Sequence record: PZ445511.1 | Length of the DNA stretch: 64,000 bases | DNA from: a phage | Reading direction: 5' to 3' (one strand) | Shown here: positions 1-64,000 of the stretch, in pieces | How the letters are laid out: each line of letters opens with the position of its first letter | Numbering within the stretch: position 1 is the first letter of the stretch | Made by a program: the position numbers and the translations under genes | The notes under the pieces: generated by a model | The model's input: the letters and a program-made list of their open reading frames with translations, nothing else | The model's database searches: none | Told to the model about the DNA's origin: nothing

Positions 1-1317
1 ATGAAAGTCTCTAGAGACTATATTAACACCACAGATGTTATTGACTTTGGTATTGACAAACGATTCTTTCGTCTACCAGTCTCTAGCATCCTAGCACAAG
101 AGGGAATTACACCTAATGCCCCTCAAATTGCAATTATTAATGCGTTGGAAGACCCAAGACACCGTTTCGTGACCGCATGTGTATCACGTCGTGTAGGTAA
201 GTCATTCATCGCATATACACTTGGGTTCCTGAAGCTTCTGGAGCCTAATGTGAAAGTGCTAGTAGTTGCACCTAACTACTCACTGGCTAACATCGGTTGG
301 TCTCAGATTCGTGGTCTTATTAAGAAATATGGGCTACAGACTGAACGTGAGAACGCCAAAGATAAGGAGATTGAACTAGCGAATGGTTCTCTCTTTAAGC
401 TGGCTTCTGCGGCACAGGCTGACTCCGCGGTTGGTCGTTCGTATGACTTCATCATCTTTGACGAAGCAGCTATTTCCGATGTTGGTGGTGCAGCTTTCGA
501 TATTCAGTTACGTCCTACCCTAGATAAACCAAACTCTAAAGCTCTATTTATTTCTACACCTCGTGGTGGTAACTGGTTCAAAGAGTTCTACGAGAAAGGA
601 TTTAACGAAACGCTACCTAATTGGGTATCTATTCATGGTACATATCGTGATAACCCACGCGCTGACCTGAACGATATCGAAGAAGCACGTCGTACTGTTA
701 GTAAAAACTATTTTCGTCAAGAATATGAGGCTGATTTCTCCGTATTCGAAGGTCAGATCTTTGACACCTTCAATGCTATCGAACATGTTAAAGACCTCAA
801 GGGTATGCGTCACTTCTTTAAAGATGATGAGGCTTTCGAAACATTACTTGGTATCGACGTTGGTTATCGTGATCCTACAGCAGTTCTTACTATCAAGTAT
901 CACTATGATACTGATGTTTATTACGTATTAGAAGAGTATCAGCAGGCTGAAAAGACTACAGCTCAACACGCTGCTTACATACAGCACTGTATAGATCGTT
1001 ATAACGTTGATCGTATATTTGTAGACTCCGCTGCTGCTCAGTTCCGTCAGGACTTAGCATATGAACATGAAATCGCTTCCGCACCTGCTAAGAAATCTGT
1101 CCTAGATGGTCTGGCATGCCTACAAGCACTGTTCCAGCAAGGTAAGATTATCGTAGATGCTTCATGTACCTCATTGATCCACGCCCTAGCGAACTATAAG
1201 TGGGACTTCCAGGAAGGCGAAGAGAAATTATCACGTGAAAAACCACGTCATGATGCAAACTCTCACCTTTGTGACGCACTGCGTTATGGAATTTACTCAA
1301 TTTCCCGTGGGAAATAA
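1..1317 (+). CDS. Terminase large subunit (ATPase/nuclease); may begin at or before the window start
   Basis: 438-aa ORF directly upstream of the portal gene; T5-like gene order; nuclease-domain acidic residues near the C-terminus. Confidence 0.8.
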   Translation: MKVSRDYINTTDVIDFGIDKRFFRLPVSSILAQEGITPNAPQIAIINALEDPRHRFVTACVSRRVGKSFIAYTLGFLKLLEPNVKVLVVAPNYSLANIGWSQIRGLIKKYGLQTERENAKDKEIELANGSLFKLASAAQADSAVGRSYDFIIFDEAAISDVGGAAFDIQLRPTLDKPNSKALFISTPRGGNWFKEFYEKGFNETLPNWVSIHGTYRDNPRADLNDIEEARRTVSKNYFRQEYEADFSVFEGQIFDTFNAIEHVKDLKGMRHFFKDDEAFETLLGIDVGYRDPTAVLTIKYHYDTDVYYVLEEYQQAEKTTAQHAAYIQHCIDRYNVDRIFVDSAAAQFRQDLAYEHEIASAPAKKSVLDGLACLQALFQQGKIIVDASCTSLIHALANYKWDFQEGEEKLSREKPRHDANSHLCDALRYGIYSISRGK

Positions 1318-1431
1318 ATAAGTATAGGATGGGATACTACTCAGTTGGTATCCCATTCCTGCATTTTAAAATCCCCTTTACAAATTCGACATGATTATGT
1401 ATACTATATTCATACAGTTGAGGAGAATACT

Positions 1432-1869
1432 GTGGCAGGAAATGTAAAATATAAACGTGATGCTATATCACTCATGCGAGACGGTATAAAAAGTCAATAT
1501 AAAAAAGCCGATCGCTGCGAAATCTGTGGTTGTGGTGAAGAATTAGAGCTTCATCATTACCATACAGTGTCTCTACTAGTTAAAAAATTTGCTAAAGAAC
1601 TCCAATTGGATTTCACTGACGAAGAAACAGTCCTCTCAAATAGGACGGCATTCTATGAAAGATATAGGCATGAGCTAGTAGATGACACTGTTACCCTTTG
1701 TGTCCATCATCACCAACTATTACATAAGGTGTACACTAAGGAACCTCCCCTTTTTTCTGCTAATAAGCAGAAGGCATGGGTTCTTAAACAAAAGGAAAAG
1801 CTACAGAATCCTCAAGAAAAGACACAAGTTAAGACTGAAACTAAATCAGGATTCGCAAGGTTCTTATAA
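1432..1869 (+). CDS. HNH endonuclease (free-standing, between terminase and portal)
   Basis: CEICGCGEE...HHYH...CVHHHQLLH zinc-binding HNH motif; start placed at GTG 1432 after GAGGAG RBS (the ORF track's 1345 start lies inside a hairpin). Confidence 0.6.
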   Translation: MAGNVKYKRDAISLMRDGIKSQYKKADRCEICGCGEELELHHYHTVSLLVKKFAKELQLDFTDEETVLSNRTAFYERYRHELVDDTVTLCVHHHQLLHKVYTKEPPLFSANKQKAWVLKQKEKLQNPQEKTQVKTETKSGFARFL

Positions 1870-3086
1870 TGGGTTTAAAAAGCTGGATTACTGAAAAGCT
1901 AAATCCGGGTCAACGTATTATAAGAGACATGGAACCAGTTAGTCATCGCACTAACCGTAAGCCATTTACCACTGGACAAGCCTACAGTAAGATTGAGATT
2001 CTCAACCGAACTGCTAACATGGTTATCGATAGTGCGGCGGAGTGTTCTTATACTGTCGGAGATAAATATAATATTGTCACGTACGCTAACGGCGTCAAGG
2101 CAAAGACTCTAGACACTCTCTTAAATGTACGACCTAATCCATTCATGGATATAAGCACATTCCGTAGACTTGTAGTCACTGACCTACTTTTTGAGGGTTG
2201 TGCATACATCTATTGGGATGGCACAGCACTTTACCATGTCCCTGCTGCACTAATGCAAGTAGAGGCAGATGCCAATAAGTTTATCAAAAAATTCATATTT
2301 AATAACCAGATAGACTATCGCGTAGATGAGATTATCTTTATAAAGGATAACAGTTACGTGTGTGGCACAAACTCCCAAATTTCTGGACAATCTCGTGTTG
2401 CTACAGTTATTGACTCTCTTGAGAAGCGTTCTAAAATGCTTAACTTTAAAGAGAAGTTCCTCGATAACGGCACAGTGATTGGTCTTATTCTTGAGACGGA
2501 TGAAATCCTGAACAAGAAATTGCGTGAGCGTAAACAAGAAGAATTACAACTCGATTATAATCCTAGTACTGGTCAGTCTACTGTCCTGATTCTAGATGGT
2601 GGTATGAAAGCAAAACCGTACTCCCAAATATCCTCTTTTAAAGATCTAGACTTCAAGGAAGATATCGAAGGATTTAATAAATCCATCTGTCTTGCCTTTG
2701 GTGTTCCGCAAGTGTTACTTGATGGTGGTAATAATGCTAACATTCGACCAAACATCGAATTGTTCTATTACATGACTATCATTCCTATGCTGAACAAGCT
2801 GACTAGTTCTCTTACTTTCTTCTTTGGCTACAAGGTTACTCCTAATACTAAGGAAGTAGCTGCACTGACGCCAGATAAAGAAGCTGAGGCTAAACATTTA
2901 ACCTCTTTGGTTAATAACGGTATCATGACTGGTAACGAAGCTCGTGAAGAGCTTAACCTTGAACCTTTAGATGATGAGCAGATGAATAAGATTCGTATTC
3001 CTGCTAACGTTGCTGGTTCTGCAACAGGTGTATCTGGTCAAGAAGGTGGTAGACCGCAAGGCACTGCCGATGGGGATAAAGAATGA
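1869..3086 (+). CDS. Portal protein (T5 pb7-like)
   Basis: 405 aa, position after terminase and before protease and capsid genes; start overlaps the HNH stop by 1 nt. Confidence 0.8.
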   Translation: MGLKSWITEKLNPGQRIIRDMEPVSHRTNRKPFTTGQAYSKIEILNRTANMVIDSAAECSYTVGDKYNIVTYANGVKAKTLDTLLNVRPNPFMDISTFRRLVVTDLLFEGCAYIYWDGTALYHVPAALMQVEADANKFIKKFIFNNQIDYRVDEIIFIKDNSYVCGTNSQISGQSRVATVIDSLEKRSKMLNFKEKFLDNGTVIGLILETDEILNKKLRERKQEELQLDYNPSTGQSTVLILDGGMKAKPYSQISSFKDLDFKEDIEGFNKSICLAFGVPQVLLDGGNNANIRPNIELFYYMTIIPMLNKLTSSLTFFFGYKVTPNTKEVAALTPDKEAEAKHLTSLVNNGIMTGNEAREELNLEPLDDEQMNKIRIPANVAGSATGVSGQEGGRPQGTADGDKE

Positions 3087-3565
3087 TTGATTATGATGGT
3101 CTAAAGGCCATTTTTGGTGAAAAGCTGCCAGAATCTCATATCTTCTTTGCTACGGTTGCAGCACACAAGTTCGTTCCAAACTACGCTACTCTACGTAAAG
3201 AGTTTGGAATGACCACTGCACATACCAACCGCAAGGTTTGGAATAAGTTCAAAGAAGCATACGAAGTTACTGCTCCGGTTGTTCCGGCTCTAGCTTTCAC
3301 GAAGAATCTGGCTAAAACTCTAGCTGTTGATACTAGTGCAGCAATTAATCTGGGCGTAACAGTTACTGGTGGTACTGCACCATATACTTATGCTTGGACT
3401 AAAGACGGTTCTCCACTTAGTGGTGTTACTGGCCCTAATTTCAACAAAGCTACAGCTGCTGCAGAAGATGCTGGTACTTACAAAGTTGTTGTAACGGATA
3501 GTAAATCTACTTCTATTACTTCTAACGAGTGCGTAACAACTATCAACCCTGCGCCGGAGGCTTAA
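3083..3565 (+). CDS. Capsid decoration protein with C-terminal Ig-like domain (T5 pb10-like)
   Basis: 160 aa; C-terminal Ig-like segment (TGGTAPYTYAWTKDGSPLSG...AGTYKVVVTD); position between portal and protease. Confidence 0.5.
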   Translation: MIDYDGLKAIFGEKLPESHIFFATVAAHKFVPNYATLRKEFGMTTAHTNRKVWNKFKEAYEVTAPVVPALAFTKNLAKTLAVDTSAAINLGVTVTGGTAPYTYAWTKDGSPLSGVTGPNFNKATAAAEDAGTYKVVVTDSKSTSITSNECVTTINPAPEA

Positions 3566-3568
3566 TAA

Positions 3569-4201
3569 ATGACAAATGCTGCTATTGACTATAACAAGTT
3601 AAAATCAGCACCGGTTCATTTAGACGCTTACATTAAGTCTATTGATAGCGAATCCAAAGAGGGTGTTATAAAAATCCGTGGATTCGCTAATACAATTAGT
3701 AAAGATCGTGCTGGTGACGTAATTCCTGCTTCGGCATGGAAAACGTCTAATGCACTTGCTAACTACATGAAAAACCCGATTATTCTTTTCGGCCACGACC
3801 ATCGTCGTCCAATCGGCAAGTGTATTGATCTTAACCCTACTGAAATGGGTCTCGAAATTGAATGCGAGATTTATGAAAGTTCTGATCCAGCTATCTTCTC
3901 ACTAATTAAAAACGGTGTACTGAAAACCTTCAGTATCGGATTCCGCTGCCTAGACGCAGAATGGGATGAAGCTACTGACATATTTATTATTAAAGATTTA
4001 GAACTATACGAAGTTTCGGTAGTTTCTGTACCTTGTAATCAGGACTCAACGTTCAACCTCGCTAAGAGTATGAATGGCCACGATTACACTGAATGGCGCA
4101 AATCTTTTACTGCAACAAGTTCTAAGGCTGTCCCAGCTCAAGAACGTAATCTTTCTGAACTAGAAAAACTTGCGATAGCTTTAGGCTACGTTAAAGAATA
4201 A
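3569..4201 (+). CDS. Prohead maturation protease (T5 pb11-like)
   Basis: 210 aa, immediately upstream of the major capsid gene; size and position match the T5 prohead protease. Confidence 0.7.
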   Translation: MTNAAIDYNKLKSAPVHLDAYIKSIDSESKEGVIKIRGFANTISKDRAGDVIPASAWKTSNALANYMKNPIILFGHDHRRPIGKCIDLNPTEMGLEIECEIYESSDPAIFSLIKNGVLKTFSIGFRCLDAEWDEATDIFIIKDLELYEVSVVSVPCNQDSTFNLAKSMNGHDYTEWRKSFTATSSKAVPAQERNLSELEKLAIALGYVKE

Positions 4202-4218
4202 CGGAGAATTATTTAAAA

Positions 4219-5595
4219 ATGACTATTGATATTAATAAGCTGAAGGAAGAACTTGGTCTGGGTGATCTGGCTAAATCTCTGGAAGGTCTGACTGCTGCTC
4301 AGAAAGCTGCGGAAGCTAAGCGTCTGCGTGAAGAGCAGGAAGAAAAAGAACTGGCTCGTATGAACGACCTAGTATCTAAAGCTGTTGGTGAAGACCGTAA
4401 GCGTCTGGAAGAAGCTCTGGATCTGGTTAAGAACCTGGACGAGAAGTCTAAGAAGAGCGCAGAACTGTTTGCACAGACTGTAGAAAAGCAACAGGAAACC
4501 ATCGTTGGTCTTCAGGACGAAATCAAGTCTCTGTTGGCAGCTCGTGAAGGTCGTTCCTTCGTTGGTGATAGCGTAGCTAAAGCTCTTTATGGCACTCAGG
4601 ATGCTTTCGAAGATGAAGTTGAGAAACTGGTTCTTCTGTCTTATATGATGGAGAAGGACGTATTCGAAACTGAACATGGTAAGGCTCACGTTAAAGCTGT
4701 TAACGGTTCTTCTTCCGTTTCCATGTCTAGCGAAGCATACGAAACTATCTTCTCTACCCGTATTATCCGTGACCTGCAGAAGGAACTGGTAGTTGGTGCA
4801 CTATTCGATGAACTGCCAATGTCCAGCAAAATCCTTACTATGCTCGTTGAACCAGAAGCTGGTCGTGCTACTTGGGTAGATGCTTCCAAATTCGGTACTG
4901 ACGAAACTGTTGGTGACGAAGTTAAAGGTCAACTGACTGAAATCAGCTTCAAAACTTACAAGCTGGCTGCTAAGTCCTTCATCACTGATGAAACTGAAGA
5001 AGATGCAATCTTCTCCCTGCTGCCTCTACTGCGTAAGCGTCTGATCGAAGCACACGCTGTTTCTATCGAAGAAGCTTTCATGTCCGGTAATGGTACTGGT
5101 CAGCCTAAGGGTCTGCTGAAACTGGCTGCTGATGATGGTGCTAAGGTTGTTACCGAAGCTAAAGCTGACGGTTCTGTTCTGGTAACTGCTAAGACTATCT
5201 CTAAGCTGCGTCGTAAACTGGGCCGTCACGGTCTGAAACTGAGCAAACTGGTACTGATCGTATCTATGGATGCTTACTACGATCTGCTGGAAGATGAAGA
5301 ATGGCAGGATGTTGCCCAGGTTGGTAACGATGCTGTTAAACTGCAGGGTCAGGTTGGTCGTATTTACGGTCTGCCGGTTGTAGTTTCTGAGTACTTCCCA
5401 GCTAAAGCTGCTTCCGCTGAATTCGCAGTTATTGTTTATAAAGATAACTTCGTAATGCCGCGTCAGCGTGCCGTTACTGTTGAACGTGAGCGCCAAGCTG
5501 GCAAACAGCGTGACGCATACTACGTTACCCAGCGTGTTAACCTGCAACGTTACTTCGAAAACGGCGTTGTATCTGGTGCTTACGCTGCATCTTAA
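4219..5595 (+). CDS. Major capsid protein precursor with N-terminal scaffolding (delta) domain (T5 pb8-like)
   Basis: 458 aa; coiled-coil-rich N-terminal ~160 aa followed by HK97-like body; high-expression codon usage; followed by a tetraloop terminator. Confidence 0.85.
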   Translation: MTIDINKLKEELGLGDLAKSLEGLTAAQKAAEAKRLREEQEEKELARMNDLVSKAVGEDRKRLEEALDLVKNLDEKSKKSAELFAQTVEKQQETIVGLQDEIKSLLAAREGRSFVGDSVAKALYGTQDAFEDEVEKLVLLSYMMEKDVFETEHGKAHVKAVNGSSSVSMSSEAYETIFSTRIIRDLQKELVVGALFDELPMSSKILTMLVEPEAGRATWVDASKFGTDETVGDEVKGQLTEISFKTYKLAAKSFITDETEEDAIFSLLPLLRKRLIEAHAVSIEEAFMSGNGTGQPKGLLKLAADDGAKVVTEAKADGSVLVTAKTISKLRRKLGRHGLKLSKLVLIVSMDAYYDLLEDEEWQDVAQVGNDAVKLQGQVGRIYGLPVVVSEYFPAKAASAEFAVIVYKDNFVMPRQRAVTVERERQAGKQRDAYYVTQRVNLQRYFENGVVSGAYAAS

Positions 5596-5616
5596 TACAG
5601 GCTTTTCAGCCGATAA

Positions 5617-5641
5617 GGAGAGCTTCGGCTCTCCTTTTTTA
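5617..5641 (+). terminator. Rho-independent terminator after the major capsid gene
   Basis: GGAGAGC-TTCG-GCTCTCC hairpin followed by a T6 run. Confidence 0.7.
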
Positions 5642-5654
5642 TTGGGAAAAATAA

Positions 5655-6167
5655 ATGCAAATCATCACTGTTGAAGATTATAAACTATATGGGAACTTAA
5701 AACGTCCTGATATGGAAACTCAGGTTGAGATGATGATTAAAGCTGCCAATACGCTGATTACAAGCCTTCTAGGTATGGATGATGCAGACGCGGTAGATCA
5801 ATTAATCACCACAAAACCTAGCCGTAGGAAATATTTTCTGAGTTCCCCCTCAGCCACATCTATTACAAAGATGACTATTAACGAGAAAGAAATAGACCCG
5901 GAACAGTTTAAACTGTATCCTGATGGTGTTATTCTTCTTAAGTTTAATCCTCCTGAAGGGTATATGGATGTAGAGTATACTCAAGGTGGTTTCAATCCAA
6001 TGCCTGAAGATCTTAAACTGGCAGCATGTCTGTTAGTAGACCACTGGCATAAGCAAGATTATCGTCAAGCCAAGACTATTGGTGGTGAGACAGTTACGTT
6101 TAACAATACTAAGTCTGGTATTCCAGAGCATATTCGTACAATCATCGAAGTCTACAGGAGAGTATAA
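5655..6167 (+). CDS. Head completion / head-tail adaptor protein (T5 p144-like)
   Basis: 170 aa; position directly after the capsid gene in T5-like order. Confidence 0.45.
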   Translation: MQIITVEDYKLYGNLKRPDMETQVEMMIKAANTLITSLLGMDDADAVDQLITTKPSRRKYFLSSPSATSITKMTINEKEIDPEQFKLYPDGVILLKFNPPEGYMDVEYTQGGFNPMPEDLKLAACLLVDHWHKQDYRQAKTIGGETVTFNNTKSGIPEHIRTIIEVYRRV

Positions 6168-6934
6168 TGGCTCTTTCTGATCTAGCTAGACAAATTATTA
6201 AAGAGCAGCTAGATACTGCAGGACGATCTGAGAATAATAAGAATACTGTTGTGTATACAGTTGAGACAGGTTTGAAAGATCCTACAAGAGATGGTACAGT
6301 TGCACAGGTATCTTTCAAATTCTCAAAACCAGTATCTCAAGACTTATTAAATGTTAGGACAGCATCTATACTGAAGGCTGTTTCTTCTAATTTAGATCTT
6401 TCTGGTGATTTAGGCGCTCTAGAGAATTTAATTCAAGCAACAGCAGGTAAACGTTCTGCTGTTGGTAAAAAACGTTCTACCGGTAGAGTTCAGGTAAACT
6501 TTGGAGATCCTAGAGATACTGAAGATGGCTATTCTGGTGTAGTAACAGGTGCTTCCGGTCGTTTCGTATCGAACAGTAACATGCGTGCTATTCTTGAGAT
6601 AGTTGCTAAGGAATATTTAATCAAGGATATGAAAAAAGCAGGGGCACCATTGAAGTTCAGAACTGGTCGCTTTGCTAACTCCTTAAAGATTAAAGACGTT
6701 ATGCTACGTGATGCAGAAACTAGTAAAGGTGCTCCAGAGCTGAATGTGACGTATAACTATATGGTTCGTCCTTACTCTGTGTTCAACCCCGCAGTTTCTA
6801 CATATCGAAGACTTTCTCTACGACCTTACCCTGGCGCTCGAAACCCTCAAAAACTTATTGGGGAGGCAATCGCAAAAGCTGCAAGAGACCTGATTCACTC
6901 TAGATATAAAATCAAGGTTAATCAAGGAACCTAA
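6167..6934 (+). CDS. Head completion / neck protein (T5 p143-like)
   Basis: 255 aa; start overlaps previous stop (ATGA-type coupling); position. Confidence 0.4.
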   Translation: MALSDLARQIIKEQLDTAGRSENNKNTVVYTVETGLKDPTRDGTVAQVSFKFSKPVSQDLLNVRTASILKAVSSNLDLSGDLGALENLIQATAGKRSAVGKKRSTGRVQVNFGDPRDTEDGYSGVVTGASGRFVSNSNMRAILEIVAKEYLIKDMKKAGAPLKFRTGRFANSLKIKDVMLRDAETSKGAPELNVTYNYMVRPYSVFNPAVSTYRRLSLRPYPGARNPQKLIGEAIAKAARDLIHSRYKIKVNQGT

Positions 6935-6937
6935 TAA

Positions 6938-7423
6938 ATGGATCACAGAACAAGTATTGCACAAGCAGTGGTTGACCGAATCGCCACACAAATGGATGGT
7001 TCACAACCTGACGAGTATTTCAATAACCTTTATGGAAACGTTTCTCGTCAAACTTATAAATTCGAGGAAATCCGAGAATTTCCTTTCGTGGCAGTTCATA
7101 TCGGAACTGAAACTGGGCAGTATCTTCCTTCAGGCCAACAGTGGATGTTTTTAGAACTTCCAATCCTCGTGTATGACAAAGAGAAAACAGATATTCAAGA
7201 GCAACTTGAAAAACTCGTAGCTGACATAAAAACCGTCATTGACACAGGTGGAAATTTAGAATATACTGTTAGTAAACCTAATGGATCGACCTTCCCATGT
7301 GAGGCAACTGATATGAGCATCACCTCAGTAGCTACAGATGAGGGTCTACTGGCCCCATATGGTTTAGCGGAAATAAATGTAACAGTGAGGTATCAGCCAC
7401 CTCGTAGGGCACTTCGCAGATAA
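6938..7423 (+). CDS. Tail terminator / tail completion protein (T5 p142-like)
   Basis: 161 aa, immediately upstream of the tail tube gene. Confidence 0.45.
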   Translation: MDHRTSIAQAVVDRIATQMDGSQPDEYFNNLYGNVSRQTYKFEEIREFPFVAVHIGTETGQYLPSGQQWMFLELPILVYDKEKTDIQEQLEKLVADIKTVIDTGGNLEYTVSKPNGSTFPCEATDMSITSVATDEGLLAPYGLAEINVTVRYQPPRRALRR

Positions 7424-7449
7424 GTTACAGATTAGGAGAATATAAATAA

Positions 7450-8859
7450 ATGTCTTTACAACTATTACGTAATACTCGAATCTTCGTGTCTACGGTTAAG
7501 ACTGGTCACGATAAGACCAACACGCAAGAGATTCTAGTTCAAGATGATATTTCTTGGGGTCAGGACAGTAACTCAACCGATATTACTGTTAACGAAGCTG
7601 GTCCGCGTCCAACTCGTGGTTCAAAACGTTTCAACGACTCCCTGAATGCAGCTGAGTGGAGTTTCTCTACTTACATCCTGCCTTACTTAGATAAGACTAC
7701 TAGTAAGCAGATCGTTCCGGACTACATGCTGTGGCATGCTCTTTCTAGTGGTAAGCCTATCAACCTAGATGGTGATACAGGTGCTCACACTAACGAAACT
7801 AACTTCATGGTTAACTTTAAGGATAACGCATACCACGAGCTGGCAATGCTACATATTTACATCCTTACTGATAAAGCATGGAGCTACATCGATTCCTGTC
7901 AGATCAACCAGGCTGAAGTAAACGTTGATATCGAAGATATCGGTCGTGTAACTTGGTCAGGTAATGGTAACCAGCTGATCCCTCTGGACGCTGCTCCCTT
8001 TGATCCTGATACTGTGGGTATTGATGATGAAACTTACATGACTATCCAGGGTTCTTACATCAAGAACAAACTGACTATCCTCAAAATTAAGGATATGGAT
8101 ACTGGTAAGGCATATGACATTCCGATCACTGGTGGTAGCTTTACAATTAACAACAACATCACCTATCTGACTCCTAACGTCATGTCCCGTGTTAACATCC
8201 CAATCGGTTCATTTACTGGTGCATTCGAATTAACTGGTTCTCTGACCGCTTATCTTAACGATAAAGCTCTAGGTTCTATGGATCTGTATAAAGATCTGAT
8301 TAAGACCCTGAAGGTAGTTAACCGTTTCGAAATCGCTCTAGTACTTGGCGGTGAATATGATGATGAGCGCCCAGCCGCTGTTCTAGTTGCTAAGCAAGCT
8401 CACGTTAACATCCCAACTATTGAGACTGACGATGTACTTGGTACTTCTGTAGAGTTCAAAGCAATTCCTACTGATCTGGATACTGGTGATGAAGGTTATC
8501 TTGGTTTCTCTAATAAGTACACCAAAACTACTATTGCAAATCTGATTGCAACTGGTGACGGTGGTAAAGCAGCTCCGGTTAAGGTAACAGGTATTACTGT
8601 TAAATCTGCGGGCGATGCAACTTCCGTTGAGAATAGCGCAACTCTTCAGATGACTGTAGACGTTTTACCTGCTGAAGCTACTAATAAGGAAGTAACTTGG
8701 TCTATTTCCTCTGGTACTGCTGCTACTATTGATGCAACTTCTGGTTTACTGACCGCTGATGCTTCTAAGACTGGTGCAGTTACTGTGAAAGCTGTAGCTA
8801 AAGATGGTTCTGGTGTAGAAGGTACTAAGAGCATTACAGTTACTGCTTCTGGTGGCTAA
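7450..8859 (+). CDS. Major tail tube protein with C-terminal Ig-like (Big_2) domain (T5 pb6-like)
   Basis: 469 aa; C-terminal Big_2-like segment (VTGITVKSAGDAT...VTVKAVAKDGSG); position before chaperones and tape measure. Confidence 0.8.
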   Translation: MSLQLLRNTRIFVSTVKTGHDKTNTQEILVQDDISWGQDSNSTDITVNEAGPRPTRGSKRFNDSLNAAEWSFSTYILPYLDKTTSKQIVPDYMLWHALSSGKPINLDGDTGAHTNETNFMVNFKDNAYHELAMLHIYILTDKAWSYIDSCQINQAEVNVDIEDIGRVTWSGNGNQLIPLDAAPFDPDTVGIDDETYMTIQGSYIKNKLTILKIKDMDTGKAYDIPITGGSFTINNNITYLTPNVMSRVNIPIGSFTGAFELTGSLTAYLNDKALGSMDLYKDLIKTLKVVNRFEIALVLGGEYDDERPAAVLVAKQAHVNIPTIETDDVLGTSVEFKAIPTDLDTGDEGYLGFSNKYTKTTIANLIATGDGGKAAPVKVTGITVKSAGDATSVENSATLQMTVDVLPAEATNKEVTWSISSGTAATIDATSGLLTADASKTGAVTVKAVAKDGSGVEGTKSITVTASGG

Positions 8860-8863
8860 TTAA

Positions 8864-9763
8864 ATGTACTACTCTCTAATGCGAGAGTCAAAAGTTATAG
8901 TTGAGTACGATGGCAGGGCTTATCATTTTGATGCCCTGTCAAATTACGATATCAATACGTCCTATGAGGAATTTAAAACTCTTCGTAGGACTATCCATCG
9001 TAGAACCAACTATGCTGACTCTATTATTAATGCACAAACTCCATCTTCAATATCACTGGCTATAAATTTTAGTAATACCCTTACTGAAGCTAACTTCTTT
9101 GAATGGATGGGCTTTGACCGAGAGGGTAACACATTCTTACTACCACTTTATAGTACAAATATTGAGCCAACAATGTTTAATATATACATAGTTAATAAAG
9201 ATAATAACTGTGTATACTTTGAGAATTGCTATGTATCTACTGTAGACTTTTCTCTAGATAAAAGCGTTCCTATCCTAAACGTAGGAATTGAATCTGGTAA
9301 GTTCTCTGAGGTGTCTACTTTTACTCCTGCTGGTTCTATTGTTCAGGGTGAAGTTATGTCATATAGTCCTCCTAGAGTATCTACCAACAGTAATGTTTTA
9401 CCAGCTCTTTTATCCGCTTCTATGTCATTCCAGCAACAATGTTCTTGGAGAGAAGATAAAAGCGTATTTGACATAAACAAAATATATAATAATAATAGAG
9501 CTTATGTTAATGAAATGAATGCTTCGGCAACAATTGCATTTTACTACACCAAGCGATTTGCTGGTGATATATTTTATAATATTGAACCCGAAACTGACAT
9601 ACCATTAACCATCAGAAATGAACATATTTCGATTGATTTTCCTTCAGCACGTATAACAAAACGCCTACAATTCTCGGATATATACAGAGTTGAATGGGAT
9701 GTAATCCCTACTGCAGACTCTGATCCGGTAATAATCGACTTCTTTGGAGAAATAAAGAAATGA
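8864..9763 (+). CDS. Minor tail protein (T5 p140-like)
   Basis: 299 aa between tail tube and chaperone genes. Confidence 0.45.
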   Translation: MYYSLMRESKVIVEYDGRAYHFDALSNYDINTSYEEFKTLRRTIHRRTNYADSIINAQTPSSISLAINFSNTLTEANFFEWMGFDREGNTFLLPLYSTNIEPTMFNIYIVNKDNNCVYFENCYVSTVDFSLDKSVPILNVGIESGKFSEVSTFTPAGSIVQGEVMSYSPPRVSTNSNVLPALLSASMSFQQQCSWREDKSVFDINKIYNNNRAYVNEMNASATIAFYYTKRFAGDIFYNIEPETDIPLTIRNEHISIDFPSARITKRLQFSDIYRVEWDVIPTADSDPVIIDFFGEIKK

Positions 9764-10164
9764 TCAATTTAAAAGATATTACCCTTGAAACTCGTACTAT
9801 TGAGCTGGCTTACCCAGGTATGCCTAACTTCAAGCTGCAACTGAACTACATGTCTCGTGCTGCATCTAAGCGTGTTATCTCTTCCGCTAAGCGTGATGAG
9901 TGGGTTAACGGTACTATGATTCAGGTTCAGGATGATGATAAGTTTATTGAAGCTTTCGTTGATACTGCAATTGCTGGCTGGACTGGCTTGACGATTGGAG
10001 ATGTTGAGAAGCTGATGCTTATCGAAACTGAAGCTGATCCTACTACTGAAGTTCCATTTAGCCGCGATAATGCTATCATGCTTATGCAGAACTCTGCTGC
10101 GTTTGATTCTTGGATCAACCAGACAGTGTTCCACTTAGACACTTTTCGTAGCTCAAAAGCGTAA
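9760..10164 (+). CDS. Tail assembly chaperone
   Basis: 134-aa acidic protein directly upstream of the tape measure gene. Confidence 0.45.
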   Translation: MINLKDITLETRTIELAYPGMPNFKLQLNYMSRAASKRVISSAKRDEWVNGTMIQVQDDDKFIEAFVDTAIAGWTGLTIGDVEKLMLIETEADPTTEVPFSRDNAIMLMQNSAAFDSWINQTVFHLDTFRSSKA

Positions 10165-10225
10165 GCAGTTACTAGATGCTGTTGCCGATTTTGCTGATAA
10201 ATGCATTAAATCCTCAGCATCTAAA

Positions 10226-10594
10226 ATGACAAAACAACAATATTTAATGCTTTGTGAGTCTCTAGGTATTGAACCTGATCCTAAGGCAATGCCTGTTGAG
10301 CTCGAAGATTTTCCGCCTATTGTATCTACTAGTATGAATATTTATAATAGTCTTATTGATTGTTTCATACCAGGTGACTTTCCTATATTTATAGGGAAAG
10401 ACAAAAGTGCATTAGGTGTTTTATTTGATATCTACGGGATTACTGATCCTATAGAGAAAGAGTTTGTTCTACACATAGTCAATATATTTGATTCGAAAGC
10501 TGTAGATGCAGCTCGTAAGAGAGCCGAGAAGCATGGTAAACAAAATGGTCGCACTCCGAACATTAAACCGCATGCTAGATCTCGAGTTCAGTAA
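10226..10594 (+). CDS. Tail assembly chaperone (second)
   Basis: 122-aa ORF between the chaperone and the tape measure gene. Confidence 0.4.
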   Translation: MTKQQYLMLCESLGIEPDPKAMPVELEDFPPIVSTSMNIYNSLIDCFIPGDFPIFIGKDKSALGVLFDIYGITDPIEKEFVLHIVNIFDSKAVDAARKRAEKHGKQNGRTPNIKPHARSRVQ

Positions 10595-10629
10595 AAGTTT
10601 CCTCCAATGGGCGTTCCACGATGAGGCTT

Positions 10630-10660
10630 GGCTCTGGGTGATTTGCCCAGAGCCTTTTTT
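10630..10660 (+). terminator. Rho-independent terminator immediately upstream of the tape measure start
   Basis: GGCTCTGGG-TGATTTG-CCCAGAGCC hairpin followed by T6, then the same 23-nt motif seen at 5635. Confidence 0.65.
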
Positions 10661-10675
10661 ATTGGGAAAAAATAA

Positions 10676-13600
10676 ATGACTGATAAGCTAATACGAGAAC
10701 TACTTATAGATGTAAAGCAGAAAGGGGCAACCCGTACTGCAAAATCTATTGAGAACGTTTCCGATGCGTTAGAAAATGCTGCTGCCGCTTCCGAACTGAC
10801 TAATGAGCAGTTAGGAAAAATGCCCAAAACTCTTTACTCCATTGAGAGGGCGGCGGATAGAGCAGCTAAAAGTCTAACTAAAATGCAGGCTAGCAGAGGT
10901 ATGATGGGCATCACCAAATCTATGGATAGTATTGGTGCTAAGTTAGATGATCTTGCTATTGCTATGATCGAGGTATCTGATAAGCTAGAGTCTGGATTTA
11001 CACATGTTGGTAAATCTGTTAAGGCTATGGGTAACGATGTAGCTGCTGCAACTGAAAAAGTTCAAGATAGATTATATGATACTAACCGAGCACTAGGTAA
11101 TACTGCTAGAGGCTTTAATGATACAACTACCGCTGCAGGACGTGCTAGTCGTGCAATTGGTAATACTTCTGGTTCAGCACGTGGTGCAACTCGTGACTTC
11201 GCAGCTATGGCTAAAGTGGGTGGTGGTTTACCTCTTATGTACGCTGCTATCGCATCTAACGTGTTCGTTCTACAATCTGCATTCGAACAGCTTAAGATGG
11301 GTGACCAGTTAAACCGTCTTGAGAAGTTTGGTACTATTGTTGGTACTCAAACAGGTACTCCGGTACAAACGCTAGCTAGATCTCTACAAGAGGCTGCTGG
11401 TTATGCAATCTCCTTCGAAGAAGCAATGAGACAGGCATCCTCTGCTTCTGCATATGGATTCGATGCTGAACAACTTAATAAATTTGGTCTAGTAGCTCGT
11501 CGTGCTGCTGCTGTTCTTGGTGTTGATATGACTGATGCACTTAACCGTGTAATCAAGGGTGTATCTAAACAAGAAATCGAACTTCTGGACGAACTTGGTG
11601 TTACTATTCGTCTTAACGATGCTTATGCTGATTACGTTAAACAGCTAAATGCTGCTAACACAGGTATTACATATAACGTCAATAGTCTTTCTACTTTTCA
11701 GAAGCAACAAGCATATGCTAACGCAGTAATCGCTGAATCTACTAAACGTTTCGGCTACCTGGATGACGTACTTCGTGCAACTCCATGGGAACAGTTTGCT
11801 GCTAATGCTGATGCTGCATTGAGAAAGGTTCAACAGGCTGCTGCTAAGTATTTAGGGCCGGTAATTGATTCTATTAATGCAGTATTCTATACTTCTCAAG
11901 CATCTATCTCGGCTTCTGCTGCTAGAGCACAAGAAGAAACTAACCGTCAGATTGACCCAACTAACGTTGGTGCTGTAGCTTTAAGTCTTTCCGCTTCCGA
12001 GGAAGGATATAATAAAGCTCTTGATATGTATAAAGAATCTCTAGAAAAGCGTAATAAGTTAAAAGCTGATCTAGATAAGCGTATGGAACAGGCTGACTTC
12101 TTTACTGCAGGTGCAATTCGTTCTGTGGCTCAAGGTGTTCCGGTAAGTGCTGCGGCTCTTGGTGCTTCGGAGGAAAACAAGAAGTTCGTAGCTGAAACTG
12201 CGGCTATGGCACTCCAAGTAGAACGTTTGGATAAGGAAGTTACTGATTCAACCGATAACTTAGGTGCATGGAAATCTGCATATCAAGCTGCGGGTGCTGC
12301 GGCTGCTAAGGCTAATCCAGAATTTCAGAAGCAGATTAATCTGCAGAAGGATATGAATGACCCTGATGCGGTTTATGACTTTAACTCTGCGACTCTGAAA
12401 GGACTGACAGAACAGCAGAAAGCATATGATCAGGCTAAGAAAACTGCTAGTGATTTAGCTAACGATATCCAGAACATCGCTCAGAATACTAATACTGCGG
12501 CTAAAACTAGTGCATCCCTATCAGATACGATTAAAACTATTGAGTCTCTTTCTGCTGGTACTGGTAAAAATGCTGATGAATATGTTAAGAGTCTGAACTT
12601 AGGATATAATACTCTTAGTGAGATGAAGACTGCTTCACAAGCTCTTGCTGGTTACGTAAAATTAACTGGTAATGAGACTAAGAATCAGTTAGAAGTTCAG
12701 CAGAAGATTGCAGAAGTATACAACCAGACTAAGGACAAAGAGAAAGCACAGGAAGCTGGTAGACGTCTGGAAATCCAACAGTTAGAAGAACAGGAAGCAG
12801 CTCTTAAACGTGTCCTAGAAACTAACAAGGGTAATAAAGCAATCGAGAATGAAATAGCTAAGATTCAGTTAGAACGTATCAAAGTTACTAACCAGGGTAT
12901 GGAAGCCCAGAAGAAGGTTAAGGACTATACGGATAAGATTCTTGGTGTTGATCGTGAAATTGCTCTCCTGAATAACCGTACTATGACAGATACTCAGTAT
13001 CGTTTAGCTCAGTTGAACCTTGAACTGACTGTCGAGAAAGAGAAATACACATGGTATACTAAGCAAGCAGATAAGCAGAAAGAAGCAGAACAGTCAAGAC
13101 GTGCTCAGGCACAGATTGAACGTGAAATCTGGAAATTCCGTCAAGATCAGCAGATGGAAATGGCTTCTGGACGCGAAAGAGCTCTTAATATTTCACAGAC
13201 TAGCAGAAACGTTACTGGGGAATCTCAGAGACTAACTGAACAGCAAGCTCTGTACCAAAGTTTACTGGAAATTACAAAAGGAAATGCACAAGCTCAGGAA
13301 GAGTATAAGCGTAAAATCCAAGAAACTTCGGCAGCTCTAGCACAGCTTAAGATGCAACGCGATGCTCAGATGCAGCAGCAAGTCACTTCTTCTGTTGGTG
13401 GTGTTTACACTCCAACAACTGGACTGGAAGGAGATGATAAAGCAAATATGGATATGCAGAATAGAATGGCATCCTATGACCAGGCTATCTCTAAACTATC
13501 CGAGCTGAACTCTGAAGCAACTGCAGTGGCACAAAGTATGGGTAACCTAACTAATGCTATGATTCAGTTCTCTCAGGGATCTCTGGATACTACATCTTTA

Positions 13601-14356
13601 GTTGCTGCTGGTATGCAAACTGTGTCTTCAATGATTCAGTATAGTGTTGGTCAACAGGTAAGTGCTATTGATGCAGCTATTGCAGCAGAACAGAAACGTG
13701 ATGGTAAATCTGAGCAATCCAAAGCTAAGATCAAGAAGTTAGAGGCTGAAAAGCTCAAGATCCAGCAAGATGCAGCTAAGAAGCAAATCATTATCCAGAC
13801 GGCAGTAGCGGTGATGCAAGCAGCAACAGCTGTTCCATACCCATTTTCTATTCCTCTGATGGTTGCGGCTGGTTTAGCAGGTGCTATGGCTCTTGCTCAA
13901 GCATCCTCTGCATCTGGTATGTCTTCTATTGGGGACTCTGGTGCTGAGACAGCTGGTTACTTAACTCTTGGAGAGCGCCAGAAGAACGTAGACGTTTCTA
14001 TGTCGGCTAACGCAGGAGAACTTTCTTATATTCGAGGGGACCAAGGGATTGGTAATGCTAACTCTTTCGTACCTCGTGCAGAAGGTGGTAATATGTATCC
14101 TGGAGTTAGTTACCAGATGGGTGAGCATGGTACCGAAGTAATCACTCCTATGGTTCCGATGAAGGCTACTCCTACTGATGAACTCAAAGGATCTTCAAAG
14201 GGTACATCGGGTAGACCTATTGTGCTGAACATCAGTACGATGGATGCGGCTAGCTTCCGAGACTTTGCTTCGAGCAACAGTGCTGCTTTCAGGGATGCCG
14301 TGGAACAGGCTCTTAATGAGAATGGAACCACCCTGAAATCACTTGGTAATTCTTAA
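10676..14356 (+). CDS. Tape measure protein (T5 pb2-like)
   Basis: 1226 aa, largely alpha-helical/coiled-coil, Ala/Gln-rich, hydrophobic segment near the C-terminus; position. Confidence 0.9.
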   Translation: MTDKLIRELLIDVKQKGATRTAKSIENVSDALENAAAASELTNEQLGKMPKTLYSIERAADRAAKSLTKMQASRGMMGITKSMDSIGAKLDDLAIAMIEVSDKLESGFTHVGKSVKAMGNDVAAATEKVQDRLYDTNRALGNTARGFNDTTTAAGRASRAIGNTSGSARGATRDFAAMAKVGGGLPLMYAAIASNVFVLQSAFEQLKMGDQLNRLEKFGTIVGTQTGTPVQTLARSLQEAAGYAISFEEAMRQASSASAYGFDAEQLNKFGLVARRAAAVLGVDMTDALNRVIKGVSKQEIELLDELGVTIRLNDAYADYVKQLNAANTGITYNVNSLSTFQKQQAYANAVIAESTKRFGYLDDVLRATPWEQFAANADAALRKVQQAAAKYLGPVIDSINAVFYTSQASISASAARAQEETNRQIDPTNVGAVALSLSASEEGYNKALDMYKESLEKRNKLKADLDKRMEQADFFTAGAIRSVAQGVPVSAAALGASEENKKFVAETAAMALQVERLDKEVTDSTDNLGAWKSAYQAAGAAAAKANPEFQKQINLQKDMNDPDAVYDFNSATLKGLTEQQKAYDQAKKTASDLANDIQNIAQNTNTAAKTSASLSDTIKTIESLSAGTGKNADEYVKSLNLGYNTLSEMKTASQALAGYVKLTGNETKNQLEVQQKIAEVYNQTKDKEKAQEAGRRLEIQQLEEQEAALKRVLETNKGNKAIENEIAKIQLERIKVTNQGMEAQKKVKDYTDKILGVDREIALLNNRTMTDTQYRLAQLNLELTVEKEKYTWYTKQADKQKEAEQSRRAQAQIEREIWKFRQDQQMEMASGRERALNISQTSRNVTGESQRLTEQQALYQSLLEITKGNAQAQEEYKRKIQETSAALAQLKMQRDAQMQQQVTSSVGGVYTPTTGLEGDDKANMDMQNRMASYDQAISKLSELNSEATAVAQSMGNLTNAMIQFSQGSLDTTSLVAAGMQTVSSMIQYSVGQQVSAIDAAIAAEQKRDGKSEQSKAKIKKLEAEKLKIQQDAAKKQIIIQTAVAVMQAATAVPYPFSIPLMVAAGLAGAMALAQASSASGMSSIGDSGAETAGYLTLGERQKNVDVSMSANAGELSYIRGDQGIGNANSFVPRAEGGNMYPGVSYQMGEHGTEVITPMVPMKATPTDELKGSSKGTSGRPIVLNISTMDAASFRDFASSNSAAFRDAVEQALNENGTTLKSLGNS

Positions 14357-14362
14357 TACTGG

Positions 14363-14390
14363 AGGAGGACTTTATGTCCTCCTTTTCTTT
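14363..14390 (+). terminator. Rho-independent terminator after the tape measure gene
   Basis: AGGAGGAC-TTTAT-GTCCTCCT hairpin followed by a T-rich run. Confidence 0.6.
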
Positions 14391-14409
14391 ATGGAAAAAT
14401 AAAAATTTC

Positions 14410-14438
14410 TTGATAAAATTTTCCAATCCTATTATAAT
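14410..14438 (+). promoter_or_regulatory. Sigma70-type promoter upstream of the distal tail protein gene
   Basis: TTGATA, 17-nt spacer, TATAAT; GAGGAG RBS follows. Confidence 0.5.
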
Positions 14439-14464
14439 ATTGTTATTAAGAGGAGAAATTAACT

Positions 14465-15079
14465 ATGAGACTACCAGACCCATACACGAACCCAGAGCTA
14501 TCAGGGTTAGGTTTTGAAAGCGTTAACTTAGTAGACAATGACCCTATGATTCGTGATGAATTACCTAATGGTAAAGTTAGGGAGGTTAAGGTGTCTGCTC
14601 AATATTGGGGTATTAATATCTCTTATCCAGAATTATTCCCAGATGAATTTGCTAAATTAGACTCATTCATTCTAGATTATAAAAGAACAGGTAGCTATAT
14701 TGATGTGTTATTACCACAATATGAAGCTTTCCGAGTTCGTGGTGATACTAGTGCTGTAAATATTCCTGCTGGACAAAAAGGTTCAACAGTTATTATGGAC
14801 ACTAAAGGTACACTTCGTGGACTGCCTAAACCAGGCGATTTATTTAAATTGTCCAACCATCCAAAAGTGTATAAAATCACTTCTATCAACACAGCAGGAA
14901 ATACTTGGAATATAAGTGTTTATCCTGATCTATTCATTACTACTACGGGTAGTGAGAAACCGGTATTTAATGGTATTCTGTTTAGAACTAAATTAATGAA
15001 CGGAGACAGTTTTGGCTCTACGTTAAATAGTAATGGTACATATACTGGTATTTCACTTTCCTTGAGGGAAAGTCTATGA
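14465..15079 (+). CDS. Distal tail protein Dit (T5 pb9-like)
   Basis: 204 aa directly after the tape measure gene; size identical to T5 pb9. Confidence 0.7.
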   Translation: MRLPDPYTNPELSGLGFESVNLVDNDPMIRDELPNGKVREVKVSAQYWGINISYPELFPDEFAKLDSFILDYKRTGSYIDVLLPQYEAFRVRGDTSAVNIPAGQKGSTVIMDTKGTLRGLPKPGDLFKLSNHPKVYKITSINTAGNTWNISVYPDLFITTTGSEKPVFNGILFRTKLMNGDSFGSTLNSNGTYTGISLSLRESL

Positions 15080-17925
15080 AGAAAATTCTTGACAGTGCAA
15101 GAGAGTATTTAAGAACCAATAATAAAATAAAAACTGCATGCCTTATTACTCTTGAATTGCCAAGCTCTACCGGATCAAGTTCTGCGTACATTTATCTTAC
15201 AGACTATTTTAGGGATGTAATTTATAATGGTATTCTTTACACATCTGGTAAAGTTAAGTCTATAACAACACATAAACAAAATAGAAAACTTTCCATTGGT
15301 AGCCTTTCTTTTACTATCACAGGTACTGCTGAAGATGAAGTATTAAAACTAGTCCAAAATGGTGTATCCTTCCTAGATAGATCCATCTCAATCCATCAAG
15401 CGGTTATTGATGAAGAAGGTAACATTCTTACTGTAGATCCAGACACTAATGGTCCTTTACTTTACTTCCGTGGTAAAATCACTGGTGGTGGTATTAAGGA
15501 TAACATTGGTACTTCTGGAGTTAGTACATCTGTTATTACATGGAACTGTTCAAACCAATTCTATGACTTTGATAGAGTAAACGGACGTTTCACAGATGAT
15601 GCTGACCATAGGGGACTTGAGATTGTTGCTGGCCAATTAGTTCCATCTAATGGTGCTAAACGACCTGAATATCAAGAGGACTACGGATTCTTCCACGCTA
15701 ACAAGAGTATTTCTATTCTTGCTAAGTATCAGGTTCAGGAAGAACGTTATAAGTTACAATCTAAGAAAAAGTTATTTGGTCTTTCTAGAAGCTATAGCCT
15801 AAAGAAATACTATGAGACTGTAACTAAGGAAGTCGATCTTGATTTTAACTTAGCAGCTAAATTCCTTCCAGTAGTATACGGAGTTCAGAAAATTCCTGGA
15901 ATCCCAGTATTTGCAGATACTGAACTGCATAACCCTAATATCGTATATGTAGTATACGCTTTCTGTGAGGGTGAGATTGATGGATTTCTAGATTTCTACT
16001 TTAGTGATGTACCAATGATCTGTATTGATCCTAATGATAGTAAGTCTCGTACTTGTTTTGGTACTAAGAAAGTAGCTGGTGATACCATGCAACGTATTGC
16101 TTCTGGTCAACCAAGCTCTGAACCTTCTGTTCATGGACAGGAATATAAGTATAATGATGGTAATGGCGATATCCGTATCTGGACTTATCATGGTAAGGCT
16201 GATCAATCTGCTGCTGATGTTCTAGTTAACATTGCAAAAGAGAAAGGTTTCTATCTACAGAACATGAATGAGAATGGACCGGAATACTGGGACTCTCGTT
16301 ATAAACTGTTAGATACTGCTTATGCTATCGTTCGCTTTACTATTAATGAAAACAGAACAGAAATTCCAGAAGTTAGTGCTGAAGTTCAAGGTAAGAAGAT
16401 TAAGATCTATCATTCAGATGGTAGAGTAACTGCTGATAAGACCAGCTTAAATGGTATATGGCAAACTCTGGACTACCTAACCTCTGATCGCTACGGTGCT
16501 AATATCACTATCGATCAGTTCCCACTCCAGCAACTTATTCAAGAAGCAGCTATTTTGGATATCATTGATGAATCCTACCAGGTTTCTTGGCAACCCTATT
16601 GGAGATACGTTGGATGGACTGATGCTGTAGGAGAGAATAGACAAATAGTTCAAATGAACACTATTCTCGATACCTCTGAGTCCGTATTTAAAAACGTGCA
16701 GGGATTAATAGAGTCTTATGGTGGTGCTATCAACAACTTATCTGGTCAATATAGAATAACTGTTGAGAAGTTCTCAAACACCCCATTAGAGATTGACTTC
16801 TTAGATACCTACGGTGATTTGGAGCTATCAGATACCACAGGTAGAAATAAGTTCAACTCAGTACAAGCCTCCATATTAGATCCTGCATTAAGCTGGAAGA
16901 CTAACTCCATTACATTCTTTAACTCTATATTTAAGGAACAAGATAAAGGATTAGATAAAAAACTTCAGCTTTCTTTTGCAAATATCACTAACTACTATAC
17001 TGCACGTAGCTTTGCAGATAGAGAACTGAAAAAGTCTCGTTACTCACGAACTCTCACATTCTCATTACCATATCATTTCATAGGCATTGAGCCTAACGAT
17101 CCGATTGCTTTTACATATGGTCGTTATGGTTGGAATAAGAAATACTTCCTAGTTGATGAGGTTGAAAACTCTAGAGAAGGTAAGATTAATATTACACTGC
17201 AAGAGTATGGTGAGGATGTATTTATTAACTCCGAGCAGGTTGATAATAGTGGTAACGATATCCCTGATGTTAGTAATAATGTACTGCCTCCTAGAGACTT
17301 TATGTATACACCAACACCGGGTGGACAAGTAGGATCTATTGGTAAGAATGGTGAGTTATCTTGGCTTCCTAGCTTAACTAATAACGTTGTTTACTACTCC
17401 ATTGTTCATTCTGGACATGCTGATCCTTACATCGTACAGCAATTAGAAACTAATCCAAATCTACGAATGATCCAAGAAATTATTGGAGAACCTGCTGGTT
17501 TAGCAGTCTTTGAGATTAGAGCTGTAGATATTAATGGTAGACGAAGTTCTCCTGTAACACTATCGGTAGAACTTAACTCTGCTAAAAACTTAAGCGTCGT
17601 TAGTAATTTCAGGGTTACTAATACAGCTTCAGGAGATGCATCGGAGTTTGTAGGACCAGACGTTAAGTTGGCCTGGGATAGAATTCCAGAAGAAGATATC
17701 ATTGATGGAATCTTCTACACTCTCGAAATCTACGATAACCTAGATCGTTTATTAAGAAGTGTACGAATTGAAGATCAGTATGTCTACGATTATCTACTGA
17801 TATACAATAAGGCAGACTATGCTCTTCATAACGAGGATGCTCTAGGTATTAATAGGAAGTTACGCTTCCGTATAAGAGCAGAAGGTGATAATGGCGAGCA
17901 ATCTGTGGATTGGGCATCTATTTAA
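15076..17925 (+). CDS. Baseplate hub / tail tip protein (T5 pb3-like)
   Basis: 949 aa following Dit; size and position match T5 pb3. Confidence 0.75.
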   Translation: MKKILDSAREYLRTNNKIKTACLITLELPSSTGSSSAYIYLTDYFRDVIYNGILYTSGKVKSITTHKQNRKLSIGSLSFTITGTAEDEVLKLVQNGVSFLDRSISIHQAVIDEEGNILTVDPDTNGPLLYFRGKITGGGIKDNIGTSGVSTSVITWNCSNQFYDFDRVNGRFTDDADHRGLEIVAGQLVPSNGAKRPEYQEDYGFFHANKSISILAKYQVQEERYKLQSKKKLFGLSRSYSLKKYYETVTKEVDLDFNLAAKFLPVVYGVQKIPGIPVFADTELHNPNIVYVVYAFCEGEIDGFLDFYFSDVPMICIDPNDSKSRTCFGTKKVAGDTMQRIASGQPSSEPSVHGQEYKYNDGNGDIRIWTYHGKADQSAADVLVNIAKEKGFYLQNMNENGPEYWDSRYKLLDTAYAIVRFTINENRTEIPEVSAEVQGKKIKIYHSDGRVTADKTSLNGIWQTLDYLTSDRYGANITIDQFPLQQLIQEAAILDIIDESYQVSWQPYWRYVGWTDAVGENRQIVQMNTILDTSESVFKNVQGLIESYGGAINNLSGQYRITVEKFSNTPLEIDFLDTYGDLELSDTTGRNKFNSVQASILDPALSWKTNSITFFNSIFKEQDKGLDKKLQLSFANITNYYTARSFADRELKKSRYSRTLTFSLPYHFIGIEPNDPIAFTYGRYGWNKKYFLVDEVENSREGKINITLQEYGEDVFINSEQVDNSGNDIPDVSNNVLPPRDFMYTPTPGGQVGSIGKNGELSWLPSLTNNVVYYSIVHSGHADPYIVQQLETNPNLRMIQEIIGEPAGLAVFEIRAVDINGRRSSPVTLSVELNSAKNLSVVSNFRVTNTASGDASEFVGPDVKLAWDRIPEEDIIDGIFYTLEIYDNLDRLLRSVRIEDQYVYDYLLIYNKADYALHNEDALGINRKLRFRIRAEGDNGEQSVDWASI

Positions 17926-19983
17926 ATGATTTCGAATAATGCACCAGCCAAGATGGTCTTAAATAGTATTATGACTGGATATACTATGGCGTATATCCAG
18001 CATTCTATCTATACCGACTACGATGTTATCGGTAGATCATTCTGGCTTAAACTTGGCGAAGAAGTGGATAGAAGAGATTTCACTGGAATCGACACTTTCT
18101 TTGTTATGATCAATAACTTAACTCCCTCAACTACCTATCAGGTTCAGGGAGCTTTTTATGACTCAATTATTGACTCAGAACTTTTAAATGCAAAAATTGG
18201 TATTAACCTCTCTAATGAAACTAACTTTAAAACAAAAGAGAAGCCAATAATTGTTACAGCAAGGTCTGAGTCAGAACCAGTGGATGTTGGGGTGGGCGCA
18301 CCGATAGTTGTTGTGGAAACTACTGGTGAAGCAAGTTACTGTACTATTGAGTTAAAAAGTACAGCCACGGAAGATAGTCCTTGGACTAAGTATTACATTG
18401 GGGCTTTAGGTTCTACTATTAAATTTGGTGGAGTTCCTATCGGAGATTATAAGATCAGAATATCTGGTCAAGTAACTATGCCTGATGGTGTTACAGTTGA
18501 TTCTTCTGGTTACTATGAGTTCCCTAGTATTCTAACTGTAGCTTATAATTTTGTTCCTCCTACTGCACCTATCGATATTGTTTTTAAAGCTGCACGAATT
18601 GCTGATGGTAAAGAACGATATGATGTTAGAATTGAGTGGGATTGGGAACGCGGTGCTGGTGCTAATGTTCGTGAGTTCTTGGTTACTTATATAAACTCCG
18701 AAGAATACGCTAAGACTGGCTGGGCTAAAGCTCAAAAGATAAACGTGGGGGCTGCTAGAGCTGCAACGATTATATCATTCCCCTGGAAAGTTGAACATAC
18801 CTTTAAGGTTTCATCAATTGCCTGGGGACCAAATAAGCAAGATATAACAGAATCAGCTCCTGTAACATTTATTCTGAATGAGGATACTCCTCTAGATAAC
18901 AGTTTTGTCAATGAGACGGGTATTGATGTTAACTATGCCTTTATTAAGGGTAGTATGAAAGATGGGGAAATCTGGAGACAGACATTCTTAATTGATGCAG
19001 CTACTGGTGCTATTAACATTGGTCTGCTCGATGAAGAAGGAAAAGCACCTATTTCTTTCGACCCTATAAATCGTGTTGTTAACGTTGATGGTAAAGTAAT
19101 TACTAGAGATATTAATGCTGCGAACTTTATCATGACTAACTTGTCTGGTAAAGATAATCCAGCAATTTACACTCAAGGTAAATCTTGGGGAGATAATAAT
19201 TCTGGTATTTGGATGGGTATGGATAATACCTCTGCCAAAGCGAAACTAGACATTGGTAATGCTACACAATGGATACGTTATGATGGTACTACTCTGCGCA
19301 TCTCTAGTGGTGTAGTAATTGGAACGCCAAATGGTGACGTAGATATTGGAACTGGTTTACAAGGTAAGCAAACAGTATTTGTTTATAAGTTAGCAACATC
19401 TTTACCGGCCAAACCGCTAGAACAAGATTATCCGCCTCCTGGTTGGTCAAAAACTCCACCTAATCGTACAGATATGACACAAAATATCTATGCTACTACG
19501 GGTACACTTGATCCAGTTACTAACAAACTTCTTGAAGGTACTAGCTGGTCTGATGTGGTTCAGTGGAGTGGTACTGAAGGTACTATAGGGCATGATGGAC
19601 AGCGTGGTCCTGGGATGTACTCCATGGGTATTCCTGGATTAGGTGGTTGGGATGATGGACAGGCTAATGCATTCTTCCAAAATAACTTTGGAAAACCTCC
19701 AGTTAAATACGATGTCTTAACACAATTTAACAGTAATGCTCCACAAACAGCATTTACCCGCCAATGGAACGGGGGTGGATGGATTAACCCTGCAATGGTT
19801 CTTCATGGCAATATGATTGTTAATGGAACTGTTACTGCGGATAAGATTGTGGCAGGAAATGCCTTCTTATCACAAATCGGTGTTAATATAATCTACGATA
19901 GAAATGCTGCGTTATCAGGGAACCCTGAAGCATACTACAAGATGAAGATAGACCTAAATAGTGGGTATATCCATATAAGGTAA
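17926..19983 (+). CDS. Central straight fibre protein (T5 pb4-like)
   Basis: 685 aa following the hub gene. Confidence 0.65.
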
Positions 19984-19988
19984 TTATA

Positions 19989-20411
19989 ATGAGTACAGAA
20001 AACCGAGTTATTGATATTGTTGTTGATGAGAAAGTACCTTATGGTCTTATCATGCAGTTTATGGATGTTGATGACAGTGTATATCCACCAACAGAAGTTC
20101 CTGTTAACTTAACCGGATATTCACTCCGAGGAACTATTAAATCTAGTCTAGATGAGAACGCCGAGGTTCTAGCTAATTTTAAAACTCATATTATTGATGC
20201 TACTCAAGGTGCTGCTGCAATTAGTCTTTCCATTGCAGACACTACTAATATTAGTGAAAAAGCATCTAAAGAACGTGATAAGTATAACCCAAGACAACGT
20301 TTTGCTGGTTATTATGATATCATAATGACTCGTGATGTAATTGGCTCTGAAGTCAATTCTTTCCGTATTATGGAAGGTAAAGTATACATCAGCGATGGAG
20401 TAACTCAATAA
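19989..20411 (+). CDS. Collar protein (T5 p132-like)
   Basis: 140 aa immediately upstream of the L-shaped tail fibre gene. Confidence 0.55.
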
Positions 20412-22678
20412 TGGCACTTAAAACTAAAATTATTGTACAGCAGATTATGAACATAGATGACACTACAACTACTGCTAGTAAATATCCTAAGTACACAGTA
20501 GTTTTAGGTACTTCTATTAGTTCTATTACTGCTAGCGAACTAACAGCGGCTGTTGAGGTCTCTGCTGCTTCTGCTGCGGCAGCAAAAGATTCTGAAATTG
20601 CAGCAAAAGAATCTGAAATAAATGCTAAGGACTCTGAGAACCTATCTGCAAATTATGCTAACTCTTCAGAAGCTTCTGCAACTCAATCTGCTACTTCTGC
20701 TACTGAAGCGAAGAGACAAGCTGATTTATCTAAAGATAGTGCTGATGCCTCTGCTATTTCTGCTTCTCAATCTGCTGCGTCCGCTACTAAAGCTGCAGAA
20801 TCATCAGCTGCAGCAAAAACTAGTGAAACTAACGCTCTAGAATCATCAGCTGCAGCAAAAACTAGTGAGACTAATGCAAAAACTAGTGAGACTAATGCAA
20901 AAACTAGTGAGACTAATGCAGCAGCATATGCAGCAGCAGCAAAAACTAGCGAGACTAATGCTGCTGATTCCGCTGCCTCTGCTTCTGACTCCAAAGGATT
21001 CAGGGATGAAGCAGAAGCATTCGCTGCACAAGCCTCCACATCAGCATTAGCAGCAAAAAACTCAGAAACTAATACAAAGACTAGCGAAATTAACTCAAAA
21101 GCTAGTGAAGACGCTGCTAAGCTAGCTCAGCAAGGTGCATCAGATAGCGCGAACACAGCTACGCAAGCGATGACCACAATACAGGGTCTTAAGTCCGATG
21201 TTGAACAGCTTAAAGCTGACACTCAGACCATTAAAGAAGGTGCGGCGACAGAGATTAGAGCAGCTAAGACGGAGGCAGTAGGAGCAATTGACACAGCTAA
21301 GGTAAACGCAATTGCTGAAATCACCCCGTTAAAACAAGCTGCGGAAGACGCTGCCACCTTAGCTGGACAAAAGGCAGTAACGGCTACAGAACAGGCTACA
21401 GCCGCGGCTGGAAGCGCTACAACCGCAGGAGAACAAGCCGTAGCAGCATCCAGTTCCGCAACTCGAGCTGAGACCGCAGCAAACAAAGCTGAACAAACTT
21501 TGAGCATATCTTTGTTAAAGGATCAGAACCTTGCAGACTTAAGTGACAAGGTACAGGCTCGTATAAACCTAAGTGTGGATCGTCTTAAACAGAGCGCTGA
21601 TAGTTCCCGCATTTATGACCCGACAAACCGCTACAACTTAGTTGTAATGGATACAGGGTCTTGGGGTGTCTATGACGATACTAGTAATGTATTTAAACCT
21701 TTAGGAGTAGGACAGGGTGGCACGGGAGCTTGGGACGCAGAGGGTGCTCGCAACAACATCGGGGCGCTGTCCAAAGGTGGTGACACTGCGACCGCCATAA
21801 TTGCTACTAAACATTCTTATCCTGCTGGCTCAACAGGGCAAATTTTGGGTTGGTCGTGGCGATCAATTGTAGAAGGCTATGGTATCGGAACGGCGACTGC
21901 TGATTTTTACGTAAACCACACAGTAGGAAGCGTCACATATGCCTGCATTAAGCCTACTCGAGTGACCGGTGAAAGCTGGGAGTATCTTTTTAGCGACTTT
22001 GGCGAAATGTCTAATATTAGAAGCCTGATTATTAGTCGTAACACAGGTGCGGCAGGAGAGGCGTCCGGTAACATGGAGTTGAGTTATGGGGTGGGGCAGG
22101 TGACACAGTACGCCGCTCGTGTAGATTTTTACGATGGAACTGCACGATCTGTTTTAGATACCTACGATGCTACTCGCTTAACAACTCTCTTACCCTCGGC
22201 AGGTGTCATTTGCCGTAGAGGTATTGGTGGTAATTACCAAGCAAATAGCTATTCTTTCTCGTGGGAAAATCCGGGAGTAGATGTATGGATTGATAGTACT
22301 CGTATTGGGCGAGTAACGCTGGATCCTACAAGCGACATTGATTATAAAGAACAGGTTGAGCCATGGGACGGTAAGAGTGCGTTAAACAATATCAATCAGT
22401 TAGAGCTCGTGACGTTTATCTTCAAAGATGATATAAAGCGTCGGGTACGTCGTGGAATCATTGCACAGCAAGCGGCAACCATAGACCCTGAATACACACA
22501 CTCAAGCGAGGATAAGGAGGGAAATACAATTCTTTCGCTTGATACTAACGTGCTGTTACTGGATGCGCTTGCTGCTATCCAGGTGCTAAGCGCCCGTGTC
22601 AGTAAATTAGAGTCTTTGTTAGAAGATAAACCAACCACTCTACCTGAAGACCCCGCTCCAAATCAAGACCTTCCTTAA
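20411..22678 (+). CDS. L-shaped (side) tail fibre protein with C-terminal intramolecular chaperone (peptidase S74-like) domain
   Basis: 755 aa; Ala/Ser/Thr-rich repeats (KTSETNA x3) in the shaft; C-terminal auto-cleaving chaperone-like region (…DYKEQVEPWDGKSALNNINQLELVTF…GIIAQQAATIDPEY…). Confidence 0.75.
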   Translation: MALKTKIIVQQIMNIDDTTTTASKYPKYTVVLGTSISSITASELTAAVEVSAASAAAAKDSEIAAKESEINAKDSENLSANYANSSEASATQSATSATEAKRQADLSKDSADASAISASQSAASATKAAESSAAAKTSETNALESSAAAKTSETNAKTSETNAKTSETNAAAYAAAAKTSETNAADSAASASDSKGFRDEAEAFAAQASTSALAAKNSETNTKTSEINSKASEDAAKLAQQGASDSANTATQAMTTIQGLKSDVEQLKADTQTIKEGAATEIRAAKTEAVGAIDTAKVNAIAEITPLKQAAEDAATLAGQKAVTATEQATAAAGSATTAGEQAVAASSSATRAETAANKAEQTLSISLLKDQNLADLSDKVQARINLSVDRLKQSADSSRIYDPTNRYNLVVMDTGSWGVYDDTSNVFKPLGVGQGGTGAWDAEGARNNIGALSKGGDTATAIIATKHSYPAGSTGQILGWSWRSIVEGYGIGTATADFYVNHTVGSVTYACIKPTRVTGESWEYLFSDFGEMSNIRSLIISRNTGAAGEASGNMELSYGVGQVTQYAARVDFYDGTARSVLDTYDATRLTTLLPSAGVICRRGIGGNYQANSYSFSWENPGVDVWIDSTRIGRVTLDPTSDIDYKEQVEPWDGKSALNNINQLELVTFIFKDDIKRRVRRGIIAQQAATIDPEYTHSSEDKEGNTILSLDTNVLLLDALAAIQVLSARVSKLESLLEDKPTTLPEDPAPNQDLP
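20797..20960 (+). repeat. In-frame tandem repeats inside the tail fibre gene
   Basis: 21-nt unit AAAACTAGTGAGACTAATGCA x3 nested in a ~45-nt duplicated unit. Confidence 0.8.
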
Positions 22679-22683
22679 TCCTA

Positions 22684-22713
22684 AAATACGCGGCTTCGGC
22701 TGCGTATTTTTAT
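22684..22713 (+). terminator. Rho-independent terminator after the tail fibre gene
   Basis: ATACGCGGC-TTCG-GCTGCGTAT hairpin followed by TTTT. Confidence 0.65.
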
Positions 22714-22833
22714 CACTTTTAACTTTACAAAACTTTACATCAGATGCCAGGTAAACTTTTTGTTATGCACTATGCTTAACTCGTAATATGCGTGTTACAT
22801 GTGTTTAACAATCAACTCTCAGGAGTGTTTACT

Positions 22834-23163
22834 ATGTCTGACAGGACTCTTTTACCGACCAACATGGGCGGGCTCGGTGGTGACGGTGTTATGCCTGGTA
22901 TCGCTGCTTTTAGTGGTGCGCTGATTGATTCCTGGTTAGGTAATGGTGCGGGTGGTCGTGGTATTGGTGCGGGTGGTGTGGATGGCGCGGTTTCCGTTGC
23001 TAGTACTGCTGCAAACATGCTGACTACTTCACTGGTAAGCGATATCGAATCCATTCAGAGCGGACTGAACAATCTGGGCCTAACTGTTGTACAGGGTCAG
23101 GGTGCAACCAATCTGGCAATCGCTAACACAGGCGCAATGAACCTGAACGCTATTACCCAATAG
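22834..23163 (+). CDS. Glycine-rich hypothetical protein ending at an in-frame amber (TAG); the frame stays open 60 more codons to TGA at 23344-23346
   Basis: AGGAG RBS 8 nt before ATG 22834; GC-rich high-expression codon usage; coding character continues past the TAG. Confidence 0.4.
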   Translation: MSDRTLLPTNMGGLGGDGVMPGIAAFSGALIDSWLGNGAGGRGIGAGGVDGAVSVASTAANMLTTSLVSDIESIQSGLNNLGLTVVQGQGATNLAIANTGAMNLNAITQ

Positions 23164-23522
23164 AATACTCAAAACCTGTTGGCGTCTGTCCAGGGTTTTG
23201 TAGAGCTGAACACTGCGATCACCTCCAGCACTAGTACCATCGCTGGCGCGATCTCTGCTCAGTCGTTTGATCAACAGCGTACAGCATTCCAGGAGCAACT
23301 TGCCACTGAAAAAAAAATATTGCTGCGAAACAAGCCTGAATCTTGATTATCCTAGCAACGCAATGCATGTTCTACTGTATTAACAGTTCGCTGATTCTTA
23401 GGCTGTTCTTATGTACAATATGAAAACACAAAATGCAAGAGGTTCGTTTTGCACCCTCTCAGAAAAAAAAAAAAATTAATAAAATAAAGGAATTAGTAAA
23501 ACAACTCCTTACTAAATAAGAG

Positions 23523-23556
23523 AAAACCCCAGTGGATTGTTCACTGGGGTTTTTTA
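23523..23556. terminator. Bidirectional rho-independent terminator separating the late (+) and early (-) modules
   Basis: CCCCAGTG-loop-CACTGGGG hairpin flanked by A-run (23523-23526) and T-run (23550-23555). Confidence 0.7.
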
Positions 23557-23795
23557 TTACTCTTTACCTCCTGCGATAATACCTAAGTTATACACGGCAA
23601 GCATATCACTAATGGTAGGATCTTGAGACTCAGAACACAGTTTAATAAACCCTTCTTCATCCCATTGCTCTACATTGCCAAACATATCCACTTTTAGTAC
23701 TACCTTATCAAGGGTAGGGGGTGCTATAATCATATCATAGAAATTCGGGTGTTGATTAGCATCAATCTCTATTTGATTAGGATCAACAAAATTAC

Positions 23796-24242
23796 TTACT
23801 TACTTCCTGAGCTTCCAAAGCCGCCTTCTCCACGATCAGTCTCCTCTAGTTCGTCAACGATTTCAAAATGATTAATTGAGTAGTGTGGTAGTACTACTAG
23901 CTGACAAAGTCTCTCGAAATTCTCTAGAGTTTGCATTTCAGAACCGTAGTTAAACAGGTTCATCTTAATAGTACCACGGTAGTCTGAGTCGATCACTCCT
24001 GCGGTATTTGCGATCATTAGTTTACGCTTACCTAAAGAGCTGCGAGGAACTACCAAACCAAACCAACCTCGCGGAATTTCCACCGCGACACCGGTGTCTA
24101 TCATAAGGGATTTGCCTGGTGCAATAGCACGTAAATCTGCTGCAAGGTTAGTACCGAAGAATGCACGCAGATCCATACCTGCAGCATCATCAGAACCAAT
24201 CTTTGGCATGCAATCTGGATGGGTTAGTTTAATTTTAATCAT
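23796..24242 (-). CDS. dut: dUTP pyrophosphatase (dUTPase)
   Basis: 148 aa with canonical trimeric dUTPase motifs (AAGMDL, PRSSLG, GVIDSDYRG, C-terminal Gly-rich motif V). Confidence 0.85.
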   Translation of the reverse strand: MIKIKLTHPDCMPKIGSDDAAGMDLRAFFGTNLAADLRAIAPGKSLMIDTGVAVEIPRGWFGLVVPRSSLGKRKLMIANTAGVIDSDYRGTIKMNLFNYGSEMQTLENFERLCQLVVLPHYSINHFEIVDELEETDRGEGGFGSSGSK

Positions 24243-25114
24243 TGTCCTGCGATCTCCAAAATATCTTTCGTAAACTTATCTAATACGTCTTGACCTACAG
24301 CAGCAATAGCATCTATACAATAGGTCGGTAAATCAACCAGAATCAGATTTCGGAAAAGCAACTCCTCCGATGCGTTCAGATTCTGTATATATTTCTGTTT
24401 CCCAGGCAGAGGGAGTTGATCAATAATATCCAGAACATTACCAAATTCACGGATAATATTATAACCACGTTTTGCACCGATGCCTTCAACACCACGGATG
24501 TTATCACCAAGATCTCCCATAATTGCTTTCAGAGAGATAAACTGATCTACATCATCAACGTTATGATGTTCATACATATCACGAAGATGGTACTCACGAC
24601 GTGTGGTGAAGGAGAAGCGAGAAACTCGATCAGTTAATAGAGTATCCCAGTCACCATCAGTAGAGATCAGCCAAACGTGATCATATAAATGACCAATGAG
24701 CTTAACAATATAAGCTGCCATATCGTCTGCTTCTACACCACGAATAGTGAAAGTTGGGAATGTGGTTTCACACAACTCGAAAGCATCACGAAGATACTCA
24801 AAGAACTGTTCGTCTAGTGCTTTCTCTTCTTCTGTACGTTGTGCATACTTTTCGTCACGGTTCCCTTTGTAATCAGGAAGATGTTCTAAACGGAATACAG
24901 ACTTTCCTTTATCGCCTAGAACGATTGTAGTTCTAGCTGAATAGGATTTTGCTAAAGATTGAATTGTAGAAACATAACTTGAAGCGAATGGTTTCTTACT
25001 ATTATTATGTTTGAAGCGGAAGCCTAAGTTAGTTCCATCAACAATCATTAGGTTGCGACGAGAAGCCAGCTCAGCTTCTTCCTCTTCAATAAATTTTCCC
25101 CAGGATTTACTCAT
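24239..25114 (-). CDS. Flap endonuclease / 5'-3' exonuclease (T5 D15-like)
   Basis: 291 aa; 5' nuclease family motifs (MIVDGTNLGFRF, GDKGKSVFR, helix-hairpin-helix region GIGAKRG). Confidence 0.85.
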   Translation of the reverse strand: MSKSWGKFIEEEEAELASRRNLMIVDGTNLGFRFKHNNSKKPFASSYVSTIQSLAKSYSARTTIVLGDKGKSVFRLEHLPDYKGNRDEKYAQRTEEEKALDEQFFEYLRDAFELCETTFPTFTIRGVEADDMAAYIVKLIGHLYDHVWLISTDGDWDTLLTDRVSRFSFTTRREYHLRDMYEHHNVDDVDQFISLKAIMGDLGDNIRGVEGIGAKRGYNIIREFGNVLDIIDQLPLPGKQKYIQNLNASEELLFRNLILVDLPTYCIDAIAAVGQDVLDKFTKDILEIAGQ

Positions 25115-25596
25115 TATTTAATTAAGTCCTCAACAGATGCGTGATGTAACCACGGTTCGAATAACCCGATTACGATTTCCATGTCTTTCTTATTTAACAC
25201 CATATGGGTACGACTCATTAAGTTGTCAACCATCGGGTCTGAGCTATCCAAAGCAATTAACCACTGTCCTCTGTCTTTCTTGAATATTAAAGCTGGTTTG
25301 GAGTTCATCTGTTCACCCTCACGGGAACACTGCTGCCACCATTTCTCTAGAGTGGATTCACCAACGTTAAATAAATTACTTGATATGTTATCATCTTTAT
25401 ACCACTTAACTTCGAAGCAGTATTTACTAATGTGTCCGCTTTGTGGTGGAAGGTAGATGTCGCCCTTCAGTCCATGGCTCTGGCCAAAAGCACCAGAACC
25501 TGGAACACGTTCCCACTCAAGACCTGTACGTTCACGTAGTATATCTCTTACCTGATATTCACCACGTTTACCTTTCTCTCTACTATCTACGGCCAT
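25114..25596 (-). CDS. Putative PD-(D/E)XK-type nuclease (T5 D14-like)
   Basis: 160 aa; GDIYLPP...CFEVKW resembles a D...E-x-K nuclease core. Confidence 0.4.
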   Translation of the reverse strand: MAVDSREKGKRGEYQVRDILRERTGLEWERVPGSGAFGQSHGLKGDIYLPPQSGHISKYCFEVKWYKDDNISSNLFNVGESTLEKWWQQCSREGEQMNSKPALIFKKDRGQWLIALDSSDPMVDNLMSRTHMVLNKKDMEIVIGLFEPWLHHASVEDLIK

Positions 25597-25599
25597 GTT

Positions 25600-27438
25600 T
25601 TATTCTAAGTAGGAAAATCCTTCTGCATCTTTTTTGACAGTAATCTTATGAGCTAATGGATGCGTATGCCCATGAGAAACAATGATAGAATTCAGACTAT
25701 CTTCTTCATTTAATAATTCAACGAGAGTATCAAGTCCTTTCGTATCAATAAAGCTAATAACTTCGTCAAGGAACAGAAGATTAATATTAACTTTACTAAT
25801 AGATGTTAACAGCATTCGAATAGCTAACAGAGTTGCTAGGTTAATTCTACTCTGCTGACCAGTAGAGCAGTTCTCCATACTGGTGCGGTTTCCATCATTG
25901 AAGATTACTACTTGTAATTTAGTTTCATCAAGTTCAAATCCAAGTGCGAACTTACCACCAGTCATAATAGAAAGATATTTATTAATCAATTCCTCAAATA
26001 CTTTCACACTATGCTCTAGTTTATATCCTACCAGATTTTTCAATGCAGCGATCAGAATATCAAGATCAGCAACAGCTTCTGATACTCCATCCAGTTTGGA
26101 CGTTATCTCAGACATTTCTGCCTCAGCTTTTTCAATCTGTTCTAGTTTTGCTTTATATTTTGCATTGGCTAATTCGACATTTGCATTATGCTCTTTGGCA
26201 ATTGCAACTTTAGAACGGCCATCAGCGATTTCCTGTTCTAATTGTCGGATTTGCACCTGTAGGATCTGCACATTGAGTTCTTCAAAAGAAGCATCACTCA
26301 TTGAATTTTTGAACTCGTCTCTAGCTGCTACTGCCTTATCCAAAGCATCCTTAGCTCTAGTATATGCAGTGTACTCGACTTGTTCTTTCTTCAACTGCTC
26401 TAGTGTAGCTTCAAGGGATTGTTTCTCTTTAAACAGAGGATCATACTCTGTTCTAGCCATATCCATTGCTTTTTGAGCAGCAGTTGTATCAAGGTGAGTA
26501 CCACAAGTAGGACATTCAGTATTTGAAGCCTCTTGCTTGAACTTCTGATAACGTTTCTTGACTTCTCCCGCACGTGAGGTAACAATCGTTAGGTCACGCG
26601 TAACACTTGAGATCTCTTCAGATTGGTCAGTGGGCGCAGGGAAATTTTTGAAAGGCTCGAAAGATTGTTCGGCAACTTGTACAGCTTTGTCCAAATTACG
26701 AAGTTTAGTAATATTAGCCTCTTGTGACTTGGCTAATGCCGCCTTAATTTTCGATTCAGTAAGTTCTTGTGCTAACGGTTCTTCATCAAACTCTGGAACT
26801 TCGACTGGCTCCTGTAAACTTCCGAGATTACCTTTTCCATTGAGGATCTTCGTAATTACGGCCATCTGGCCTTGCAAATTACTTAACGTACTTGCCACTT
26901 CTTTACGATCAGCCTTAATAGTTTCTGACATCTCTTTATACTGTTCCTGATTGAACAGGTTAACAAGAAAAGCTTTACGTGTTGCATCAGTTGCTTTGAG
27001 GAAGTCTAGATTGGAACCGACAGATTGATAGATCAGCTTAGTGAATGTTTGGAAGTCACCACCCATAATCTCTTCAATCATCTTGTACGTTTGAGTTGCT
27101 GTGTGTCCACTGATATCTTCTCCATTCTTAATCAGTGTAACCTTAGCAGTTGATTTAACTACTTTATGTAACTCATACTCATCTTCATCTTTCGAGAAGT
27201 AAGCGTGCATATCGTACTCTTTCTTCGGAGAACCCCAAGAGAATAAGGCGTCCTTCTTGATACCACGTGAGTTCTTGTTATAAAACAATTCCTCAATAAC
27301 AGTAGCAATAGTGGACTTCCCTAGACCGTTTCCTCCGATTAACTGAGTAACTGGATTTTTATCGAAATGAATTACGATATCCTTACCATAAGACATAACG
27401 TTGCTGAATTTTAGTGTCTTAATTATAATCTTTGACAT
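25600..27438 (-). CDS. SbcC/Rad50-like recombination ATPase (T5 D13-like)
   Basis: Walker A GGNGLGKST, long coiled-coil, CPTCG zinc hook, C-terminal signature and D-loop; start placed at MSKIIIK just after the D12-like stop. Confidence 0.8.
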   Translation of the reverse strand: MSKIIIKTLKFSNVMSYGKDIVIHFDKNPVTQLIGGNGLGKSTIATVIEELFYNKNSRGIKKDALFSWGSPKKEYDMHAYFSKDEDEYELHKVVKSTAKVTLIKNGEDISGHTATQTYKMIEEIMGGDFQTFTKLIYQSVGSNLDFLKATDATRKAFLVNLFNQEQYKEMSETIKADRKEVASTLSNLQGQMAVITKILNGKGNLGSLQEPVEVPEFDEEPLAQELTESKIKAALAKSQEANITKLRNLDKAVQVAEQSFEPFKNFPAPTDQSEEISSVTRDLTIVTSRAGEVKKRYQKFKQEASNTECPTCGTHLDTTAAQKAMDMARTEYDPLFKEKQSLEATLEQLKKEQVEYTAYTRAKDALDKAVAARDEFKNSMSDASFEELNVQILQVQIRQLEQEIADGRSKVAIAKEHNANVELANAKYKAKLEQIEKAEAEMSEITSKLDGVSEAVADLDILIAALKNLVGYKLEHSVKVFEELINKYLSIMTGGKFALGFELDETKLQVVIFNDGNRTSMENCSTGQQSRINLATLLAIRMLLTSISKVNINLLFLDEVISFIDTKGLDTLVELLNEEDSLNSIIVSHGHTHPLAHKITVKKDAEGFSYLE

Positions 27439-28396
27439 ATTTAGCAGCTCTAGCCAAGATTCTATCGATGTCGTCTTGAGACAGCTTTTCAACTTCACGG
27501 AAGTAAAGTTCAAGTTCGCCTAACATATCAAGATCAACAAGATTTAACTTAGCATCTTTAGTAACTCGATGGTTAATCTTTTTATCTAAGAGATCGGAAT
27601 CTTTAATAGACTTTAACTGAACAACGTCACCAGTGACTTCATAAATTACACGGTCATAGTCACTAGGCTCCATTTCCTCACCAACTCCGATTGTTTTACG
27701 AATCAGTTGAGGTAAGTCACCAAGTTCAATCCATTCTACTTTTAATGTGTCGGTATCAATGATAAAACAACCATTTGTACCTTTTGTGCGTTCTCTATGG
27801 AACGATGTAGTTAATGGAGATCCTGGATATAGAAGTCTAGTAGAGCCAACAGTTTGACTATTAGTATAAGAATGTAAATCGCCAGCAATTACAGTGTCAT
27901 AACAGTTATACCTCGTTAGATCAATCTCTGGTTTTACATGTGGAGGGATTTCACCACGAACATGCGTGAAACATAATTTTGATTCAGATGGTTTCCACTT
28001 TGGTTTGTGGATTTCATCATAGGGGATAATATCAAATTCAGGAGAACGATATGGTTTAGTAATGACTTCCCAATTTCCGTTTGTTACTTTATTAATAACT
28101 CCTGCATAATGATATAGGCATGAAATAGTTTTAGTTAACATTTCATGGTTCCCTGTGAAGATCTTGCCTGGATGGTCAAGTCTTGACATGAACTGTTCAA
28201 GAAGTTCTATTTCTTCCGACGATGGGTCGGCAACATCAAGAATATCACCACCAGCAATATGCAGATCACAGTTATGATTATGGAATATGTCATTTAACCG
28301 TTCTCCTAGCATCAGGAAGCGACGCTTCTGCCACTCCTTTGGAACTTTATCTTGTCCTAGTTTGATATGATGATCAGCACTAAATAGTATTCTCAT
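27419..28396 (-). CDS. SbcD/Mre11-like nuclease (T5 D12-like)
   Basis: Calcineurin-like phosphoesterase motifs (DHH, GDILD, GNHE). Confidence 0.85.
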   Translation of the reverse strand: MRILFSADHHIKLGQDKVPKEWQKRRFLMLGERLNDIFHNHNCDLHIAGGDILDVADPSSEEIELLEQFMSRLDHPGKIFTGNHEMLTKTISCLYHYAGVINKVTNGNWEVITKPYRSPEFDIIPYDEIHKPKWKPSESKLCFTHVRGEIPPHVKPEIDLTRYNCYDTVIAGDLHSYTNSQTVGSTRLLYPGSPLTTSFHRERTKGTNGCFIIDTDTLKVEWIELGDLPQLIRKTIGVGEEMEPSDYDRVIYEVTGDVVQLKSIKDSDLLDKKINHRVTKDAKLNLVDLDMLGELELYFREVEKLSQDDIDRILARAAKYVKDYN

Positions 28397-28435
28397 AAGT
28401 TAAAAAGAAAGGGAGCCGTAGCTCCCCTTGGTTTA

Positions 28436-29209
28436 TTAGTCGTCCAGATCGCTAGCAGCTTCAGCGTCGATGCCTTTCTGAGAACCAGCATCTCCACCAG
28501 ACTTAGCGTCACCGCCGTCTTGCTTCTCACGACCTTCCATGAAGGCGAGAATAGCTTCTTTCTGCTCTTCATAGGACGGAACCGGGTAGGTTTCTTCCAG
28601 AGAAGGAACTTTTTCGAACTTGATGAACTCACCAGTATCATCACACATAGCTTCACCGAGGATATCAACATCAGCGGCGTGCAGTTTAGACTCAGCACTG
28701 GTAGGATCTTTCAGTTTCATCTGGAACTGCATTGCTGCGATCTGCTGTACATCGTACTCAGTATCGAAGCCTTTACCTTTCTTCTCGATAGAAATATCGA
28801 TATCGAATGGATCTGCCAGTTCAAGCTGCTTCATGATAGACTGGATGCCTTTCAGGATAGTAGCTTTAACTTCCATAACTTTCAGTTTGTTATCGGAACG
28901 GTCGATAACGAAGGCGATGTAGTTTTTCTTCGGTTTCAGCGGAACACGATTACCATCTTTGTCCAGCTCTTTCTCGAAGAAGCCCATTTCGTGAATCGGG
29001 TCAGCTTTACCGCGAACGAAGCTCTCTTTAGTACGGTTGAAACGCAGACACTCAAACGGAGCTGCATTACCATCTTTGTTAGTCAGCCAGTAGACATAAC
29101 GTGGAAGAACACCAGAAACGATACGAACACGAGTTACACCGTTGTTGAATTTCAGGAAGTCGATTTTATCGTTAGAACCGCCAGTAGTTTCGCCCCAAGA
29201 CTTAGCCAT
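28436..29209 (-). CDS. Putative ssDNA-binding / replication protein with acidic C-terminal tail
   Basis: 257 aa; high-expression codon usage; acidic C-terminus (...AEAASDLDD) typical of SSB proteins. Confidence 0.4.
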   Translation of the reverse strand: MAKSWGETTGGSNDKIDFLKFNNGVTRVRIVSGVLPRYVYWLTNKDGNAAPFECLRFNRTKESFVRGKADPIHEMGFFEKELDKDGNRVPLKPKKNYIAFVIDRSDNKLKVMEVKATILKGIQSIMKQLELADPFDIDISIEKKGKGFDTEYDVQQIAAMQFQMKLKDPTSAESKLHAADVDILGEAMCDDTGEFIKFEKVPSLEETYPVPSYEEQKEAILAFMEGREKQDGGDAKSGGDAGSQKGIDAEAASDLDD

Positions 29210-29564
29210 ATTTTATTTCCTCTTTAAAGATTATCTTCGATTTATTGATTGCAATTAGTGGGTTAGTGTCGATTACAGAACGTGGTATCCATATGGGAAC
29301 ATATTGCATATCCAAACTCGGATCGTTTGTAAACTTATATTCGGCATAATTTCGTAGACTTAGAATTCCTAGATATTCTGCCAGTTGTCTATTAGACAAT
29401 TTGTAAGGGTTATCAACAATAGTTGATTCATTCAAGATGAATGAAGAACCGACCAGTAGTTGGTGAGCATCAGGCTCTGCAAGCATTCTATTAAATAGCT
29501 TGACAATCAGGTCGGAGTTTCCTCTAGCTAAGAGGTAAATTCTCTCGTAATCAAAGAATTTCAT
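29202..29564 (-). CDS. Hypothetical protein
   Basis: 120-aa ORF with upstream early promoter; overlaps the next gene by 8 nt. Confidence 0.4.
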   Translation of the reverse strand: MKFFDYERIYLLARGNSDLIVKLFNRMLAEPDAHQLLVGSSFILNESTIVDNPYKLSNRQLAEYLGILSLRNYAEYKFTNDPSLDMQYVPIWIPRSVIDTNPLIAINKSKIIFKEEIKYG

Positions 29565-29729
29565 TTTTGTCTCTCATCAATTTATGTATATATTATACAT
29601 TAAATCGGGAGGATTTGACAAGTACAATTTTTATTTTTCTGCCTCGGACTTTCTTATCAATCCGAAACTTTCTCTCTCAAATTTATGTATATATTATACA
29701 ATAATTATGAGTAGTTGCCAAATGCAATT

Positions 29730-30260
29730 TTACTTATCTAAGTCCTCACGTCGGCAAATATATCCTTTAAATAGTTCTTGCCTGGAATCCATACCTAGAT
29801 GCTGTACTCTAAGTTCATTAGCTTTATTTATAGCTAATTCTAATTCCTCATAAGGGAATAATCCACCATATATTTTAACACCTATACAGTTAGTTATTTC
29901 TACCTTCCATTTAGAAGAATTAGTATCCCAATGTACGCCTAAGTATCCAGAAGTACTTCTAGTGTTTCTATTTCTGCAGTTTTGCTGATGTGTGGTCTCT
30001 CGCAAGTTACTCCACCTATTATCCCACCTTATACGATTAATATGGTCTATCTCTTCTGGAAACCTGCCTTCCATATATAGGAAGGCAAGCCTATGTGCAG
30101 GATAAGATATTTTATCTATTTTTATATAGACATAATCATTAGAGTTACGAGATCCAGCAATACTTCCCTTTGCAGCTCTACCTTTAGCTACTCTACGAGT
30201 AAAATCACCTGTATCTGGATTATACTCGAAAAGTTCTTTGAGCTTATCTTGTGTTATCAT
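29730..30260 (-). CDS. HNH homing endonuclease (HNH_3/AP2-type)
   Basis: YPAHRLAFLYMEGRFPEEIDHINRIRWDNRWSNLR plus downstream GYLGVHWD AP2-like segment; paralog of 58830-59342. Confidence 0.75.
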   Translation of the reverse strand: MITQDKLKELFEYNPDTGDFTRRVAKGRAAKGSIAGSRNSNDYVYIKIDKISYPAHRLAFLYMEGRFPEEIDHINRIRWDNRWSNLRETTHQQNCRNRNTRSTSGYLGVHWDTNSSKWKVEITNCIGVKIYGGLFPYEELELAINKANELRVQHLGMDSRQELFKGYICRREDLDK

Positions 30261-30261
30261 T

Positions 30262-31608
30262 TTATACCTTAAATACTTCCTGGGCTAATCTAACTGCTTT
30301 CTCCGGAGTCATAGTAATAGTTTTCCATGCGTTATTGCGATATACGGCCATACGTCCAGAAGCCTGTCTTAAACCAGTACCTCCTTTCATAATTAAATCT
30401 ACAACAATCGGATCTAGTTTTCCGTCAACAATACGTTGAACGCGACCTGCTAGCTGTTCTATTAGGGATTCATTATTAATGAGACTTCCCATTATTAAAC
30501 AAGACAGCTCATTAAGAGAAATACCTTCTGAGAAGATACTCTGAGCTGCTGCAAGTACACAGGGTCCGCCCTCCGCTACATCTTTCTGGATTCTCAATCG
30601 ATCATCCAAAGGAGTTGCACCTATAATCTCATAGGTTGTAACACCACGTTGTGCGAGAGCTTCTAGTATTGTTTGAATTAGTTCTGTTCTATCACTTACA
30701 AAGAGAACCTTATGCCCCATAGACACATATAAATGAGCTAGATTTATAATAGTCTCTCGATATTCAGGATGGTTATACACATCGTTAGCACGTAATGCCC
30801 ACGGTACGTTCTGGTTTCCTGATAACTCAACAGGCACGGAGTACCTATGGATTGTGGGTGGAACAGTGTTATTGACAGGCGGACTAAAGATCTTATACCC
30901 AAAGAAGTCTTTGAACATAACTTGCAGGCCATCCTTACGCTTTAACGTACCAGATAGACCGATCTTGTAGCGAGCACACGAGATCTCTAAGAAATTAGTG
31001 AAAGTTGTAGCCACACAGTGGTGAACTTCATCAACTATAACAGTACCGAATACCTTAGAAAGATTATTCGCATGTTTGTTCACTGTTTGTATATTACTGA
31101 CCACGATTGGTGGATCAATGTTATACTTTCCAGAACCTATAATACCCGGCTCGAATCCAAACCATTTACGAACTTCTGCAGCCCACATTTCCCGTATGGA
31201 TGTGTTGGTGCAGATTACCAGAGTTTTCTGGCCAAACTTATATGCAAGAGCTAGCGCTAAGATAGTTTTACCAAATCCAGGCTTACCATTAATAATACAA
31301 GTATCATCACACTCTTCATATATAGGAAGCTGATCTTCTTCACGTAGCTTGAACTGAGGTTCTGGTATTTCTACTGGAGCTAACGTGCGTTTATCAACTA
31401 ATTCGTATTTCACTCCCTTAGCATCTAGTAAATCCAGACGCGTAATGGGGATCCACTTAATCTCTTTAGCAACAACACCACTATTCTTATACATAATAGG
31501 GTATTTACTAGTCATTGTCTCAATGTGATAAGTAGTTTGCTTACTACAATAATCCCAGAGTTCATCATCGGGCTTGAAATAGGCTTTATTAGATATAACA
31601 ACCTTCAT
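30262..31608 (-). CDS. SF2 DNA helicase (T5 D10-like)
   Basis: Walker A GKPGFGKT, DEVH box, SGT motif, C-terminal helicase domain (QLAGRVQR). Confidence 0.75.
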   Translation of the reverse strand: MKVVISNKAYFKPDDELWDYCSKQTTYHIETMTSKYPIMYKNSGVVAKEIKWIPITRLDLLDAKGVKYELVDKRTLAPVEIPEPQFKLREEDQLPIYEECDDTCIINGKPGFGKTILALALAYKFGQKTLVICTNTSIREMWAAEVRKWFGFEPGIIGSGKYNIDPPIVVSNIQTVNKHANNLSKVFGTVIVDEVHHCVATTFTNFLEISCARYKIGLSGTLKRKDGLQVMFKDFFGYKIFSPPVNNTVPPTIHRYSVPVELSGNQNVPWALRANDVYNHPEYRETIINLAHLYVSMGHKVLFVSDRTELIQTILEALAQRGVTTYEIIGATPLDDRLRIQKDVAEGGPCVLAAAQSIFSEGISLNELSCLIMGSLINNESLIEQLAGRVQRIVDGKLDPIVVDLIMKGGTGLRQASGRMAVYRNNAWKTITMTPEKAVRLAQEVFKV

Positions 31609-32102
31609 AATTTTATTCTAAGTCTAGGAATTTCAGGCTCCTCTTGATGGACTTGATAAATAACAGGGCTATTATTTACCAGAATATAGCTTATATAAGC
31701 TGGAACATAGGATAGCACGAATGGATATGGAACTTTGGCCACATAACATTGATACTTTCCATTATAAATTCTTGCAGAATGCAGAACTTTAGATGTGATA
31801 ACATCATAGAACGTAGTTTTCTTCCAGTTAATAAGATTTCCATCAGAATCTATGAACTGGCTACGCTTTGACCCAACTAATTGGGACAACATTGATATTC
31901 TACCACGAATAGGATAGAGCTTATAAGGTAATTCTTTCCGCTTCTCAAATAAGGCTAACCTACGTTGAGAGAATGTGCCAGGCAACTCCCTGTTATCTAG
32001 CACATATTTATTATATCTTGTTGTAATTACGGAATAATCACCTTCCTGCTCAATTGATACAAATGCCCGTAAAGCATATACGGGCAATTTGAAATCAAGC
32101 AC
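31605..32102 (-). CDS. Hypothetical protein
   Basis: 165-aa ORF coupled between the polymerase and helicase genes. Confidence 0.4.
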   Translation of the reverse strand: MLDFKLPVYALRAFVSIEQEGDYSVITTRYNKYVLDNRELPGTFSQRRLALFEKRKELPYKLYPIRGRISMLSQLVGSKRSQFIDSDGNLINWKKTTFYDVITSKVLHSARIYNGKYQCYVAKVPYPFVLSYVPAYISYILVNNSPVIYQVHQEEPEIPRLRIKL

Positions 32103-34662
32103 CTAAAATCCTTTTCACATTATCCAGATCTTTACATACAGCAATAAACTTATCATCCTTGTACTTGCTGTGGTCTGGATGCTCTTTATCCATTGCAGCT
32201 AACTTCTTATACTCGAAATCTGCATCGAGTAATACACCCTTAACATAACGAGTATATTCATCATCATCAATACAAGCGATTGATGGGTGTTGCTTCTTCA
32301 TTTTACCACAAGAGTAGTCACGAGAACCACCTTTTTCAGAGTCAGAATCAATACCGATTGGGCAGCCAGGGATACTAATACCACGATCCTTCTGGATGTT
32401 ACGAATCAGAATCTCGTTATACTGATCGATCAGATCTTCACGTACAATGGCAACCACGGAGTCGTGAACCAACATGACGATCTTCATCTCTTTTCCTAGA
32501 CCCAAGGACAGGATTTCTTCATCAGCATCAATAGCCCCTAACAGGAGACTATCAGAAGATGCAGACTGAATGATTGCGTTAAATCCAGAACGGATTTCTT
32601 CACCCTGAACACCACGATCTTCGGAATGGATGTTATGCAGACGACGCTTACGACCAAAGTGACTATAGATGAATCCAAAGTTCTTGATCTGATCGTGGCA
32701 CTTATCAATCCAACGCTTAAGCTGAGGGAACTGACCGAAGTAAGTTTCGATATAGTCCTTCGCATCTGCAACGGTACATTCAACAAACGGTTCGCCTGTC
32801 TTAGCGGCCTGTTCCAGAAGAGCTTCGTTAACAGAGTGAGCTACTTTCGCTGGGCCAGAACCATACAGAATACCGAAGGTAATTGCCTTAGCAGCCTGAC
32901 GCAGAGCTGGGAACAGCTTCTTAACATCACGTGGTTCACAAGTCAGTTTAAATACCATGTGCGCGATGTTTGAGTGGAAGTCAGGATATTTATCAGGCTC
33001 ATTCTTCATGTTGATAAATACTTGTTGCATATTTCTGTCACCAGACAGAACAGCAGCATAGTAAACTTCCGCAGTTGTTAAGTCCCATGCGATTACACGG
33101 TATCCAGGAGGAGCTACTACACAACCCTTGATAATAGACTCATCACGTGGTAACTGTTGCAGGTTCAGCTTACCAGAAGAACTCAGACGACCAGAAGTAG
33201 TCATGTGTTCGTGGAAGCCGGTACGAATGCAACCATCTGCATCGATGCTCAGAAGAATCTTCTCAACATAAGTAGAGATCAGCTTAGTCAGCTTACGAAT
33301 CTCTAGCAGAGTTTTAGCAATCGGGTGCTGAGTTGCTAGTTCGTTCAGAGCTTCTGCGTTTGTAGAATCTGCACCTGTATCCGTCAGTTTACCAGTTGGA
33401 GTCAAACCAACATAATCAAACAGAAGAACACGGAGTTGCTTAACAGAGTTCGGGTTAAACGCTTCGTTCTGATCCTTCTCCAGCTGAACGACTTCTGGAT
33501 AAGTATACAGCTTCTCACGAGCCATATTTAATCGATGTGTCAACTGATACTGAGCTTCTTTCAAGCGATCAACGGAAATCGGTACACCACGATCTTCAAC
33601 ACGTTGCAGGAATACACAACCAGGCATCAGAACTTCGTAGTATAGACTGCAAAGCTTTTCGTTCTTCTCAATTTTTGGTAAGAAGAAGTTATGCAGACGC
33701 AGAGTAGCATCGGTATCTTTTGCAGCATATGGCCACATAATATCAAAAGGAATCAGATCATAGCTGAAATCCTCTTTTTTGATCTTATGTGCCTTGCAAT
33801 AATCATCCTTGAACTTATCCAGTTCAAAGTCATAGTCACCCATGTCAGTGTACTTCATAGCCAGAGATTTCAAGCCGTGAGTACCACGACGTTCATCGAG
33901 AACATAGTGTTGTAACATGGTATCGTGAAGTCTACGCTCTTTATGCGCTTTCTCAAAGGAAAGTCCTAGATGATAGGAATAAAAGTGCATATCGAACTTC
34001 AAGTTATGAAAAACGATCTGATGATTCTTGCTATCCAGAATTTTCTGGAGATAATGTACAGCTACTTCGGTGATGCTGTCAGAGTCAATATAGACACCCT
34101 GATACTCTTGGTGAGACATAGAAACACCAAGAAGATAACCATCACGAGCATACAGAGCTGAGGTTTCGGAGTCGAATGCGATAGGTCCGATAACCATGTT
34201 ATACACCATCTTGATGTATTCTTCAGCTTCGTCTGGATCAGTAATAGGACGATAATCACCAGCTTTTGCAATCTTCTCACGACCATTAATAATGTCGTGA
34301 ATACTTTCAACAGTAGCATCGAAAACTGGTTTCATTTCAGGTTTAAAGTGTAGCTGAGCTGGACTAATACTTGCAATCCAGTTGGCATAGCCACCATGCT
34401 CTACACGTTTACCAGTATAATCACCGATACCTTTCTTACCTGCGAAATACAGGAAAGGTTCAGCACCGACTAGCACAACAAAATCGTAATCGTTCGGATC
34501 GAACGGGTTATCTGGAGTTCCGATTGTAATATGCTTTTTCAGCAAACGACCAGATAACTTCTCGTTACACATATGGAATACATCAACTTCCTCACCATAA
34601 AGCTGGAAGTGTTTATCATAACGAGTGTTATTTAGAGCTTTATCAACTACTGCAATTTTCAA
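32095..34662 (-). CDS. DNA polymerase (family A, with 3'-5' exonuclease domain)
   Basis: 855 aa; exonuclease motif (IAFDSETSALY), Pol A motif A (DLTTAEVYYAAVLSGD), motif B (RQAAKAITFGILYG), motif C (VHDS). Confidence 0.9.
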   Translation of the reverse strand: MKIAVVDKALNNTRYDKHFQLYGEEVDVFHMCNEKLSGRLLKKHITIGTPDNPFDPNDYDFVVLVGAEPFLYFAGKKGIGDYTGKRVEHGGYANWIASISPAQLHFKPEMKPVFDATVESIHDIINGREKIAKAGDYRPITDPDEAEEYIKMVYNMVIGPIAFDSETSALYARDGYLLGVSMSHQEYQGVYIDSDSITEVAVHYLQKILDSKNHQIVFHNLKFDMHFYSYHLGLSFEKAHKERRLHDTMLQHYVLDERRGTHGLKSLAMKYTDMGDYDFELDKFKDDYCKAHKIKKEDFSYDLIPFDIMWPYAAKDTDATLRLHNFFLPKIEKNEKLCSLYYEVLMPGCVFLQRVEDRGVPISVDRLKEAQYQLTHRLNMAREKLYTYPEVVQLEKDQNEAFNPNSVKQLRVLLFDYVGLTPTGKLTDTGADSTNAEALNELATQHPIAKTLLEIRKLTKLISTYVEKILLSIDADGCIRTGFHEHMTTSGRLSSSGKLNLQQLPRDESIIKGCVVAPPGYRVIAWDLTTAEVYYAAVLSGDRNMQQVFINMKNEPDKYPDFHSNIAHMVFKLTCEPRDVKKLFPALRQAAKAITFGILYGSGPAKVAHSVNEALLEQAAKTGEPFVECTVADAKDYIETYFGQFPQLKRWIDKCHDQIKNFGFIYSHFGRKRRLHNIHSEDRGVQGEEIRSGFNAIIQSASSDSLLLGAIDADEEILSLGLGKEMKIVMLVHDSVVAIVREDLIDQYNEILIRNIQKDRGISIPGCPIGIDSDSEKGGSRDYSCGKMKKQHPSIACIDDDEYTRYVKGVLLDADFEYKKLAAMDKEHPDHSKYKDDKFIAVCKDLDNVKRILGA

Positions 34663-34724
34663 ATTTAGTCTCCTTTTGGTAAGTAAGTATAACTTCAGTG
34701 TTTCTTCTCTAACTTACCAATATA

Positions 34725-35615
34725 TTATACCAAATCTTTGAGCGATTCGGCAACTAAAATTTCAATACGTTGAGCCAACATATCGATCTCTTCTTTATTT
34801 AAATCACCTGGGTCTTTGCCTTCTGGAAGAAGGAAGTTACCAACTATAGGTGTTAAACGTGTTTTTGTACGAATTAGCTTCGCTAGTGCTTGGGCAGCTT
34901 TATTACCAGAGGCATCATTATCTAGCAAGATAACAACTACTCTTACTCCAGCAATAATGTAAGGACTAAACTTATCCGCAATGTTATCAGATGTAAACTG
35001 ATGTGTACCAAAGCAGCAAGAAGCATAATCTACACCATTGTCTTCTAGATTTAACATATCAAAGATACCTTCAACTAGAACAAGAACTGGTGTATTATAT
35101 CGTACAGGGAAAATCGGTGGTGAAACTTGTTTTGGTTTTACTAAGTATTTAGGAGGGGCAGAACTGTTTATAGAACGTCCCAGGAATAGGATATTGCGTC
35201 CAACAGCATCTGTTATTGGGAATACAATTCTGCCTTCCCAGTCTGCTTGATGTTGGAAAGCAAAATATTTCTTCAAGGTCTTAGAACTGATACCTCGGAA
35301 ATCACCTTCGAAAAGGTAAGCAGATTCAGGAATTGCAAGATTCGTAGATCCATTCCTAATCTCTGAAATCTTTTTACGTACTTGTGACAATCTTGGGGAC
35401 TGTCTGTACTGAGTCTCATTAAAATAATGGTAAATGCTCGGTATTCCTCTACCGAAGCCACAGCTCAAGCAATGCATAATACCTGATTCAGGATCAATAC
35501 GCAAGCTTGGGTGTTTATCATCATGATCTGGATTGAGACAACAGATGAGGATGTCCCCACCTGTGTCTTTGTATTCAATGCCTTTCAGATCAAGTAGTTC
35601 TGTTATTCTACTCAT
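34725..35615 (-). CDS. DNA primase (zinc finger + Toprim)
   Basis: CxxxxH...CLSCG zinc-binding motif at N-terminus; Toprim-like EGIFD / DND acidic motifs. Confidence 0.7.
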   Translation of the reverse strand: MSRITELLDLKGIEYKDTGGDILICCLNPDHDDKHPSLRIDPESGIMHCLSCGFGRGIPSIYHYFNETQYRQSPRLSQVRKKISEIRNGSTNLAIPESAYLFEGDFRGISSKTLKKYFAFQHQADWEGRIVFPITDAVGRNILFLGRSINSSAPPKYLVKPKQVSPPIFPVRYNTPVLVLVEGIFDMLNLEDNGVDYASCCFGTHQFTSDNIADKFSPYIIAGVRVVVILLDNDASGNKAAQALAKLIRTKTRLTPIVGNFLLPEGKDPGDLNKEEIDMLAQRIEILVAESLKDLV

Positions 35616-37084
35616 ATATCGCTGGCCTGTTCACCTGTTGAATTTTCAGCTTTGTCTTTCTTAGCACGTTTAGGTTGAGCTGGTTTATCCTTTTCAATAG
35701 GAATAACGAACTCAGCTTCCATTTGCGCAATATCTTCCATTGCTAGGTTGGTAGTGTTATCCATTCGCAGAGTTTCCCAGTTCATCTTAGGCATAAACTT
35801 CACACTATCAGAGGAACGAGTCTTAACGAAGTCAAACATAATAGCACCTTGACCATTATCAGCTTTTGCAGCATTAAGATTAGCAGCCATATCTGCGGAA
35901 TCAAGAATCCCTTTAGACATACGCGTTCTACCATCTTGGTCAATCTGATAAGGAGCAACACCAGCCACGTTATGTTTCTGGCAGATAGATTTGAAAGACG
36001 AACTAACAACCATCTGTTCTTTCCAGTCATACATGTCAATGGTCTTTGAATCTGGAAGTCTTGTTTGGTTAATATAGTCTAGAAGAGCTACAGTAACCTT
36101 ATCACCATACTTAGCAACTAGTTTATTTAATTCTACGTCAACCGTCGTAATAGACAGTTCAGGATCGTAAACGATGATCATAGGAGTGTGAAGTTCATAG
36201 CTTTCAAGGAGTTTACTTTCCATATCATAGAAGTCACTCATTTTAGCCATAGTGTACTGCTTAACGAAACTATCGAAAAGCTCTTCACCACCATTAAACA
36301 TTCTAGCCCTAGTTCTGGCTAATCTCAACAGAGCAGCACCTTCAAGAGTGTTATTACGCATTGCTAATGCAGATACTCCAGCTAACATAGCCAGATTACG
36401 TCTAAACACTTCGTGCTCTTTCATCTCAATTGAGAAATATGGAGCAATGTCTCCATTCAAATATTGCTGAACCTGTATGTTTGAACAGATAATGGATTTA
36501 CCAGTACCACGCCAACCACCAAGCAGTAACGTTTCTGTGCGAGCTAAACCAATTTGAGCGTCGAACTCATTACAAATACCAAGAGCGATCAAGTTCAGTT
36601 TGGTATCTTCTTCTCTCTGGAAAATACGCATTGTGTCCGCGTTGAATACCTTTCCAGTATTCGTTACTTTCTCTTCTAATTTTAAGTGAAGGGAGGCAAC
36701 TCGATTGAGAATTTCTCCCTGATCCAGCATTGTTAAATCTTGAAGCACGTCTGTTTCTAGAAGTTTCAGGAATAGATCCTGTGTATATTCAGCTTCTAGG
36801 ACTTCAAGTGCCTGTTCCATGCTCACTTCTGGAATTTGAGTGTTAGCTAAGACGACAAGAGCTTGAGAAAGGCGGGCGTTCCTATTGGCCTCAAGCATCA
36901 GTGCGTCAATGGACGGCATTGCGTTATATTTCTTATAATAATTCTGGACGGCTTGGTAAATTGAGGAGAAAGCGTCATTAAAATGATCTTTATGCAGTTT
37001 TGAGAATGTTTCCAATGCTATTTGCTTCTGTTCAGAAGCGAGAAGCATCTTCAACACTACAGCTTGCACGTTAAACAAGGTCAT
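35612..37084 (-). CDS. DnaB-like replicative helicase
   Basis: Walker A GGWRGTGKS, RecA-like core; start placed at ATG 37084 after GGAGA RBS, downstream of a terminator hairpin. Confidence 0.7.
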   Translation of the reverse strand: MTLFNVQAVVLKMLLASEQKQIALETFSKLHKDHFNDAFSSIYQAVQNYYKKYNAMPSIDALMLEANRNARLSQALVVLANTQIPEVSMEQALEVLEAEYTQDLFLKLLETDVLQDLTMLDQGEILNRVASLHLKLEEKVTNTGKVFNADTMRIFQREEDTKLNLIALGICNEFDAQIGLARTETLLLGGWRGTGKSIICSNIQVQQYLNGDIAPYFSIEMKEHEVFRRNLAMLAGVSALAMRNNTLEGAALLRLARTRARMFNGGEELFDSFVKQYTMAKMSDFYDMESKLLESYELHTPMIIVYDPELSITTVDVELNKLVAKYGDKVTVALLDYINQTRLPDSKTIDMYDWKEQMVVSSSFKSICQKHNVAGVAPYQIDQDGRTRMSKGILDSADMAANLNAAKADNGQGAIMFDFVKTRSSDSVKFMPKMNWETLRMDNTTNLAMEDIAQMEAEFVIPIEKDKPAQPKRAKKDKAENSTGEQASDI

Positions 37085-37103
37085 TCTCCTTTGCACGCTT
37101 TCG

Positions 37104-37150
37104 TGCCTTCTAAATGCAAAAAGGGGAAGGAGCATAGCCCCCTCCCCTTA
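37104..37150 (-). terminator. Rho-independent terminator after the D5-like gene
   Basis: G/C-rich hairpin (GGGGAGGGGGC...CTCCTTCCCC) followed by TTTTT on the - strand. Confidence 0.55.
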
Positions 37151-37166
37151 GGTTTAATTTACCAGA

Positions 37167-37934
37167 TTATTCAGCAGCCGCAGCTTTTGCATCCAGTTTA
37201 GCACGCTTAGCGGCACCATCATAGTCCTTAGCAACCAGACCACGACGAGACAGCATAGATTTAACACCGCGCTCAGACTTACCAGTTTTCTCAGCGATCT
37301 CAGCAACAGTCATGTTAGCCAGATCCAGACCTTCTAACAGATCTTCACGAGTTTTAGCACTTGAAGTTTCCTGTACCGGCATAGCAGCGATACGACCTTC
37401 ACGAAGCAGGCTCAGAGCTTTACCACGGATCTGCTTAATATTGCGACCGAAGTGAGCAGCGATAGCTTCAATAGTAGCACCAGCAACAACCTGATTAACG
37501 AAATCAGTTTCTTCGTCAGGAGTGAAGGAACGAACAGCAGCAGTTTTTTCAGTTGGCTTAACAGAAGCAGTCATTTCCAGACTCAGGATCTTACCCTGTA
37601 CCTGCTTAGCACCGAACTGACCACCAGCTACAGCAGCAGCGATTTCAGCGTAAGTATACTGACCAGCATGAGCGTTCAGGAAATCAACCAGTTCAGCTTC
37701 CTGTTCAGGAGTCCACGGGGATTTCTGTACTTCGTTAGCTTTCTGTACTTCGAAACCTTCTTTACGCAGCTTAGAGCCAACAGAGCGAGCGGTAACGTCT
37801 TTACCAGTCTCGGTAGCCAGTTCAGCAGCGATAGCAGCTACTTGTTCTTGAGAGATTACAGCAACACCCAGAGCAGTGGCTTTTGCTTTCAGAGACTCGG
37901 TTACACCTTCTACGTTCCAGTTCAGTTTAGACAT
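37167..37934 (-). CDS. Abundant early DNA-binding protein (T5 D5-like)
   Basis: 255 aa, Ala-rich, repeated helix-turn-helix-like segments, high-expression codon usage. Confidence 0.45.
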   Translation of the reverse strand: MSKLNWNVEGVTESLKAKATALGVAVISQEQVAAIAAELATETGKDVTARSVGSKLRKEGFEVQKANEVQKSPWTPEQEAELVDFLNAHAGQYTYAEIAAAVAGGQFGAKQVQGKILSLEMTASVKPTEKTAAVRSFTPDEETDFVNQVVAGATIEAIAAHFGRNIKQIRGKALSLLREGRIAAMPVQETSSAKTREDLLEGLDLANMTVAEIAEKTGKSERGVKSMLSRRGLVAKDYDGAAKRAKLDAKAAAAE

Positions 37935-38709
37935 TATTATTTTTCTCCAATAGTTCTTTAATCGACAGGATTTCTATCCCATTCGTTTCGGCTTTCTTAT
38001 AAGATGAGGAAGAACGTTTTGATTCATCCTCACAGATTAGGTATTTGACGTCTTTGGTAACGGACTTCTTGACCGTATATCCTAGACTTTCTAAATAGTT
38101 TGTTGCATCCGTTCGATTTGCAAAATCTTGCAAAGATCCGGTAATACAGATCGTGATTCCATTTGGCTGGGCAACTAAATCATCTGTAATGATGATGTCA
38201 GCTTTAGCACCTCGGATACCAGTTGAGAATTTCCACGGTAATTCAATAACATCCTTGCCTTGTGGGGAATTTAGCCAGGTTTTGTAATTTTCTCCAGCCT
38301 TGCCGTCAGCCTTCACATCGTGGAAGCTAGTGCAATTTTGGGACAGTTTCTTTGCTGCAACCTCTCCAATAAGAGGAATTCCTAAAGAACCGAGAACTGA
38401 ACCAAAGTCAATGTCTCCGCGAACCTTAGTATTTAACTCGCTAATCAATTTAGCGGCAACCTTGCTACCCACAGCTCCGACCAAATCTTCTTCGGTCAGG
38501 TAAAACAGTTCTGAGATCTTAGTCAGCTCCAGCTTCTCAATAGTTTTCGGGCCAAAGCCCTTTAACTTCATTTTTGTGCAGAAGTTCTCGATTAACTTAC
38601 TTGATTGCGCTGGACAGTTGGACTTATTCCTACAGAATAATTGCCCGTTGACAAGATCTAGCTTAGAACCACAAGAGGGACATTGTGTTGGAATTTCGAT
38701 TTTCATCAA
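37927..38709 (-). CDS. NAD-dependent DNA ligase, C-terminal part (Zn finger, HhH, BRCT)
   Basis: CPSCGSKL...C...C zinc finger, helix-hairpin-helix segments, BRCT-like C-terminus (ICITGSL...). Confidence 0.7.
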   Translation of the reverse strand: MMKIEIPTQCPSCGSKLDLVNGQLFCRNKSNCPAQSSKLIENFCTKMKLKGFGPKTIEKLELTKISELFYLTEEDLVGAVGSKVAAKLISELNTKVRGDIDFGSVLGSLGIPLIGEVAAKKLSQNCTSFHDVKADGKAGENYKTWLNSPQGKDVIELPWKFSTGIRGAKADIIITDDLVAQPNGITICITGSLQDFANRTDATNYLESLGYTVKKSVTKDVKYLICEDESKRSSSSYKKAETNGIEILSIKELLEKNNNV

Positions 38710-38908
38710 ATTTCTTCCTTATCAATTTATATAAATATTATAGCAAGTATTTAAGCATTTAGCAACTACAATTTTAACTAACTTTGCTTACCCTCGCCAT
38801 AACTTTCTATCCCTCAACTGAATGATAATAGTATATACCTAAGCGGCGAAAATGTCAATAACCACTTTATAATTCCGACATGGTAAATGGGTAGCAAAGG
38901 GTTACGAA

Positions 38909-39880
38909 TTAGTCGTATACTCGCTCTACTATACAAGGGATTACACCACCAGCACGAATCACTCGAATCTGGCAACCGATCTCTAAATCGAGAGCGTTAA
39001 TATAATCAACGTTATTAAGAGTTGCTTTAACGATTGTGGCATCATCAATAATCACCGGTTCGAAATAACCAACTGGAGTTACTTTACCAGAAGCCCCTAC
39101 TTGCCATTCAACTTTAACAAGTGTGGTAATTTCGCCTTCTTCATCCTCTTTAATAGCAAATGCACCACGAGGAAATTTATTAGTCCAACCTTCACGGAAG
39201 AATTTATTGTTGTCGTTAATGCGAACAACTTTACCATCTGTCGGAATCCATTTAAAGAAGGAACGAACATTAACAACTGTCAAGAAGTTCTCATTCTCTA
39301 GCCAAAGCATATCTTTTAAATAGGCTTCTGTAATACCGACTGTTTCCGCTGAACACTGGATACCATATGCAACGAAGATTAAACCACCTTCACCAATACG
39401 TTGGATGAAATCATCGCTGTCTTTCAGGTTAATAGCACCCGAAGCGTAGTTACGTTTGTTCTCTACTTCTTTAGTAATTAGAACTTCACCAGTGATTTGA
39501 GTTGGTACTTTTTGGGAAATAGTTTTGGGGATGTTCAGCATTTTAACATTATGCGTTACATCATTCCCTAGAATACCGTTACCACGAGTTAACGCTTGAA
39601 CAAACTCACCATTAATATATAATAGAGAAATCGCACAACCATCTAACTTATCAGTTTCAACCTGACCAAGTGGGTTGAATGGAGCTTTATCACCACGATC
39701 GTAATAGACTTTCTGCAAAGAATACATACGATACAAATGAGGGATATCACCTTTCGGTCCGATTTCTTCCTCTAGTGGGAATCTTTTAATCAGACGATCA
39801 TATTCTTCGTCAGAGATTAAAGACATACCTTGATAATATGCTTCTTGACAGCGTTTAATAAATTCTTTTACATTAGTCAT
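38909..39880 (-). CDS. NAD-dependent DNA ligase, N-terminal part (adenylation + OB domains)
   Basis: KxDG adenylation motif (KLDGCAISLLY), LigA-type Ia N-terminus (EEYDRLI). Confidence 0.75.
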   Translation of the reverse strand: MTNVKEFIKRCQEAYYQGMSLISDEEYDRLIKRFPLEEEIGPKGDIPHLYRMYSLQKVYYDRGDKAPFNPLGQVETDKLDGCAISLLYINGEFVQALTRGNGILGNDVTHNVKMLNIPKTISQKVPTQITGEVLITKEVENKRNYASGAINLKDSDDFIQRIGEGGLIFVAYGIQCSAETVGITEAYLKDMLWLENENFLTVVNVRSFFKWIPTDGKVVRINDNNKFFREGWTNKFPRGAFAIKEDEEGEITTLVKVEWQVGASGKVTPVGYFEPVIIDDATIVKATLNNVDYINALDLEIGCQIRVIRAGGVIPCIVERVYD

Positions 39881-39970
39881 TTATTTATATCTCTCATCAA
39901 TTTATATAAATATTATATAACAAAACTGAGTCGAAAGCAAGTACATTTATAAAGAAAAAGCCAAGAATGC

Positions 39971-40276
39971 CTAGTTCTTGGCTTTGAGTTCTTCAGCTCG
40001 TTTCTGTACTTCATGCAATACCTCGGATTCACTGAGGATTTGCGTAAAAGCGTAAAATAGCTGTGATGTAGTTTCTAGGGTATAAGGAAAAGAGAAGCCG
40101 GATTTCGTTGGAAACCACTCTCCAGTAATATCTTGGAGCCAGTAACGAATTCCCATGTATAGATTCCCACGAAATTCAGATACGGTTAGTCTTACTTGTT
40201 CCCCCTCCTTCTCCCAAAGCATGATGGACTGGTCGTCAACGTGTCCTTCATAGTTTTGATTTACCTGATCGCTCAT
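39971..40276 (-). CDS. PC4-like ssDNA-binding protein
   Basis: RLTVSEFRGNLYMGIRYWL...PTKSGFSF matches the PC4/p15 fold signature. Confidence 0.5.
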   Translation of the reverse strand: MSDQVNQNYEGHVDDQSIMLWEKEGEQVRLTVSEFRGNLYMGIRYWLQDITGEWFPTKSGFSFPYTLETTSQLFYAFTQILSESEVLHEVQKRAEELKAKN

Positions 40277-40326
40277 TTACATATCCCAAATACACAAAAA
40301 GCCCCATATAGGGGCTAATTGGTTTC

Positions 40327-40623
40327 TTATCGGCCTACTGGAGAAGCACGATCTAACTCTGACTGGAGGCTCGTCACACGGCGAACTTTCGCAACAGGAA
40401 TAAAACGGAAGCTATCATTAGTACGAGAGAAAACGAGGATTTCATCTTCTTTCGGCTTACGGATGCGCTCACGTTTAATACGCTCAGCCAGGTATTTATC
40501 CTGAGCTGGATCAAATTCCATCGTACCCTGAAGGTACGTGGTTCCTTTCTGACGAAGTTTTTCGTAATGAAGATAAAACTCACCAAATTTTTCGCATTGA
40601 GCAATAATTTCAGCTTTGTTCAT
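40327..40623 (-). CDS. Hypothetical protein
   Basis: 98-aa ORF in the early operon. Confidence 0.4.
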   Translation of the reverse strand: MNKAEIIAQCEKFGEFYLHYEKLRQKGTTYLQGTMEFDPAQDKYLAERIKRERIRKPKEDEILVFSRTNDSFRFIPVAKVRRVTSLQSELDRASPVGR

Positions 40624-40659
40624 AACTGTATTCCTTGTATTGGTGGATTTATCTAAGAT

Positions 40660-41070
40660 TTACTTAGTGATAGCTCGGATAGCTTCTGCCAGATGAGCAG
40701 CTGCTTTACCGGTCAGCTTGTCGATGATTGCGTCGTCCAGGAAGTCCGGTGCTAAGCCAGCATCAGAGAATGCAGAGCGAAGATCGGAGTGAGCCTGAGC
40801 TTTGGAAGTACGAGAACCACCAGAAGCTTTTTCTCCAGTAGATGCGCTTGATTTAGAAGTAGAGCCAGCAGCTTTCTTGATATACAGACCTGCTTTGGTC
40901 AGCTTCATACGAAAACCGTTCGGAGTTACACCATTTTCCTGAGCAATTTCGCTAACAATTTCCATGCTAACGCCCGGACGTTCATCTTCTGGGAATTGCT
41001 CCATACGAGCGACGTAGTCGGAAGACATTTTTTCGAACAGTTCATCAGTCCACTGAGTTGGAGTAGTCAT
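40660..41070 (-). CDS. Hypothetical protein
   Basis: 136-aa ORF, high-expression codon usage, Ser/Ala-rich linker. Confidence 0.45.
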   Translation of the reverse strand: MTTPTQWTDELFEKMSSDYVARMEQFPEDERPGVSMEIVSEIAQENGVTPNGFRMKLTKAGLYIKKAAGSTSKSSASTGEKASGGSRTSKAQAHSDLRSAFSDAGLAPDFLDDAIIDKLTGKAAAHLAEAIRAITK

Positions 41071-41177
41071 ATTTTTCGATTTCCTTAATTAAGAATTAAA
41101 CAGAATAGTTCTTTCAAACTATGAGAATATTATATCAAGAATTACAGGATTAAGCAACTGAAATTTTTCAGTAACTG

Positions 41178-41411
41178 CTACACATCTAGTTCAACGATCT
41201 CCCAATCGTCGGCCAGAGCTTCTTCTAGACTAAGATTAACTACTGTTACTATCGGGCGTACGCAGTGTATACTAGGCCACTCATATAGCTTAACAGTGTC
41301 ACTATCTACATCAAATTTTAACAAGAATGTAAAGTCTCGGGTGTTCTTCCAGCTATCTCGCTGGAGATATTTTACGTCTCCAGCTTTTAACAGATCAGTT
41401 AGTTTACTCAC
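41178..41411 (-). CDS. Hypothetical protein
   Basis: 77-aa ORF preceded by an early promoter. Confidence 0.4.
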   Translation of the reverse strand: MSKLTDLLKAGDVKYLQRDSWKNTRDFTFLLKFDVDSDTVKLYEWPSIHCVRPIVTVVNLSLEEALADDWEIVELDV

Positions 41412-42108
41412 GGCGTTTTCCTTTCTCTTTATCGAGTTTCAGTGCAGCTTTAACAGCTTCATTAACCAACGTGATAACTTCTTCACGGCCCCATTTAAAG
41501 CCAAGAGCTTTAACATCAACTCCCAGCTTTTCCAGATGTTTAACAGAAGCTAATTCGTAGTGCATATAGTGAACGTTCTGTTGTTTACCTTCTGATAACA
41601 ACCAAACACGATAGCAACCAACTGGGTTAGTCATTGCTTTCTTGATTTCACCAATACACTGATAGCCAGGAACCCAAACAAGTTCACCAACTTCAAATTC
41701 CTCTGCCATTGCATCATCAGGAATCAACGGAGGATTCAATGGATCAACAATATCATTTAAACGAAGCAGAGCACCATAACGTTCCAGAACAGATTTAATC
41801 ATCGCTACAGAACGATAGTTACGATCTGCGATTTCTTCAAAAGAATCACCAGAAAGATACTGTTCAATTACGTTTGCAAGCTCAACACCTTCAATCAGTG
41901 TTCCGCGCTTCTTCTTTTTCATTTCCGCAACCTGAACCTGACGATCCCTCCATTCCTCGATCATTCGTTCCATAGTTGGGTTAGAAGAAACACCGAGCAT
42001 TTCACATGCTGCTTTCTTAGTACCACCGTTCTCCAGATGTTCAATGACCTTTTTAAAGGTTTCATCAGGGATTTCATGGATAAGTTTCTTTCTACGAGAA
42101 CCAGCCAT
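41404..42108 (-). CDS. Hypothetical protein, possible HTH DNA-binding
   Basis: 234 aa; N-terminal helix-turn-helix-like segment (GTKKAACEMLGVSSNPTMERMI). Confidence 0.45.
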   Translation of the reverse strand: MAGSRRKKLIHEIPDETFKKVIEHLENGGTKKAACEMLGVSSNPTMERMIEEWRDRQVQVAEMKKKKRGTLIEGVELANVIEQYLSGDSFEEIADRNYRSVAMIKSVLERYGALLRLNDIVDPLNPPLIPDDAMAEEFEVGELVWVPGYQCIGEIKKAMTNPVGCYRVWLLSEGKQQNVHYMHYELASVKHLEKLGVDVKALGFKWGREEVITLVNEAVKAALKLDKEKGKRRE

Positions 42109-42176
42109 ATTTAAACTCCTCTCTCAAATTTATGAATCTATTATACAGAAAATTTTTCCTGAAAGCAAATAAATTT

Positions 42177-42410
42177 TTACGATTCTTTGAGCAAAGAAGC
42201 AAGTTCAGCATAGACTTTATCTAACTCAAAGCCAATGCGAAGAGACACACGAGTCTTCCGTTGTTTAAGTAACCATATGGAGACGTTAGGGATGCCAGCG
42301 AGACGAGGTGGTACAACCCTACATAGTTTCTCCGCAGTATCGTAAACAGAAGTTTTACGTTCTTTTACGGGAAACTTCCTTGTTTCCCACTTTTTATTCT
42401 TCACTATCAT
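42177..42410 (-). CDS. Hypothetical protein
   Basis: Small ORF; start placed at ATG 42410 after GGGAG RBS. Confidence 0.35.
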   Translation of the reverse strand: MIVKNKKWETRKFPVKERKTSVYDTAEKLCRVVPPRLAGIPNVSIWLLKQRKTRVSLRIGFELDKVYAELASLLKES

Positions 42411-45183
42411 TTCTAGCTCCCAATTCAGCAAGAGCTTCCTCGTGCATCTGACGTTCTTCGTCTGTCATAAACTTAACTGGAATCGGCATACATTCGATCT
42501 TACAGTAAGTTCTGTACCAGTCCACAATCTTTTCCGTATCCAGATCTTTACCGATACCCATCATGCCAAGATACATACGAGCATATTTTGGGTTAGCACT
42601 CTGACCTGTCTTAAGGAAGAAATCCTTCTTCTTATTCTTAAGAGCTTCAATAAACGGTTTGATTGTTACGTTTGAACACTTCTTGATATCTTCCCAGAAC
42701 ATATCGTGCATCTTATGGAAAAATGCAGCTCGATCATTCGGTTTATCCTTGATATACTGTTCAACATGTTCCACTGTTACATCTTTAATAGAATCCAGAT
42801 GATAATAGCGAACCAGAAGTAACTTGGCTTCATATGCATCTGCATGACGTGGTGCGCAGTATTCAGGAGTTGAGTGCAAAATAGCTTTGATTCGCTCTTC
42901 TGTATACTCTTTGCCTGCACCTTCGATAGTTCCCCAGCTTTCACTGAAAATATCAATAGTTGCACCTTGATCGAGAAGATAATAACGCAAAGTACTGGTA
43001 TAGTTTCTAGATTCCAGCTCACGACGACGTGCGTACAGTTGCTGAGCTAACTCAATCCAACCCTCGTCAATATTATATTGCTCGGAACCCGCAGAGAATC
43101 CACTCGTAGATTTATCAATAAAATAATAAATGTTCTGAGCACCACGGTCGCGCCTGATTGCTTGGAAACGCATGTTTGGCGCTTGGTTTGAGGTTCTAGT
43201 GATTACGAATACGTTATCAAAATAGTTAAAGTCAACACCACTCGTTACAGATGGACTACATAACAAACAATCAATCTGTTGATCAATTAGCTCATTAGTT
43301 GTATAATCCAGAATACGTCGAATATCTACGTCTGATGTAGAGTTTGAGTGAATTTCTTTAACTAACGCACCAGTATTACGACGTAATGCCATTCCCTTTT
43401 CATTCAGTTCATCCGGTCCACAGTCAGATACTAGGATTGATTTCTCACCCATCTCTAGAGATGTTTGAAGTGCGACCCAAATACTGGATTCATCAGGGAA
43501 TTCATAAGCATGAGCTTTCGCCAGCATTTTACGGTGATGATTATAGAATGCAACTGGTTTATCAAAATCAATCAAAGAACCATAGGCTTCAATCGTTTCT
43601 GCACTGATATCACCATCAGATAAGATCACCGTTTTAGCAGTAATAAGAATATCGCGAAGGACCTGTATACATTCACGACGGTTTTTAACAACCGGAGCGA
43701 ATAACAGATCATTCATTACTGCGTCACATTCATCAATAAAGATCGTATCAATCTGACCCACAAAGCTCTTGAACTTATGGATAGAGTGAATAGTTGAAGA
43801 CATACGATCAATGGCACCACGTTTGAAGTTCAGCATATCAACTGACTTATCATACTGACCAGCACCGAATTTCTTCGCGTTTGAAGATACAAGTGCCCTA
43901 GTATTCGTGATTGCAATAAAGTTTCCTGGAAGAACACCTGCATCTAGCCACTTAGTTACTGCTGTGGTTTTACCTGTACCAAGACTTGCCTTAACAAATG
44001 TTAAATGTCCTTTTGGTGGTACAATGTTAATTTTCAGGTATGGAACTTCTGGCGGTGAATCTGTGTCCAGACGCTTTAGTGGTACACCTTTTAAGTTGGG
44101 TGGAATCTCACGTTTGGAGTTATTCACAAAGGCTTTTAGAGCCTGCTTACGACCGTTATTAAAGTAATCTTGAATATTACGACTATTATCTTTAGTTGCA
44201 ATATATTCAGATAAAGCTGGTTTAATCTCACGTTCTAACCACGTAAAGTCAACACCATCTTCTAACGCTCTGTGATAAAGTTTTGGGATAATACGCAGGT
44301 ACACCCCATCCTCAGCTTCTTCTAGTTCGCTGATGGTTTCTTCCACTTTATCAGATGCAGCTTTCTTGCCTTTAATTTGGTCAAGTAAGGAGTAGAATTC
44401 TTCTTTAAACTCACCTCTAGTTGTTTCAAAGTCAACTAGGTTATTGGGTAGATTCACTTTCGAACCCTTAACATACACAAGACGTGGTTTATTCTCCGCT
44501 TTAAACGGATCGACTATACCATCATCAAACAAGGGATCTGCGAAATAGTGAAGCTGAACAGAAGAATAATAAGCTAAGTCAGCAATATCAAAGCCATACT
44601 TTTGCTTACTACTGTCATTGATAGATGTAAATAAGAACTTTAACTGTCCCTGCGTTACCTTGACATTAGATTCTAGCATTAAGTGCATTCGGATACCTGG
44701 TTTTAATCCAGCCGAAGACGATGCATGGGCAATAAACCCTGCATCAAGAGGAAACATATCCTCACTAATACTATTCAACATCTTAATAATATGACGTGCC
44801 ATGCCAACAAGATTAAACTTGTCATAGCCACCAGTATCTACAATACCATCCACGTCCATAGCGATAATATGACTAGGATTGGATACGTTAAAGTTTCCTC
44901 TGGTACGACGCACATTATCTTTTGGAGCTAGACATTTACCACGAATAGCTACAATATGCGGGTCTTTGGTAAGACGACGCATGATAGGTAACATTTCAGC
45001 AAGGTTTTGCGGGTCAAGTTCTTCAAGTACATCAAATTTGAAGGGCATGGAAGCTGGTTTACCTTCTGGATGCTCTTTAGAGAATCGCTTTGCAAAGGTA
45101 TAATCTTCCACTTTGATCTCTTTCCAGATGCCAGTGGCTTTATCTCTGGAAAATCCTGCGTGACCTTGTAGGATTGAGAACAC
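42394..45183 (-). CDS. Large ATPase/helicase, putative replication initiator (T5 D2-like)
   Basis: Walker A GTGKTT, DECD Walker B; start uncertain (GTG 45183 after AGGAG; the ORF track extends to 45306). Confidence 0.6.
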   Translation of the reverse strand: MFSILQGHAGFSRDKATGIWKEIKVEDYTFAKRFSKEHPEGKPASMPFKFDVLEELDPQNLAEMLPIMRRLTKDPHIVAIRGKCLAPKDNVRRTRGNFNVSNPSHIIAMDVDGIVDTGGYDKFNLVGMARHIIKMLNSISEDMFPLDAGFIAHASSSAGLKPGIRMHLMLESNVKVTQGQLKFLFTSINDSSKQKYGFDIADLAYYSSVQLHYFADPLFDDGIVDPFKAENKPRLVYVKGSKVNLPNNLVDFETTRGEFKEEFYSLLDQIKGKKAASDKVEETISELEEAEDGVYLRIIPKLYHRALEDGVDFTWLEREIKPALSEYIATKDNSRNIQDYFNNGRKQALKAFVNNSKREIPPNLKGVPLKRLDTDSPPEVPYLKINIVPPKGHLTFVKASLGTGKTTAVTKWLDAGVLPGNFIAITNTRALVSSNAKKFGAGQYDKSVDMLNFKRGAIDRMSSTIHSIHKFKSFVGQIDTIFIDECDAVMNDLLFAPVVKNRRECIQVLRDILITAKTVILSDGDISAETIEAYGSLIDFDKPVAFYNHHRKMLAKAHAYEFPDESSIWVALQTSLEMGEKSILVSDCGPDELNEKGMALRRNTGALVKEIHSNSTSDVDIRRILDYTTNELIDQQIDCLLCSPSVTSGVDFNYFDNVFVITRTSNQAPNMRFQAIRRDRGAQNIYYFIDKSTSGFSAGSEQYNIDEGWIELAQQLYARRRELESRNYTSTLRYYLLDQGATIDIFSESWGTIEGAGKEYTEERIKAILHSTPEYCAPRHADAYEAKLLLVRYYHLDSIKDVTVEHVEQYIKDKPNDRAAFFHKMHDMFWEDIKKCSNVTIKPFIEALKNKKKDFFLKTGQSANPKYARMYLGMMGIGKDLDTEKIVDWYRTYCKIECMPIPVKFMTDEERQMHEEALAELGARNDSEE

Positions 45184-45745
45184 AACAATACTCCTATGTT
45201 GGTTATTCGAATATCTTTCTTTAGGACTATTCAAAAGAATAGAACAACTATTACTACCATTTACACAAACATTAATCATCATCAAGCAGTATGAATAAGT
45301 TATCATACCTCAGTGCTGCGCTCTCTTAACTCTTATCCAGATCAGAACCTAGGTCATTGGCCGCTAAGCCAATTCTGATTGCCCTCACTATCCTATTGGT
45401 AGGTGGCTACTGGACGTGTCACCATTCGCTGCTCTTTTCGTTCGCACCCCCATATAAAGCTCTGCCTATATAACGAGCTAAATATGCACGGTTTGGATTT
45501 ACCTTTCCGAATTCAGGGTACGCAGATCACTTAATTGATAATTAACTAATGCAGTATAAACACTAGTAATAGTTAAAACAACCCTTAATGGGGCAGCCTA
45601 ACTGTTCCGTATTGCGGACTGTAAACAAGAAAAATTAGCAAAATCAATTTTTACTAATGTCTCTCAATTCAATATAAATATTATATCAAGATTTTGAGCA
45701 TCCTGCAAGTAAAATTTTTCCGAAGGTGCTATCAGTGTCTTTGAG

Positions 45746-45777
45746 CACAGAGAAAACCGAGCCAAAATGACTCGGTA
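45746..45777 (-). terminator. Rho-independent terminator after the 131-aa paralog
   Basis: ACCGAG-loop-CTCGGT hairpin followed by TTTTCTCT on the - strand. Confidence 0.55.
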
Positions 45778-45799
45778 ATCAGGATTGGGCTAACGAAAA

Positions 45800-46195
45800 T
45801 CAATCATCATTTAGACCTGGGACATAGATCCCAATGCGATTTAATTGACCTTTAGCTTCTTCGAGAATATCTTCGGTGTACTCCCAAATATCATCTTCTA
45901 CTTGCAAAAGATAAGGGGATTCACCAGTTTCGGGGTCACGTGTAATGGCTAAGCCACGTGGATGGAATATAGAGAAGTTGAGGGCAACAATCAAGCCCAT
46001 GCTGGACAATTCATTCCAGTCAGCTTCCCAACCATCATCTTCATCTTCGTCCACAAAGACACCTACACTAGGGTCTGTTACAGAAGTAAACGGAAATGTT
46101 ACACTAACCTTGTCAACCCCCAACCAACGTGCAAGGAGCCCCTCAGCACGCTCTACCAAACTAGGATCTATCTGACGCCAAAATACTTGTTCCAT
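45800..46195 (-). CDS. Hypothetical acidic protein (tandem paralog 1)
   Basis: 131 aa; shares W-ELxxMGL-xALN...TGE-P...PGL pattern with the adjacent 142-aa ORF. Confidence 0.5.
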   Translation of the reverse strand: MEQVFWRQIDPSLVERAEGLLARWLGVDKVSVTFPFTSVTDPSVGVFVDEDEDDGWEADWNELSSMGLIVALNFSIFHPRGLAITRDPETGESPYLLQVEDDIWEYTEDILEEAKGQLNRIGIYVPGLNDD

Positions 46196-46204
46196 TCTGC
46201 CTCC

Positions 46205-46633
46205 TTAAGCAGTTAAACCTGGGATCATATACCCGAAACGACGAAGTTTCTGAATCCCCTCATTTACTTCCTCGGGCGAATATGACCAGCCCTCACTTTC
46301 ATTTACCTGGAAAGCAGGAGCTTCACCAGTGCGATAATTTACAATAAGACGGTGATTTGCAGGCATAAACAGCTTATGGTTCAAGGCAAAAACCAGACCC
46401 ATTTCATCGAGTTCTTTCCAGTCTACAATCTCTTCTACTCCCTCCCCTAAATCCACGCTAACTCCAATACACGGAGCTTCCTCTAGTGGGCCTTTAAAAG
46501 ACAGGAAGATATCGTTATTCTCACACCAAATCTTAAGCAGATTGATGGTTTCATTGTACATACCATTAGGGAGAGAACGCCAGAAGTTGAGGAGCATAGG
46601 ATTTACCTCTTTCATGAAAATATTATTGAACAT
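46205..46633 (-). CDS. Hypothetical protein (tandem paralog 2)
   Basis: 142 aa; paralog of 45800-46195. Confidence 0.5.
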   Translation of the reverse strand: MFNNIFMKEVNPMLLNFWRSLPNGMYNETINLLKIWCENNDIFLSFKGPLEEAPCIGVSVDLGEGVEEIVDWKELDEMGLVFALNHKLFMPANHRLIVNYRTGEAPAFQVNESEGWSYSPEEVNEGIQKLRRFGYMIPGLTA

Positions 46634-46635
46634 GC

Positions 46636-47176
46636 TTATACCTTAAGTTTCTGAAGAGCCTTACACATTTCAAGATCTGGACTAAATTCCAGCATATAGC
46701 TTATAGCATTTAAATCTTGAAGGTTTATTCCAGTCCTGCCATTTACAATAACAGTAGGAAATTGGTACATCATAGCACCAGCATCATCTAGGACACACCA
46801 ATGCTTGAGCTTATATTTTTTCGACGAAACGTAAAACAGAATTACCCCGAGATAAACCACCTCCAGTAAAATCTGTTGTACCAAGGAAACGATCGATCAA
46901 ACCGAGCCCGGTCATAATCTGAACGTTCTCCATCTCATTTCGTACAGAAAACCATGAAGATACCCCAACAATCATTATTGGGGATGGCTTAAGAAAGTTC
47001 TGAAAAGCCTGGAGTAATGGCTTGTAAACCCAATCACCACCAAAGAATAGCTTCTCACTATCTGGAGCATGATGGTGAGAGATGCTCGAATTGAGCACCC
47101 CATCAATATCCAGGAAAATCACAGGAGTATTACTTATTTCCACCAGTAGCATCCCACGTCCAGACTTTAACTTCAT
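46636..47176 (-). pseudogene. HAD-superfamily phosphatase (nucleotidase-like) split by an apparent frameshift at an A6 run
   Basis: N-terminal ORF has HAD motif I (IFLDIDGVLN); downstream ORF in another frame has a DD motif (CVLDDAG); the frames join at GAAAAAATA (about 46814-46822). Confidence 0.45.
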
Positions 47177-47296
47177 CAGTAAAAGGAACTGGAACCTTCA
47201 ATTCACCCTTACCCCCACATAACAGATAGGAACAGAGAATAAATGGTAATCATACCGATTAGGTTGACAAACCGTACTAGACCTTTCCAGATACCC

Positions 47297-47479
47297 TTAA
47301 AAATCTTCTTCACCATATTCTCCCTCCTTAATAAGGAACTCTTTCCATTCTGCTGTATCCTCATAGATAACGCAGAAATCATCACTCTTCCATGAGAAGT
47401 CATCAGTAGCAAATTCAAAACGGTAGCACCAACTACCGTCTGGCCATACTAAAAGATCACACATGCTTTTCTGGGACAT
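47297..47479 (-). CDS. Small hypothetical protein, translationally coupled to the Sir2-like gene
   Basis: GGAGGG RBS and ATG embedded in the last codons of the Sir2-like ORF; 60 aa. Confidence 0.35.
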   Translation of the reverse strand: MSQKSMCDLLVWPDGSWCYRFEFATDDFSWKSDDFCVIYEDTAEWKEFLIKEGEYGEEDF

Positions 47480-48308
47480 AAATATTTCCCTCCATAAAAG
47501 CTTCAACTTGATCAATAAAGTGTTTATTACCAAAAACTTCGGCAGCTCCAGCACGCCATACAGTAACACCACGTTTCTCATATTCAAGCTGTTCATCATA
47601 GCGAACTTGAGGGTTAACAACCATCATCTTAGTTCCACGACATACAGCAGGGAATAGTTCCCAGTTGAAGTCAATCACTTGGTTGCTACAACCTACTACA
47701 ATAACCATATCATTGCTAGTAAGTGTATCAAACAGGTTAATCTGACCCATATACCACGGAGCCGTCTCACCAAAGAATGTTACGTTTGGTTTTACCCATT
47801 CGTAATCTTCAGGAACAATTGCAGTGTATCCAACATCTTCGATGATTTGATTGCGACCCCGACGATAGATCACCTCTTTCAAGTACCCGTGAGCGTGAAT
47901 GATTTCATCACGAGGGATACCAGCACGTTCCAGAAGGTCATCAACGTTAGTAGTGAAGTTCTTCACGCTATCCGCACCATAACGCTGGAACCATTCTGCA
48001 ATTCGCAGATGGGCAATGTTAGGCTCAACAGTCTGTAATTCCTGACGACGCATGTTGTAGAACTCATGAGTCTTGAGATACAGATCGTTACCCTCTTCAT
48101 CAATGCCAGGGAAACGAGCACTGAAGTAGTTAGGATCATCTTCACCACAGAAGCGACGGAAGCCAGCTTCAAAGTTAGGCAAGCTACATACTTCCTCTAG
48201 ATCGTACTCATCCCACAAAGATTTTCCACTAGCAGTATCAGTACGGAAAGCACGAACACCACTATCAACACTTAAACCAGCACCACTAACAATGATTAGT
48301 CTACGCAT
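47457..48308 (-). CDS. Sir2-like (sirtuin family) NAD-dependent protein
   Basis: GAGLSVDSGVRAFR, TTNVDDL, HG, PNVTFFGE sirtuin motifs; no CxxC...CxxC zinc module. Confidence 0.7.
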   Translation of the reverse strand: MRRLIIVSGAGLSVDSGVRAFRTDTASGKSLWDEYDLEEVCSLPNFEAGFRRFCGEDDPNYFSARFPGIDEEGNDLYLKTHEFYNMRRQELQTVEPNIAHLRIAEWFQRYGADSVKNFTTNVDDLLERAGIPRDEIIHAHGYLKEVIYRRGRNQIIEDVGYTAIVPEDYEWVKPNVTFFGETAPWYMGQINLFDTLTSNDMVIVVGCSNQVIDFNWELFPAVCRGTKMMVVNPQVRYDEQLEYEKRGVTVWRAGAAEVFGNKHFIDQVEAFMEGNIYVPEKHV

Positions 48309-48502
48309 TATACGATTCCTTGCTTGAATCCTTCGATGATATTTTGGAGCAGAATTGCTTCTTCTGGGCGAACCTTCTCTTGCTTAATAAGCATATCCAA
48401 ACCAGCAATACAGGTAGCTACTCCAGCATTATACCCAGCATTCCACTGCTCCATGAGCATATTTTCTAAATTACTTTTTAGATTCTGATTCAAGAAGTCC
48501 AT
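48308..48502 (-). CDS. Small hypothetical protein
   Basis: ORF with GGAGGAAAAA RBS; start placed at MDFLNQ. Confidence 0.3.
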   Translation of the reverse strand: MDFLNQNLKSNLENMLMEQWNAGYNAGVATCIAGLDMLIKQEKVRPEEAILLQNIIEGFKQGIV

Positions 48503-48674
48503 AAAGTTTTTCCTCCAATTCCATAATACGATTTTCGTAAGAAGCACGCAGCTTCTCGATGGACAAAGCACGAACTGTAACTTCATCTGAATTGATCGCT
48601 AGCTGAGCTAGATCTTCTGTTTCCATACGTCCGTTGTAAATTAAGCGATATTTAAGATGTTTTACGTTTTTCAT
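48471..48674 (-). CDS. Small hypothetical protein
   Basis: 67-aa ORF, coiled-coil-like. Confidence 0.3.
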   Translation of the reverse strand: MKNVKHLKYRLIYNGRMETEDLAQLAINSDEVTVRALSIEKLRASYENRIMELEEKLYGLLESESKK

Positions 48675-48683
48675 TCTTGTTCC

Positions 48684-48965
48684 TTAGTTCTGTACTGTAA
48701 ATTCATTCTTATCACAGTGAGCATAATAATACCCATACATACGATAAATTTTCACAGCCTTAGTAGACCCCTTCGATTCTTCATAATCAATCCAGAGCCA
48801 CTTGTCTTTACCTACATAATGTACCCGAAACTTCTTAACTTTCTTATCATTCCATGTTGCAACAACACGACGATAATCAAATCCGCCCAACCAATCTAGA
48901 GCCTTACGTTCTTCACTAGGCTCTCCAAGATGGGAAACATCTACTTTCGGAAGCAATTCGCTCAT
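48684..48965 (-). CDS. Hypothetical protein
   Basis: 93-aa ORF preceded by an early promoter (48975-49025). Confidence 0.4.
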   Translation of the reverse strand: MSELLPKVDVSHLGEPSEERKALDWLGGFDYRRVVATWNDKKVKKFRVHYVGKDKWLWIDYEESKGSTKAVKIYRMYGYYYAHCDKNEFTVQN

Positions 48966-49063
48966 AGCTTTCTCCTCTCAAATTTATAAATCAATTATAC
49001 ATAAGTTTTAGCTCGAAAGCAAATAAAATAAAAGCCAGGTCGACTAGCAACCTGGCTGATTCA

Positions 49064-50938
49064 TTATTTAGCGCGAATGTCTTGATGTTTCACTCGACCC
49101 ATAACCTCATGTTGTTTACCTGGGTTAAACGGACGAGCACCTGGATTTCCAAGATATCCACAAACTCGACGAGTTACCTCAAGAGTCTCAGGATCATGAT
49201 TGCCACAAATTGGGCATTTGAAACCATCCTCAGAAGCTATAGTTTCACCCAAGAACCCACATTCCCCACAAGAGTCTACTGGAGTATTAATACCGAAGTA
49301 ATGAACTTTACTTGCAGCATAGTTAATAACCCATTCCAGTGCATCAGGGAATCGTTTCATATCAGGCAATTCCACATAGGAAATGCACCCACCAGAAGCA
49401 ATTGGGGTAAAGTTAGACTCATAATCGAACTTCACGTTCGGAGCAACCTTACGCTCCACATCAAGGTGATGAGAGTTAGTGTAATATCCTTTAACCAGAA
49501 TATCTTCATGCTCTGGGAAATACTCACGATCTAGACGACAGAAGCGATCACATAGAGATTCAGATGGTGTAGCATACAGACTATACCCTAATTGAGTCTC
49601 TTCCTTCTTCTGATCAGCACGATCACGCATGTATTGTAGCACACGTTGAACGAACTTGATACAGGATTCAGACATTGTATCTACATCTTTACCAAACATG
49701 AACTGTAACATTTCGTGGCAGCCAATATATCCTAGAGATACAGAAGCACGCTTGTAGAAATGATCAAATACATATTCATCTGGCCCCAGACGTAATCCAA
49801 AGGCTCCTGACATATAGAGGATGGGCGCAGCTTTAGCTTGAATGTACTTTAAGCGATCAACCCTCCACTCCAATGCTTTTAACGCGGTATCCACACGCAG
49901 CTCAAGCAGATCGAAGAATAGATCAATATTACCTTCCGCTTCGATAGCAATTCGAGGTAGGTTTACAGAAACAACGCCTAAGTTGTTACGACCAGAAGTT
50001 TCACCATCTTCCGCAGCAGCCAGGAATGAACGACAGCCCATAGAGACTTTGTAGTCTCCCGTAACTTCTACAACCTTATCATAACTGATGTAGTCAGGAT
50101 ACATACGTTCAGCAGTACATTTCATAGCTAACTTCTTGATATCATAGTTAACATCACCAGGTTTCATGTTTACGCCATCACGCAAAACAAATACCAGTTT
50201 AGGGAAGATAGCTGTACGTTTATTGATACCCAAACCATCCATACGCACTTCTAGGATTGCTTTCTGTACAAGACGTGCTTCCCAAGAAGTTCCTAGACCA
50301 AACCCAAAGGTAATAAACGGACTTTGACCATTAGAGTTGAACATCGTATTGATTTCATACTCCAGGCCCTGACAGGCATCGTAAACTTCTTTCTCAGTCA
50401 TTTCCGTAGCCATTACAGATGCTTTAGCTTCATCCTTAGTCCAACGCTTTGCAAACGCATGATTCTTATCATAAGACTTACGAACATAAGGAGCCAATAC
50501 TTCATCTAATCGGTCTACAGAAGTACCCCCATATTGATGTGAACTAACCTGAGTGATAATCTGAGCTGTGATAGCAGCCGCAGTAGTAATAGAGTTTGGT
50601 GTACTGATTTCAGCATTACCAACCTTCATACCATTCTTCAACATATCTTCCAAAGCAACCAGGCAACAGTTAGTCATACCTAACGCAGCGTAATCAGCAT
50701 CATGGAAGTGAATATCACCAATCATGTGAGCATTTCGAATCTGGATTGGCATTTCTTCCAGAATCAGATGTTTACTCAATTCCCCTGCAAGCATGTCCCT
50801 TTGTGTAGGGAAACGTTCGCTTGGTTTGTTCGCATTATTAAAGAGTAGCTCTTCATCTGCTGATCCTTCGATAATTTCTTTGCAGTTTCGAATTAAGGAC
50901 TGCACTCCTTTATACTTTAGTTCTTCATTGAGATTCAT
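49064..50938 (-). CDS. nrdD: Anaerobic ribonucleoside-triphosphate reductase (class III)
   Basis: 624 aa; C-terminal Cys4 zinc ribbon (CGECG...CPICG) and glycine-radical motif RVCGYLG. Confidence 0.9.
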   Translation of the reverse strand: MNLNEELKYKGVQSLIRNCKEIIEGSADEELLFNNANKPSERFPTQRDMLAGELSKHLILEEMPIQIRNAHMIGDIHFHDADYAALGMTNCCLVALEDMLKNGMKVGNAEISTPNSITTAAAITAQIITQVSSHQYGGTSVDRLDEVLAPYVRKSYDKNHAFAKRWTKDEAKASVMATEMTEKEVYDACQGLEYEINTMFNSNGQSPFITFGFGLGTSWEARLVQKAILEVRMDGLGINKRTAIFPKLVFVLRDGVNMKPGDVNYDIKKLAMKCTAERMYPDYISYDKVVEVTGDYKVSMGCRSFLAAAEDGETSGRNNLGVVSVNLPRIAIEAEGNIDLFFDLLELRVDTALKALEWRVDRLKYIQAKAAPILYMSGAFGLRLGPDEYVFDHFYKRASVSLGYIGCHEMLQFMFGKDVDTMSESCIKFVQRVLQYMRDRADQKKEETQLGYSLYATPSESLCDRFCRLDREYFPEHEDILVKGYYTNSHHLDVERKVAPNVKFDYESNFTPIASGGCISYVELPDMKRFPDALEWVINYAASKVHYFGINTPVDSCGECGFLGETIASEDGFKCPICGNHDPETLEVTRRVCGYLGNPGARPFNPGKQHEVMGRVKHQDIRAK

Positions 50939-50967
50939 TACACCCTCCTTCTCTAATTAAGACTACT

Positions 50968-50996
50968 ATTATAACTCATTCGAAGGCGGATGTCAA
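50968..50996 (-). promoter_or_regulatory. Consensus sigma70 promoter for nrdD
   Basis: TTGACA, 17 nt, TATAAT on the - strand; GAAGGAGGG RBS downstream. Confidence 0.6.
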
Positions 50997-51188
50997 CAAT
51001 ATTTTACCATAAAGTTCTGTAACATGATCTGAGTCAAAAAATTTTATTTGCCAACCTCTATTAAAAATAGTATAATCACACGCCCGTGTACGCGATATAA
51101 AATGATTATCTAGTACCATACATCTCCCAATAAAAGCAAGTAAATTTTTTATTTAAAAGCAATATCATGGGTTTATTTAAAATTATAC

Positions 51189-51217
51189 TTGCTTTTTGCT
51201 GTAAACCTTGTTATAAT
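51189..51217 (+). promoter_or_regulatory. T5-type early promoter upstream of phoH
   Basis: A/T-rich upstream region, TTGCTT, 17 nt, TATAAT. Confidence 0.55.
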
Positions 51218-51284
51218 ATATTTGTAAGTTGATAAACAAGATCTCTTTGTTGATCCTCTGTTAGAAGCGAAGTACACTATAGGA

Positions 51285-52046
51285 GTGTTATTTATGGGAA
51301 AAGCACGTCAAAAAAGAGAGAACCGCAATGGTTCAAGAAAGCGTGGCAACAAGTATGAGAGTAACGTAATTCAAGCAGATTTCTCTGGTGATTACGCCAA
51401 TCCAGTTGCTAAATCCCTAGTTGGTAAAAACCGTGAGCAAAAATCATATATCAATATGATCAAGAACAACACAGTGACTGTGGGTATTGGTGAACCAGGT
51501 ACTGGTAAAACCTTTATTCCGTCCGTTCTTGCAGCTCAGGAACTCGTAGACATTCACTCAGATATTGAGCAAGTGATCCTCGTGCGTCCGAACGAACCTC
51601 TAGGTAAATCTCTTGGTATGCTCCCAGGTGATCTGGCAGAAAAGCTAGAGCCTTGGTTGGAACCAATAGCCGATGGCATGAAATGGGCAATCGGTGATCA
51701 CGCCTACAAAGGATATGTCGAACGTCAGAAAATTAAATTCCTGGCTATCGAACATGCCCGTGGCCGAACTTTCAACAACTCCTATGTAATTGTCGATGAA
51801 GCTCAGAATATCTCCGTTGAAGCAATGATCTGTCTCCTGACTCGTGTAGGACAAGATTGTCGTTTAATTATCTGTGGGGATATAGCGCAGAAAGACATCA
51901 AGGGTGATTCAGGTCTAGCACTTCTTATGGAAGTCTATGAGAAGTATGAAAACTCTCCTTTCTCTATGATCGAACTGATCGACAACGTTCGCTCACCAGA
52001 GTCTAAAGCATTCTACGATATCTTTAAGGATATGGGGAAGGTGTAA
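51285..52046 (+). CDS. phoH: PhoH-like ATPase
   Basis: Walker A GEPGTGKT and Walker B IVDEAQN. Confidence 0.85.
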   Translation: MLFMGKARQKRENRNGSRKRGNKYESNVIQADFSGDYANPVAKSLVGKNREQKSYINMIKNNTVTVGIGEPGTGKTFIPSVLAAQELVDIHSDIEQVILVRPNEPLGKSLGMLPGDLAEKLEPWLEPIADGMKWAIGDHAYKGYVERQKIKFLAIEHARGRTFNNSYVIVDEAQNISVEAMICLLTRVGQDCRLIICGDIAQKDIKGDSGLALLMEVYEKYENSPFSMIELIDNVRSPESKAFYDIFKDMGKV

Positions 52047-52047
52047 T

Positions 52048-52290
52048 ATGGGAAACGTCGTACATCTGCACCGCAAAACTAAGATTCACCGTACTTCACT
52101 GAGTGCTGCTAATATGATTACACGTAAGGAAGGGGAAGAAAGTCCTAAGACTACCCTAGCGTGGAAAATTGTAGCCTCTAATCCAAATCGGCCTTTTAAT
52201 TATAACGAATTGAGTACTTCTATAGACATTCTTATGGCTAAGGAAATACGACAGAAACTAACTGATATGACCGATAAACTTAAATGGTAA
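52048..52290 (+). CDS. Hypothetical protein
   Basis: 80-aa ORF coupled to phoH, followed by a terminator. Confidence 0.4.
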   Translation: MGNVVHLHRKTKIHRTSLSAANMITRKEGEESPKTTLAWKIVASNPNRPFNYNELSTSIDILMAKEIRQKLTDMTDKLKW

Positions 52291-52297
52291 GACAGAC

Positions 52298-52331
52298 GAG
52301 CCTGGGTATGAAAATATCCGGGCTCTTTTTA
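52298..52331 (+). terminator. Rho-independent terminator
   Basis: GAGCCTGG-loop-CCGGGCTC hairpin followed by TTTTT. Confidence 0.6.
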
Positions 52332-52413
52332 TCTGTAAAATTGTACTTGCAAAATGACCCAAAACAAAGTAGAATATTTCCTAAATCCTGATAACTACAA
52401 AAAGGAAAGCCAA

Positions 52414-54744
52414 ATGAGCCATCGCATCGAAAAAGTAATTAAACGTGACGGTACTGTTCAGGACTTTGCTCCTGAAAAACTCAATGATTGGGCTGCATGG
52501 GCATGTAAAGATACTGACGTAAGTTGGTCTGCCGTAGTTATGGCTGCCCTGAAAAATCTACCCAAAGGTGTTGTAGACTCCGATACACTCCAAGATGTGT
52601 TAATTAAAGCCGCTGAAGGTCTTATCAAAGACAACCCAGCATATGATACTGTAGCAAAGGAATTACGTCTTGCGCAGATGCGTAAACGCCTATATGATTC
52701 CTTTGAACCTCCTTCTCTGCGTTTCTTCCACGATCATATGATTCGTGTTGGCGCCTGGGAAGACATGAGTGCATGGATTAGCGATGATCAGTTTGATGCT
52801 CTGAATCAAGTTATTGATCATGATCGCGATCGTTTATTCACCAGTGGTGGACTGAAACAGTTCTTCGACAAGTATTCCCGTCGTAATATTGCAACTGGTG
52901 AAATTTATGAAACCCCGCAGTTTGCCTACATGGGTATGGCAATGGCGATGTTATCTCAACCTAACTGGACAATTCTCGATGCAATCGACCTCTACAACGC
53001 AATGTCACTCCATAAAATCAACGTGCCGACTCCACCTCTCGTGGGTCTTAGGAGCAGCGACCGCGGTTTTGCTTCTTGTTGTCTTGTTGATAGTACTGAT
53101 ACCCTCGATTCAATCGACACAGCCGAGCACATCGTCTTCAAAATGGTCGCAGCCAGAGCGGGAATCGGGTATCATCTTGAAAGCCGATCAATTGCTGATC
53201 CGGTGCGAAATGGGGCATTCCCGCATTCCGGAAAACTGCCATATTATCGACACATTGACCGATCAGTAAAAGCTAACACTCAGCAAACCCGTGGTGGTTC
53301 TGCTACTGTGTCTTACCCATACTTCGATCCTGAAATCATTCAGTTGATGCAGGTTAAGCAGCAACGTGCTACAGACGAGAATAAAATCGATAAGATGGAT
53401 TACTCTCTGAGCTTTAACAACCTTCTGTTAAAACGTTACCTGAAAAATGAAGATATTACGCTAATGTCCTACTTCTACGCACCAGAAGTTCATGAAGCGT
53501 TTTATGGCGAAGATGAGGCTAAGTTTGAAGAAATCTACGTGGCAGCGGAGAAACGTGTGGCATCTCTTACAAAGATCGACCACGAAGGAAAAACAATTCC
53601 AGCAGCTCCTAGAATCTCTGCAAAAGAAATCCTAGATACTTGGTTACGTATCCGTATGGAAACAGGGCGTATGTATGCTCATCACATTGGTGAATCTAAC
53701 CGTCATGGTAACTTCCTTGACCCGATTCGTATGACCAACCTTTGTGTTGAAATTACTCAGCCAACCCGTCCATTCCATCACATTACGGAGCTGTATAAGA
53801 CCCAAGATCAGTTAGACGATATGCGTCCAGAAGATATTGGTGAAGTATCTCTGTGTAACTTAGGTGGTGTTGTACTAGGTCGTATGGAATCTCTGGCTGA
53901 ATGGGAGAAAACTTGCTACATTCTTCTGAAATTCGTTGATACAATCATCGAGATTCAGGATTACCCATTCCCAACTATGGAGTACACGGCTAAGAAACGT
54001 CGTAACGTTGGTATTGGTCTGATGAACGCAGCAGGTGCAATGGCAGCCGAAGGTTTGGCTTACGAAGGTGTTGAAGCCCGTAACTGGATTCACCGTGAAG
54101 CTGAAAAGCTGTCCTACTTCCTACATAAAGCCTCTGTACGTCTGGCTAAAGAACAAGGTGCATGTGACTGGTTTAATCGTACTAAACCATCCAAAGGAAC
54201 TCTGGTAATCGACACGTACAAGAAAACTGTTGATGAACTGGTAACTGTAGGTCTAGAAATGGATTGGGAATCTCTGCGTGCAGATATTCTGAAATATGGT
54301 ATGCGCAACTCTGTTCTGACTGCTCAGATGCCGGGTGAAAGTTCCTCTGTACTGCTAGGTGTTACTAACTCTATCGAGCCGCCTCGTAAGATTGTATCTA
54401 TCAAGGGTAGTGCAGTTAATAAAGTAATTGCAATTGCTCCAGGTGCAACCGATTGGGATACATTAATGAGTTATAAACTGGCTTATGATGTAGATCGTAT
54501 CGAGTGGATCAAATGGGTAGCAACCATGCAGAAATTCTTCAGTCAGTCTATCAGTACGAATATGTACTATGACTACACCAAGTTTGAGAATGAAATCATT
54601 CCTGGTCCAGTAGTAGTTCGTGATTTCATGACTGCTGTTAAGTACGGCTGGAAAACTTGGTACTACGCTAACTTCAACACTGAAAATGGTGGTGGAGCTG
54701 GTGAAGAAGCAGCAGGTTGTGCATCAGGTGGTTGTAACCTATAA
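52414..54744 (+). CDS. nrdA: Ribonucleoside-diphosphate reductase large subunit (class Ia)
   Basis: N-terminal ATP-cone (KVIKRDGTVQDF), active-site Cys motifs, C-terminal CxxC tail; start placed at MSHRIEK after AAGGAAA RBS. Confidence 0.9.
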   Translation: MSHRIEKVIKRDGTVQDFAPEKLNDWAAWACKDTDVSWSAVVMAALKNLPKGVVDSDTLQDVLIKAAEGLIKDNPAYDTVAKELRLAQMRKRLYDSFEPPSLRFFHDHMIRVGAWEDMSAWISDDQFDALNQVIDHDRDRLFTSGGLKQFFDKYSRRNIATGEIYETPQFAYMGMAMAMLSQPNWTILDAIDLYNAMSLHKINVPTPPLVGLRSSDRGFASCCLVDSTDTLDSIDTAEHIVFKMVAARAGIGYHLESRSIADPVRNGAFPHSGKLPYYRHIDRSVKANTQQTRGGSATVSYPYFDPEIIQLMQVKQQRATDENKIDKMDYSLSFNNLLLKRYLKNEDITLMSYFYAPEVHEAFYGEDEAKFEEIYVAAEKRVASLTKIDHEGKTIPAAPRISAKEILDTWLRIRMETGRMYAHHIGESNRHGNFLDPIRMTNLCVEITQPTRPFHHITELYKTQDQLDDMRPEDIGEVSLCNLGGVVLGRMESLAEWEKTCYILLKFVDTIIEIQDYPFPTMEYTAKKRRNVGIGLMNAAGAMAAEGLAYEGVEARNWIHREAEKLSYFLHKASVRLAKEQGACDWFNRTKPSKGTLVIDTYKKTVDELVTVGLEMDWESLRADILKYGMRNSVLTAQMPGESSSVLLGVTNSIEPPRKIVSIKGSAVNKVIAIAPGATDWDTLMSYKLAYDVDRIEWIKWVATMQKFFSQSISTNMYYDYTKFENEIIPGPVVVRDFMTAVKYGWKTWYYANFNTENGGGAGEEAAGCASGGCNL

Positions 54745-54761
54745 TAAAAACAAGGAGATCT

Positions 54762-54790
54762 TCGGGTCTCCTTTTTTCTTTGAAATTTTA
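54762..54790 (+). terminator. Rho-independent terminator after nrdA
   Basis: AAGGAGATC-TTCG-GGTCTCCTT hairpin followed by a T-run. Confidence 0.65.
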
Positions 54791-54791
54791 C

Positions 54792-54820
54792 TTGCTAATC
54801 GCTACCAGATTTGCTATAAT
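54792..54820 (+). promoter_or_regulatory. T5-type early promoter upstream of nrdB
   Basis: TTGCTA, 17 nt, TATAAT. Confidence 0.55.
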
Positions 54821-54851
54821 ATTCCTGAAATAGTGAGAAAGAGGAAAATCA

Positions 54852-55997
54852 ATGACTACTTTACTAAACCTGAATTGGGATCATACTAACGCTGACCTTT
54901 TCCTGGGCGATTCTCTTGGTATCGCAGATTACGTTCGTGTAGCACATCCTGAACTTGAGCGTCTAGCACTTCTGCAACGTTCTCAATTTTGGACTGAAAC
55001 TGAAATCAGTCTGGAAGCTGATAAGAAACAATGGCCAAACCTCCCGCGTGATATCCAGGAAATTACTCTCCTGAACTTAGCATGGCAAACTCAAACAGAT
55101 TCTTTCATTAGTCGTGCTCCTGAGGCAGCTATTATGCCACTTGTAAGCCGTCCTGAATTGGAAGGTATGCTCAAGCAGTGGAGCTACTTCGAAGATCTAC
55201 ATAGCCGTGCGTATAGTAACATTATTCGTAACGTTCTGACTGACCCAGCAGAATTTATTGATTCTGTAACTAAAAACCAAGAAGCATTTGCACGTATCGC
55301 AGATTCTGTTGAACTGTTTGATGAATTGTATCTGTTAGGTCAGTATTTCCTTGCAGTACGTGATCATCAGGGTGATAATACTTATCCAGAAACTGAGTTC
55401 CCTGAAGTTAAACGTGAAACTCAGGCTAAACTGTTAGACGCTTACTTTGCAATCTACGGTCTGGAAGCAATGCAGTTCTACGCATCCTTTGCATGTACCT
55501 TTGCTCTAGCAGAGAACGATATTCTGCAAGGTATTGCTAAGAACCTGCAATTAATCGCTAAAGATGAAGCTCTACATACTCAAATGTCTAAAGCTATCAT
55601 CCAGATTATGTTCCAGCAGTTTGATAAAGATCTGGTAGATGAAGCATTAGCTAAAGCACCAGCACAACTCCTAAAAACTCTGAAAACTGAGATTGAATGG
55701 GGCCACTTTATCTTTAAAGGCCGCAGTCTGATTGGTTTGAACGCAGAATTGCTTGAAGAATACCTTTACTTTGTAGGACGTAACGCATTTATGCACATTG
55801 GTGTAGAATGGCCAAGCCACTTACCTGTAATTACTAAGAACCCTATTCCGTGGATTATGAACTGGTTGGATACTACATCTTTACAACCTGCTCCACAAGA
55901 GATTCAGATTGGTGCAGCGTACCGTGTAGGTCAAGTAACTGAAACCTCTGCTGATACTCTGAAAGATCTTGGCAACGAATTTGAGGATATGTTCTAA
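54852..55997 (+). CDS. nrdB: Ribonucleoside-diphosphate reductase small subunit
   Basis: 381 aa; ferritin-like di-iron ligand motifs (E...EDLHS / E...EALH) and tyrosyl radical region. Confidence 0.9.
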   Translation: MTTLLNLNWDHTNADLFLGDSLGIADYVRVAHPELERLALLQRSQFWTETEISLEADKKQWPNLPRDIQEITLLNLAWQTQTDSFISRAPEAAIMPLVSRPELEGMLKQWSYFEDLHSRAYSNIIRNVLTDPAEFIDSVTKNQEAFARIADSVELFDELYLLGQYFLAVRDHQGDNTYPETEFPEVKRETQAKLLDAYFAIYGLEAMQFYASFACTFALAENDILQGIAKNLQLIAKDEALHTQMSKAIIQIMFQQFDKDLVDEALAKAPAQLLKTLKTEIEWGHFIFKGRSLIGLNAELLEEYLYFVGRNAFMHIGVEWPSHLPVITKNPIPWIMNWLDTTSLQPAPQEIQIGAAYRVGQVTETSADTLKDLGNEFEDMF

Positions 55998-56527
55998 TGA
56001 TAGCAGCAATCTATGCAACTGGGCCGAATGGGGAGTTCGGCCTCAATGGTAAGCTCCCCTGGGGTTCTTTCAAAGAAGAACTAGATATCTTCTATGCTAC
56101 ATTGGATTCTCTGGCACCTGACAATATTATTGTAGGAGCAGGAACTTGGTTAGCATTCCCTGAGACTCTGCAAAAAAGAATACTAGGAGATTCTGACCTA
56201 TTTATTTATGCAAATAGACCACTACCGAACTCTATAAGATCAGCTACACGCATAAGCAACATTGGATACCGTCTGCCTGATTTTCTCAAGGAAGAGGTAA
56301 CTGTAGTATTAGGGGGAGCAACTCTGCTTCTTGAAATGTATGTCAAAAATCATCTAGATATGGCGTATATCTCTACTGTTACTTCAGCCACACCATTATC
56401 TGCTGATGTACATCTGCATCATCATATTACTTTAACTAATTCAATGGCAACTAGAATGGACTATGTGGCAGGACAGAATGCAGATAAAACGCTTTCATTC
56501 TTACAAGAATTGGTGATATTTAAATGA
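55997..56527 (+). CDS. Dihydrofolate reductase
   Basis: 176 aa; N-terminal IAAIYA...G...LPW DHFR pattern; coupled between nrdB and thyA. Confidence 0.65.
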
Positions 56528-57378
56528 AGCAATATATTGAAACTGGAAAACGTATTCTTGAAGAGGGTGTATGGGTAACGAATCCTAGAACAGGGGTTCG
56601 TTGCCTAACCATTATTGATGCAGACTTTACCTTTAACGTAGGAGCAGGAGAACTGCCGCTAGTAACTACTCGTAAAGCATTTGCTAAACAAGCAATAATG
56701 GAAATGATCGGATATCTACGTGGGTACGACTCAGCAGCACAATTCCGCACTATTGGTGTTAATACATGGAATGCTAATGCAAATGAAAATATTGCCTGGC
56801 TAGGTAATCCATTCCGTAAAGGCGAGGATGATATGGGACGAGTCTATGGTGTTCAAGGACGTCATTGGACTAATTCTGATGGTATGGTATTTGATCAGTT
56901 AGCCAAAGTCTACCATAATTTGAAAAGAGGGATTGACGATCGTGGAGAAATTTTAACTTTTTGGAACCCTGGGGAATTTCGTAAAGGATGCCTACGTCCG
57001 TGTATGCATACCCATCAATTCTCTATTTTAGGTGATACACTATACCTAAACTCTTTCCAGAGGTCTAATGATTTCTTGCTGGGCCAAGTATTTAATATGG
57101 TGCAATGCTATGCACTTCTAGCTATTATGGCACAGATTACAGGTCTTAAGCCAGGTATTGCTCGTCAAAAGATTATTAATCTTCATATCTATGAAGATCA
57201 GTATAATGTTCTGATGGAGCACAAGCAATTCGATCGTGAACCTTTTGCACCTCCTACTTTAGAAATCAATCCAAATATTAGAACTTTGGATGATGTATTA
57301 ACGTGGGTAAGTAAGGATGATTTTACTGTTCGTGGCTATGAACACCATCCTGCTATTGCATATCCATTTACGGTGTAA
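56524..57378 (+). CDS. thyA: Thymidylate synthase
   Basis: 284 aa; catalytic Cys motif (RPCMHTHQF) and conserved [11 protein letters not shown]...YALLA region. Confidence 0.85.
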
Positions 57379-57381
57379 CAT

Positions 57382-57735
57382 ATGTTAATTATACTATTAT
57401 TTGTCATATTCTTTCTAAAACATTTTATGGCCGATTATCCACTCCAAACACCATATATGCTAAGAAAGACGCATAAAATAGGGTGGAAACTTCCATTATT
57501 AACCCATTCGCTAGTACATGCTGGATTAACATTTGCAATTCTAATCCTATTCACATCACCAGGAATGTCTATAGCTTTAGCTATTATGGAATTAATTCTA
57601 CACTTTATTATAGATTATTGGAAAGCACAACGCTGTAAATACGCTATAAGCGATGCTAAGTTTTGGATAGCTTTAGGATTTGATCAGTTACTGCATTATC
57701 TGACATACGCCCTAATAATCTTGATTATAATCTAA
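57382..57735 (+). CDS. Small integral membrane protein
   Basis: 117 aa, three to four hydrophobic helices. Confidence 0.45.
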   Translation: MLIILLFVIFFLKHFMADYPLQTPYMLRKTHKIGWKLPLLTHSLVHAGLTFAILILFTSPGMSIALAIMELILHFIIDYWKAQRCKYAISDAKFWIALGFDQLLHYLTYALIILIII

Positions 57736-57827
57736 TTCAAATAGCCCTTCGGGGCTATTATATTTAAATTTCATTTGCTTACTGAGTGAAATTCAAATAT
57801 AATATATTTTATAAATTGGAGACACTT

Positions 57828-58082
57828 ATGGGACTCTTTAAAAAGAAAGTTTATTTAACACAAAGTCAAGAACGCAGGTTCTTAGCTCTGTCTCAGTATT
57901 ACCATTTACCTTTCGATCATTTCATAGAACGGGCGTTAGAACAATTCCTAGAAAAGGAATTAAGGGCAATTAGACCTGAACCGCCAAGAGCACCAAATGA
58001 TGCACAGAGAGGTCATCCACATATCCCACCTATGCCGCCAGTTCCACCAGCGACTAGGGTCATTATAGAAGGTGAAAAATAA
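57828..58082 (+). CDS. Hypothetical protein
   Basis: Start placed at MGLFKKK after GGAGAC RBS and an early promoter; Pro-rich C-terminus. Confidence 0.4.
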   Translation: MGLFKKKVYLTQSQERRFLALSQYYHLPFDHFIERALEQFLEKELRAIRPEPPRAPNDAQRGHPHIPPMPPVPPATRVIIEGEK

Positions 58083-58351
58083 TGTCTATTCTTTTATCTG
58101 CTTTAGAAGCAAAACAAAATACTATTGCTAGTATTAAAAAGGAAGTAATTGACTTAGAGTCACTTATTGCCGTAGAGATTGACAAAGCCATCAAAGATAA
58201 AGAATTTAACTGTCACATCCAGGGATTGACTGAATATTCAGAAAATGCTAGAAATAGCGTCATGCAAAAACTTAGCAAACTAGGTTATGTTGTGGAAGCT
58301 AAGTATGAGCAACGTGAAGGTTTTTGGCTTGAAATTGATTGGAGCAAATAA
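58082..58351 (+). CDS. Hypothetical protein
   Basis: 89-aa ORF, start-stop coupled. Confidence 0.4.
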   Translation: MSILLSALEAKQNTIASIKKEVIDLESLIAVEIDKAIKDKEFNCHIQGLTEYSENARNSVMQKLSKLGYVVEAKYEQREGFWLEIDWSK

Positions 58352-58827
58352 TGTCGGTTTTCCACATATATACAGATGGTGCATGTAAGGGCAATCCTGG
58401 TTTAGGTGCGTGGGGATTCGTTGTCTATAATGATAATGATGATCGTATTGGCTCTAAATCTGGCTTCAGCCATAAAACTACTAATAACGAAATGGAACTT
58501 ACTGCAATTGTTGAAGTTCTTCGTTGGTCTACTAAGAAAGATAATCGTCCAGTAATTATCTACACTGATTCTGCTTACTGCAAAAATGGTATGGAGAGTT
58601 GGGTATTTGCCTGGCAAAAGAAAGGATGGAAAAAAGCAGATGGTGAGGCCCCTCTTAATCTAGAACTATGGAAAGAGGCATTTTCTTTACTACAGAAATA
58701 TATAAACTTCCATGACACTACGCCTACTTTTATAAAAGTCAAAGGTCACTCAGGGGACCCTAGAAATGATGAAGTAGATGCTCTATGTAACACAGTTATA
58801 ACAGAGCAAGAATTAGCTGATATATAA
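58339..58827 (+). CDS. Ribonuclease H
   Basis: RNase H1 catalytic motifs (YTDGAC, NNEMEL, TDSAY, HSGDPRNDEVDAL). Confidence 0.85.
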   Translation: MEQIMSVFHIYTDGACKGNPGLGAWGFVVYNDNDDRIGSKSGFSHKTTNNEMELTAIVEVLRWSTKKDNRPVIIYTDSAYCKNGMESWVFAWQKKGWKKADGEAPLNLELWKEAFSLLQKYINFHDTTPTFIKVKGHSGDPRNDEVDALCNTVITEQELADI

Positions 58828-58829
58828 TT

Positions 58830-59342
58830 ATGCTAACACAAGAAATTCTCAAGCAATTGCTAGATTATGATCCACTATCCGGTATTTTTACATGGAAAAC
58901 TAGAGATCCCGATAAGGGAGGATTTAATAAGCAATTTGCAGGTAAAGTAGCTGGAACCAAAAAATCTGGATATATCAGAATACAGATTAACGGAAAACCA
59001 TACGATGCCCATAGACTAGCCTTCTTATTTATGGAGGGCTATATACCAGAGCTGATAGACCATAAAGACAGAGTGGGAACAAACAACGCTTGGGACAATC
59101 TTAGAAAAGCTACTGATAGTCAAAATGCTGCAAACCAATCCGTCCGATCTACTAATATTTCTGGATATAAAAATGTATCCTGGGATAAGGCTAGAAATAA
59201 ATGGTTAGTTAATATCATGAAGGATGGTAAAACTATATATGGTGGTAGATTCTCTGAATTAGAGGATGCAGTAAATGCTGCCAATACTCTACGTTTGTCT
59301 TTATTTGGTAGCTTTGCTCTTTACGAAGAATTTATAAAATAA
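58830..59342 (+). CDS. HNH homing endonuclease (HNH_3/AP2-type)
   Basis: YDAHRLAFLFMEGYIPELIDHKDRVGTNNAWDNLR plus GYKNVSWD AP2-like segment; paralog of 29730-30260. Confidence 0.75.
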   Translation: MLTQEILKQLLDYDPLSGIFTWKTRDPDKGGFNKQFAGKVAGTKKSGYIRIQINGKPYDAHRLAFLFMEGYIPELIDHKDRVGTNNAWDNLRKATDSQNAANQSVRSTNISGYKNVSWDKARNKWLVNIMKDGKTIYGGRFSELEDAVNAANTLRLSLFGSFALYEEFIK

Positions 59343-59411
59343 ATTAAAAATTCACTTGCTTAAAGCCCTCGAATTTAGTATAATATTCGTATTGAAAGTG
59401 AGGAGGGCTTT

Positions 59412-59690
59412 ATGCGAATTTACAACTCAAATTCATTAGGATTTAAACCTTTGAGAAAACGCGCACAATCTCCGCGTCAGATCAGAAAGGCAAATATTGG
59501 TGAGCCAGAAACTAGGCTTCCACCACCTCCGGAGCAACGTCTAGTTTACTTAGACGAAGAATTAGCCGAAAGGGAACGTAAAGCTCAAGAAGAAATTGAG
59601 CGCAAGAAACTGTGTACTGCTCCTGCATATAACAAGGGTGGTTATCAGTACGTTTCCAGTGAGGAACAAGCTAAGATGATCGGCAGATAA
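59412..59690 (+). CDS. Hypothetical protein
   Basis: 92-aa ORF with early promoter and GAGGAGGG RBS. Confidence 0.4.
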   Translation: MRIYNSNSLGFKPLRKRAQSPRQIRKANIGEPETRLPPPPEQRLVYLDEELAERERKAQEEIERKKLCTAPAYNKGGYQYVSSEEQAKMIGR

Positions 59691-59773
59691 TTTTTAAAAA
59701 ATTCATTTGCTAAACGCTTCAAAATTTCGTATAATATATCTCATAAATTGATCAACAAAAAGGAAAACAAATA

Positions 59774-60289
59774 ATGGCTAAGCAGAAAAACGCAAAAACT
59801 CAGGCAGCTCCGGCAGTTAAAACTTTCGCTCAGACCGAAGCCAATCGTAAGGCTCGTCTGGAACGTCATCTGCGTGAGCATCCTACTGATGCTCAGGCTC
59901 AGACTGCCCTGAAGTCTGCGGCTCCGGTTCGCCAGAAGCCGAAGGCCAAGAACTCTACTCGCGCAACTGCTAAGCAGGTTGTGTTCATCAAGGGTGAAGG
60001 TCATAAGTCTGTACCTGTAACTCTGAGCTTTAATGGCGGTGCTGAGATGTTCGCCCGCAACGGTATGGCTCTGAAAGACTACGAAAAAGCAGTCAATCAG
60101 AAGCGTAAGCCAATGGCTGACGTAATGCGTGAATCCCGTGGACAGTTTGGCTCCGTTAAACCGAATATTTTCGGTGTAGAGTATAGCCGTGACAACGTTC
60201 GCGCTCTGTGCTACGGTATAGGTATTAAGTTTACTGGTGCTTCTGATCGTAAATCCGCTAAACCTACTCGTAAGCGTAAAGCGAAGTAA
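59774..60289 (+). CDS. Basic, probably abundant hypothetical protein (possible nucleic-acid binding)
   Basis: 171 aa, Lys/Arg-rich, strong high-expression codon bias (CGT, CTG, GCT), flanked by GNRA-tetraloop hairpins. Confidence 0.5.
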   Translation: MAKQKNAKTQAAPAVKTFAQTEANRKARLERHLREHPTDAQAQTALKSAAPVRQKPKAKNSTRATAKQVVFIKGEGHKSVPVTLSFNGGAEMFARNGMALKDYEKAVNQKRKPMADVMRESRGQFGSVKPNIFGVEYSRDNVRALCYGIGIKFTGASDRKSAKPTRKRKAK

Positions 60290-60350
60290 TGATTGATGGG
60301 GCGAAAGCCCCATATACTAACTCTTTCTCTGACTAATCAAGGATATTTTT

Positions 60351-60566
60351 ATGTTCTCTAAGAAACCACGTTCCGTTACTGAAATCGTTGCTTCCTTTAC
60401 CACTATTACTGATGAACTTCAAGCTCGTATTGAAGCTGACCAGAAAACTGCTGCTGATATTCAGAAACAGCAGGAAGAACTCGCTCTGAAACTGGCTGAA
60501 ACCAATAAGAGTGAAAAATCTGCTCAAACTATTAAGGAAAATATCCTTAAACTGCTGGGCAAGTAA
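60351..60566 (+). CDS. Hypothetical protein
   Basis: 71-aa helical ORF, AAGGA RBS. Confidence 0.4.
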   Translation: MFSKKPRSVTEIVASFTTITDELQARIEADQKTAADIQKQQEELALKLAETNKSEKSAQTIKENILKLLGK

Positions 60567-60607
60567 TTTAAATCAGGGGGCGAAAGCCCCTCTTATTTGG
60601 AGAAACT

Positions 60608-60820
60608 ATGCGTAACTTCGTTGCAAAGAATGATTTTAACCGTGCTAGCACTCACAAGTCTGCTAGAGACTACACTCGTCTTTCTAAACATGAGCTTCTA
60701 GAAGAAATCATGGAAGAAAACTGGGATGTTAGTGAAAATGGAACAGACCTGTTTGAAGAAGAGGAACTTCCTCTGAAAGACCCCAAACAGTGGGAGTCTA
60801 TTAAAGAGACAGCTCTTTAA
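60608..60820 (+). CDS. Hypothetical protein
   Basis: 70-aa acidic ORF. Confidence 0.4.
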   Translation: MRNFVAKNDFNRASTHKSARDYTRLSKHELLEEIMEENWDVSENGTDLFEEEELPLKDPKQWESIKETAL

Positions 60821-60850
60821 TAGTTTTCTACAACAATAAAGGACATAATT

Positions 60851-61552
60851 ATGAAATTCAAGCCCTTTGGTATGCTGGACATTGAATCTCTAGGTACTCC
60901 AGGAAATTGCGGTACTACTCATATTGCAATGCCTTCTTTCGCTTTTGTAGCGATGCACGGAATTGATAAAGATCCTGATCTGGTATTCGTTACTCTAGAC
61001 GTTCAAGATCAGCTTAATGCGGGTGCTAAGGTAACTGCCTCTACTATTGCATTCTGGATGGATCAAGCTAAAAACAGTCCATCTGCGCTCCATATTATGG
61101 AGGCTCTAAATGGTCGTAATCCTAAACTGATTGCCTTCCGTGATGGTAAGCATCACTGCACTAATGACGTAGGCTCTAATTATGCTGCCTTCTCTATGGC
61201 TCAGAACATTATGGAATTGTCTCTAGGAGATAATGCTCTGTATTATGGCAATGGCCCAGAGTTTGATATGACAATCTACTCTGCAAATACGTTCCATGCC
61301 GGAACCCATGAAGAAATAGTTCCGTGGAAATTCTGGAACTTAGGTAACGTTCGATCTTTCCGTAATCAGTGGATGCAAGCTGGTTATAGCTATAAAGATC
61401 TAGAAGCCGAAGGTGCTAGCTGGGCAAAAGCTAAAATGGAAAAGATGGACACCATTCGTTATGGAATCTATCCTGTGAAGCATGATCCAGCATTCGATGC
61501 TTTAGTTGAAAGTTATTGTGTAGCCGTCATGATCGAAAAAATCAAAATTTGA
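60851..61552 (+). CDS. Putative DEDDh-family 3'-5' exonuclease
   Basis: Candidate Exo I (LDIESLG), Exo II (NGPEFD) and Exo III (HDPAFDAL) motifs. Confidence 0.45.
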   Translation: MKFKPFGMLDIESLGTPGNCGTTHIAMPSFAFVAMHGIDKDPDLVFVTLDVQDQLNAGAKVTASTIAFWMDQAKNSPSALHIMEALNGRNPKLIAFRDGKHHCTNDVGSNYAAFSMAQNIMELSLGDNALYYGNGPEFDMTIYSANTFHAGTHEEIVPWKFWNLGNVRSFRNQWMQAGYSYKDLEAEGASWAKAKMEKMDTIRYGIYPVKHDPAFDALVESYCVAVMIEKIKI

Positions 61553-61622
61553 TTTGCTTTCAGCTCCAAAATTCTGTATAATATATTCATAAATTTGAGA
61601 GAACAACAAAAGGAAAATAATT

Positions 61623-61805
61623 ATGCCAGTATCTAAAAACGTCCGTAAAAATGGTAAAGTAGCAAAACGTAACCTGGGTCTGCGTCGTATGGCTGAGCGT
61701 CAGTCCGGCATCCAGAAAATCTTTAATGTGCTGAATCGCGCCAACCCGAATATTGATAACAGTTCTGATACTGTTCTGCGCACTCTGCTAGCAATCGGTC
61801 TGTAA
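61623..61805 (+). CDS. Small basic hypothetical protein
   Basis: 60-aa ORF, high-expression codon usage. Confidence 0.35.
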   Translation: MPVSKNVRKNGKVAKRNLGLRRMAERQSGIQKIFNVLNRANPNIDNSSDTVLRTLLAIGL

Positions 61806-61858
61806 TAGACCATTTTTAAAACAAATTCAAATCTCAAACTTCATATAAGGAAGAAATA

Positions 61859-62497
61859 ATGACTACTCGTATCTCTAAAACTCGTGCTCTGGCAACTATC
61901 AAGTCTCTAGAAGCTAAAATCCGTAAAGCTACTGAACAACAGCTTTTGATTGCTGTTGGTGAAGGTAAGGATAAGAACCAAGTTGTAGTTGGCGCTGCAA
62001 TCGAAGTAGATGCTCTGTCTACTCGTATTAAGACTGATTTCCAGTCTCTGTTGGATATGATGTCCCAGCGTGATCATCTGAAAGCAGCGCTGATCAAGAG
62101 CAATGCTGAAACTGTTGTAGAGATCGGTTCCCGATCTATGACTGTTGCGGAAGCAATCGAAGCTAAGCGTTCTATGGAACTCAAAGCTCAGTTGCTGGCT
62201 AACATGCGTAAGCAGTTCCATGCTGCTACTGTTAAGTTTAACACTCAGAAGGCTCAGTTTGATAACAAGTATGAGCGTTTGCAGGATACCATGGCTACCC
62301 GCGACAAGAAGACTTCTGAGGATGAAGTTAAGATGCAGCTTAACCTGCTGGAACTCAAGAACACTCCGTTCCTGATCGATCCGCTGGAGCTGGAAAAGCT
62401 GATCAAGCAACACGACGAAGAATACCAGGATTTTGCAACCAACGTTGACTTTGTTCTGTCTGAGTCCAACGCCTCTACTTTTATCGAAGTAGAGTAA
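61859..62497 (+). CDS. Hypothetical protein
   Basis: 212-aa helical ORF, high-expression codon usage. Confidence 0.45.
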   Translation: MTTRISKTRALATIKSLEAKIRKATEQQLLIAVGEGKDKNQVVVGAAIEVDALSTRIKTDFQSLLDMMSQRDHLKAALIKSNAETVVEIGSRSMTVAEAIEAKRSMELKAQLLANMRKQFHAATVKFNTQKAQFDNKYERLQDTMATRDKKTSEDEVKMQLNLLELKNTPFLIDPLELEKLIKQHDEEYQDFATNVDFVLSESNASTFIEVE

Positions 62498-62946
62498 TGA
62501 TTTAAAAGACTAGTAAATCGGTAGACGAAAGCCCAAGCATCTTACCTCGCAGCAGCGGTTGAAATACGAGGTTAAATAAGACCGCTGACCATACTATAAA
62601 GTATAATCTATTGGAGATTATCTTAATTTATTTTTCGGCAGATGTTGCATCTGTCAAAATAAAACAAGACGTCGTTGGTAGTACCAACACAACTTCAAAG
62701 ATCAACGCTCAAGTATGAAAGCTGAAAAGTTAAAAGCACTCAAACTTCTAACCTTCTAAAGCTAAAAGATGCAAAGTATTCGTTGATGATTCAAACCCTA
62801 GATCAAAGGTACATGGCTCATAAGATATGGCCTGTGGCGCCTCTAGGCTGTTTATCGGTTTACTAGTTTCACAATTTAAAAATGTATTTGCTAATTAGTT
62901 TAGTTTTCTGTATAATATATTTTTAAATTGATGAGACGAGGCTATT

Positions 62947-63210
62947 ATGATTTTTCATATTCTTATTGATGATGTGCGTAACCTTCATGGAATGGACATT
63001 ATAATTCGAACCCCCGAAGCCGCTGTTGAGTTTCTGAATAAAACCGATACCACAGGTCATTTCGTTTATATGGATAACGATCTGGCTGTAGATGATATGG
63101 AAGGTTATCAAATTCTTCGTTTACTCCTAGAATTTGGTCAGAGACCCAAGAAAGTGGTACTAGTAACCTCGAACCCTTCGTCTAAGAGACCATGCGTAAT
63201 GATCTCTTAG
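62947..63210 (+). CDS. Hypothetical protein
   Basis: 87-aa ORF after an early promoter. Confidence 0.4.
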   Translation: MIFHILIDDVRNLHGMDIIIRTPEAAVEFLNKTDTTGHFVYMDNDLAVDDMEGYQILRLLLEFGQRPKKVVLVTSNPSSKRPCVMIS

Positions 63211-63268
63211 ACGAAGGGTATCAAGAAAGCCCTAATCGTATTGAGTACGATTGGCCGGAGTAAATAAA

Positions 63269-63718
63269 ATGAAGGCAGCTTTGCTTTTAATAGCTGCCCT
63301 AACCTATAGCTTCAATAGTCATGCTACCTACGACGCTAAACAGATTGATTGCATTGCAAAAAATGTCTATTTTGAGAGCCGAGGTGAGGGCACGAAGGGA
63401 ATGGTTGCAGTTGCACAGGTCACCAAAAACCGTGTTAACTCTGGTACATTCCCGGATTCTTACTGTAAAGTAGTATATCAGTCTAACCAGTTCTCTTGGG
63501 TATCTAAGAGACCAAAAGTTGATAAAACCGATGCGGCTTGGCAAACTGCTAAGAATGTAGCTAGAGTGATATACTACGTTGATTTACCCCATGATCCAAC
63601 ATATGGAGCGTTATACTTCCATAGTGGTAAAGAAAAGCCGTACTGGACGAAAACGTTCAAGAAAACAACTAAAATTCAAGGCCACACGTTCTATAAGCCT
63701 GTGACTAAGAAAATTTAA
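63269..63718 (+). CDS. Secreted cell-wall hydrolase, SleB / Hydrolase_2 family
   Basis: N-terminal signal peptide (MKAALLLIAALTYSFNSHA), then NVYFESRGE...AVAQVTKNRV...QFSW...YFH family pattern; start placed at ATG 63269 after GGAG. Confidence 0.55.
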   Translation: MKAALLLIAALTYSFNSHATYDAKQIDCIAKNVYFESRGEGTKGMVAVAQVTKNRVNSGTFPDSYCKVVYQSNQFSWVSKRPKVDKTDAAWQTAKNVARVIYYVDLPHDPTYGALYFHSGKEKPYWTKTFKKTTKIQGHTFYKPVTKKI

Positions 63719-63766
63719 AAATTCAATTGCTTTAAGCCTTAAAATTCTGTATAATAACTGTATAAA

Positions 63767-63958
63767 TTGATGAGAGGAAAGCGAACAATGAAAACCTTAG
63801 TAATTATTGGTGTTAATACTCATGGTATTCGTACTACGAAAACAGTTAAAACTACTAACATTGCTGAAATTACTACAAATCCTAAGAAGTTTGATTTCGC
63901 CAAAGTCTCAGCAGTTATGACAGAACAATCTTTTAACCAAGCACTGGGAATTAAATAA
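63767..63958 (+). CDS. Hypothetical protein
   Basis: 63-aa ORF after an early promoter. Confidence 0.35.
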   Translation: MMRGKRTMKTLVIIGVNTHGIRTTKTVKTTNIAEITTNPKKFDFAKVSAVMTEQSFNQALGIK

Positions 63959-64000
63959 TGGAAGAGAATATTCTAGATGTTTTGCGTAGGGCTTTGCAGG

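What the first reader, a model, noticed from the sequence alone, without database searches (positions are those of the whole stretch)
47297..48308. Phage Sir2-like protein without a zinc module, coupled to a small downstream gene
The 283-aa protein has the sirtuin NAD-binding and catalytic motifs (GAGLSVDSGVRAFR, TTNVDDL, HG, PNVTFFGE) but no recognisable CxxC...CxxC zinc ribbon. Zinc-less Sir2 domains occur in NAD-consuming or ADP-ribosylating enzymes, including defence effectors. In a lytic phage that also encodes an NAD-dependent ligase, it could modify host proteins or manipulate NAD pools. The start codon of a 60-aa ORF is embedded in its last codons, suggesting a two-component unit.
Basis: partly seen in the sequence, partly recalled or inferred. 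Interest (0 to 1): 0.6.

Follow-up and report, generated by a model that had tools for sequence, protein, structure and literature searches.

The report
T5-like phage sirtuin lacking zinc ligands
This is the well-known "Sir2-like" gene of T5-like phages: a CobB/SIRT5-type NAD-dependent enzyme that has lost its zinc-binding cysteines. It is already annotated in many phage genomes (homologues in about 980), its function has never been tested, and the small gene behind it is not a dedicated partner.

Summary
A 283-aa Sir2 ORF lies on the minus strand at 47457-48308, with every quoted motif and no Cys4 zinc site. A 60-aa ORF starts 23 nt inside its 3' end.

The window is an Epseptimavirus (T5-like Salmonella phage). 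The protein is 100% identical to the annotated Sir2 of phage S147, and 979 phage records carry homologues.

Sequence and predicted fold place it next to E. coli CobB, Sir2Af1 and SIRT5, which are class III deacylases. No defence-type SIR2 model matches. NAD-binding and catalytic residues and the class III YxxR motif are invariant across the clade. The zinc ribbon survives as a cysteine-free beta-hairpin, and basal phage relatives still have CxxC...CxxC.

The small ORF is a real gene but belongs to a large stand-alone family. That family also occurs in a Sir2-less phage and in sequence contexts where no Sir2 was detected, is missing from some T5-likes, and recombines independently of Sir2.

The more informative neighbours are a HAD "Swiss-army-knife" phosphatase here and an RNA ligase/cREC/kinase cluster in V5-like phages. 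This context was published in 2022 as a predicted RNA-repair role.

Function is untested. My best guess is a lysine deacylase (confidence 0.4). The finding is already known and of low-to-moderate interest.

The parts
47457..48308 (-). Sir2/sirtuin CDS, 283 aa, phage-specific zinc-ligand-less class-III-derived clade
   Evidence: ORF. Pfam SIR2 E=2e-21. PHROG 2162. Best PDB sequence hit is CobB 1s5p at E=5e-16. AF2 pLDDT 88, with CobB target-normalised TM-score 0.83. Protein 100% identical to phage S147.
47297..47479 (-). 60-aa acidic small ORF with conserved core D-x-x-V-W-P-D-G-S-W-C-Y-R...S-D-D-F/Y-x-V-I. It overlaps the Sir2 3' end by 23 nt.
   Evidence: PHROG 5116 E=4e-29. tblastn finds it in 461 phage records. 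Family alignment. 423 representative clusters. No Pfam hit and no significant fold match.
47488..47493 (-). Shine-Dalgarno-like GGAGGG, 8 nt upstream of the small ORF's ATG and inside the Sir2 coding sequence
   Evidence: Read directly from the sequence.
47209..47316 (-). 35-aa hydrophobic mini-ORF (PHROG 11166). It is 61 aa in relatives and is truncated here by an extra C in a C-run at 47208-47212.
46811..47176 (-). 5' part (121 aa) of the HAD_SAK_2 phosphatase gene. The rest is out of frame in ORF 46636..46884 because of a 1-nt insertion near 46815-46823. The gene is intact (171 aa) in relatives.
   Evidence: Pfam HAD_SAK_2 E=6e-11 covering profile positions 1-99 of 139. The polluks orthologue matches full length at E=3.5e-17. 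Both halves hit the HAD HMM. Indel located.
46636..46884 (-). Out-of-frame 3' remainder of the HAD_SAK_2 gene
45800..46633 (-). Two tandem DUF7415 paralogues (131 and 142 aa) that end the gene block
   Evidence: Pfam DUF7415 E=3e-28 and 9e-37. PHROG 2502.
48308..48965 (-). Three small upstream ORFs of unknown function (PHROGs 5827, 5236, 7953). The last one overlaps the Sir2 ATG by 1 nt (TAATG).
49033..49057 (-). Intrinsic-terminator-like hairpin just after nrdD. It marks the upstream boundary of the block that contains Sir2.
   Evidence: pattern scan only.
45756..45776 (-). Intrinsic-terminator-like hairpin after the second DUF7415 gene, marking the downstream boundary of the block
   Evidence: pattern scan only.
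62947..63210 (+). cREC_REC (cyclic-phosphate-processing receiver) gene. This family sits directly beside the sirtuin in V5-like phages. The window copy is C-terminally frameshifted (87 aa against 105 aa).
   Evidence: Pfam cREC_REC E=3e-12. Local HMM hit. Frameshift.
37930..39880 (-). NAD-dependent DNA ligase subunits B (37930-38706) and A (38912-39880), the other NAD-consuming enzyme in the window
   Evidence: tblastn with the DaisyDussoix ligase subunits gives 95% identity. Annotation seen.

Best explanation
The gene encodes a catalytically competent NAD+-dependent sirtuin. It descends from CobB/SIRT5-type (class III) bacterial sirtuins and has become zinc-independent: the ribbon is kept as a cysteine-free beta-hairpin.

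The most likely mechanism is lysine deacylation. NAD+ binds the Rossmann domain through GAGxS...SG..FR, N121/D123, G206-x-S208 and N232. An acyl-lysine carbonyl attacks C1' of the nicotinamide ribose and releases nicotinamide. H140 then activates the ribose hydroxyl to resolve the intermediate into O-acyl-ADP-ribose plus free lysine. The invariant Y84-x-x-R87 pair would select negatively charged acyl groups such as succinyl, malonyl or glutaryl.

The protein would be made with the early gene block and act on host or phage proteins.

Shown here: fold, family placement, conservation of the catalytic and acyl-pocket residues, and loss of the zinc ligands. Inferred: that the enzyme is active, that it is a deacylase, its acyl preference and its targets. 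The adjacent 60-aa ORF is a separate, widely distributed small phage gene and is not required for this mechanism.
For: - Pfam SIR2 matches well above its cut-off.
- The best sequence hits among solved structures are E. coli CobB (5e-16), Sir2Af1/Af2 and SIRT5.
- The best fold hits are CobB (target-normalised TM-score 0.83), Sir2Af1 and SIRT5, using a confident model with pLDDT 88.
- Among 47 clade members sharing 56-87% identity with the window protein, these are invariant: G9, A10, G11, S13, S16, G17, F21, R22, Y84, R87, P96, N97, H100, N121, D123, H140, G141, F178, F179, E181, G206, S208 and N232.
- Residues that line the acyl-lysine channel in CobB are identical or conservatively replaced: Y92->Y84, R95->R87, I131->V122, V187->V176, F190->F179, H147->H140 and A76->C41. 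Three of these CobB positions (Y92, I131, V187) plus A76 are the positions mutated in the acyl-selectivity-engineered CobB variants in PDB entries 6rxm/6rxq/6rxs (alignments; PDB titles).
- The clade is acidic like CobB, with median pI 5.05.
- It is a stand-alone protein with no sensor or partner domain and no match to defence-SIR2 models.
- An evolutionary series is visible. Basal phage homologues L065 and L066 keep CxxC...CxxC and the Q of the QNxD motif, and L065 also keeps VxP. The T5/V5 clade has lost all three.
Against: - No biochemical or genetic data exist for any member (literature searches).
- It scores far below NCBIfam's CobB cut-offs (87 bits against 243).
- All four zinc ligands are lost. 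From general knowledge, these ligands are needed for activity in canonical sirtuins.
- The Q of the QNxD motif is an invariant T here.
- The V-x-P peptide-binding loop is replaced by the invariant V-I-(N/D)-F-N-W. The substrate cleft has therefore been remodelled.
- Gene context points elsewhere. In T5-likes the gene sits with a HAD_SAK_2 phosphatase. In V5/PVP-SE1-like phages it sits with an Rnl1-type RNA ligase, cREC, a nucleotide kinase, a metallophosphoesterase and a MazG-like gene, in two different arrangements.
Confidence: 0.4

Rival explanations
1. RNA-repair sirtuin (prediction of Iyer and co-authors, 2022). The enzyme uses NAD+ like KptA/Tpt1. An RNA 2'-phosphate oxygen attacks C1'' of NAD+, and the ribose 2''-OH then takes the phosphate. 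This leaves a 2'-OH on the RNA and releases ADP-ribose 1'',2''-cyclic phosphate. The neighbouring HAD, cREC, metallophosphoesterase or MazG enzymes would open cyclic ends or clear the ADP-ribose product. The pathway would restore tRNAs cut by host anticodon nucleases.
For: - The prediction is published in PMC9503650, section 3.7.3.
- I re-derived the context independently. In 12 of the fetched loci the sirtuin lies within about 2.3 kb of an Rnl1-type RNA ligase (Pfam RNA_lig_T4_1). cREC_REC is adjacent in 9 of these. A P-loop kinase, a metallophosphoesterase and a MazG-like gene also recur, in two gene orders.
- In 33 T5-like loci the sirtuin is next to HAD_SAK_2, downstream in most and upstream in Erwinia phage KEY.
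- The window also has a cREC gene at 62947-63210. The close relative polluks has a metallophosphoesterase related to the V5 one.
- The chemistry parallels the sirtuin mechanism, and Y84/R87/R88 could bind a phosphate (inference).
Against: - No sirtuin is known to act on RNA.
- The whole clade is strongly acidic (pI 4.6-6.05, net charge -5 to -19). That is unusual for an enzyme that must bind RNA.
- T5-like genomes have no detectable RNA ligase or polynucleotide kinase. A 2'-phosphate junction would therefore have no obvious source.
- Phapecoctavirus-like and Sugarlandvirus loci have none of the RNA ligase, kinase, HAD or cREC genes near the sirtuin. Phage 7-11-like loci have only a related metallophosphoesterase about 1.5 kb downstream.
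- The hydrophobic acyl-lysine channel residues are conserved.
- In this window the HAD and cREC genes are frameshifted while the sirtuin is intact.
Confidence: 0.25
2. NAD+ glycohydrolase or protein ADP-ribosyltransferase used for host takeover or counter-defence. This is the first reader's leaning: the enzyme would manipulate NAD pools or modify host proteins.
For: - From general knowledge, zinc-ligand-less Sir2 domains are typical of NADase effectors.
- The substrate loop is remodelled.
- The phage lineage is rich in NAD functions. It has an NAD-dependent ligase in the window. A NadR-like plus PnuC pair, the type described as NARP3 in PMC13464706, lies in the close relative polluks just outside the window.
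Against: - No PADLOC defence-SIR2 model matches.
- The nearest relatives are deacylases, not ThsA, DSR or HerA-type SIR2.
- Draining NAD+ would starve the phage's own NAD-dependent ligase and work against its NAD-rebuilding genes (inference).
- There is no adjacent macrodomain as in the ADP-ribosylating SirTM systems.
Confidence: 0.15
3. Sir2 and the 60-aa protein form a dedicated two-component unit. The small acidic protein would be a regulator, inhibitor or specificity subunit of the sirtuin, co-translated through the 23-nt overlap.
For: - The start codon lies inside the Sir2 gene and has its own strong Shine-Dalgarno sequence.
- Adjacency is kept in four lineages whose sirtuins share only about 58-67% identity with the window protein: Epseptimavirus, Tequintavirus, Sugarlandvirus and phage 7-11-like.
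Against: - The family has 423 representative clusters, mostly stand-alone proteins of 47-60 aa.
- It is present in Erwinia phage Harbringer, whose whole genome has no Sir2.
- Three sampled metagenomic contexts (two of them contigs of only about 2-6 kb) have no detectable Sir2.
- It is absent from T5-like loci L040, L043, L044 and L046 and from all V5-like and Phapecoctavirus-like loci.
- Alleles are shuffled. A 97% Sir2 is paired with a 62% small ORF in L009/L010, and a 61% Sir2 with a 98% small ORF in L028/L041.
- Overlapping junctions are common in this block.
Confidence: 0.1
4. The protein is an inactive relic that has lost function along with its zinc site.
For: The zinc ligands are lost. 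Scores against the CobB equivalog models are low.
Against: Twenty-three NAD-binding, catalytic and pocket residues are invariant across members sharing 56-87% identity with the window protein, in several unrelated phage families and 979 records. The fold prediction is confident. This is the signature of strong purifying selection on an active site.
Confidence: 0.03

Closest known systems
E. coli/Salmonella CobB (class III bacterial sirtuin; PDB 1s5p, 6rxj)
   Same: It is the best sequence and fold match. Shared features are the GAGxS..SG..FR, PNxxH, NxD, HG and FGE motifs, the Y-x-x-R pair and a similar overall length. The ribbon region aligns with only 7 gap positions.
   Different: - About 26-27% identity, and far below the NCBIfam equivalog cut-offs.
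- No zinc cysteines.
- The Q of QNxD is T.
- V-Y-P is replaced by V-I-D-F-N-W.
- There is an invariant Cys41 where CobB has A76.
- A 28-aa, low-confidence insertion (about residues 50-78) is present in some clade members and absent in others.
- The gene is phage-encoded in an early gene block.
Human SIRT5 and Archaeoglobus Sir2Af1 (class III desuccinylases/demalonylases)
   Same: The fold matches (E about 1e-12 to 1e-14). The Y-x-x-R motif is shared. From established knowledge (Du et al. 2011), SIRT5 Y102/R105 bind the acyl carboxylate.
   Different: Those enzymes keep the Cys4 zinc site. Activity of the phage protein is untested.
Phage sirtuin clade described by Iyer and co-authors 2022 (PMC9503650) and the zinc-less Sir2/CobB of Vibrio schizoT4-like phages (Skliros 2016, PMC5107563)
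   Same: This gene is a member of that clade. The T5-like phage SP15 is the paper's example of the 'sirtuin + Swiss-army-knife HAD' neighbourhood. The 2016 paper reported absence of the zinc ligand for the Vibrio phage and KVP40 proteins, and it lists T5 as carrying the gene.
   Different: Nothing essential differs. I add four points: zinc-ligand loss across the whole clade with the hairpin retained, the basal members that still have CxxC...CxxC, the acyl-pocket comparison, and the analysis of the small ORF.
Defence-associated SIR2 NADases (ThsA, DSR1/2, SIR2-HerA, SIR2-APAZ/pAgo)
   Same: They share the Sir2 superfamily fold, use NAD+ as substrate and lack a Cys4 zinc ribbon.
   Different: No PADLOC model matches. 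There is no fused or adjacent sensor or partner. The ribbon scaffold and the class III acyl-pocket residues are retained. The gene is encoded by the phage, not by a host defence island.
KptA/Tpt1 RNA 2'-phosphotransferase
   Same: It is a possible functional analogue. Both use NAD+ as an ADP-ribose donor in a two-step mechanism and both are linked to RNA healing and sealing genes. For the sirtuin this link is seen in V5-like relatives.
   Different: The fold is unrelated. From general knowledge Tpt1 enzymes are basic, whereas this clade is acidic. No RNA ligase is found in T5-like genomes.

Membership tests
Sir2/sirtuin superfamily (Pfam PF02146) | Profile match above the curated gathering score | tested here: met
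   77.2 bits against a cut-off of 24, E=2e-21.
Sir2/sirtuin superfamily (Pfam PF02146) | Rossmann domain plus small domain fold that superposes on solved sirtuins | tested here: met
   AF2 pLDDT 88, pTM 0.87. Foldseek against CobB 1s5p gives E=1.5e-15 and a target-normalised TM-score of 0.83.
Sir2/sirtuin superfamily (Pfam PF02146) | NAD-binding GAGxS/FR motif, N and D of the (Q)NxD motif, and the catalytic His | tested here: met
   G9, A10, G11, S13, F21, R22, N121, D123 and H140 are invariant in 47 members and align to CobB.
Sir2/sirtuin superfamily (Pfam PF02146) | Structural Cys4 zinc site in the small domain | tested here: not met
   There are no Cys ligands between HG and FFGE in the window protein or in any of the 47 members. 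The hairpin is retained.
Class III sirtuins / CobB-type protein deacylase | Y-x-x-R acyl-carboxylate recognition motif | tested here: met
   Y84 and R87 are invariant and align to CobB Y92/R95.
Class III sirtuins / CobB-type protein deacylase | Score above the NCBIfam CobB model cut-offs | tested here: not met
   The best score is 86.7 bits against a cut-off of 243 (subfamily model NF001753). The CobB equivalog NF040867 scores 70.5 against 320.
Class III sirtuins / CobB-type protein deacylase | Canonical QNxD motif and V-x-P peptide-binding loop | tested here: not met
   The motif is T120-N-V-D, and the loop is V211-I-D-F-N-W.
Class III sirtuins / CobB-type protein deacylase | NAD+-dependent lysine deacylase activity | not testable with these tools
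   This needs enzyme assays. No published assay was found.
Defence-associated SIR2 NADase effectors | Match to a defence-system SIR2 profile | tested here: not met
   PADLOC returned no family at E<=0.01.
Defence-associated SIR2 NADase effectors | Fused or adjacent sensor or partner (SLOG, HerA, pAgo/APAZ, DSR C-terminal region, TIR) | tested here: not met
   It is a stand-alone 283-aa protein. Its neighbours are small unknown ORFs, HAD_SAK_2, DUF7415 genes and NrdD.
SirTM-type ADP-ribosylating sirtuin/macrodomain pairs | Adjacent macrodomain gene | tested here: not met
   No macrodomain hit appears among the neighbours in the window or in related loci.
Phage RNA-repair-linked sirtuin clade (Iyer et al. 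2022) | Conserved neighbourhood with RNA-end-processing genes (HAD_SAK, cREC, RNA ligase, kinase, phosphoesterase) | tested here: met
   HAD_SAK_2 lies two genes downstream. The same pairing occurs in 33 related loci. An Rnl/cREC/kinase cluster flanks V5-like homologues that share about 55-62% identity with the window protein.
Phage RNA-repair-linked sirtuin clade (Iyer et al. 2022) | NAD+-dependent removal of RNA 2'-phosphate | not testable with these tools
   This is a prediction only. Indirect points against it are the acidic pI and the lack of an RNA ligase in T5-like genomes.
Dedicated Sir2 + small-protein two-gene unit | The partner is found only, or nearly always, with the sirtuin | tested here: not met
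   The small-ORF family is present in the Sir2-less phage Harbringer and in sampled contexts where no Sir2 was detected. It is absent from many sirtuin loci.
Dedicated Sir2 + small-protein two-gene unit | Co-inheritance or co-variation of the two genes | tested here: not met
   Allele combinations are shuffled among T5-like phages.

The most novel reading that the evidence does not exclude
The phage sirtuin clade does not deacylate proteins. Instead it carries out sirtuin chemistry on a phosphate acceptor: NAD+-dependent removal of RNA 2'-phosphates, or processing of another phosphorylated RNA or nucleotide end. It would work with cREC, HAD_SAK and RNA ligase genes as a phage tRNA-repair pathway against host anticodon nucleases. 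This would be the first nucleic-acid-directed sirtuin. The idea is already published as a prediction (PMC9503650) but has not been tested.
Probability: 0.25. Interest if true: 0.7.

Novelty: already known. Interest (0 to 1): 0.27.

Why it matters
About 2% of sequenced phage records (979 of 50,697), from the T5-like, V5-like, Phapecoctavirus-like, 7-11-like, KVP40-like and jumbo groups, carry this sirtuin, yet nobody has measured what it does.

If it is a deacylase, it would be a phage tool for rewriting host lysine acylation during infection. If it acts on RNA ends, it would extend sirtuin chemistry to nucleic acids.

It is also a natural example of a sirtuin that appears to fold without zinc, which is useful for sirtuin structural biology. 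None of this is new as an observation: the gene, its lack of zinc ligands in phage versions and its gene context are all in the literature. The value lies in a clear, testable set of alternatives.

Tried and rejected
- **Defence-type SIR2 kinship:** the PADLOC scan found nothing, so this was rejected.
- **CobB orthology:** NCBIfam scores are far below the cut-offs. The protein is a relative, not an equivalog.
- **Function of the 60-aa ORF:** there were no Pfam, PADLOC or NCBIfam hits. The word-indexed homology search found only 5 close relatives. The AF2 model was mediocre (pLDDT 69), and Foldseek against PDB gave nothing below E=2.8. Larger family members showed only one HTH fusion and one tandem duplicate. 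Function remains unknown.
- **Alternative start of the small ORF at the second ATG (47464, ATGTGTGA overlap):** rejected. Only the first ATG has a Shine-Dalgarno sequence, and homologues have N-terminal extensions.
- **RNA ligase or polynucleotide kinase in the T5-like genome:** I searched the window plus the rest of polluks with HMMs built from V5-like phages and found none.
- **Neighbours in the Phapecoctavirus-like clade:** only DUF7275/DUF7277 and unknown proteins were found, so these are uninformative.
- **Experimental literature on a T5 or phage sirtuin:** six searches found none.
- **Promoter scan:** promoter-like sites were no more frequent than in shuffled sequence (13 against 17.7). 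Only the perfect consensus upstream of nrdD is worth noting.
Full report
**What is there**

The window is a T5-like siphophage of the genus Epseptimavirus. The region 47200-48700 is 99.7% identical to Salmonella phages polluks and S147. A 60-aa ORF at 47297..47479 starts 23 nt inside the 3' end of that gene. A GGAGGG at 47488-47493 sits 8 nt upstream of its ATG. The NAD-dependent DNA ligase subunits are also in the window, at 37930-38706 and 38912-39880.

**It is already annotated**

The protein is 100% identical to the annotated Sir2 of phage S147. tblastn finds homologues in 979 of 50,697 phage records, many of them labelled 'Sir2 (NAD-dependent deacetylase)' or similar. These records include T5-like, V5-like and roughly 150-kb Phapecoctavirus-like coliphages, phage 7-11, KVP40-like Vibrio phages and jumbo phages. 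The small ORF is annotated as a hypothetical protein in relatives and belongs to PHROG 5116.

**Family placement**

- Pfam SIR2 matches at 77 bits against a cut-off of 24.
- Among solved structures the best sequence hits are E. coli CobB (5e-16), the Archaeoglobus Sir2 homologues and SIRT5.
- An AlphaFold2 model built on a 47-member alignment is confident (pLDDT 88, pTM 0.87). Its best fold matches are CobB (target-normalised TM-score 0.83), Sir2Af1 and SIRT5.
- No defence-system SIR2 profile in PADLOC matches.
- NCBIfam CobB models are hit only far below their cut-offs, 87 bits against 243.

The protein is therefore a true sirtuin derived from class III. It is neither a CobB equivalog nor a defence-type NADase domain.

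**Active site and zinc module**

Across 47 members sharing 56-87% identity with the window protein, the following residues are invariant:
- the NAD-binding residues G9, A10, G11, S13, S16, G17, F21 and R22;
- P96, N97 and H100;
- N121 and D123;
- the catalytic H140 and G141;
- F178, F179 and E181;
- G206 and S208;
- N232;
- the class III pair Y84-x-x-R87.

The alignment to CobB maps the CobB acyl-channel residues as follows: A76 to C41, Y92 to Y84, R95 to R87, I131 to V122, H147 to H140, V187 to V176 and F190 to F179. That Y/R bind acidic acyl groups is established knowledge for SIRT5 and CobB; I did not test it here.

Between HG and FFGE there is no zinc ligand in any member. The segment nevertheless aligns to CobB's ribbon with only seven gap positions. 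It is predicted as a beta-hairpin spanning residues 141-158 with pLDDT 93-94.

More distant phage homologues show how this arose. L065 and L066 still have CxxC...CxxC and the Q of QNxD, and L065 also has V-x-P. The T5/V5 clade has lost the cysteines, changed Q to T, and replaced V-x-P with the invariant V-I-(N/D)-F-N-W. 'Zinc-less' is therefore correct for the ligands but wrong for the module, and the peptide-binding cleft has been remodelled.

Absence of the zinc ligand in phage Sir2/CobB proteins was already reported for Vibrio phages and KVP40. That paper lists T5 as another carrier (PMC5107563).

**The small ORF**

It is a real gene. Its core, D-x-x-V-W-P-D-G-S-W-C-Y-R...S-D-D-F/Y-x-V-I, is conserved down to about 43% identity. 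It sits directly after the sirtuin in Epseptimavirus, Tequintavirus, Sugarlandvirus and phage 7-11-like genomes.

It is not a dedicated partner, for five reasons:
- A profile search of 1.84 billion representative proteins finds 423 clusters. Most are stand-alone proteins of 47-60 aa, with one tandem duplicate and one HTH fusion.
- Erwinia phage Harbringer has the small gene but no sirtuin anywhere in its 85-kb genome.
- Three metagenomic contexts, two of them short contigs, show no sirtuin nearby.
- Four T5-like loci and all V5-like and Phapecoctavirus-like loci lack it.
- Allele combinations are shuffled. A 97%-identical Sir2 is paired with a 62% small ORF, and a 61% Sir2 with a 98% small ORF.

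Overlapping junctions are also common in this block, at 4 of 9. Structure prediction and fold search gave nothing usable for the small protein.

**Gene context**

The sirtuin lies in a nine-gene minus-strand block bounded by terminator-like hairpins at 49057-49033 and 45776-45756. The order is three small ORFs, Sir2, the 60-aa ORF, a membrane mini-ORF, a HAD_SAK_2 phosphatase and two DUF7415 paralogues.

Among the loci I fetched, including 61 from the viral contig collection:
- 33 T5-like loci pair the sirtuin with HAD_SAK_2. The HAD gene is upstream in Erwinia phage KEY.
- 12 V5/PVP-SE1-like loci place it within about 2.3 kb of an Rnl1-type RNA ligase. Most also have a cREC gene, a P-loop kinase, a metallophosphoesterase and a MazG-like gene, in two gene orders.
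- The Phapecoctavirus-like clade has unrelated neighbours.

The window also has a cREC gene at 62947-63210. No RNA ligase or polynucleotide kinase was detectable in the window or in the rest of the polluks genome.

This reproduces the published analysis of Iyer and co-authors. They use the T5-like phage SP15 as an example and predict a KptA-like role in RNA repair (PMC9503650). cREC and the Swiss-army-knife HAD are described in PMC7824862.

**Weighing the mechanisms**

No experiment on any member was found.

| Model | For | Against |
|---|---|---|
| Lysine deacylase | Family placement; invariant catalytic and acyl-channel residues; YxxR motif; CobB-like acidity, median pI 5.05 | Remodelled peptide loop; lost zinc ligands; gene context |
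| RNA-repair role | Recurrent and rearranged linkage to RNA healing and sealing genes | Acidity of the clade; no ligase in T5-likes; several clades without that context; no precedent for a sirtuin acting on RNA |
| NADase or ADP-ribosyltransferase | From general knowledge, zinc-ligand-less Sir2 domains typify NADase effectors | Nearest relatives are deacylases; the phage depends on NAD+ through its NAD-dependent ligase, and its relative polluks carries a NadR/PnuC pair of the NARP3 type |

I commit to the deacylase model at about 0.4. The RNA-end model is at about 0.25, and the NADase/ADP-ribosyltransferase model at about 0.15.

**Verdict**

The gene, its zinc-less character in phages and its context are already in the literature, so this is already known. 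Only its untested function keeps it moderately interesting.

Noticed in passing
window 46811-47176 and 46636-46884 (indel near 46815-46823): The HAD_SAK_2 phosphatase gene is split by a 1-nt insertion in a T-run within a small variable patch. It encodes 121 aa plus an out-of-frame remainder, against an intact 171 aa in polluks. None of 432 related phage records has this insertion.
   Followed up: partly
window 47208-47212: An extra C (C5 against C4) truncates the membrane mini-ORF between the small ORF and the HAD gene from 61 aa to 35 aa. This too is unique among database relatives.
   Followed up: partly
window 62947-63210 (patch 63176-63184): A cREC_REC (cyclic-phosphate-processing receiver) gene lies about 15 kb from the sirtuin. 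It has a net -1 frameshift in a diverged patch (87 aa against 105 aa), unique among 436 related records. Comparison of the whole window with polluks shows that HAD_SAK, its upstream mini-ORF and cREC are the only annotated genes with broken frames. Both genes carrying 'RNA-end processing' domains are therefore disrupted while the sirtuin is intact. I cannot tell whether this is real co-loss or sequencing error.
   Followed up: partly
loci L009, L010, L028, L041 compared with the window: There is mosaicism at the Sir2/small-ORF boundary among T5-like phages. Epseptimavirus-type Sir2 is paired with a Tequintavirus-type small ORF, and the reverse also occurs. Sir2 itself is unusually divergent between the two genera (about 61% identity), while the neighbouring HAD protein is about 90% identical.
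   Followed up: partly
polluks MT074456 81278-83012 (L071 3279-5013), about 3 kb beyond the window's right end: Close relatives carry a NadR-like NMN adenylyltransferase plus a PnuC-like nicotinamide-riboside transporter in the tRNA region. This is the two-gene type described as the NARP3 NAD+-restoring pathway (PMC13464706). The lineage therefore combines an NAD-dependent ligase, a sirtuin and NAD+ rebuilding genes.
   Followed up: no
window 50968-50996 (minus strand): A perfect sigma-70 consensus promoter (TTGACA, 17 nt, TATAAT; 12 of 12) lies upstream of nrdD. A near-perfect divergent one (11 of 12) is at 51048-51076 on the plus strand, facing the phoH/nrdAB genes.
   Followed up: no
window 45800-46633: Two tandem paralogues of a DUF7415 protein (131 and 142 aa) follow the HAD gene. 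They are conserved next to the sirtuin block in T5-like, Sugarlandvirus and related loci. Their function is unknown.
   Followed up: no
proteins P0140 and P0206; loci L051, L054, L075-L077: The small-ORF domain also occurs as a tandem duplicate (P0140) and fused behind an Xre-type HTH (P0206). In phage 7-11-like loci and in some metagenomic loci, a metallophosphoesterase related to the V5-like one lies about 1-1.6 kb downstream of it, with or without a sirtuin.
   Followed up: partly
SP15 locus L002 4134-4640 (NC_048627 gp118): In RefSeq the HAD_SAK_2 gene of phage SP15, and of some other T5-like phages, is mislabelled 'Sir2 (NAD-dependent deacetylase)'. PHROG 18062 carries the same label for a HAD fragment. 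This is an annotation error that propagates.
   Followed up: partly

What the first reader, a model, noticed from the sequence alone, without database searches (positions are those of the whole stretch)
49064..51040. nrdD without a linked nrdG activase, with a consensus promoter and a candidate FNR half-site pair
Class III RNR needs the radical-SAM activase NrdG (CxxxCxxC motif), and no such ORF is present anywhere in the window, so either the host activase is used or nrdG lies elsewhere. nrdD has a perfect TTGACA-17-TATAAT promoter (50968-50996, - strand). About 27 nt upstream of the -35 element is an imperfect palindrome, TTGAC-TCAG-ATCAT (51024-51037), matching the FNR consensus TTGAT-N4-ATCAA at 8 of 10 positions. 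That would tie phage nrdD to host anaerobic regulation, as for E. coli nrdDG.
Basis: partly seen in the sequence, partly recalled or inferred. Interest (0 to 1): 0.45.

Follow-up and report, generated by a model that had tools for sequence, protein, structure and literature searches.

The report
T5-like phage nrdD lacking nrdG
This is the ordinary, already described anaerobic ribonucleotide reductase gene of a T5-like Salmonella/E. coli phage: it sits behind a strong constitutive promoter, has no activase gene of its own (true of the whole phage family), and the proposed oxygen-sensor (FNR) site is a chance-level match that relatives do not conserve.

Summary
nrdD (49064-50938, minus strand, 624 aa) is an intact class III reductase without an ATP-cone. 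The TTGACA-17-TATAAT promoter (50996-50968) is real and is the only 12/12 match in the window. It is kept at 11-12/12 in 24 of 26 T5-like relatives compared, and T5's GenBank record annotates a promoter directly upstream of nrdD. No nrdG exists in the window, in the 98-99% identical complete genome of Salmonella phage PMBT36, or in phage T5. Record counts indicate that the whole T5-like family lacks it, and Dwivedi et al. (2013) already noted that many phages carry only nrdD.

The FNR idea does not hold up:
- The 8/10 palindrome (51024-51037) is one of 85 equal-or-better matches in 64 kb.
- It lies at about -69.5, not the usual -41.5.
- It sits in front of a consensus promoter that should need no activator.
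- It is lost in T5 itself and in all diverged relatives that keep the promoter.

The best model is a monocistronic early gene (promoter to terminator) under strong purifying selection (dN/dS about 0.02). Its product would be activated by host NrdG, so oxygen control would be post-translational. That step is inferred, not shown. Verdict: ordinary and already known.

The parts
49064..50938 (-). nrdD: class III (anaerobic) ribonucleoside-triphosphate reductase catalytic subunit, 624 aa, without an ATP-cone
   Evidence: The ORF is listed. NCBIfam PRK09263 scores E 1e-252 and covers model positions 89-706 of 712. TIGR02487, Pfam NRDD and Gly_radical also match. Identity to E. coli NrdD residues 90-705 is 52.6%. 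The RRVCGYLG glycyl loop, the CGEC...CPIC zinc ribbon, and the TNCCLV and MGCRSF cysteines are all present. dN/dS is 0.018-0.030 against 10 relatives.
50944..50949 (-). Shine-Dalgarno AGGAGG, 5 nt upstream of the nrdD ATG
   Evidence: Read directly from the sequence. Conserved in the alignment of relatives.
50968..50996 (-). nrdD promoter, perfect sigma-70 consensus TTGACA-17-TATAAT; predicted start near 50961
   Evidence: Found. It is the only 12/12 site in the 64 kb window. It scores 11-12/12 at the same position in 24 of the 26 T5-like loci; the two exceptions carry a different nrdD 5' end. The T5 record AY543070 annotates an nrdD promoter directly upstream of the gene, at the corresponding place. 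The transcription start has not been mapped.
49033..49057 (-). intrinsic terminator directly after the nrdD stop codon, which makes nrdD monocistronic
   Evidence: A 10-bp stem with 6 GC pairs followed by TTTATTTT. T5 records annotate a terminator, and then a new promoter, at the same place.
51024..51037 (.). imperfect palindrome TTGAC-TCAG-ATCAT (8/10 to the FNR consensus), centred about -69.5 from the nrdD start and about -52.5 from the divergent promoter's start; judged a chance or lineage-specific match
   Evidence: Found. Present in 12 of the 27 fetched loci (26 T5-like), all of the window's promoter type or close to it. Absent in the T5 type and in all diverged relatives.
51048..51076 (+). 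divergent promoter TTGCCA-17-TATAAT reading towards phoH-nrdA-nrdB, back to back with the nrdD promoter (51 bp between the two -35 hexamers)
   Evidence: Scores 11/12. Its -35 element is conserved in position in all relatives. T5 records annotate two promoters on the phoH side.

Best explanation
The region is the standard nrdD transcription unit of a T5-like phage (family Demerecviridae; the promoter type is shared with Epseptimavirus records).

Shown by sequence and comparison:
- A perfect sigma-70 promoter, a strong ribosome-binding site, an intact nrdD and an intrinsic terminator form a single-gene unit.
- This unit is divergent from the phoH-nrdA-nrdB genes.
- The enzyme has every catalytic signature of a class III reductase, lacks the ATP-cone, and is under strong purifying selection.
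- The phage family encodes no NrdG.

Inferred:
- The host RNA polymerase transcribes nrdD constitutively with the other genes of this block (T5's early region), without any oxygen-responsive factor.
- The protein becomes active only where host NrdG already made by the cell, SAM, a flavodoxin system and formate are available and oxygen is absent. From textbook knowledge, host nrdDG is FNR-induced and T5 degrades host DNA early.
- Oxygen control would therefore be post-translational and borrowed indirectly from the host. It would not be wired into the phage promoter.
- The TTGAC-N4-ATCAT palindrome is a fortuitous or lineage-specific sequence in the AT-rich spacer between two back-to-back promoters.
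For: Identity of the phage and the gene:
- The window is 98-99% identical to Salmonella phage PMBT36.
- NrdD family membership and motifs are confirmed.
- dN/dS is about 0.02.

Promoter and terminator:
- Both are present, and the promoter is conserved in relatives.
- T5 records annotate a promoter directly upstream of nrdD and a terminator directly after it.
- Strong sigma-70 promoters are typical of T5 genes (PMC7472727).

Absence of nrdG:
- tblastn with E. coli and T4 NrdG finds nothing in the window, the whole PMBT36 genome or the whole T5 genome (best E 0.2-2).
- No T5-like locus has nrdG within 4 kb of nrdD. The one non-T5-like locus, L031, has it directly downstream.
- Collection arithmetic: 2910 phage records carry nrdD and 2273 carry nrdG. 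For Salmonella phages 398-126=272, against 271 T5-like records. For Escherichia phages 1055-928=127, against 130.
- Dwivedi et al. [quoted passage not shown] Compatibility with host NrdG:
- The last 40 residues ending at RVKH are 72.5% identical to E. coli NrdD, against 50% for T4 NrdD, which has its own NrdG. Over the full length T4 is the closer one (58.8% against 55.8%).
- The zinc domain is thought to contact the activase (PMC4493059).

Against a role for FNR.
Against: - Activation by host NrdG is inferred, not shown. From memory, and not verifiable in the paper library, T4 NrdD expressed in E. coli needed T4 NrdG. If so, cross-activation is not automatic.
- The host-like C-terminus is also shared by L031, which carries its own nrdG, so that argument is only modest.
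- Three distinct upstream haplotypes (the window type, L008 and L017) keep TTGAC-N4-ATCA(A/T) at the same distance from the -35 element. L017 differs in the spacer and the right flank, and two of the three variants reach 9/10. This is weakly suggestive of a real binding site.
- The transcription start is predicted, not mapped. A start 2 nt further downstream would place the site at -71.5, a class I position by the textbook rule.
- The discriminator AGTAGT differs from the ATATT reported for mapped T5 early promoters.
Confidence: 0.72

Rival explanations
1. The palindrome is a real FNR site used in one sub-lineage of T5-like phages. Bound at about -70, FNR would boost nrdD as a class I activator. 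Bound at about -52.5 of the divergent promoter, it could also hinder alpha-CTD/UP-element contacts and turn down phoH-nrdAB. From memory, FNR represses E. coli ndh from -50.5 in this way. The result would be an anaerobic switch between the two reductases.
For: - The match is 8/10, with TTGA-N6-TCA intact.
- Variants with 9/10 occur in L008 (TTGACTCAGATCAA) and L017 (TTGACTAAAATCAA). L017 keeps the position while its spacer and right flank differ.
- The right half-site ATCA(A/T) is kept in all four close haplotypes, including the T5 type.
- With the start uncertain by +/-2 nt, the centre could be -71.5.
- A non-T5-like phage locus (L031) has a perfect TTGATTTTAATCAA box in front of nrdD-nrdG, so FNR control of phage nrdD is not absurd.
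Against: - The match occurs at chance frequency: 85 sites in 64 kb, against 59 expected.
- The perfect consensus promoter leaves little for an activator to do, in contrast to the E. coli nrdD promoter at 8/12.
- The position is not the -41.5 used by 19 of 23 FNR-activated promoters.
- The left half-site is lost in the T5 type, and the whole site is lost in all six relatives with 72-74% identical NrdD, which keep both promoters.
- The whole 100-bp promoter region is equally conserved within the sub-lineage, so conservation there is not specific to the site (compared with dS of about 0.7).
- In E. coli only 63 of 187 predicted high-quality FNR sites are occupied in vivo.
- A second phoH-side promoter lies downstream and would bypass any repression.
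Confidence: 0.09
2. The phage NrdD is activated by something other than host NrdG. Candidates are another host glycyl-radical activase such as PflA, or an unrecognised phage protein.
For: - The closest complete genome also encodes a GrcA/YfiD-like glycyl-radical protein with no activase.
- The gene two ORFs downstream of it (phrog_4499, T5.055) carries a CxCxCxxC motif and gives a very weak tblastn hit to the cluster-binding region of T4 NrdG (E 1.5).
Against: - phrog_4499 proteins are about 90-100 aa with a highly basic N-terminus. That is too small for a radical-SAM fold. They match no Pfam family.
- No radical-SAM or NrdG similarity exists anywhere in two complete genomes.
- From general knowledge, glycyl-radical activases are usually specific for their substrate enzyme.
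Confidence: 0.06
3. The phage nrdD is a non-functional or decaying passenger gene that is never activated, which would be why no activase is kept.
For: - The T5 record AY543070 has a 50-aa in-frame deletion that removes the conserved ASVSLGYIGCHE segment.
- L028 is truncated at 440 aa.
- Mobile endonuclease genes are inserted next to nrdD in some relatives.
Against: - dN/dS is 0.018-0.030 across ten relatives, with dS up to 0.8.
- All catalytic and zinc-binding residues are kept, even at 72% identity.
- The other T5 record, AY587007, has the full 624-aa gene, so the deletion belongs to one stock.
- The consensus promoter and the ribosome-binding site are conserved.
Confidence: 0.04

Closest known systems
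nrdD of bacteriophage T5 and other Demerecviridae (T5.099 in AY543070; SPC35, EPS7, Stitch, S147, PMBT36)
   Same: - Same gene and same place: divergent from phoH-nrdA-nrdB and followed by small ORFs and a Sir2-like gene.
- A promoter directly upstream and a terminator directly downstream are annotated in T5.
- No nrdG.
- DNA is 97-100% identical to many Salmonella and Escherichia phage records.
   Different: Nothing essential. The upstream spacer haplotype carrying TTGAC-N4-ATCAT is that of the window's sub-lineage. T5 has TTAGCACAGATCAA plus an 18-bp insertion.
E. coli nrdDG operon and its FNR/NrdR-controlled promoter
   Same: The catalytic subunit is homologous (52.6% by tblastn, 55.8% by pairwise alignment). 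The glycyl-radical C-terminus is very similar.
   Different: - E. coli has an ATP-cone, a co-transcribed nrdG, a 9/10 FNR box plus a second box overlapping the -35 region, a weak core promoter (8/12) and two NrdR boxes.
- The phage has none of these. It has a consensus promoter instead.
Bacteriophage T4 nrdD-nrdG (class III RNR with its own activase)
   Same: A phage-encoded class III reductase that lacks the ATP-cone, about 52% identical.
   Different: - T4 carries nrdG close downstream, with mobC between the two genes, and a group I intron in nrdD.
- Its C-terminal tail is less host-like: 50% against 72.5% identity to E. coli over the last 40 residues.

Membership tests
Class III ribonucleotide reductase catalytic subunit (NrdD) | Scores above the curated family threshold over the full catalytic core | tested here: met
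   NCBIfam PRK09263 scores 840.6 bits against a cut-off of 657, and TIGR02487 scores 587 against 326. Pfam NRDD scores E 1e-172.
Class III ribonucleotide reductase catalytic subunit (NrdD) | C-terminal glycyl-radical loop (RVxGY), four-Cys zinc ribbon and active-site cysteines | tested here: met
   RRVCGYLG, CGEC...CPIC, TNCCLV and MGCRSF all align with the E. coli residues. Pfam Gly_radical scores E 1e-22.
Class III ribonucleotide reductase catalytic subunit (NrdD) | Cognate radical-SAM activase NrdG encoded in the same genome | tested here: not met
   tblastn with E. coli and T4 NrdG against the window, the complete PMBT36 genome and the complete T5 genome gives a best E of 0.2-2. No family match was found for the neighbouring ORFs. 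This concerns the system, not the identity of the protein.
Class III ribonucleotide reductase catalytic subunit (NrdD) | Glycyl radical formation and formate-dependent NTP reduction | not testable with these tools
   Needs anaerobic biochemistry or EPR. Only purifying selection (dN/dS about 0.02) speaks for activity.
FNR-activated promoter | Binding site close to TTGAT-N4-ATCAA and rarer than chance | tested here: inconclusive
   The match is 8/10. There are 85 equal-or-better sites in the window, against 59 expected.
FNR-activated promoter | Site centred at -41.5 (class II) or at -61.5/-71.5... (class I) from the transcription start | tested here: inconclusive
   The centre is at -69.5 from the start predicted 7 nt after the -10 hexamer. 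It is not -41.5, and it is 2 nt off a class I position. The start has not been mapped. The position statistics come from PMC3688515.
FNR-activated promoter | Sub-optimal core promoter that depends on the activator | tested here: not met
   The phage promoter is 12/12 consensus with a 17-bp spacer. The E. coli nrdD control reaches 8/12.
FNR-activated promoter | Site conserved in orthologous promoters | tested here: not met
   The site is present in 12 of the 27 fetched loci (26 T5-like). It is lost in the T5 type and in all relatives with 72-74% identical NrdD, which keep the promoter.
FNR-activated promoter | FNR binding and oxygen-dependent transcription | not testable with these tools
   Needs a footprint or gel shift, and reporter assays.
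T5-type strong sigma-70 promoter | -35 and -10 hexamers with 17-bp spacing, correctly placed before a gene, conserved in relatives and annotated in T5 | tested here: met
T5-type strong sigma-70 promoter | ATATT discriminator reported for mapped T5 early promoters | tested here: not met
   The discriminator here is AGTAGT. The consensus is from PMC7472727. The second phoH-side promoter does have TATAAT-ATATT.
NrdR-regulated nrd promoter | Tandem NrdR boxes (acaCwAtATaTwGtgt) about 31 bp apart | tested here: not met
   No box with 3 or fewer mismatches lies near nrdD or nrdA. The E. coli control finds both boxes at -208 and -177.

The most novel reading that the evidence does not exclude
In the sub-lineage that carries TTGAC-N4-ATCA(T/A), host FNR binds in the 51-bp spacer between the back-to-back nrdD and phoH-nrdAB promoters. 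Under anaerobiosis it tilts expression from the aerobic class Ia reductase towards the class III reductase. This would be a phage-borne oxygen switch built on a host regulator, working alongside dependence on host NrdG.
Probability: 0.07. Interest if true: 0.45.

Novelty: already known. Interest (0 to 1): 0.13.

Why it matters
It matters little beyond correct annotation. The gene arrangement is already in the literature, and the T5 GenBank records annotate the promoter and terminator. The absence of nrdG was noted in general terms in 2013. The one open biological question is whether a widespread phage family (several hundred records here) really relies on the host's NrdG to arm its own anaerobic reductase. 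If so, the phage's anaerobic dNTP supply would depend on what the host had expressed before infection. That is testable with simple host knockouts, and it bears on using T5-like phages in the anoxic gut.

Tried and rejected
1. nrdG remnant downstream of nrdD. E. coli NrdG residues 87-108 give a weak tblastn hit (E 0.2) to the 93-aa ORF 48684-48965. There is no Pfam or NCBIfam support. The ORF belongs to phrog_7953, of unknown function. Treated as chance.

2. Extra ORF between the promoter region and nrdD in PMBT26 (L007 3865-4536). It has T5orf172/treble-clef zinc-finger domains and looks like a homing endonuclease. It is not an activase.

3. CxxxCxxC scan of all open frames of 50 aa or more. 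The window has only an antisense frame. PMBT36 and T5 have a phrog_4499 ORF (CxCxCxxC) near the GrcA-like gene. It is too small for a radical-SAM fold and matches no Pfam family.

4. NrdR boxes and a CRP site in the intergenic region: none.

5. Rfam scan of 48900-52400: nothing meaningful. Repeat scan of the intergenic region: only AT-rich repeats on the phoH side.

6. The two perfect FNR-consensus boxes at 23752-23786 as better candidates. They lie in ancestral coding sequence and occur only in close relatives. Judged coincidental.

7. Literature on cross-activation of phage NrdD by host NrdG. Nothing was retrievable in the held library.

Full report
**What the window is.** The 2.4 kb around the finding is 100% identical to several Salmonella phages (PMBT36, S147, polluks). 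It is at least 80% identical to 443 of 445 matching phage records, almost all Salmonella or Escherichia phages of the T5 type. The whole window aligns to PMBT36 at 98-99% identity. It therefore comes from a T5-like phage (Demerecviridae). The annotated relatives with the same promoter type belong to Epseptimavirus.

**The gene.** ORF 49064..50938 on the minus strand (624 aa) is NrdD.
- NCBIfam PRK09263 scores 840.6 bits against a cut-off of 657. The match covers only model positions 89-706 of 712. Pfam NRDD and Gly_radical also match.
- The protein is 52.6% identical to E. coli NrdD residues 90-705. It lacks the N-terminal roughly 90 residues that form the ATP-cone, as T4 NrdD also does.
- The glycyl loop RRVCGYLG, the CGEC...CPIC zinc ribbon, and the TNCCLV and MGCRSF cysteines are all present.
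- Against ten relatives, dN/dS is 0.018-0.030, with dS up to 0.8. The gene is under strong purifying selection.

**The transcription unit.**
- TTGACA-17-TATAAT lies at 50996..50968 on the minus strand.
- AGGAGG lies at 50949-50944, 5 nt before the ATG.
- A strong intrinsic terminator (49057..49033) follows the stop codon directly.
- nrdD is therefore monocistronic, which already rules out a co-transcribed downstream nrdG.
- The promoter is the only 12/12 match in the 64 kb window.
- It is kept at 11-12/12, at the same distance from the ATG, in 24 of the 26 T5-like loci fetched. That includes six whose NrdD is only 72-74% identical. The two exceptions (L018, L026) carry a different nrdD 5' end.
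- Both T5 GenBank records annotate a terminator directly after nrdD. AY543070 also annotates an nrdD promoter directly upstream.
- A divergent promoter, TTGCCA-17-TATAAT (51048..51076, plus strand), points to phoH-nrdA-nrdB. The two -35 hexamers are 51 bp apart.

**No activase.**
- tblastn with E. coli NrdG and T4 NrdG finds nothing in the window, in the complete PMBT36 genome or in the complete T5 genome (best E 0.2-2).
- The small ORFs next to nrdD match no Pfam or NCBIfam family.
- Among the 27 fetched loci, only L031 has nrdG, directly downstream of nrdD. L031 is not T5-like (its NrdD is 57% identical).
- Across the phage collection, 2910 records encode a NrdD and 2273 encode a NrdG.
- The surplus matches the T5-like records almost exactly. 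For Salmonella phages 398-126=272, against 271 T5-like records. For Escherichia phages 1055-928=127, against 130. The absence looks family-wide.
- This is already in the literature. Five tests argue against function.
1. *Frequency.* There are 85 sites with 2 or fewer mismatches in the window, against 59 expected from shuffles. One in this 346-bp intergenic region is unremarkable.
2. *Position.* With the start predicted 7 nt after the -10 hexamer (50961), the centre is -69.5. It is -52.5 relative to the divergent promoter's predicted start. In E. coli, 19 of 23 FNR-activated promoters have the site at -41.5 +/-4, and only one is at -60.5. Only 63 of 187 predicted good sites are bound at all (PMC3688515).
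3. *Need.* A 12/12 promoter has no obvious need for an activator. The real E. coli nrdD promoter has a 9/10 box (TTGAGCTACATCAA), a second box over the -35 region, and a core promoter of at most 8/12.
4. *Conservation.* The site occurs in 12 of the 27 fetched loci. The T5 type has TTAGCACAGATCAA, with the left half destroyed, plus an 18-bp insertion. All six diverged relatives have unrelated sequence (TTTTGTTAA...TGTwAC) although they keep both promoters.
5. *Other host control.* There are no NrdR boxes, while the E. coli control shows both.

In fairness, two variants (L008, L017) reach 9/10, and L017 keeps the half-sites while its spacer and right flank differ. The start is not mapped either. 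I therefore keep about a 9% chance of a real, lineage-restricted FNR site.

**How it most likely works.**

*Shown:*
- the gene, its signals and its conservation;
- the lack of nrdG.

*Inferred:*
- nrdD is made constitutively with the other genes of this block, T5's early region. Strong sigma-70 promoters are typical of T5 genes (PMC7472727).
- It is armed by host NrdG that the cell made before infection. Oxygen dependence would then come from activase availability and the oxygen sensitivity of the glycyl radical, not from the phage promoter.

*Modest support:* the last 40 residues are 72.5% identical to E. coli NrdD, against 50% for T4 NrdD, which brings its own activase. Over the full length T4 is the closer one. 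The zinc domain is thought to contact NrdG (PMC4493059).

*Caveats:* L031, which has its own nrdG, shares the same tail. My recollection that T4 NrdD needs T4 NrdG in E. coli could not be checked.

**Comparison and novelty.** This is the known nrdD of T5-like phages. It differs from E. coli nrdDG in lacking the ATP-cone, nrdG, a convincing FNR box, NrdR boxes and a weak promoter. It differs from T4 in lacking nrdG and the intron. Nothing here is new except the untested but plausible dependence on host NrdG.

**Verdict.** Ordinary and already described. The FNR reading is not supported.

Noticed in passing
window 23752-23765 and 23773-23786: Two perfect FNR-consensus palindromes (TTGATTAGCATCAA and TTGATTAGGATCAA on the plus strand) lie 21 bp apart, between the dut stop codon and a 58-aa ORF. 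They lie in what is coding sequence in relatives (VDPNQIEIDANQ) and occur only in close relatives such as SE3, not in T5, Sw2, Spc35 or IrmaTschudi. Only 13 viral contigs in IMG/VR hold such a pair. Probably coincidental.
   Followed up: partly
window about 23800 (3' end of dut): A 4-nt AAGT duplication relative to five other T5-like phages shifts the frame at the dut stop. The small ORF downstream, which overlaps dut in relatives (85-90 aa), starts here only at ATG 23733 (58 aa).
   Followed up: partly
L002 35051-35419 (PMBT36 80051-80419, outside the window); T5.056 in L054 27656-28024: A 122-aa GrcA/YfiD-like glycyl-radical 'spare part' protein (Pfam Gly_radical E 5e-18, motif RVSGYAVRF). 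It is a second glycyl-radical protein in a genome with no activase, and may be linked to formate supply for NrdD.
   Followed up: partly
L002 35501-35800; T5.055 in L054 27263-27574: An ORF of about 100 aa (phrog_4499, function unknown) lies two ORFs downstream of the GrcA-like gene. It has a very basic N-terminus and a CxCxCxxCGNPRK motif, and gives a very weak tblastn hit to the cluster region of T4 NrdG (E 1.5). It is too small for a radical-SAM enzyme.
   Followed up: partly
L019 / L055 3961-5685 (T5 AY543070) compared with L057 481-2355 (T5 AY587007); L028: One T5 record has a 50-aa in-frame deletion in NrdD that removes the conserved ASVSLGYIGCHE region (574 aa). The ATCC 11303-B5 record has the full 624 aa. 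L028 is truncated at 440 aa. Individual stocks appear to lose nrdD function.
   Followed up: partly
L007 3865-4536 (PMBT26); L018 and L026 around 3985: In PMBT26 a T5orf172/treble-clef zinc-finger ORF, which looks like a homing endonuclease, is inserted just upstream of nrdD and overlaps it. In L018 and L026 nrdD has a different N-terminus and only a 10/12 promoter.
   Followed up: partly
L031 3880-3893 and 3923-6279: A non-T5-like viral contig carries nrdD followed directly by nrdG. A perfect TTGATTTTAATCAA box lies about 50 nt upstream of the start codon, with no consensus -35 hexamer. This is what an FNR-controlled phage nrdDG would be expected to look like.
   Followed up: partly
window 51078-51089: A GC-rich inverted repeat, ACACG-CC-CGTGT, lies directly after the -10 hexamer of the divergent phoH-side promoter. 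GC-rich CGCG/ACGTG-type sequence is kept at this spot in all T5-like relatives, within an otherwise AT-rich spacer. It could be an operator or leader element, or be related to the GCGC nick-site motif annotated in T5.
   Followed up: no
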